From positions 24,552,001 to 24,616,000 of the forward strand of contig CM022671.1 in the NCBI GenBank assembly GCA_012295275.1: a stretch of DNA of 64,000 bases, given 5' to 3'. Numbering within the stretch: the stretch's first letter is position 1; each line of letters begins with the position of its first letter. Below the pieces are notes generated by a model. That model saw only the letters and a program-made list of their open reading frames with translations, was not told the origin of the DNA and ran no database searches. The translations under genes and the position numbers were made by a program. The DNA comes from Chrysomallon squamiferum. Taxonomy: Eukaryota > Animalia > Mollusca. Below, in pieces: positions 1 to 64,000 of this stretch.

Positions 1-474
1 ATTTTATTTTATTTATTTATTTATTTATCTATTTATTATCTTTTTATATTGTTTATTTTTTATTTTTTTATTTGTTTATTTATTTATTTTTTTATTTATA
101 TATTTTTGCGAGATATAATTTAAAATTCACAGACTCACACGAGTACAGTTTTTATGTTCTTAAAACTGATTAAAGTACGGTTATCACATCGTGTCTAGGT
201 ATACATCAAACTTTTTTTTTTTAAATTGTGTTTGTTCATACGTATGTCAATTAAATCTAATAATAACAATAACAATAACAATAATAACAATAACAATAAC
301 AATAACAATAATAATAATAATTTATTATGCTTTTAATTACAGTTATTATAATAGTGTATATTGATTTATTATAGACATACATCCTTTGTCAAACATTCTG
401 TCATCGAAGGTAAGTACGTGGTTCTGCATATTTATATTTCATTGTTTATTCCATAGCTGCTGGAAATATGTGAA

Positions 475-641
475 ATGTATAGTTTTTATTGTTATTCTGT
501 GTTACTAGCATTGCTTGACTTGACACACTTAATAAGTTTTAAAAATGCGTCAAGGTATGCTACACTATAGATATAACATATTTAAAATATACCTTTGGTG
601 ATGTGAAGAAATAGTTTAAACATTCTGCATACTTCCAAGAT

Positions 642-689
<48 letters not shown>

Positions 690-1502
690 TACGTTGTTTC
701 ACCACACCATTTTGAAGGAGTAAAACCAATAATAATAATAATAATATTAATAATAAATAATAATAATAATAATAATAATAAAGAAATAATATACGCATTT
801 ATGAATTCTCAGTGTTATTTAGTGCAGAAAGACAAGATAAATTATTTTTATAGTTTAAAAAGAAATTTTAGAATTTTTCATTACATCTTTAAAATGAATG
901 GTAAGCATTCATAAAATGACATAAAAGCAGTCCTAAAATAGCAGCATGTTTTTATTCCAGTCTGTAACTGCTGGGGAAGTAAGTAAAAAAAAATATAAAA
1001 AAAATAAAACATCTAATAATTATACTGAATGGATATTTCTTAGCTTATCGTATTGGATGTATTGAATGTATTTTTGAGGTGTGTCGGCTTCTATCACAAA
1101 TAGTTCTTAGAATTTTCTGACTGATTTTAAAAATAAAATTTTATTTTACCTAGCCTCTTCCCAATGAAAATTCACCGTGAGTGTTGTATTGTATGAACTC
1201 GGATTCTTTTTTTTTTTAACTTATGAAAGAATCTAAATCTGATTTCTTACTAAATCATTATGGAATTAGATTATGGATTATCTGTAAGTTAGTTTTTGCA
1301 TTGTTAACGTCTTAATGCCGTTTTCGTAAACAGACCCAAATGCTATTGCACAACAAGAAGAAAAACAACATGTTCTTGGATATTGGACAAGTGTGGTGCA
1401 ATTTAAAAAACCTATATATGTAGGTATCTTATGTTTGAGTAATGTTAAATCGAGAAATAATGCCTTTTAGATAGGCCATTCAGTTGTGTAAGTACCATAT
1501 AG

Positions 1503-1545
<43 letters not shown>

Positions 1546-1615
1546 GGATACAGATCTTCTGAAACGGAATCGCGAAAATGGAAATCTTAAACGGAATTTA
1601 CATATTTCCGAATGA
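475..1615 (+). CDS. Putative orphan microexon-rich gene, about 111-130 aa, hydrophobic N-terminus, Cys cluster
   Basis: AG/GT-bounded exons 457-554 (ATG 475), 854(or 872)-900, 961-978, 1044-1078, 1154-1176, 1270-1283, 1334-1423(or 1419), 1471-1487, 1547-1615 join into one stop-free frame: MYSFYCYSVLLALLDLTHLISFKNASSLKRNFRIFHYIFKMNVCNCWGTYRIGCIECIFEPLPNENSPLWIIYPNAIAQQEEKQHVLGYWTSVVQFKKPIYVDRPFSCDTDLLKRNRENGNLKRNLHISE. Five coding-exon donors are GTAAGT/GTAAGC/GTGAGT. Upstream exon 375-409 (GTAAGT); AATAAA 1618-1623. C-terminus is ambiguous and no homolog was recognised. Confidence 0.6.
644..687. repeat. (CT)n microsatellite
   Basis: Direct reading. Confidence 0.95.
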
Positions 1616-2183
1616 TCAATAAATTTTATATTTTATTTTAATTTTTTTTATTTTTTGTTTTGGGTATATTTCAGATTTATTTATTTACAATAAATGTACA
1701 TCCATTCTTGTTCCGCTTAGCTAATCTTCTGAACTCTTAAAGCAGAACAGATAACACGAAATTGCTCAATGGCAAATTTAAACACGTTTCCTAACAACAT
1801 TGGCTGCCGGTTATGTTTTGGGTTTATTAATTCTGATAAAAGAGTATATTCACGCACTTTATTTATAAATTAACCCAGTTACCCTACCAAATCTCATCTT
1901 TTCATCAAACATCCAATTCTATACTGAGATCAGAATCTTTTATTTATATTTATCTATTGAAACAAAATAAAAGGCATAATGACATGAACTGTATTAAGAT
2001 CTTGAGTTTTTAAAATTAATTTTAAAAAATCATAATTTGCCTTCACTTGTTATACATGTATATATAAAAGATGTCGGATGTGTTTCAGTGCATTAAATAA
2101 ATAAATCTAGTAATAATTCCTCTTTTTTTTTTCTTTTTTTTTTTTACTATATATATATTAGTTAAGTGTGTTTACAAATAAAG

Positions 2184-3085
2184 ATGCGATATGTGGCTGC
2201 TTACTTGCTGTCAGTTCTCGGGGGGAATGACAGTCCAAATACAGACGATATTAAAAAGATTCTTGGCAGCGTTGCAGTTGACGTCGATGAACAGAGATTA
2301 ATGTTGGTTATCAGACAGCTCAGTGGCCAGAATATTAATCAGTTAATGGAAAAAGGTGATAAAATGAAATGAACAATTACTTTTGTATGGGTGTTGTGGG
2401 TATAGGTCTAAATCTCTTCTTTGTTTTTTTTTTTTTTTTTTTTTTTTTAAATTCAAAAATAATAAACTGGATCCCATTTGATCGTCAAAACAAACAAAAA
2501 TTAACTCGTTTTACATTTATATAATTTTACTTTGTGCTTTAAATTTCTATAAATTGCATACAGTATTAATTACTGCAAATTACACAATTTTACAAATAAA
2601 TATCTTGAAGAGAATAAAAATGGCGAACTATTTAAAAACTAATTAGATGATGTTTATTTATTTATTTTGATTTATTAGATTAAGAGAACAGTAATTCATT
2701 TAAGAATGAATTTCTTATTGGAAAGTAACGATGTTTCTGTGTTAAAACAGGTAAGAAGATTCAGAAAACTGAGGTTATAATTCCACCCACGTCTGTTTGT
2801 CAGGTTTGAACTCGCCATTGTTCCTTTTCTTCAATATAGGTATGGAACGACTTTACGTACTAACATCTCACACGCAAGAAACTCAAAATGAAGAATCTCA
2901 TTCTGACGATCAGAAAAATACAAGCGGTAAGATGTTTTTAAGTAATAATTAATATTTGGTAATAATGTAAATGTGTACACTATATGTCAATATATACGTT
3001 TATAATTTAAGGTGATGAACCTGTAAATGATGACAGTGACTTCGAAGATGATGACGAGAACGTAATTGGTAGTCTTTTTGGCTAA
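2184..3085 (+). CDS. Divergent 60S acidic ribosomal protein P2 paralog (110 aa)
   Basis: Exons 2184-2355, 2840-2926, 3012-3085; both introns GT-AG and phase 1 as in the neighbouring RPLP2. N-terminus MRYVAAYLLSVLGGNDSPNTDDIKKILGSV is clearly P2; C-terminus DDSDFEDDDENVIGSLFG* is a degenerate P-protein tail. Confidence 0.85.
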
Positions 3086-3909
3086 CAGGGAAACGTCTGT
3101 GTTTTGCATAGTATCTGATATAATTTGTCAGTTAATTTCTTCTTCAAAAAAACCCCCAAAAAACAAGAAACAAATAGTAAAAAAAGATAAATGATGAAAT
3201 ACATCCACAATATTTGTAAATTGTTTGATGTGTAGATCACGTTTTTAACACACAGGTTGCTTAAATCAGGTTTTTGATTTTGCATTTTTTAATATATTAT
3301 TATTGTTTTGTTGTCGCAGCTTTGGTATTTTTAACATTTTGTACTAAGTTTATCTGGTATACATATATCTGCATGTTAATTTTTGTACATTTTTAAATCA
3401 ATCTTAAATTAATGAACCATTTGTTTATTAAACTTACTTCATTTGCAAAATATGTTTGCTTTGTTCTTTGTATATTGTTAATTATTACTGTCATCAAGTC
3501 AGTTATTGTTCTGCCTCGTCTTAAAACAGGGTTTTGCATAAAAATCATAAAATGTAATTCATGTTTAACCTGCAGCTGTTGACTTACATGCCTTTACGAT
3601 GTAGTTTACATATTAACTGTGCACAGGATAAAAACTGCTTTATACTACTTATCTTAGAGAGATTAAATAAAATTTCCTTTTAAAATGTATCAACATTTCA
3701 TCACCATTTATATTCTTGACATTATCCCTTTGAATTATTTTCTTCTCAAATTCACTTCCAAAGAACCAATCCTGGTCTACGTTATCTTATAATAAAATAA
3801 ATGGGTTTTTTTATTAATTTATTAATTTAACTGATGTTATAAAACTATTGTAAATAACAAAAGCACAGCATTTTGTTGGTAAAAGTTTATTTTGTACATG
3901 GTACATCCT

Positions 3910-5006
3910 TTAGTCAAACAGACCAAAGCCCATGTCTTCATCTTCATCTTCAGATTCTGCTTTCTTCTCTTCTTTCTTGCCTATTGATTTAAAATAATGT
4001 ACATGTTATGAAACTTGTTCAGAAAAATGTTAATGAGAAATATATTACAGAAGAAAAAAGTATTTGACAGTATTGTTATTTTATCAACAAATTGGTGGGT
4101 TTAATCTCCAATTTATAAACAAGGCAAGGAACAGTTCTGTCTTAATAATTTTACAGCATCAGACAATTTTTAATAGCCTTTTTAAATTTATCTTTTCAAA
4201 AGTAACTTGACTGCAATAATACTGTTTAAAAATAAGATTTCAACAGCATAAATTATTTAGTAACTGAACATATATGAAAAATATTTTAAATGAAATGGCT
4301 TGTTATGATTACACGGGCGAACTAAATACTGAGACCAGTTTAATAGTTACTGTGACAATGACTTTGTAATTACCTCTATTAAGAATTTTTTTTTTTTTTT
4401 AAATATATAAATATGGTCAAATAATATCCAGAAAATTGAATGCTTTGCATAATACCATTTGGAAAATATTCACATATCTTGATTCGCCTTACCCACTGGG
4501 CAATAAACAAATCATCTGCAGTTTTATCAAGACTTGTACTTACTTTCAGCAGGTGCTGCAGCTGGAGCAACACTGCCACCACCAGTACTTGCTGCAGCTG
4601 TTACAGCAACAGCACCACCTGATGGCACAGATTGAAGTTTCTTCTGCCCTGTAAAAAACAGTTTCAAAAACTACAAATCTTCGTTAACATACAAGTCTGA
4701 AAAGTTATTAGTAACATATTTCTTATGACCTATCTTAATTCAGTATCAACTATCAATTATCATGAATATGAAAATTTTTATAGCTATTAGCTTGGCCATT
4801 TAATTTTGAATTTCACTATTTGGAATACATTTTATACCTTCAGCAATCAGCGTTTCCAGATTTTTTCCTTCAAGTTCAGAAATGATCTTTTTAATTTTGT
4901 CCGCTTCTGCTTCAATTCCAACACTTCCAAGAATTTTCTCAATCATGGCAGCATTTGGTGTATTGCCTCCAAGGGCAGCAAGCAGATAAGCGGCCACGTA
5001 ACGCAT
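3910..5006 (-). CDS. RPLP2: 60S acidic ribosomal protein P2 (114 aa)
   Basis: Coding exons 5006-4838, 4648-4544, 3980-3910; MRYVAAYLLAALGGN..., Ala/Gly hinge, tail KKAESEDEDEDMGFGLFD*. AATAAA on minus strand at 3886-3891. Confidence 0.97.
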
Positions 5007-5479
5007 TCTGAAAACAGAAAAAGTTTAAATACCTCCGAATAATGCAGTAATATTTGCAGCAAAAACAGAATGCATTAAAAATAATAATATTAATGATTGA
5101 AAATATAAAGTTTCGAAATAATCTGGTGAACTAATAAAGATAAATCAAAATCCCTTGCTATGCCAAGTTGAAGTTGATCATTTGTTAACCGTAATGATAG
5201 TGCCATCGCAGAACGATAACCCTAAAGTATGGGACCACATTATAAATTTAGACCATTTTTTCCCTCGGCTAAAAAGAAAAAAGAAGTTAGCTAAGAAAGC
5301 CAAATATCGCCATTTTTATTACTTCGTTAAAACCACGTGGTGAAAAGTGATTTAGATTTTGTACTTTTAACTTAATCAAGAAAAGTGTTCTTTTCTAAGA
5401 GAATGCCTTTTATGGAAGCTGTTATTGTCACATTTTAACACACTTTATTTTTATAAAAATATAACTATAAAGGCCTTAC

Positions 5480-5547
5480 TTTAAGTCGTAAGAAGACACG
5501 AAACGTAGTGCACGCCTTGTTCGTAAGAATTTCTTTAGTGAAAAAGG
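5480..5547 (-). promoter_or_regulatory. RPLP2 non-coding first exon beginning with a 5'TOP/TCT initiator
   Basis: Minus strand reads CCTTTTTC (5547-5540), typical of ribosomal protein gene starts, and ends at a GTAAGG donor (5479). Acceptor at 5008-5009 leaves one base before the ATG. Confidence 0.75.
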
Positions 5548-5874
5548 CCAAAACGAGGCTCGGTGTTTCCCATATCATATCAATTTCGGATGTTTCCGTA
5601 TCTAGTCTTGATTTCAGATATTGTTTGTAGATATTTATATTTTATAGTTAACTGTAAAATGTAAATATAAAAAGGACGAAGTTAAAATAAATCCAAATGG
5701 TTAGAATATCTTTAACAAACAGAAATATTCTGTTTGCACAGAAATGTTCAAAATGTTATTTTTACAATGTTTTAAAAATAAAGGGAGATAATTACTATGC
5801 CAGGAATAAGAAAGAAAAATCGAGATTTTAGATTTATTTTTTTAGAAAGGGGAATAATTCAATAATTGTAAATA
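5548..5874. promoter_or_regulatory. Bidirectional promoter region RPLP2/MED21
   Basis: About 330 bp separate the inferred RPLP2 TSS from the MED21 ATG; CpG-containing, with TTCCG/CGGA ETS-like cores near 5587-5599. Confidence 0.6.
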
Positions 5875-8176
5875 ATGGCCGATAGATTAACACAGTTGCA
5901 AGATGCAGTTAACCAGGTGTGAATTAATACAATTAACTAACGTTATTTATAATGTATAAATATTTAAAAACAAAGAATATATTTTATAATCAAAGTAACA
6001 GTTCAAATTTGTTTGAGGATATTAACTGTGAATGTGACTGTCATGGTAAAGCATAAGCAAAGCAGTCACTACTAATAGTTTTACTAGTAAATAGTATTGT
6101 TAGTATTACCAACAGTAATACTGAAAAAGTGTAATGTTATTATTATTACTATTACTATTTTACATATAACATAGGACTGTAAACAGTGTAATGACCAGAT
6201 GTTACGACTAGAGTAGGGATCGTAGTGCCAAAACAAAAGTGTAACTGTGCTGCATGTAGAATTGTGAGAATAGCTTAATGACATAAATAATAACTCTGTT
6301 TTTGAGTAATAATAAGGTTATTGAGTCCAGATTATATTAATTATTGTGATAATGACATATCTGCTAATAAAATGAAGACTGAAGCTACATTTACCTTTTT
6401 ATCAACATTTGGCATTAAATATTTGATATATTTGTTCTTCTTTATTTCCTTTCTTGCTTCATATGTTTTCATGTCATACAAAATGGTAGATGTACATTAT
6501 ATGTGGGTTTTTTTAATCTTTTTTTTTTTTTTCTCAGCAAGCAGATCAGTTTTGTAACAGTATTGGTATTCTTCAGCAATGTGCTCAGCCCAGTCCACTC
6601 ACTGAATTTGAGAAACCAGCTGGAAAAGTAGCACCTTCTCCACAAGAAGGTTTTTTTTTTTTTTTTTGTAATATTTTAATTCATAAAGCTTTTTTTTTTT
6701 TTTTTTTTTGTAGATTTTTGGTTTGTAAACTGTAACTGAGAACAATATATTATTGAAAAGAAGAAAAAGCAAGCATTGTAAATTTAACATAGTATTTCTG
6801 AAGGTGTAAAAAGTAAATAATAATAAAAAAAAATTGATTTTATATAGCTAATAAAAAATATAGTTAAAAACTGAAAATGATTTTTGAAAGTAATCATTAT
6901 AATGTATTTCTTTTAAATTTAAAAAAGAATCTTTTTATTTCAGATTATGCTGTTCTGTTTTCCAAGTTGATTGCAAGAACTGCGAAGGATATTGATGTGT
7001 TAATTGATTCTCTCCCTAGTGAAGAGTCAACTTTTGAATTACAGGTACATAAGTACACAGTGTTGTTTACTTATTCTACAGTTTAGATCATTTATTAAAT
7101 AAAAAATTTCAGAAGTCAAAAATACATGCACCTCTTTCTGAGTGTGTGTATGGTCAAAATATTTTGAGTATACTTTGAGGTATTTGTTTGAGGGACCAGT
7201 CTTTTCTAATAATGAAGTATGGCAAGATGTAGTTATATACAGAGTAAAACATTGTAAGTAGCTGCACCTGCAGTTTGATTGGTTGTTATTTTTCTGAAAC
7301 AGTTTGCATATAAATACTTGGGCTGTACAAACTTTTTGTATGACTGAAAATACTACATATTGTTTAAACAAATAAAGCAATAAGTTTCAGAGAACATATT
7401 TAGGCCATTTGTTCATTCCATTTTAATTAAACCTTATGGGAAAGAACAAGATAATAGGTTTTAAAATTGGAGGAAAGAATTTATTTTAATTGTAAACCTT
7501 AATATTTGTTATTTAGAACTGACAACAGTTTGAGAAGACATATAACCTCTCCATTTGTTGCATTAGTTTGCCCATTTCCCATTTCATCCCTTAACTCCTA
7601 CTTATTTATGTGCTTCCCTGTTGGTTGAATGTAATGCTGCTGTATGATAATTATATTTCTTGTACAGGTGTGGGATGTATTTTCAGATAGTTGTACGTAA
7701 ACAAACTTTATTTTATGCTGAATAGCTTTAAGAAGTCTTGCATATTATTTATATAAATATGAAATATGAATGGAATTTGTATTTAGACTTGGATCCTGTT
7801 CTGAGGCTACCTCTTTATATTCTAAAATAAGAAAAATTTTAAAATCCAAAACACTTCCTGTCCCAAGCATTTTGGATAAAGGATTCTCAAGCTGTATAAT
7901 AATTAATATTCATGAAACATTATCCAACATTTTACAGTCAATAATTTTATAATTATTAAATTTGTATCGAGATGACATTACGTATTGAGTTATTCATTAA
8001 TTCAGATGGCAAGTCTTCGTAAACTGGAAGTGGAGAACCAAGAATCTTCAAGACATTTAGAGGCTGTTGTCCACTCAGGTGAAGTTCTCCTGGAAAATAT
8101 TCAAAATGCCTTACATGATATTGCACAGTCACAGCTTCGCTGTCAGGCAATGGAGACAGATGATTCAACATTGTAG
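5875..8176 (+). CDS. MED21: Mediator of RNA polymerase II transcription subunit 21 (141 aa)
   Basis: Exons 5875-5916 ([14 protein letters not shown]), 6538-6649 ([14 protein letters not shown]...), 6944-7044 (...[21 protein letters not shown]...), 8006-8176 (...[13 protein letters not shown]...); phases consistent, 426 nt in total. Confidence 0.96.
7665..7894. mobile_element. Tc1/mariner Tigger-type (Tigger4/MER46-like) non-autonomous relic
   Basis: Right end AAAATCCAAAACACTTCCTGTCCCAAGCATTTTGGATAAAGGATTCTCAAGCTG followed by TA resembles the recalled Tigger4 terminus (...AACACTTCTGGTCCCAAGCATTTCGGATAAGGGATACTCAACCTG). Internal TTTAGACTTGG and ACAAACTTT blocks also match; possible left end TA-CAGGT at 7663-7669. 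Confidence 0.75.
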
Positions 8177-8946
8177 CATAAATGTACGAAGGTAGTATTC
8201 TTCTGCAATCTTGGTGTCTTTAAACTGGAAAATTTGCTTACAATAATTTTCTGTTTACCAGCATAGTTATTTTTAATTGTTTAGGCACAACTCTGACAGT
8301 ATTTAGTTACTGTGTATTAAAATAAGAAATGAAAAGAAGATTCCACCTGTTTGAGATCAAATAAAATTAGGTGATCTTGAACAGATTCTCATTCTAAAAC
8401 TAATGTAATTTTCACAATTTATATTTTGGTTAGTGACTTGTATTTTAATGAAATTTTAATGTTATTAAATGATTTTTGGTGTTTTTAATTGTTATTTTTA
8501 TTATTACTTTTTTTTTTCCCACAGATTTATGTATCCTGATTAAATCCTTTCTGACTTGGTACATTAAACTATTTCCTAAGAAACTGAATAACTCTGATAA
8601 AAACCAGGTACTACATACTTCCTTGCAATGGAAAACATTTTACAAAAATGTGGATACTTGAAGAACATTTTGTGTTAGTCATAGCCTTTGTCAAAACTCA
8701 GTATTATTTTGGACTGAACAGTACATAAAGTCAAATAATAATTGGGACAAAAACTGAATCCTGCACAATACATAAATAAATAAATAAAAAGAAATACTGA
8801 GAAAAGTAAGAAAATAATTTATTTTTGTTGCTATAAATTTTAAATAAATGGATTATTAAAGTAAACAGTAAACAAAGTAAAGAACTGCTTTATGTTTTTG
8901 GTTCTGAAAATTATAAAATGTAATTTAGTTTCTATATATATGTATG

Positions 8947-8948
<2 letters not shown>

Positions 8949-8979
<31 letters not shown>

Positions 8980-9002
8980 TGGTGGTGTGTGTGTGTGTGT
9001 GT
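8949..9002. repeat. (TG)n microsatellite, interrupted
   Basis: Direct reading. Confidence 0.9.
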
Positions 9003-10213
9003 TAGTTTTTGGCATCTGACAATATATTTTGGATGCAAGCTGTCAATTATAGTATTAACATGAACCATGTTCTGCCCAAGAAAGAAATAAATATGTTTAA
9101 TAATGAAATACTAGAACAGTGTTTTGTTTTTTACTTTTTCATGTAATGATGCAAGAAAAATCATACCATTATTATATATATTATCAATTGTGTTTTATTT
9201 TTATTTTTTATTTTTTTTATAGATAAATGGTATAAATCTATCACTTGATATACAGACTGGCAACCTTTATTTGCTTTGAACATTATATGGGTGGTTACAT
9301 ACATGTTAGTTGACCTGTGTGGATACTGCATTTAAAAAGGGCAACATTAGCTCATGTCCAAATTTGCCCTAGGCTTTGTTCCTAGTGGTAATCATTTTCC
9401 TTTTAAATTATTTGAAGCATTTCTATAAACAGATTCCAGATATGTTTTAAAGACTTTTTCTTTTTAATTATGTTTATTCAAGACAAGGTATATTTATCTG
9501 TGTCAGCGGTATTCAAAATAGTTGAGATATTTAAGTGTCAAAAATTAATTTTTGGCCTATTTTTACATATTTTCAGACTTAATATTTTTATGTATGATCA
9601 TATAATTGACTGGTTTGAGATGAATCATTCACTCAAAAAAAAAAAAAAAAAAAAAACACAACAGGAGAGCAAACTAATCACAGAAAAGCATTTTAAGTTA
9701 AAACTTACAAAACTTACAAAACTGCAAATATTAGTGATTTAATCTAATCAATCAGATCTTTACCTTTTGAGATACTGAAAATTCAATAAAAATGTAATGC
9801 TAGTTTATTATGATATGTTTCTATTTGGTTATTCTTAGCTTTGTTATCCATTTAATAAATTATTATTGTTAATTAGAAGGACCTAAAGGGTCATAGATAC
9901 AAGCAGGGACGACATATTAAAAACTTGATTGATTCCTGTTCCCGATCATGAGTTGGCAAGTCATAGTCCGAGGGCCAAATCAATTTTACTGAAGTATGCA
10001 CAATAAATTAATTCAATAAAACTAAATAAAATAAAACCTACGTTATACAATAAAGTGCATGCCCATCTTACTGTTTGCTTCAATCTCTTGTTATTATTTT
10101 ACATTTAAAACAATTACTGGATTAACTGCGACGATTTCGGAAAAGACAGCTAACTAAATCTACAAGTACCACTGAAAGACAATCCGAGTTTGACAGAAAT
10201 ACACATTTTCGGT

Positions 10214-10283
10214 GGGAGTTCCCCTTCGTTTTGATTGGAATACTATCAGGTCAATCCCACTGACGTCATTTAAGAAGCGGAAG
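10214..10283. promoter_or_regulatory. Motif cluster: NF-kB-like, CCAAT, CRE, ETS
   Basis: GGGAGTTCCC 10214-10223, ATTGG 10234-10238, TGACGTCA 10261-10268, CGGAAG 10278-10283 within 70 bp, about 1 kb upstream of the clathrin ATG. Confidence 0.45.
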
Positions 10284-11319
10284 AATACACAATGTCTCTA
10301 AACATATAGCACTAGGCTGTTTTCAAAGAAAGTATCCTGAAAAGGAGAATGTTAATGACCATAAATGATAATTTACTTATACTAACATATATATGAATTT
10401 ATCAATATTTATATTCGTATTTATTTTGCTAAAAGATTTTAACGAGTAAGGGATTTTCTTTCCTATTAAAACTGATATAAAACTATTAACTAAACAAAAA
10501 GTAACAATTTAAAAAAAAAAAAAAAAATAAATAAAAATGAAGACGAAGAAGAAAAACGTCACAGTTAAAACTTCTGCTGCTATTCGTCAGCAACGATTTT
10601 TAATAAAACATTTTTAGTTTACAAATTAATTGCTATTGTAGTTGTTAGTCAAGTGTATTAAATGATTTTTATTTATTTATTTATTTATTTATCGTTGTTG
10701 TAGTAGTTTTTAATGGTTTCTGTTTGTTATTGTTGTTTTAAATTTATCTTTTATATACCTTTTTCAATTTTTATCTTCATATTTTATGTTTGAACAAGTA
10801 AGTATAGAAATATACCAAGCGTCTTTGCGCGTGCGATTGTGTGATGATAATAATAATCACATTTATAACTTACATTTATAGAATTCGTGGATGTTAATGA
10901 TAATAATAATAATTATGTTATGCTTTCGAATTATTAGCATTTATTACTTGTCATTAAATATTTTTATTATCAGGAGCATAATAATCATGTACAGTTTTCA
11001 CATTCATTATTTGGATGCATAATGTTTATAAATATTATAATAACTGAATATCACGTCTACTTTTTATTTTATACATTTAAAAATGTCTGACTTCACAAAA
11101 TGATACCTACGACAGTCCGAACTGATGTTTAGAAAGTAGAATATGCAATGAAACCGGAACTACTTCCGCGAATCTCGCCACGGTGGCCGCCATATTTGTG
11201 GATAAGTAAGGTCGGTCAGCAGCAGAAGCCACCACTAAAGAGCAGTTATTTTAATTTGGTCTTTTATGAAATTATATTCTGTTCGGTCAGCTACGAACTA
11301 ACTCATCTGGTGAAAGGCT

Positions 11320-33334
<22,015 letters not shown>

Positions 33335-33584
33335 ATAACTGACATGTAACTAATTAAGACAAAAAACAAAACAAAAAAAAACAATGAACAGTATGAATTT
33401 GCACTTGTATATTACTCAGTGTAATGAAAGTGATTGTGTTGCACTTGAAGAGGAAAAAAAAAGAATAGGAAAAATGAAGTTGTTGTTGATACCTGATCGG
33501 TATAGTGAAGTTGTTACTGTTATGATGTAATTCTAATCCTTTGTATACACTCATATTCACATTCCTTCTGTGTAAGACCATTTC

Positions 33585-33620
<36 letters not shown>

Positions 33621-36330
33621 TTAAATGTCAGTTACTCCATTTTTAAAATGATTTTCAATTTGCATTGGGTCGATGGGTCATTCAAAATATATTCATATCA
33701 TTGCTTGTGGTAGAAGTCAGTGCACGAATCTGCATATGCCAGAGCATTGCTCAAGTGATAATATCACTAGATTACATTATCATCACCATCATGTAGCTTC
33801 AGTCATGTTATTTATTTCAGCTGGGCCATTTTACATGTAGTGCTGACGTTCTTTTCTTAATGACCATATATAAGACATAATACCAAAACTTGACTGTACC
33901 TTCCTAATACATCTTCACACCCACAGACCACACTTAAACTAGTGTTGTGAAAAATAAGTGTGTGAATGTTGACCCATTGATCAAAATGCTTGCTCTTCTT
34001 TTTCTTATCTTTTTTGTATATTTTAGTTACTTTTTAATTTATTAATTAATTATTATTATTATTACTAATTTTTTTTTTTTTTTTTTTTTTTGTAAACAAT
34101 TTGCCTTCGAAAAACGGGCATTTACGTGCAAAAATTGTATATTATTAATACATTAGCCTTATTGAATAGGACAATAATTTTCTGAATTAGACTAATCAGC
34201 TTGGATTTTGCATATAAATACTTTAAACTTGCACTGTTGATTTGATGGGCACAGCTGACCCAGTAGTCAGTGTTTTTAAGTTGAGGAAAATAATTTTACA
34301 TTTGATTAGCTAATTAAATGGTGTTGTGTAATTTTCTTTTGACTTTGTTTTTAAAAACTCAAGTTGTTGACTTTATTATTTATTGAATTGCACAGATTGA
34401 CTAAGAGTTAATATTTGCATAGAAATAGATCAGCTCTGTTCTCGGCTAACTTTTAATGTACCTGACCAGTTTCATATACTCTGGGCTCACCTTGTATGAT
34501 GGATTTTTCAATTTTTTTTTTTTTTTTTTTCTGCAGATACTGTTATTTTCAGATTTGTTACAATAATTCAATAAGTACTAAATGACTGAACTTTGGGTGA
34601 GGGGGATTGTTACAAATGGCAGTTGATCTGTGAATGTGGCATTTCAGTTCAAAATAAAAATGTAGCAGAATATATACTGTTTATAGGTAGAAAACTTGAT
34701 CAGAAACTTCAAAAATAAATTTTATTTCTATCACGAATAATTTTGAAAAAATGTGTCCTTCCTTGCATGTTGTAGATAGAGTAAAAAGTTTTAAATTGCA
34801 AAGGTGAGATTTATTTGAGACTGACCGACATAACTTTCTTTCATCTGATGATTAAACCTTGATGATGTGAATTCCCAGATGGTATTGCTAACAAGGTGGG
34901 CTTCAGCAGTATTGTGCTGGTTGGTAAATAGAAAATTTATTGTATTATTGTTAGAACAGTTTAAAGCTTCACACACAAAATGTTCATATTTCCTTGTTCT
35001 AATTACAGCAAAACGGCATGGGGCTGTTTGGCTAACTAATGATTAGATTAGATTGTGTGATACGAAAAATAGGTTTAAAATAATAAGCTACTATGTGTTA
35101 GAGTAAGAGATGTTGTGAATTGTCTGCCTTCATTTATTAAATTTTTCTGTTGTGATTGGTTAAATTTGATTATTATTATTATTATTATTATGATTATTAT
35201 TATTATTATTGCTTGTATTGCATCACGTTATAGTTCCTTAGCACCTGTATTTACTGAATTTTGGGTCTTCACTTAAGTTGAGAATTTAAATTTACCTTGC
35301 AAAAATTATATCATTCACATAACTGAAATTTCAGTCTGGTTTAAAATATTTAGCATTCCACAAATTTCTTTTTGCTTATTAAAAAGATTATTTATATTTA
35401 TTTATTTTATTTTTAAGGCCTTTAATTTTAACAATGAATATGCAGTATTATATACATAGCACCATCAATGTTCATTTAAAACATTAAAACATTCATTCGG
35501 GTGCAAGAACAAACGTGCATAAATAAAAAAATAAAAAGAATTAGTATCATCATGGTGGTGTCATGATGCCTTTTCTGTGCTTATATAAATAATATGAAAA
35601 TACCAGACATTATTTTATCTTACAAAACGAGCATTTAGATGTCATTTTGACGTCCAATATTATTAACTGGATAAGAAGACATGCCTGTTTTAGCTGTTTC
35701 TGCTGACCAGACACAACAGGATAATACTCTTGCCGTATGCTAAACACCGCAGTGGTTTGTGTATGTGGTTATATTTAACCTGTGTTGAAAATTATATTGA
35801 TGTATATCTTGACTTATTTTATCATGCCCGATGCTGTGTGAATACGCTCGACTGCCATTTTACTGGGCTATGTATATCTTTGTTATCTTCGTTATTAAAG
35901 GCTTTGTTTTGAATTGTGCAAAAATCGTTATAGTTCATTACATATTTTTTTTAGTTCTTTTAAAAAAAAACAAATTTCAAAATTAGCCAGGTGATCAATG
36001 CAGTACAGTTCGTCTCATTTTTTCCACATAATATCTTCAGTAATAATAATAATAATAAAATTTTTGTTTTATGCTGTACTTAGCTAATTTAATCATGTTG
36101 GACCCGTTACCAGGGCTGCAAGAATTGTTAGAATCATATGTAGAAGACATCTATAAAAAAAAAAAGGAAAACAAGGTGTGTTGTAATTGTAATAAGCGGC
36201 ATGTAGAGGTACTGGTCTTCACTTGTATGTAAGTCCTTTACATGTGTAGAAACATTTAAAAATAGCTTTGGTTTTTAGATGTATTCAATACATGTCACAA
36301 ATAAATAAAAATTGTATGAAGCAAATCTTG
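33335..36330 (+). other. Probable long clathrin 3' UTR with several polyadenylation signals
   Basis: AATAAA near 34653, 34714, 35522 and 36300-36309, the last followed by a T-rich tract; CpG-poor sequence gives way to CpG-rich sequence at about 36500. Confidence 0.4.
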
Positions 36331-38706
36331 ACTTTTGTTCTCTTTATAATCTACATTATTTGATTACGTTTTTCTTTTAATTTTTAATTATTATTATTAT
36401 TTAAATCACCATCATCATCATACATAGTCTAGCATTTAGCAGAAATGAAAGTTTTATATAAACCTTCCCATGCAACGGAAACACCATGATACACCAGTGG
36501 CAGGATGCTGTGAAGTGGAAAATTGAGTAACACGGCGATCTGACGTCAGTTACTCGCTGATCTACGTGTTTCGATATTCAGCTTGGTCACTGACATTCAT
36601 TTATCTCAACGTTTAGTTCACAGCCTGTCTGAAAATAGCGGACGAGATAGCAATCTGAGATCAGCTTAGGAAATTACTTTTGTTTTCTTAGACAAAACGA
36701 TGTTCGTCAAAGAGGTCATACGTAGCGAAAAGCGGCACCGTGCCAAAATGTTGAAATGCGTCGTAGGATTTGACCACAGACAATAACGTTTTCTAAATCT
36801 AGAATTTTTTCCTTCGGGCCAGGTTGACTGAAGTGCCAAAGGTTGATCGATCGAAGCAGTTTCAGGATGATTGTACTGTAATGCAGAGACAGTGTTTGTT
36901 AAAGTTATTCATCGAATTTATTGTCTAGAGAGTAACGTTTAAAAGTTGTATTTCTGCTGGTATCTTTCGTTATTTATTTTATTCAACAATTAAAAGGATA
37001 CCATGCATCCTGATTTATGGGTGTCTAATTTAAATGGTCTAATAAAATCATTTTATACTTACAAATTATAATTGTTGTTTTAAGAAACAAAATAATAGTT
37101 ACAAAACATGAACGCCGCTATTCTACCTTTTCACATCTCTAATGGGACAGCAATAGAAAAGAAAAAATGATCAAATCGGTCTGCTCTATTTTTTTTTATT
37201 ATTAAAAAATAGTCAAATATCGAAAGTTAAACGGCAAAGATGAAATTAAACAGTTGATGTTTGCCTGACTTTAACGGCATCTAAGTTTTTGTCATTTTTC
37301 ATTTTCTTTTCTTTCTGCATTATATTTTATTTTATTTTGAAGTAAAGTCTTAAAGACCGTCTACTTCAGCGCATTGCAAGACGCCTCCATCTTTGTCAAC
37401 AATATTTATTAATCGTTTTACGTTAAATGTGATCACATTTCTGTATGCCTGACAGGTTATAATTACTAGAGATTGACTAGCGAGTGACCTCGCCCACCTC
37501 TGAATTTAATATTAATGTCGTTATTACTTGTCAGTGTCGAATAATTAAGTAATGACCTTCAGAAATCTTCTTGAGCTTAGTTGCAGTACGACCTCTTACA
37601 GCTTATAGTGCTGGTTTTACATGTGCATATGTTAGCTGTTTTTAACACATACAAGTATGTAGCATTCACGATACTGAATTATCTGAACATCCTTTTATTC
37701 ATAACCTTCTATCGTTGACAGTGTCCATTTAGCTTTGACACTCAATATTAATGAAATTTGTTTGCTGGGTATCGTCTGCGTTTTCTTCCACTAGAATGCG
37801 GTCTCACTGGCAGACGACATGAGTGACTAGTCATAGGGTTAATCCTCCATGCTGCTCCATGTCGGCAGTTACTTTCTCCAGCAAACAACACGCAACCAGA
37901 TTATCAAAGGTAAAAGTTTGTATATCCTTGTCTGTGGAAAACAGCGTACAAAATATATCTTTCTAATGAAAAATGTAGGTACAAAAGGCACCAGTCATTA
38001 TATGAAAACGAAAAAAAAAAAAAAAAAAATGTTTAAATAAACCTTTTCAACATTCCATTCAACCTTTCTATCTTTTTATCGTTCCTTCTTATCTTTGTCC
38101 GATTTCATCTATTTTTCTTAATTTATTTAAAATATTTTACCTTTATAAAATGTATAAAATAACGCAGTAACGACGACTATATACATTAACAGTTTCTAGA
38201 TTAAAATAAATAATGTTTACCTTTTGACAGGCAAACCTATAACGTAGTAACAACGAAGGTTTCTTTTTAAAAATGAATGAAATATAAATGTCTCTTAAGC
38301 ATACATCAATACATCTTATTATTACTGGTTATAAGGATAAACCTTTTGTTTAACGAGACAAAAATATGCTGTAGTTACCGTACATCTTTAATGACTATAA
38401 TTTTCTTATAACAGTGTTATCAATGTGAAACTTATGGTTGTTGTTGTTGTTATTATTATTATTATTATGTTTTTAATTAATTTTTTTTCTTATCTGCAAC
38501 TTCAGACATCTCTTTGTTCATTTATCAGATAGCATAGCTATTGTAAAGGATATTATTAACACTTACGTTATACGAATTATATCTTATCTCCGGAAGTGAC
38601 TTCCTTTTAGACGCAAATAATGGAAAAATTCACATTTTTGTGACTAAACAGCGACTGAGTCATTTTAAAGTGAGTTTTATTTTAAAATCATCACAATTTA
38701 TAACAA

Positions 38707-38708
<2 letters not shown>

Positions 38709-38774
<66 letters not shown>
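38709..38774. repeat. (GA)n microsatellite
   Basis: Direct reading. Confidence 0.95.
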
Positions 38775-38779
<5 letters not shown>

Positions 38780-39777
38780 AATAAAAATAATTTATCTAAG
38801 TACCAGTATAAAGAAATGACACATTTCTATCCACGAACAAAACAACAGTTTCAGACTTACACTCTATTCAATAGTAATTTTTTTGACAACTTTTTAATGC
38901 AAATTTATGCTGACGATGTAGGAGTAGTAACATGTGTAAGTCAGAGCTGGGGTCAAGCAACAGGTTTGTAGGTGCCTGATGTCGGCAATGTCTTAATCCA
39001 GCATGTCTATTCAACGTCGACGTTATCGAGAAAAGAGACAGTTTAAGCCAGAGGATTTGTCCATCGTCGACGACGTCGCAAAATGGTGGACAGAGACAGC
39101 GAAGTCAAAGCTGGTACAGTTCACCACGGTAATGCGAAATCCGAACTGGTATATGTTTCCAAGTCTTTCTTTCTTTTACAACTGTCCCGCCACCACGTTT
39201 AACTTTTAACGTAAAGTAACGTCCGAGATAAGAACAGTTATTGTAATGTCAGCCCCATTAGAAGTACAATAAACAGGTTGATTTTACATTTTAGTCGCTG
39301 ATACAAGTATAAAGGATAGATAGATCCCTTGTCTCTAATTGTTAAGAATATCTAAACAAGAATTTCTGGTTTGTTTTTTGTTTGGTGTTTTTTTTGTTTT
39401 TGTTTTTGTTATATTTATTATTACTGTATGTGTGAATGTGTGTGTGTTTTTATATGTACACACGACGATAATTCATAAAGACTGTATACCACTAATACTG
39501 ATGCAGTGGCATATTAAAGAATAAAGAAATGAAGAAACAAAAAAATTGAATAAAAAAATAAGTACATTCGTATACAAAAGCAACCCACGCACATACACTG
39601 ACAAAGAGAAGCAATCACATCTTGTACAGCAAGGTTAAGGCAAAGGTAACGTATTTTATTATTTTCACTGAAATCTGGAAACTATTTCCTTTAAGTGTTA
39701 TTCAGTTTGTCTGAGTAGACGAGTACAAAGGAAATTACCACTTGAACTACGCAATTCAAAACAAAGCTCAATTTTGT

Positions 39778-39825
<48 letters not shown>

Positions 39826-41673
39826 TTATTATTATTATTATTTTTTTTTTTTTCAGATAATTTATTTGCAGTGAACAATATGCGTACATATATTTCAGAA
39901 TTTTTCTTTGTTTGAATTGGAAATAATTACAAATCAGTTATGAATGGATTCTTCCTGTTTCTCAGATATATATTTTTAATTGTTCGTTTACAATTTATAT
40001 TAATAAATGTTTCTTGCTTTATTTCTCTCCCCAATTTTTCTCTTGACCTTTTGAAACGAGATATTTAATTATTTCTGGAATTTAAATACGTCATCGCTGT
40101 TAAACAGTTTTAATTGCGTGTGTCTACTACAACGGGGGCGGGACTGAATAAATACTCTGGTGGTGGTGGGTTTTGTTTTGGCCCACCCCCTCTCTCAGGT
40201 AAATTATCAGGAAAAAAAATAAAATAATAATAACAAGTGCAGGTTAAATGACAGGTCAAATGAACATTTTTTCAAACTATAAGATGTTGTATTTATTTAT
40301 TTATGTATGTATGTATGTATTTATTTATTTATTTATTTATTCATCCATTCATTCATTCATTCATGAAACATTAGTCATAACAGCGACTGTCTGTGACATA
40401 ATAAAGAAAAGAAGAGGAAGAAGAAGAAGGAAAAAACATCATACAGTACTCGACAGCAGTTATTAACGAGACACATTTTTAATGGTCTGGACATCTGTAT
40501 ATTAATTAACACGCCACTGGTCCTTTGTCCATTAATTTGCAGACGATAGCTAGCGGTTCTCCTGGGCTTACTCTGTATACACTGAGACAATAACGAGCTC
40601 TCCTTAATGACTGGACGAGTGTTCAAACGATCATTTCCTGGAAGAGTTTCATTGTGTGAACATGATTTAGCACTGATAATAGATTATAATCTTTTCTTTA
40701 TGGACGATTCAGCTGAAAAATATTTTGGCATCATCGCTTTACAAATTAATGTTTTTACAGTTGACTTCTTTCTTCATCGTTTTTTTTATTGGTGTGGATG
40801 GTGGTGGTGGGGGAACATTTTTTATTGACGCCATTTTGATGAGCTTAATACAATGATGATGATGATGATGATGATACTACTATTAGTACTACTACTACTA
40901 TTAATAATAATAATTTCCCGTTCCAGCTGACGTTCCAAGACTGGTAATCGTTTTTCAGCCTCTTGGAAAATATATACAAGACGTATGGTGTTTCTAAAAC
41001 TACCCTACTGAAATGGCGACAGCGGGTTTCGACTCTCTTTCTCTGTATGTTCCTTAAAAACATGTATAAAGCCATAAAACTGTTGAATTAAACATTTCAC
41101 ATATTATCATCGTATGGAGTTATCATTTCTAAGATGAGACAGATTTTCTCCTAAGATGTAATTATTATTCTTTACTGAATAATATGACTAATGTAAATCG
41201 TGGAAATGTGTTTTTTGTTGAGTTACTTGCAGAAATGATGAGAAAAGAATGAATCATACGAGTAATACAATTTTTCCTGAAGCTTGTTCACGTCGCGTGC
41301 CTGGATCTCATTATTCCTGTAATTTAGAACCGACGACGAAGAGAATTGAGACTGGCAGACGATACAATAAGATTATTTTTTCTTAATTACTTATCATCAT
41401 CATCATCATCATCAATGTCGTCATTATCAAAACCCATCACCATAATTCAATCATTCATTCATTATTATCGTCTCAGTCATCATTCATTGTATCATTATCA
41501 TCAGCAGCATCATCTCCATCATTCATTCATTCATTCATTTATAATAATAATAATAATAATCATTATGTTTGTTTCAGCAGCAGTGCAGTAGTAGCTGCAA
41601 AAGCAGTAAAATAACTAATGGTTATTGTTTGTAACTGTAATAGTAATAGTTGACCAAACAAAATGAAACATTT

Positions 41674-41706
<33 letters not shown>

Positions 41707-41813
41707 ACACAGAAAATATCAAAACAAAACAAAACAACTCACCCTCCAAACAAACAAAACAAAAAAATATTAATAATAATGTTAATAATAAAATAAAATT
41801 AAAAAAAAAAAAA

Positions 41814-41855
<42 letters not shown>

Positions 41856-44564
41856 ATTAAAAAAAGAGAAAAAAACCAAGAAAAAAAACCCAAACAAAAA
41901 CAGTCTGATTCATGCAAAGAAAATCGCTCATAATGAAACATATTGAAATTCAGAGGAAACAGGGTTCAGAAAACTTCAGATGTAATAAAAGCTCTCCTGG
42001 AAAAACGACATAAAAAGACGTTACTAATAGCATTTCGACGGAAATATTATTTCAAGCAATTAAATTTTCTGCGCCTTTAGCGCATCCACTCAGCCATTAA
42101 CAGAATCTTTGAACTCGTGTGAACAACACCATGGGGGCGGAACCGAAGAAGACAAAGAATGAAACTAACATGAATATTTCATGGTACAGAAATATCTGAA
42201 CTCTGTCCAAATTGTCGAGTATCCTCAGGCAGATCCATAGAAATAATTTCAGTGATGGGCATATTTGTATTTCCCTTGTTGATATGCCGGTTGTTAATAA
42301 GAATTTGATCACTGTCATTAAAATGGTTATCTTTATTAAATGAATGATTCTTAAAAATTAATGGAACTTATTTACAGAAGAGTAGAGAGAAAGACGACCA
42401 AAAACAGCTTTTTGGGACGGAACTTTTTTACTTGAATAAATTACTTATTTACATACATACATACATACATACACACATACATACATACATACATACACAC
42501 ATACATACATATCTATATGCATACCTACATACAAACATACAAATACAGTTCACAGTTACTTCTTCAGTATTTAATTGCTGGTTTAAATCTTAAAAGATCA
42601 TTTTGAAAACATTTTTCATAACAAAACAACAAATAAAAAAATATTTTTAGAAATGATAATTACTTTCAATGAATAGTTTTTGAAGTCGAGAGCAAACATA
42701 ACTTAGTAAGTTAGGGTGGAAAAATAAATTATCTGTGAAGAGCGAAATAAACGTTAATTCTTCTTTTCTCACACTATTTTCCATGATTTAACACCGGAAA
42801 GAATGTTCAGTACTTTGATACAGTACCGTTCTGTAACCCAACTGTCATAACACAATGACGCCGAATTTCAATCAAGTAGAATTAATGCATTTTCTGCTTC
42901 CTGATCTGTATAAACATGACGATAAATTCAGTACGAGTGTTTTCCTTTATCTCTAACCAGTTTGAAACTTTGTATGAGGGGCCTATCGTTTTGGGACTAA
43001 TATTTGGTGCGGAACTGATTTATAGTATTAGACTGTTAATCGCATTATTAACATTTGTAACTCTAACATATTAAAACGACACTTAACTTTTTTTTTTTTC
43101 TTTTACTTAATTTCTTTCTTTTATTATTATTATTTATTTTATTTTCCTTCGGATTAAAAAAAAAAAAAAGAGTAATAATAATAATTTTTAAATCTGTCTG
43201 TGTTTCAAGAACGTTTTTTTTTTTAAATTTACGTGGCTCAGAACTGGTAATTTATATGAAAAAAAGACGGTTAGATTTTTTAAAAATATTTCTTGTTTTA
43301 TGCGTAGCAACCACATAATTTCTGTTTTATTATAATATTTATTACATCTTCATAAAAATACACATTTTCAAGAAATTTTTGGAACCACGACTCTATATAA
43401 ATCAATATATCACATCTTTACATGACAGTTGCTTATAATCACTGAGAAGTTAAAACATCTGCTCAAGCTATCCCTGACGCCACCATTGTCAAAGGTTTCC
43501 CGTTTCTTAATGCGAAAATCAATTTGTGAATCTTCATATGATTACTGCATTGTTGTCGCAGTTTATGGAAGGAACTCGTTTAAATAAAACTAACGTACAA
43601 CAAAAGTAAAGTCCACTTTAGAAAACTGCTCGCTTTTTATCTACATACCTGCAAGTTTTCATTATTCGGCAAAAACAGATGCACTGTATTGCTAGGTATG
43701 TTTGATTTTATTAAATTATTAATTAATTATTGTTATTATTATTATTATTAATATATTTGTTTATTAAACACCATTCTTTCGGTACAATAACTTTATTACA
43801 CTCAACAAAAGGAATCAAATAGGTCTTCAAGAATTTCAAAATTTATAATTATTATTATTATTATTGATAGTAGTAGAAGTAGTAGTAGTAGTATTATAGT
43901 AGTAGTAGTAGTTGGACAAAAAGGAAAACACTGAATAAAGAGCTAACTAATTCACTGCTGTTACCTAATAAAAAGTAAACACAATAAAATGTTTACCAGT
44001 TCTGATCAGAAGGTCTAGTTTCGTACTGTAAACTATTTTATCATTGCTTTTATGAATATGAGTGACCACCTGTTATAATTTTGACCGAATTGGTGGTATG
44101 TAAGCAACCGTCAACAGGACCTTACGATGGCCAGAGTGGCACTCGGGGGTCAAGTCGGTCCTTTTACACGTCAGACCCAGATTTTGACGCAACTTGCGAA
44201 TAAGCGGCCTTCATAAATAAAGATCGCCTATGTCAAAGAAGAGTGTACATAAACAACAGGTACAGATAAATTAATGTATACTTGTCAAAGCTAACGCTGT
44301 GGCGTGAACTAACATGAGTGGCCGTTCTGTTGACTGGACTGTTTACCTCACGTAGTTTGACCATTACGTGTACATTGCTGCATTGTTTAAATTATGTAAT
44401 GTTGAAAAATATATTTCGTTTGAAACTGATATGCTGAGTGTAGGCAATTAAAATTTATCATGGATTTCTGTGGAGTCGGCCTAAAAATATTCTTTTCTTG
44501 TTAAAATCATATTATATATATATATATATATATATTAATTTATTATTATTATTATTATTATTAT

Positions 44565-44567
<3 letters not shown>

Positions 44568-44615
<48 letters not shown>
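44568..44615. repeat. (GA)n microsatellite, preceded by (TA)n and (TTA)n
   Basis: Direct reading. Confidence 0.95.
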
Positions 44616-44618
<3 letters not shown>

Positions 44619-45309
44619 TTTATTATTGTTATTTGTTTTATTAATAAGAAGCATGTTAGATTTTATTTCTCTTATATATATACTTCTAGATTTAATTTCA
44701 TTTTAATTAATTTCCCTATTTTCTTGTTTCATTGTCTAGATGGTTTCCGCAGACCACCGTGAAAAAGCACTGGACCCGCTAACAGGGTAATAGCGACATT
44801 ATTTTTAGAGATTTCAACCAAATTAGAGGGGAAAAAAAAAAAAGAAGAAAAAAATATAAGAAAGAAAAACAAATCATCAAGTAAATTGATGGATAAATAC
44901 ATAAATAGTAGGCTAACTAGTGCAGTCACTTGTAAAATTCAGTCACCCGAGAAATGATACTGACTCGAAGACCGTATTTCATGCAAACGTTTAAGAATGC
45001 ACCCTGTGACTTGGTTTTCCGTTCTGTTGTCTTCCATTGTATTTATTAAATAGAACTGATACATGAAAAGAAAAAAAAAAAGGATATTCTTATAACAATA
45101 GAACAGTAAATCATTAGATGATTAAAGTTTTATATACATTTACTCGAGTGGAAAATATTCAGTACTTTTTTTTTTTTTTTAATGTTTTTAATACGCCTTT
45201 ATTAATGTCGTCCAGAAATCGTAAATTTCATGTATTTTATTACTAATCGTGGGGTCAGTGGATAAATAAAAAATGGTATTAAAAAACAATAAACAAATAT
45301 GAATAAATA

Positions 45310-45359
<50 letters not shown>

Positions 45360-45469
45360 CAAAACGTTTTAAATTCAAAACAACACTTTCTTGGACCAAG
45401 TCGTATGGCAAATGGCAAGGAAAAAACACATTATTTTAAGTGAATGAATAATATAAAAAAAAAAAAAAA

Positions 45470-45690
45470 AAAATGGATTTCATTTTAACTAAGCGAATGA
45501 ACAGTATAAAACGTAACAAAATGGACTTCATTTTAACTCAGTGAATGAACAGAACAAAACGTAACAAAATGGACTTCATTTTAACTCAGTGAATGATTAG
45601 CAGCACAAAACGTGTAAATGTGGACACTAACGACCAAGCGAGTGGAGACGATAGAACGTGACAAAACCGACTGTATTTTAACTAAGCTGT
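45470..45690. repeat. 48-bp tandem repeat, about 2.7 good copies plus degenerate copies
   Basis: Unit ATGGACTTCATTTTAACTCAGTGAATGAACAGAACAAAACGTAACAAA starts at 45473, 45521 and 45569. Confidence 0.9.
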
Positions 45691-46053
45691 TACGCCATGG
45701 ACATCAAAGAGAGAAATGTGATAACACGCCCTTTAATTAATGCATCAAATCTAATCGCTTGTGAAACACAGCTAATTATCTCCACATTTTCTAATCCAGA
45801 CATCCCCGGGGATTAATTCACTCCGTGGGTTTCATCTGCCATCTGGTCACTCTGTAAATTGAAATCTAGTAGTGCACCGGACGACTCGTAGACCGAGTGT
45901 TGCACGTTTATTTATGTGTTACAGGAAGACATCTTTTTTACGTATGTACGTGTGTGTGTGTGTATGGACGGATGGATGTGTGTGTATGTATGTATGTATG
46001 TCTATATGTATGTATGTATGTTGTGTGTTGTGTGTGTATGTGTGTATGTGTGA

Positions 46054-46092
<39 letters not shown>

Positions 46093-46765
46093 TTTATTTA
46101 TGTTTGTGTGTATATTTGATATATGTCATTCCATGAATATGCGCATGTAGATTGAAATTTCTTCCAGAACAACAACACAACGAAAACTAACAACGTTGCA
46201 ATATCTAACTAATGTATTCAACTTCACATACAAATCAGGTGACATTATCACTCGTTAAATTACACCAAACCATTTGATTAACGGTTTTATTCCGAGTTCA
46301 CAAATTTTCAGTTTGAAAGATTATATCATTGTGTCCAGTTTTTACAAACCATTTATAAAAATGTAATATAAATCATGTCTGTTTAATTTATGCTGTCTAT
46401 GGTTTCTATAAAAATTTAAATTTCCAGGAGCTGAATATTAATGATTCAATAATTTACGTGTTACATGGTTAATAAATTATCATCTGGTTTTGTTAGAAAT
46501 GTCATCGCTCAGTATTTATGTCTATCGTCTGCCGTGGCTAATTATTTTTCCTATTCATCCACATTTCTTTAAAATATGAAGGTATGACAAGAACGCCAAA
46601 AATTAGTGATTTTTTATTTTTTATTTTTTTATTAACTCTATTTTTATATGAAAGAAACAGACCAAGCAAAAAGTCGATTACACTTTTCTTTCCTTTGTTT
46701 TAAAAATTTTGAGTGCCTTCTTACGGATTTATCTTCAAAATAGCTGCCTGACAAGTTTGTTTTGC

Positions 46766-46801
<36 letters not shown>

Positions 46802-47534
46802 ACACACCCACACCCACACCCACACACAATATCATCATAATCGCAGACCTTGTGATCAACACATTATCCTTGTAGGCATCATCATCTTTGTCATCGTCAT
46901 TATTTTTGTTTCTTATTATCAAGTCCCTCTTCCCGAGCATTAATAATAATTTTGCAGCTCTTCATCCACATCACCATTCAGTCTTCGACACTTCGTTTAA
47001 ATTAATAATGTCAAAGACGATCAGTTTATTAAAATCTGACAATGCCCACAGAAATTCAGCAGAGTATGACCCTCTGTCAAAATGTTGTTCTCGTTGATGT
47101 CTCGCGCAGTGATTTCTGTTGATATAACATTAACCCGATCTCAAATGAAATCGACGGCGTTCTTAGATTTCGTTACCGGAGATAACGGGGGTAAGTGATA
47201 ACCTTGTCTGACCACGCTATTAAGGCGCATTAAGACATCTGACACAATGATTGAATCGTGTTTTGTGTGACCATTCCTCTTTAGGAGAAGATGAACGTTA
47301 TCCACTTGGCTGCCGTTCAATGGGAAAACAACCAAATAAAAGATATTGAGTGGAGAAATCTAACACATTAAAAGATTACGCGGTTCAGTAATCTAAAGTT
47401 TTAAGATGCTTTGTCAACTGAAGCATTTGTCGTAAGAAAATTATTGTTTTTCGTTGGAAGCTTACTGTGCTGTATGATTGAATTCATGTTTTGTGTTTTT
47501 CTTCGTGTAATTGTGTGACTGCTGTCTTCTTTCT

Positions 47535-47535
<1 letters not shown>

Positions 47536-47599
<64 letters not shown>
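47536..47599. repeat. (AG)n microsatellite
   Basis: Direct reading. Confidence 0.95.
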
Positions 47600-47602
<3 letters not shown>

Positions 47603-48369
47603 TGTTGATAGATAGGTAGATAAAGAGACTAGATAAACAGATGTACTGCCTGAAAAAGAAAGAAAGAAATAGTTAAAAATAGATAGTAATATAAACAGAC
47701 ACAGAGAGCGATATACAGACAGACTGACAGATAGAGAGAAAGGGGATGGGAAATTACAAATGTATATTTATTGAAAAACAAATTTATATTAAAATTCAAG
47801 GATAATAAGAATAAAAAGAAGAATTAGTAATAAGGAGACAGAAAATAGAGAGAGAGAAATAAGAGAGAACTGAAGCCAAAAAATAAAAAATAAAAAATAA
47901 AAAATAACCATCAGAAAGAAAAAATAAACAATTAGAACAGAAAATATAACATTAACTTAAAATTGTTTCTAAAAACAGACAACGTGAAATTAAATTATCA
48001 AGTGTTTTGTAAATTATTTCCATAATCGTTTGCAAGTTCGTCTGTAGGAGATCCGAGTTCATTTCACCTCGAGCAGACTTCAAAATGGTTTTTCCTTTAA
48101 CGTGGCTGCGCCGTTATTAATAATAATCAGAACCTCTAATCGTGCTCCTTGGCGCCACCTCGGTATTAGTGTTCGGTCTACGTGTTCACTCATTGTGTGA
48201 TTCCGCTGCTTTCAAATTGATCGGGTTTTGGGGGGGTCGTGTCATAACATAATACTGCCGTAATTGTCCATAGGATTATTCACAAGTGTTTGTAGTCGGG
48301 GATTTGATAAACTGCGGATGAACAGCAAATGCTAAAATTAAAATATTCAGTGTCACTGAGGTCAATGAC

Positions 48370-48850
48370 TGACTCCAGCTAATGTTATGTCCGTAAGAAG
48401 GTAATAATCATTCATTGAGGATAATGTATGCCCGTAGTATTTTAATAATTATTCACTGAGGATAATGTATGCCCGTAGTATTTTAATAATTATTCACTGA
48501 GGATAATGTATGGCCGTAGTATTTTAATAATTATTTTCTGAGGATAATTTATGCCCGTAGTATTTTAATAATTATTTACTGAGGATAATTTATGGCCGTA
48601 GTATTTTAATAATTATTCACTGAGGATAATTTATGCTCGTAGTATTTTAATAATTATTCACTGAGGATAATTTATGCTCGTAGCATTTTAATAATTATTC
48701 ACTGAGGATAACTCGTGTCCGTACGAATATGATAGTTATTCAGAGAGAATTAACATACCTAATGTCCGTAGTATGTTAAAAGACATTCATTGGGGATATT
48801 TTATGTCCGTAAATGTGTAATGGTTATTAAATGTTGATAACTCCTATCCT
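48370..48850. repeat. 41-bp minisatellite, 7 near-perfect copies with degenerate flanks
   Basis: Unit TTCACTGAGGATAATGTATGCCCGTAGTATTTTAATAATTA at 48411, 48452, 48493, 48534, 48575, 48616, 48657, partial at 48698. Confidence 0.95.
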
Positions 48851-49832
48851 TAATAAGTTTATGACTATTAATTATTTAGTGTGAGTAATAAAGACTACAG
48901 ATTATAACAGATATTCTGTCAGTTAAAAATTATAAATATTGTCAATAATATTTATTTAAAAAAAGATAACTTGTGTTACATGAATTAATGTTGTTGAGTT
49001 ATAGTCTATATGAGTAACTTTAAATAAATTTTAATGTATATATATAATAATACATTATATCACTATAATTATAGCTACTATAAATTTAATAATCATTAAT
49101 TATTAGGTGGTTTTATAATTCTATTTGATTTCTATTAAAAAAAAAAAATAATAAGAATAAATAAATAAATAAAAAATTTATAAAAATAGAACAAAAACAA
49201 GAATAAGCCTTTAATCTTCTGTGAATGATATATTTATTTTTAATTAACTTATATTTATACTTAATCACCAACCTAATTTGTCAGTTCTTTCATTTCACAC
49301 AAATACAGATGCATAACTTCATAAATACATAAACTAATAGTAATATATACAGTTCACATTTATTTTATTTTATTTTATTTTATTTATTATTTTAATTAAT
49401 TAACGCGTCAATTTATCTGTCTGAGCACGAAGGACAAGACGGGAAAACAGTGATAAGTTAATCGAGTGTTAACAACCTGAACGTCTTTGCGGCCCTTTAG
49501 CGGTCAGTGTCTGTGATCAATGATGAACAAAGCAAAACGTCTAGCCGCGGTGACCGCTTACACACCAAAAACTGAGGCCTGCACCTGTCGCAGACACACA
49601 CCGTGTGCAATACCAGTTAATGAATATTTACATCACGGGTTTTAAACGATGTTAAGCGTAAAAAGCGGGCCACGTGATTTAAGCGAGCATTACGTAACAC
49701 CCTTCAATTTAATAATCTACGTTTATCGATGTTTTTTTTTTGATTGTTACGTTTGGGAGGCTGGCGTAACAGATTAAGGAAAATGTTTGCAGAATAGAAA
49801 CGGGTCAAAGAGGGGTGGTTAGAACGGGCCAC

Positions 49833-49865
<33 letters not shown>

Positions 49866-50175
49866 GTTTGGTATATTTATAGCTATATATTTCTCCTATC
49901 ACAACCTAACAAAGCTTTCCGATTTATTCACAATATATGGATTCTCCTCTGCAGAAGCAACTGATTATTCACGACAAATATCTGATAACCTTCACCTTTC
50001 ACCATAAGACATATTCCCCTTCTCGTTATCATGCCGTGTTAGATAATGAACTCATATTGCAATAAAGATACTAAAACGTGCATACACATATATATGCATG
50101 TTTAGATACAGTTATCGTAAGTCGTAACCGTTCTTCGTATGTCGATATGTATGTCTGACATTTATAGAAGCACTT

Positions 50176-50177
<2 letters not shown>

Positions 50178-50243
<66 letters not shown>
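50178..50243. repeat. (TC)n microsatellite
   Basis: Direct reading. Confidence 0.95.
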
Positions 50244-50246
<3 letters not shown>

Positions 50247-51970
50247 CACATACACCACATCTTAACGACTTTTGTGAACTGTCAGTTGTTTCCAGTGTGT
50301 CGCATGTTTTAACACCTTTCCATCTCTTTTTTTTTTTTATCACTGTCCCATTCGTAGAATAAAAACAACCTCCGAACACAGTAGATATTGTCTACATATT
50401 ATTAATCAAACAAACTTTCGATACATAAAATTTAATAAAGTGTGAAATTCAGCTTCAAAGTACCCGTGTTCTCTGGCGTCTTATTGATTTCATGCTCCGG
50501 AACACACTTGTCCCACAACACCTCTTTGTCTGCACCCGGTCCATTGTTGTTCTTTACGGGTGACGGTCTGCCGTTTGGCCACCATTCTTATGAGGCGTAT
50601 TTTAAGGAAGGGGTCAATTGTTTTCTTTATTGCATTCTTTGGAAGAACTTGGCAACAGCTTGGAAATTGATTTTTGATATTCGTATTTGTGTTCCTTTGT
50701 TAACGAAAGTTGTGTTATGTTTGTCTCCTTTGATTTGGTAGGCAGTGTTATGGCGTATTGTAATCCAATGTATTGTTAATGTATTGTCTGAGTTGAATTT
50801 CTGGATCCATTTCGTGTAACATATTTATAGTGTGATGATTTATAAAAAAAAAATATACACTTATGACATACAGTTATTTACACGTAATATGACTGCTACT
50901 CTTTTCTCTTTAATTTTGCATTCTCATACAACTTAAGTCAACACATGCATACGCCAAATGAAAGAAACTTCTGTTATTGTTTAAATAAGAAACTTAAATC
51001 AAATTCGTTCAAAAATTTGTTTGCGTTTTGATGACGTTTTGCGTTAATATCGAAACAGAAATAATTTTTATTTTACTAATTTCAAATTATTAATCAAATA
51101 ATAAGAGAGAAAAAAATAATAATTACTTTCTTGCGTTGTACACAGAATTATTCTGCCATTATGCGAAATTCTTAGCATGATCATTAAGAAAGACAGCAGG
51201 CAAACAAAGACACAAGCAAAAGATGAATTTTTATCCTCCGAGCCGAACAGAATTAATAAGGTTCTGCCGTTATTTTATAAATTACGTTCAATACATTATT
51301 TCAAACAATATGTTTCTTTCATCGCAGCATGCCACAAACAGAAACCATAATCCAGCATCATCAGCCCCATTTTGAAACCTGCATCGCATTGTTGTGTAAA
51401 TTATTCAGCTGAAAGCCATCGATACTAATTAATTTTCATCCTTCCACATTGCGAACAAAGATAAGGATTCTGATGAGTAACGATACATTGTATTTATGTT
51501 TTTATTATTTCCATTTCTGTAATGGAAATTGATAAAGACATGTGTTCACTGACATGGCTGAGTCATTCTTCAATAATGTTGTTTTCCAGTGTGACGTACG
51601 CATACAGCAGTGTGTGCCTGTATCTGTGTGTGTGTCTATCTGTGTGCGTGTGTGAAGTTAGTTCCAGGTATTTCAGAATGATTTCTGAACGTCAGAGAAA
51701 TAAATCTCTGTTGACAATATCGTCATTTAGGGACTGTAACAGCCATGTTAAATATAATTATTATTTAATGAAGGGAGAAAAACAAATATCAAGTAAATTG
51801 AATTACATTTTATTTTTAAAACGACAATAAGAACAAAAGTATTTATATTTTAAAAACTCATAAAAAAAAAGAAATATAAATAATAATAAAATAAAATAAA
51901 ATAAAATAAAAATAACAACAACAAAGGGAAAAAAATCCACATAATCCTTTACAAGAAAAACAAATGAAAT

Positions 51971-52016
<46 letters not shown>

Positions 52017-52510
52017 TAACAAAAACAACAATAATAATAACTATAACAATAATAATACAACATTATTATTATTATTATTATAAATACAATAAAAATACTA
52101 ATTATTAAAATTATTATCTGCTTAATGTTATCCTTATTGTTTGTTTTTGTTGTTTTTTGATCACTAAATATTTCGTTTTTCAATATTACGCAAACTATTT
52201 AGTATACAACCTAAAATGGATATAATTCGGATTATCCTGTTTTAAATGCACATACAAATTATTTGCAACACATAAACGTTTAAGTAAAACAGGGTATCGT
52301 GCATTCGATGTCTATTCATTAGTATCATAATCACAACAATCGTAACAAGACAGCTTGCACCTAATCAACCCAAACTTTTTAAATGGAGCTTAAAAACAAT
52401 GTATAATCTACATCAAAAGCATTTCCGAAAGGAAATCATCTCTGTCGCTTGCCACCAATTAGCAAACGTAAGCTGTAATATGTAACTGCTATGACGGGGT
52501 GTTATGTTTA

Positions 52511-52603
52511 GAGTATCGTCAGTGATAGTGTGACACAGGATGTGTGATAAGCCGCAGGATCAATCCTCGATGGTGTTTCCTTGAGGCTGTTTCCCAACCA
52601 GTG
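52511..52603 (+). mobile_element. Decayed tRNA-derived SINE head
   Basis: A-box-like CAGTGATAG, B-box-like GGATCAATCC (52557-52566), then GGCTGTTTCCCAACCAGTG; resembles a gastropod SINE head as recalled, not verified. Confidence 0.45.
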
Positions 52604-52609
52604 ATTATA

Positions 52610-52646
52610 ATTAATAATGATAACAATAATAATAATAATAAAATAA

Positions 52647-52693
<47 letters not shown>

Positions 52694-52790
52694 TAATAAT
52701 AATAACGATGATGACAATAATAATAATGATAATAATAATAACAATGATCATAATAATAATAATAATAATAATAATGAGGATGATGATGAT
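52610..52790. repeat. (AAT)n/(GAT)n compound microsatellite
   Basis: Direct reading. Confidence 0.9.
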
Positions 52791-53596
52791 GATATTAAAA
52801 GTAAAGGCCGATTATGATGGTGATAATATGGATTTTACTTCACATATGTTACAAACAATTTTAGCAATACAATATAAACACTATTTGACTTTAAAATTAA
52901 TAATAAAACGTCAAAAAAAAAAAAAAAAAAAAATGGAGATACAGTTAGTAAAAGAATCAAATTATAGTATTTCCAATTAAAGTTACTTTATGTATGTTCC
53001 ATGCCCATTTCAGAATCGTACATTTCAGAATGGAATATAGAATGAATGAACTTAAATATAAGCAGTAACAAATATTATTTGTTGTAATTACAAGTCAAAA
53101 GTTAAGAGGCAGTTATAACTTTGTTAATGTTATATTCTACTACGGCTATTAAAAACAACTGACTCTTCCATGTATATAACAATACTATATATTTATACTT
53201 AAATCCTTTTCTGATTTCAGTTATGAAATTCTCTTCAAAATATTAATGATCAAACTCTGGCATTTCCAGTTTTTGCCCTCACAATACACAGCACAGTATC
53301 AAACAATGTGTATGGGAAGTGTCATATTCAAAGTTATCGTCTGCTTTCGGAGGAGACACTTAATACTTGTAGTTAGTTAGCCTGTCATAGGACAAGGTTG
53401 GAGGTATCAAAAGTTGATTTTTGCTTGTAAAGTTTGACAGTCGAGCTGCAATGTGTTAATACACACTACACGAGTACACCTCGCGGTTGTAAACCTGTCC
53501 GTGTTTACACTGCGTTTCATCCAGACACGAGATAACCCAATACAATTACGGGTGGGAGAAGCGCTCGAGGACGTGCGAGGGGTGGAGGAAAGAGCT

Positions 53597-53604
53597 TATA
53601 AATA
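53597..53604 (+). promoter_or_regulatory. TATA box of SBSPON-like gene
   Basis: TATAAATA within a CpG-rich island (about 53440-53870), GCACT initiator-like sequence about 30 nt downstream, about 450 nt before the ATG. Confidence 0.6.
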
Positions 53605-54046
53605 TTCATGAAACTTTCGCACAAAGGCACTGAAGCCGCGCGCACAGCACAGCCAAAGCTAACTTTGAACTGCCGTTCGTTTTTATCTGTCTTTCACTGG
53701 CAGAAGCACACATCGACGGCGTGAGTCACAGATACTCTCTAACTAGCGTGTGTTCTCGCGTGTAATTGTCTTCAGCTGTGAGAAGCAAACTCCGAATAGT
53801 TGCTTGCTGCCAGTGCGCACAACCTCTGAGTTGAGTGTACGCAAAGAAGCTCGAGCAGCGCTCGTGCAAGTAAAAAAAAAAAAAAAATTAAAATAGAAAC
53901 TAATTCAAGTGGAATATAGCTGGGAATAAACGACAGACAATTTTTCTTGGAAAAAGTGGAAAGATACCCGACATTTCTCAAACGAACGAAAGTTATTTTT
54001 TTGTTCGGTGTAATACTACTTTAATTTAAAGAAACTGTTTTTAAAA

Positions 54047-54293
54047 ATGGAAAACAGATTTCTTCTATGTTCGCTGGTGGTGCTTGTTCTTTGTGTTTTC
54101 ATCAGCATTGGACGTGAAATACACAAACCTCGAAACTGCAAGGAGAGGGGGCAATGCTGCACTGGACAGAATAACACATGTTTTGCCCAAGGGCCGCGTT
54201 TAGATAGGAACCCTAACGAAACGCACTGTTACTGTGATGCAAACTGTATAATAATGGGCGATTGTTGTATAGACTTTCACCAGACATGCAAAG
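54047..54293 (+). CDS. SBSPON: First coding exon of a somatomedin-B and thrombospondin type-1 domain-containing protein (partial gene)
   Basis: Signal peptide MENRFLLCSLVVLVLCVFISIG then C-x5-CC-x6-CFAQGPRLDR...CYCDANC-x3-GDCC-x-DF-x3-C, matching the SBSPON/RPE-spondin SMB domain; phase-1 donor AAAG|GTATTG. The TSP1 exon was not found in the remaining 9.7 kb, so orthology rests on this exon only. Confidence 0.82.
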
Positions 54294-55082
54294 GTATTGT
54301 TTTCTTTTCTTCTTACTTTATTCATTCATTCATTCATTCATTCATTCATTCATTCATTTTGTTTTACATAAATACCTTTCTTTGTTACTAATTAATAAGT
54401 AATAATAATAATAATAATAATAAATTAATCATAGTCATAAACTGTATAATTAATTATAATTAGTTAAACCAAACCATTGATTTATTCTTTAATTATTATT
54501 ATTAATATTATTAATATTATTGGTAGTACTAATAGTATAATAGTAAAGTAGTAGTAGTAGTAGTAGTAGTTTAAAACATTTCAGATGACATATCAGATTT
54601 GACATTTTCTTTATTTTCTTGTGAACAGCTAACTATTATTAACAACCTTCTGATCTTTCTAATACTAATAGCAATAATGTAACTGCTTATTCATTTTGAC
54701 CAATCACAAAACACAATCTTCCTTACGTTATGTGTTACGAATATATTTTATTCGTTCGTTCAGTTTAGTACCAAGTGAGTGCACAATGTTTTTTTTATGC
54801 ATGATGTAAGATATAATATTCGTTTGTTTCTAAATGTATTTCTGTCTATCGCTACTGTTTATCAACAAACTGAGCTCTTTGCTTCGTGATATTTACAACC
54901 GTGATTACATCATGCATTATCAGCAGCGTGTACGCTAAAATATTCGTCGACAAAGTTTTGTAGAAGGGTATGATTATACAGTGTTTTATTTACGATTAGG
55001 CCTAAAGCTAGAGTCATTAAAACTCATAACGATCTGAAGTTCAGTTTGATGAGTTTAAAGTCAGTGTATAGTTTTTATATAT

Positions 55083-55084
<2 letters not shown>

Positions 55085-55138
<54 letters not shown>
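55085..55138. repeat. (TC)n microsatellite
   Basis: Direct reading. Confidence 0.95.
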
Positions 55139-55140
<2 letters not shown>

Positions 55141-58100
55141 AAAACTGCTGTTTATTTATTCATTTATTTATTATGATTGGTTTTATAATCATTATTTTAT
55201 GCAAGCTAATAAAGTTTGTGTCTTCATATCAGCTATATTACCAATAGCTTTCACAAACAATAAAAAATAATTTAAAAGCTCATTTGTGGAGTTCATTAAA
55301 AATATTATAAGCAATAAAAGATCAAAATAACCTCGTCATAATGAAAAGCCTTTAGTAACTTAAATTAACGTAATCGTGTTTCTTTCGGTTTTATAAACGA
55401 ACGAAAATGTCATGGACACAACAATAAGAAAATGGCTGTAAATCTTAATATAATTGCAGCAGGACGTATTAAATGTACATCACCTTTTATTTACTGGAAC
55501 CAACAACGAACTTATCTGAACGCCGTCGTTAAACTGATAGCGAAAAGAGGACGTTGAACCTGCTTCTAAGGTAATCCTACGTTTAAACAAAAGCAATCAA
55601 GAACGTTGGCACATCATAAAGTAAAAAAAAAATTTGGTTTTGTTTGTCGTGGAAGATTTCCCCATCGCCGTATAACAACAAGTCCTTTGGACGGTTAAAG
55701 ACAGCGCGTACGTCATTAAGAAATGATGATGACATCAGTTTTGCTGATTACATCGTGTCTAAACTCCAGATACGTTTCCAAGATGATTGTAACAGTATCC
55801 CCTTCTTTGTCACACATCGCATTTGTTATGTATAATTTTATGCACAGCTAATGCTGACTCTTTAACCTACATACAATTTATATTTATTTAATATAGCATA
55901 TAAAACTGAATACACACATGTAACATTAAACTACAGTATGTTAGATAGAAGGTCGACTGTCAAGGTCTGTATTGTAAAATTATAAGACTGCGATTTTAAT
56001 ATCATCATTGCTGCTGCTATCTCACTTGACTGAAAGTTTCTTTCAGAATACTGGGACGGGGGTGGGGGTAGGCGCAGAACTGTTTAATAAACGGGAGACA
56101 ACCGTAGTGAACGTTACGAACTGCAAGAGCAGAGAGAACTGGCGAATGTGTACAGACCGGTGATTCTCATCCTCAGTGTCAACTCCTTTGATATTCAGAT
56201 ACCATAACGTACATATCGTTTAGAAAATAAATAAAACGATTCCCATTGTTAACTATTCAAAGCTAATGTGAAATGTCAAAAAGTGTTCACGCTTTGTTGT
56301 GTAGGAAACTACAGTTGTGTCCTCTGTTGCTGTTGATGCTATCGTTGCTGCTGCTGCCACTAACGGTAATAATAATAATAATCATAATGATGATGATAAT
56401 GCATAGAAAATATGTGAAATAAAATTATACTGAATTACAAAGTTTTCTGATAACTTATATAAATAAATAATACTTTAATGTGTCTGTTACAGATCTTGCA
56501 ATTTCTCTTGATCTTTTAAAGTTTATAGAAAATTTAACTAATTGACGTTTACTGCCAAAACACCACTTCACGTTAATAAAGACTTCAAAAGACTTTAATT
56601 GTGGACAGCAAGCATACGAAATAGCTTTCACAGGTAACCGTAGAAGACGGCATTTTTAAATTTTCGTTCGCCAATTGCAGTGGATAGAATAACGTGTAAT
56701 ATTTGCTGGCAAAGCATGCGCGGCGACGTTAGATCTCGTTTCCGAGGTCTTCTAATCTTTTGCATTGGGTCCGTCTGTATGTGTTTTCGTTTCATCGTTG
56801 TTGTTTTTCTGTCTCATTTTAATCACCTCATACGAACAAAAAGAAAAAAGTTAATAATAATAGTAAAAAGTAAACTTTTAAGAAAAATAAATAAATAAAA
56901 CATAAAAAAACAACAACAACAAAACAATGAAAAAAGAAAGCCAAGAAAGAAAGAAAAAAGATATAAAACGTAGATTATACAGTATTGGTTGTTAACATTC
57001 TTAGTAAAAACTAAATTCTGTATTTACCCGCCCTTCTCACTTTTTAACGCCTGAGATAGTATTTGAGAAATTCCGGTTTGCTATCGCCATGGTAACTACC
57101 ACTGTGCTCGACTGACCTATAGTAGGTTCACTATACTAGAAGATGAATCGGTATAAATGCTGTAGATCACATGCAATATTTTACTTTGATTTCCTTCGAT
57201 TTAAATTTATCAGTGGTACGAATAGGCACACTCTCTTACAAGTGTGTGTGATGTACAAGAGAAAAAGGAACCCGCCCAAAAAACCAGAGCTACCACCAAA
57301 GTCGCTAAAATGAAAACGATAATTGCATTTAGGCAGTGATAATCGCGATATTTGTAACATTGTAACTCAGATTGCGCGCGTACCTGTTAGAAGACAAGGG
57401 CGTTATTGAAATGTACAGTTCATCGCGTTAAATCGCGACAGTTTTTCTTTTTAAGTCCATGTCTACACCATCTATCCATATCTGTTAGCGCTCGACTAGT
57501 AATTTGTAATACGTACGAAACGGAGTTTTTTTTTTGGCTTTTTTTTTTGTTGGCATTTAATAAATTCGCAATAAAAGGTATTAGTGATAAGGAGTGTAAT
57601 GCTGACGACAGTTCTTTTTGTTGTTGCTGCTGTTTGTTTTGCGTTATTGTTGAGCAATACCACTAACAAAAAATAGCAACACCACCCCATTTAAACACCG
57701 TATCTGTAATTATAGTTTACATTAAATATCCATAATTATATGATACTTAAAACTTTTAACTTTAGGGTTTATCGAATCACATGTGCGATTTGTTGATAGG
57801 GCGGCAGTGTTGGTGATAAAACGTTTTTATAGTCTGCTTATCTGTTTATACTTGACCTCTTTAATTCTTTGCTGACTGGAGCTCGTTTTTTTTCTGGGAT
57901 TACGAAAACTGTTTTTGTGGTCCAAGAAATGTGTAGTCCGCGGAACTTGCCGATTCTCGACCAGCAAATTTTTCGGTTTTTACCTTATATATATATACAC
58001 ATATATATGCATTGTGATGTATAGTTTCCAAGACAAATGTGATATTCCCATCTCTAATCTGTTTTATCATTGATAAAAAAATAATAATAATAATACTCTT

Positions 58101-60191
58101 TATAAATGTTGAATTTTTGGTTATATAAAATATATTGTTATTATTATTATTTTTATTCAGTTCTTGTTTACCCTGCTAACGTAGAGGGATGTTTATCCCA
58201 CGGGCTAATTTTTATCTAGAAAAGCAATTTTATGTCAGAGGGCTTTGGTCTGGTTATTTAAATTTGAAATAAGTCGTATAGCTGTTTGTGAAAAGTGTTG
58301 CATTTTAAAGATTTTGTTAAAGTTATCAGCACCAAGCTGGAAATATAACAGCTGCCATTTGGTGCAGATTAATTTAAAATTCCTGTCTGCTTCTGAAAGT
58401 AACGCACGTGCATCATCACCACAATAGTTCTTGAACATGTAACATTGTTAGTCTGGCAGCTGGTGCACGTCGTGATATAATGTATACTCCGTGAAAATGT
58501 TTTATTCCTCAAGCTGCTGCTAAAGTACATCGAACCTTTACAAAAGAAATGTTTAACAGTTTTGTCGTTTAAAATATTGATCAGAAAATATTTTGTATGG
58601 TAATAAATTTTCCTCTAAAAATAAAATAAGTCAAATAAATAACATAATATATTCAAGAATAAAGGTCAAATGAAATTCACAAGATGCTCGTGCATACATA
58701 TCTACATATATACACATACATAAAAACTGTAATGAGAATCGTTTAATGCAGTTCACTTCAGTTAATAACATTGATAATGTTTAACCCATACACGTTGTTA
58801 AGATGGTTTTAAATGTAAAAGTAAGTATTTAACGTGGCTTAATTTTATTTGAAAAGATTTTAAATAGGTGGGAATAAATTTCTTCCAGTGTGAAGTAACC
58901 TTGGTAAATGTTGTTGTCTTATATTAAATTATGTGATCCGTCTCATTTTTATCAGTAATAAAAGTTCTTACATAGATGAATAATTTTATCAGTTATACAG
59001 TTATCTACATTGAAAAATATTTTATATTAAAATTTTAATTTGTTTATCTCTTGACATCATCCTTTATGTTAAAAAAGAACAACACCCCCCCAAAACCAAT
59101 AAACAACAAACAAATGATGATGCTCTTGAATAATTCTAACCATCTGATTTCTAAAAATTATTACAATATAAACTTTTATAGTCAGTATAATAGCCTTATC
59201 TGCAGCCGCTATACTGCACTGTTTATCCAGATATATATCGAATTTCATCTTTAATCTCAATCATTTCTTCGTTACATATGACTTTGTGAAGAGGTGATAA
59301 AGAATGCTAGCTGGGAGCAGCCTGCACTCATTAACTGAAAAACGTAGAAAGGCAATTTCTGGAAATGAACTTAAATTCCGCTCCCGGTTTAGTTTTAAAC
59401 AAAGAGAGAGAAACTGAGTGGGAGTGGAGGGGGAAGGGGGGCAGATGCACAGTTTTAATAGTTACCAGAACTATAACACTTTTCGAATTTAGGATTACTG
59501 AATTAGCATCACTGCGTTTTAAATGATATTCCTGATGCATCATTATTTATGCTGTTTTCTGTTTGTTGCCCATGTAATTAACTGGTTAGAATGGATTAAT
59601 ATGCATTAATATTAAACTGATAGCTAAACAGAACTGTACTGAAACTGTATCATGTATTGTCCTGAATGAACCAGTCAATGCAGTTATATATGGTCTAAAA
59701 CTCTGAGAAATACTTTGGTTTACATTTAGTAATTTACGTTTGTAAACTACATTCCATTTATTGTGTGTGTGTTAAAATGTACTTCTAGTTAACTTGATAA
59801 TGTTTGTTATAAAGTACTTGTTATTTATAATGTAGCTCTGATTCCAGTCTTCAGAGTTGGTATCGTTTTACAAATGCAAGAAACACATAATTACTTTGTT
59901 AAATTAAATAAATGTAAAACTTTACTAAACACTGTTGTTATAATTATTGCTACTGTATTTATCGACTTTTTATTATTATTATTATTATTATTATTTTTAC
60001 TTAAATATTAATTTTACAAAGTATTTCAACTAAAAATGAAACATTAACGTACATTTATGTTATATATATAGTTTAATTTTTTTGTTCTTACACACACATA
60101 CAAATATACACCCACATATTTATTATATTTTTACACATATAAGTCCTTAATAAATGTAAGTGTAAATTATAAATAATGTCTGTAATTTTTG

Positions 60192-60347
60192 TACTGATTC
60201 AGAGTAAAACTATATTATACACAGTAGTTGTTACTCTAATAAATACTTATTCAGAGTAAAACTGTAATATACACAGTAGTTGTTACTCAAATAAATACTG
60301 ATTCAGAGTAAAACTTTAATATACACAGTAGTTGTTACTCTAATAAA
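60192..60347. repeat. 52-bp tandem repeat, 3 copies
   Basis: Unit TACTGATTCAGAGTAAAACTATATTATACACAGTAGTTGTTACTCTAATAAA at 60192, 60244 and 60296. Confidence 0.92.
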
Positions 60348-63300
60348 TGTAGAATAATGAACGACAGCAATTTGAACACACTGAAACGTGTGAAAGTTAA
60401 AAGACAGACATTTAATCTCATCCCACATAATTATTTCAGTTAATTTACTTTTCAGCTTCCTCCAACAGGAAACGGATCATCTCACTCTTGTTTGTATTTG
60501 ACAATTAGTTTGTTTGCTGGGGATATAAATTTCACGATGGCGGGATTTTCTGAAATGTTTTACGATCTTTTTTGTCTTTCAAGGTTAATAGGGGATACCA
60601 GAAAGAAGAATTTAAATCTTATTTGGGAACAAAAAAAAAAAAAAAAACCAGAAAAGAAAAGAAAAAGAAGAAGATCGTTATTGATGTTGCAGGTGCTTTT
60701 TTCTATTGCTGTTACAGGGTTGGGATTGAATTAATGAAACTTTAATTGTTGTTTTGTTAGAAATGTAAAGTTTCTCTCCCAAGAGTCAGTAAACACTGAG
60801 CTGATGGGTTATTCGGGGTCACCATTTGAGATTAGTATTTTTTTTTTCCTGAGTGTGGTTTTCAGTAATAAAATAGTAAAACTAAGCTGATGTTTGGAGA
60901 ATAAAAACAAAATGTCTGACTGTGTTCAGCTATTTATTTCAGTGTGTGTTTCTTTTTTATTTCTTGATAACCAAATGTCAAGAATGAAATAATTTATTTT
61001 TTAAATCCTTATTTTCTTGTGGAAATACTTTTATGTGCATTGCAAATGTCATCCTAACTTTTCTTATCTTTTCCATGCTCCATCCTTATCCTACCATTTC
61101 ATGTAATTTAGATAACTTCTTTTCATCAGGTTTTAAAAACTTATATTTCTGTTAATGTTTTATGTGGTTCATATTCTTATATATACATGTGTGTGTGTGT
61201 GTGTGTGTGTGTAAAATGGAAACATACTCTGTAAATATGCATCTGATTTGAAATTGTTATTTGCACAGATAATTAGTAGTTTATTTCCTGACAGTGTTGT
61301 TTGTTGAAGTACCAGCAGGTAGATGAAATAAACAGAACTATCGTCTTACTCAGTGGTTCACTGTGATCAAAACCTTGCAGATCTGAGACGTTTGGTTATT
61401 ATAAAGTAGTTTGTTTATGTCCACACAAAAAACAATAACCAAATAATGGCCAGTACAGTTGTACAAACATGGAATGGAAACAGTAAAGATTTAAACAGTC
61501 TGTAGCTTATTATTTGTGTTGTTGTGTTTCTGGCCTTTTTTCTCTTGATACTTTCCACATTTTTTTTTTTTTTTTTTTTTTTTTTTTGTCACAGTTTTGC
61601 TTTTCTGTAGTTCCAGAGTTGTTCAGACATCTGTATTTTATAAATGGTGGACTCCCATATGTAAAGACCTAAATATTAATAAATTAACAGACTTACACAT
61701 ACACAAATGCTCACTCGTATATTCACACACACACACACGTACAACAGTAAAAACAATGGACGATGAATCACAAGTTTGTTTTTTAAATTAAAAAAATATT
61801 AATTTAAACTATTAGAATTTATATAGACTTTGAAACAGGCATATCTGTGTATATAAAAGTATCTGTGGCTACATTGGTTTATATATTGATTATATACATT
61901 ATGTTGGGTATGTGCATGCATATAATGTATTTGTATGCACTATGTATACGTGTGTGTATGCATATGTAAGTGTTGGGTGTGTGCATGCAAATTTCCATAA
62001 AAATATTTTGTGTTGGTGATTCTGCATTTATTTTCAACCAAAATATCCAGAGCACACATCCATTTTTTCTATGAAAGTATTTACTGTCAGCATTTATCAG
62101 TGTTAGAAAGATATTACGGTAGGTTTTGTTCAAACACTGTTGCAAAGCAAAACTTGCCGTCACAGTTCTGTAATGACACACACACACACATTTCAACATG
62201 TCAACACCTGAGCAGGTTCATGATGGTCATCACTGTAGAGTTGCCATACTCAGCACCTAATCTTTTAAATAACAATGAAACATCAGTGCTCGGGTAGGTA
62301 ACCTGTGATTTAACAGAAAGACCACCCAGTCAATGAGAAAAAGATCTGAACAAAGATGTGGATGTAAAACTTGGCTGAAAAGAAACAAAATACACAGAAC
62401 TGTTCGTCTGGTATCTAGTTTGAAGAGGGAACATTTTGTTGTATTTATAACAAATTCTTCAATATCTTTTTGTACATCCACTGATCATCCATTCATTTGT
62501 TCATACATACATCCATCCATTTATTCATCTGTTCATTCATCTATTCTTCCATCCTTCTGGTGTCTCCCTCTCTAATCATTCCTTTTTTTTTTCTTTTTTT
62601 TTAATCACATGTCAATCATTCAGGTTTTCATCCATCCTTTCAAAAGTAATGTCATTTCATTTCTTCATGAACGTTCATCTGTCCATCCACAGACAATTCT
62701 ATCTGTCCATCCATTCACCCATCCTAATTCTTTCTTCATCTGTATGTTTGACAATTTATGAATATAACAGTACACTGATAGAAAAAGAAAAAAAAGAAAA
62801 AGAAAAAATCCTCTTTTAGCACAGCTATTTAACTAAAATAAATAAAAATGTTGATGGTATATTTTTCAAAGGATTAACTTCCATCAGCATGTGATCTCTC
62901 GACCAACAAAGCCACTGGACATTGCAAACAATAAACTTTACCTAAAATGTTGACCTTCGCTATGACTGACCAGCTCATGTCCAGCTGTCATGTCTGACTT
63001 CTGTGACAGATGACCACTGATGTGACAGGTACAGACATATGACAGTTAACCTGGAGGCAAGTTTTACCTTTAAAATCATCCAGTCTCTCTAATCTTGATT
63101 CAGATGGGAGTTAAAAGCTTTCAGTCTGCCTCATTAAAATTAATTCACATTTATTTCGTTTTTTTCCTATACCATATTTACCACCATTTGTACTAATGGT
63201 GCATGGTATGTGTTTTCATGTGTGTGTGTTAAATAAAATAAAAAAGATAGTGTATTAGATGAAAGAAGGTTATTTCTGTTTCTGGAAAGGGTGCAAATCA

Positions 63301-64000
63301 TGTGTAATGCAAATCAGTGTGTATTCTGAACATCACGTTTGACACAATGTCACAGGATACCATTGTGTAGATTTATTTCCGTGTAGATTGCATATCACAG
63401 TGTATACTGAATATCCCTTGGTACACTCAGTATCACATACTTTATAGATCAAGTTTTGTACAGGCATTGTACACCAAGTTTAAAGTATCATCATTAAGTT
63501 GAAGGTAAACAGACAATGATCAACCACATATGGCTTAAAATACACAGTTTTCTTTCATCATTTTAAAATGGGGAATTTGAAGGTATAAAATCTGGAAGCC
63601 AAGTGTTGCCTATATGTCACAAGTATGATTAATTTTCACAAACATTCTTTCCCCTTTGTTCCAGACCCCAATGATTTGTTTATCAATGCCATTTTAGCTT
63701 TATGAGAAGGTTCACATAAAAAGACCCTTTCCTGCTAACCCCCCCCAAAAAAAAAAAAAAAATCTATTGAAGTAGAAAAAGCTGATTTATTTGTTCATTA
63801 TACAAAATTCTGTACCTAATAACCATTAATATTAAAATGTCTTGAGATGTCATTAAATATTCCTTCCTCCATTCACTCACTTAATTAATCTTGTTGTCTT
63901 GCCATAATCCATCATGTAATCCAAGTACTTCACATGCAGAACCTGTCATCTTTAATTACAGTCAAGTGGTGTGATTAACTGTCATGGTGACAATGTGGAA

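Follow-up and report, generated by a model that had tools for sequence, protein, structure and literature searches.

A divergent, intact second P2 stalk-protein gene next to RPLP2 in Chrysomallon squamiferum

In animals, the C-terminal tail of the ribosomal P proteins is regarded as almost invariant, since it is used by elongation factors, by GCN2 and by ribosome-inactivating proteins. In the DNA analysed here (the window: 64,000 nt of contig CM022671.1, positions 24,552,001 to 24,616,000 of the forward strand), the canonical RPLP2 gene lies next to a second P2 gene with another ending. The question raised by this locus is whether this neighbour is a working gene and what a P2 protein with such an ending might do. 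In the original prediction it was regarded as an inverted RPLP2 duplicate and a putative specialised stalk subunit.

The inverted arrangement, the matching intron phases and the open frame were all borne out. The paralog consists of three plus-strand exons (2184-2355, 2840-2926 and 3012-3085) that are bounded by GT-AG and together form an open frame of 333 nt (110 codons). Exon 1 encodes the N-terminal dimerisation domain of P2 (helices 1-3 and most of helix 4) and is followed by a phase-1 intron. Exon 2 encodes the end of helix 4 and a polar Thr/Gln/Glu/Ser hinge, and the coding part of exon 3 an acidic tract with a CK2-type Ser, the tail ENVIGSLFG and the stop, these two exons being defined by the frame and by RNA junctions. 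Canonical RPLP2 (3910-5007, minus strand; coding exons 5006-4838, 4648-4544 and 3980-3910) encodes a 114-aa product with the tail DMGFGLFD. In both genes the two introns are in phase 1 and their positions correspond. The genes are convergent, with ca. 825 bp between the two stops. Their DNA aligns in exon 1 only (70% over 98 nt, E 2e-6) and not in the introns, and the proteins are identical at 37 of 115 aligned positions. Over 56 codon pairs pN is 0.31 and pS 0.78, a saturated value which indicates that the duplication is old.

RNA evidence was drawn from four runs of a single study (X1 to X4) as unstranded contigs, which show presence and not absence and whose depth was not taken as expression level. 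In X1, contigs contain both paralog junctions in the sense GT-AG orientation, the shorter side of the first junction being only 30 letters, and cover the UTRs from 2161 to 3745. The paralog is thus expressed as spliced RNA in one of the four runs. The 5' UTR extends at least over 2161-2183, its start being cut at a masked pyrimidine run (2108-2160), while the 3' UTR (3086-3801) is covered to 3745 and has its putative end at AATAAA signals at 3791 and 3796. A pyrimidine tract at 2117-2146, 40-65 nt upstream of the ATG, may represent a TOP-like start or, alternatively, the relic of a splice acceptor, and an X1 contig also covers 1672-1948, upstream of the paralog. An alternative exon at 2751, the first codons of which resemble canonical exon 2, was rejected: it is used by no RNA junction, the orthologue described below matches the exon at 2840, and the RNA contigs differ from the window nearby in intron 1 by a 27-nt insertion (at 2792, in X1 and X3) and a 1-nt deletion (at 2739, in X1).

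The picture in the other runs is more complex. Contigs of X2 to X4 contain no paralog junction, canonical junctions being found in all four runs, and what they cover of the paralog is unspliced sequence without exon 1, in part on contigs of the canonical gene. The spliced canonical contig runs beyond its first poly(A) signal to 3131 in X2, 2530 in X3 and 3158 in X4, and that of X3 passes unspliced through paralog exons 3 and 2. Genomic DNA is an unlikely source of this intronic cover since the canonical introns are uncovered in all four runs, and the cover over the paralog therefore probably stems from RNA. It is most simply explained by a canonical transcript with a long 3' extension antisense to the paralog, bearing in mind that unstranded contigs can merge overlapping transcripts. 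The paralog 3' UTR overlaps this extension, and it is possible that such a long antisense 3' UTR (2523-3879) suppresses the paralog where canonical P2 is expressed. Contig pieces in three runs end at 2523-2530, and a minus-strand AATAAA cluster occurs at 2658-2676. A further run, X5, has only short AT-rich pieces, which do not bear on the differences between RNA and window.

Unspliced cover without exon 1, carried in part by canonical contigs, is what a decaying duplicate or an annotation artefact could produce, that is, a transcribed pseudogene whose RNA is mostly read-through from its neighbour; the long terminal branch of the window copy, which also has an unusual composition, points the same way. 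Such decay is nevertheless very improbable and already largely refuted by the sense junctions of X1, by an intact orthologue and by domain-specific conservation. Indeed, exon 1 is matched best (74%; next matches at most 65%) by a P2-like protein of 108 aa from the vent snail Gigantopelta aegis, which ends in FADIFG and whose frame has not been lost. The two proteins are identical at 46 of 63 positions in the N-terminal domain versus only 4 of 25 in the hinge (Fisher p 2e-6). Moreover, an open frame would be improbable without selection, as only 0.4% of 20,000 neutral copies in a substitution-only simulation kept it at 0.5 substitutions per site.

According to PMC7895826, the G. aegis annotation has two consecutive RPLP2 genes beside MED21, a clathrin heavy chain gene and a somatomedin-B gene, and both RPLP2 genes have one-to-one partners in Chrysomallon. 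These neighbours are also those of the window. The Gigantopelta/Chrysomallon split is given in the published excerpt as 116 Ma (interval 71-184); the gene pair has been retained in these two peltospirids split ~116 Ma and apparently also in three abalones. The G. aegis proteome table lists neither P2 gene, the canonical one included, and is uninformative on the paralog. Together, these data support the paralog as an intact spliced gene under constraint.

Several further features of the neighbourhood were recorded. Canonical RPLP2 has a non-coding first exon (5480-5553, minus strand, donor at 5480) to which loose ends of X2 and X4 match, with a putative start at a pyrimidine-rich candidate near 5550. 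It stands head-to-head with MED21, the first exons of which (5875-7044, plus strand) serve as a synteny marker and were recognised from weak Pfam Med21 matches and the G. aegis gene table. The ~320-390 bp between the two genes (5480-5875) are likely a bidirectional promoter. Together with a multi-exon clathrin heavy chain gene (15065-30831) and a somatomedin-B-domain gene (exon near 54047-54295), MED21 reproduces the G. aegis block, part of which is listed as syntenic in Pomacea. The canonical P2 of the window (5006-4838, minus strand) shows a one-residue deletion near position 16 and is devoid of Asp22, a residue present in 99% of 212 canonical-tail P2.

These 212 canonical-tail P2, out of 416 proteins, and 11 mollusc P2-like proteins formed the comparison set. 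The N-terminal dimerisation domain is kept, as had been proposed: exon 1 matches human P2 with E 2e-15, versus 2e-3 for the archaeal aP1. With the PF00428 profile the G. aegis orthologue scores 40.3 bits (cut-off 28.1), and window exon 1 alone, which is a fragment, 24.6 bits, below the cut-off. The residues by which human P2 contacts P1 (A5, L8, L9, I26, V30 and I55; excerpts of PMC3326305) are identical in five of six cases, position 55 being Met as in 51% of the 212 canonical-tail P2. The four-helix domain, the P1 contacts and the intron positions are common to the paralog and eukaryotic P2 (RPLP2, PF00428; human P1-P2, PDB 2LBF/4BEH); both also have an acidic tract, a final Leu-Phe and a disordered linker of comparable length. 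An AlphaFold model made for the G. aegis orthologue, not the window protein (62-row alignment), shows four helices with confidence, a disordered stretch (68-95) and, at low confidence (pLDDT ~57), a terminal helix (99-106). It fits human P2 at 1.4 A over 55 columns, human P2 is among its top Foldseek matches, and the ESM Atlas yielded general P2 clusters only.

The kept contacts bear on the idea of an extra-ribosomal protein, free in the cytoplasm as a homodimer or paired with P1, that would compete for elongation factors or GCN2. P2 does homodimerise in solution and several non-interface positions of the paralog are unusual (Ala31, Met40, Gln49 and Tyr63 each occur in 0/212 canonical-tail P2), but with the P1-contact residues kept, and P1 displacing P2 homodimers spontaneously (PMC3326305, in part), this role appears improbable.

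Helix 3 of the domain is altered. Lys41 is exposed on this helix in P2, and P1 has a hydrophobic residue there (available passages of PMC3326305). Unlike eukaryotic P2 with its charged face of D37, R38 and K41, the paralog has Q37, R38 and L41 (Met40-Leu41 being encoded at 2301-2306, plus strand), and Pro66 is lost. Position 41 is hydrophobic in 11/11 mollusc P2-like proteins versus 24/212 canonical-tail P2, in which it is usually Lys, and Pro66 is lost in 10/11 versus 6/212, the mollusc counts being inflated since these 11 proteins represent 7 lineages and were retrieved with profiles carrying the scored features. Ordinary P2 of wheat (Leu41), Ciona and corals is likewise hydrophobic at position 41.

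Hinge and tail read as originally described. The Ala+Gly+Pro fraction of the hinge is 0.07 versus 0.58 in the canonical protein, so that the paralog is without an Ala/Gly/Pro-rich hinge, and 47 residues follow position 63 versus 51. In one assay it was the length of the hinge that mattered and not its sequence (excerpt of PMC3794596). At the C-terminus, ENVIGSLFG keeps only Leu-Phe of DMGFGLFD: DMGFG is replaced, the Gly-Phe-Gly turn is lost and the terminal Asp has become Gly. The MGFGLFD end was found in 109 of 120 retrieved P2 proteins, largely from fish. The tail is indeed non-canonical, as claimed, but with its Leu-Phe pair and a 10-residue acidic tract retained it departs less from the canonical form than first appears; its last 25 residues include 10 acidic and 0 basic residues (4 basic in the canonical protein). 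All 11 mollusc P2-like tails have an L/I-F end, 8-11 acidic residues in the last 25 and 45-53 residues after position 63, and in 9/11 the Gly that canonical P2 has four residues before Phe is replaced by a hydrophobic one. The paralog has a single S-x-x-E CK2-type site, 14 residues before Phe. CK2 sites are normal for P proteins (PMC11624264, in part); the G. aegis and Mytilus proteins have no S-x-x-E site within 16 residues of Phe, and the candidate is not conserved in register. In one X3 contig, an A-to-G difference at 3048 changes Asp to Gly in the acidic tract, either as an allele or by editing.

The spacing of the tail, in the nine proteins with this hydrophobic residue four before Phe, is that of L103/L106/F107 in archaeal aP1. 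In Pyrococcus horikoshii, aP1 ends in EALAGLSALFG (PMC5887453, in part), with the same hydrophobic-x-x-Leu-Phe-Gly end as the paralog, whose N-terminal domain is, unlike that of aP1, clearly P2; the likeness is six residues long and convergent. As far as the excerpts of PMC5887453 and PMC4267659 go, L103, L106 and F107 of aP1 are essential for aEF1A and aEF2 binding, Gly102, which is also required for aEF2 binding, corresponds to Val in the paralog, and the GFGL stretch lost in the paralog is the turn seen with trichosanthin. In silkworm, the equivalent Leu and Phe are required for eEF1A-dependent GTPase (excerpt of PMC4267659). Since this Leu-Phe, needed for eEF1A function, is kept, the tail has more likely been retuned than switched off. 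Even the two peltospirid orthologues end differently, a divergence that is compatible with weak constraint as well as with new specificity.

Weak constraint is the core of a reading in which the paralog is a structural stand-in, selection acting only on the dimerisation domain to stabilise P1 and the stalk while hinge and tail drift, the P0 and P1 tails being sufficient, with no specialised translation. The low hinge identity between orthologues (4/25) and the variation of tails between genera agree with it, as do silkworm stalks with the P1 tail alone, which stay active at slightly above the level of P2 tail alone (available part of PMC3616719), and the recurrence of similar odd-tailed P2 copies in a mayfly, fungi and a slime mould. 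On the other hand, L/I-F, the acidic tract and the length of 45-53 residues would not be expected to persist in 11/11 proteins if the tail were free, nor would the proteins share the hydrophobic residue 41 (11/11 vs 24/212) and the loss of Pro66 (10/11 vs 6/212). We regard this reading as unlikely, though worth keeping in mind. Less likely still is a brake or storage subunit that joins stalks or sequesters P1 and lowers factor recruitment, for instance in gametes or dormant cells, its hydrophobic helix-3 face binding another partner. The loss of the canonical GFG and of basic residues (0 vs 4 in the last 25), the new hydrophobic residue on the outward face of P2 helix 3 (excerpts of PMC3326305) and spliced RNA in only one of four runs would suit it, but the factor-binding Leu-Phe is retained and hydrophobic residue 41 is shared with ordinary P2 of wheat, Ciona and corals.

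How far this type of protein extends was addressed by profile searches, which detected odd-tailed P2-like proteins in Haliotis (3 species), Patella, Aplysia, Mytilus (3) and Tegillarca. In the three abalones, the accession numbers of P2-like and canonical P2 are 1, 2 and 8 apart, with contigs equal in size in two. Near-consecutive RefSeq accessions presumably mark adjoining genes, and the numbering thus suggests that the abalone P2-like copy adjoins the canonical gene. The Aplysia, Patella, Mytilus and Tegillarca proteins, for which no separate canonical P2 was retrieved, are taken as probable paralogs. The window paralog is identical to the abalone P2-like protein at 37/65 positions, to abalone canonical P2 at 31/65 and to its own neighbour at 29/64. 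A recent duplication of the window gene alone is disfavoured by these identities and by the orthologue, although the AU test does not reject it (p 0.19).

In a tree of 47 rows and 68 domain columns, the window and Gigantopelta proteins group at 99/97 and join the abalone copies at 96/87. After removal of 18 rows (unnamed, near-duplicate, long-branch or surplus outgroup), the 29-row domain tree joins peltospirid and abalone copies at only 86/79. For domain-only trees, AU tests rejected neither one mollusc clade (p 0.49), nor one gastropod clade (p 0.51), nor a peltospirid-only (p 0.39) or abalone-only (p 0.35) duplication. With 13 tail columns added (27 rows), a tree that takes in the trait's own columns as well as long branches, 8/9 P2-like rows form one clade at 95/94 with Tegillarca outside, an abalone-only duplication is rejected (p 0.005) and a peltospirid-only one nearly so (p 0.082). 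An origin shared with the abalone copies is thus likely from sequence comparison, and the limpet, sea-hare and mussel P2-like proteins appear to group with the window paralog with moderate tree support. Odd-tailed P2 in a mayfly, fungi and a slime mould show that such divergence recurs in eukaryotes. Five proteins of the set (P0235, P0238, P0266, P0333 and P0350; mayfly, two fungi, slime mould and one other) have polar hinges and mostly odd tails. Animal-type P2 sequences under Enterococcus and Salmonella names (P0033, P0046, P0085 and P0157) are probably contamination of public records.

The reading that we favour, as probably correct, is that the paralog is an old, selectively kept, spliced variant P2 which would pair with P1 and still recruit factors with changed affinity. 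Its N-terminal domain would fold like P2 and dimerise with P1, and the dimer would load on outer stalk positions of the uL10/P0 spine. The polar hinge would form a disordered tether of near-normal length, and the acidic tract and terminal Leu-Phe would still dock on eEF1A/eEF2. With Gly-Phe-Gly lost and a hydrophobic residue four before Phe, the end may form a short aP1-like helix, changing affinity without abolishing it. In expressing cells the paralog would replace ordinary P2 on the stalk, so that a ribosome would carry up to two variant tails besides three canonical ones, and elongation would be tuned quantitatively in some restricted cell type or cell state. The specialised stalk subunit of the original prediction thus stands as far as an intact, spliced and constrained gene is concerned; what that proposal had not noted is how old the gene is, that helix 3 is altered and that the tail has an archaeal-like spacing. 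Its suggestion of altered toxin sensitivity is left without support, since three of the five tails would still be the canonical ones of P0 and P1; resistance is unlikely if these tails are canonical. P1 reportedly has the leading role for ricin, going by the title of PMC5514047.

Retained P2 duplicates are known in teleosts (rplp2/rplp2l, RPLP2a/b), where both copies are among the paralogs found on zebrafish ribosomes (excerpts of PMC7072992 and PMC11383705); unlike the tandem pair of the window with its rewritten tail, they stem from whole-genome duplication and lie on different chromosomes. Germline paralogs (mouse eL39L; gonad switching in Drosophila) offer a model of a divergent, low-abundance paralog replacing the main protein (PMC11883436, in part). 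For these, which are not stalk proteins, incorporation and tissue restriction have been shown, whereas the snail paralog is known from gene and RNA only. The G. aegis protein and those of other molluscs, orthologue and probable orthologues, are automatically annotated and named only P2-like. A full-text literature search, with most subscription journals outside its scope, found no paper describing a divergent mollusc P2 paralog; 12 of 13 supplementary files of PMC7142155 were searched and contain no P2 rows, mentions of P2-like in PMC8533556 and a mussel preprint do not specify the copy, and the excerpt of a T. cruzi P0 paper holds no usable passage on unusual tails. In the literature searched, then, P2 duplicates in fish and germline paralog switching in mouse and fly are already known, and a described mollusc P2 paralog was not found.

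A more far-reaching and rather doubtful proposal is that molluscs have kept a dedicated second P2 since before the gastropod/bivalve split, in which a helical tail of archaeal type has evolved anew and helix 3 has a hydrophobic, P1-like face, and that it serves in a specialised stalk (e.g. in the germline) which deals with elongation factors and GCN2 in its own way. If true, nature would have tested, outside the vertebrates, whether the near-invariant tail of the P proteins can be retuned. With such copies in abalones and mussels, the question could be addressed in farmed animals, and the silkworm hybrid-ribosome assay offers a direct test of the tail. Retained over a long time with nothing of the canonical tail but the acidic tract and Leu-Phe, the paralog amounts to a natural experiment on which features of the tail are essential, and it bears on whether stalk composition can specialise ribosomes.
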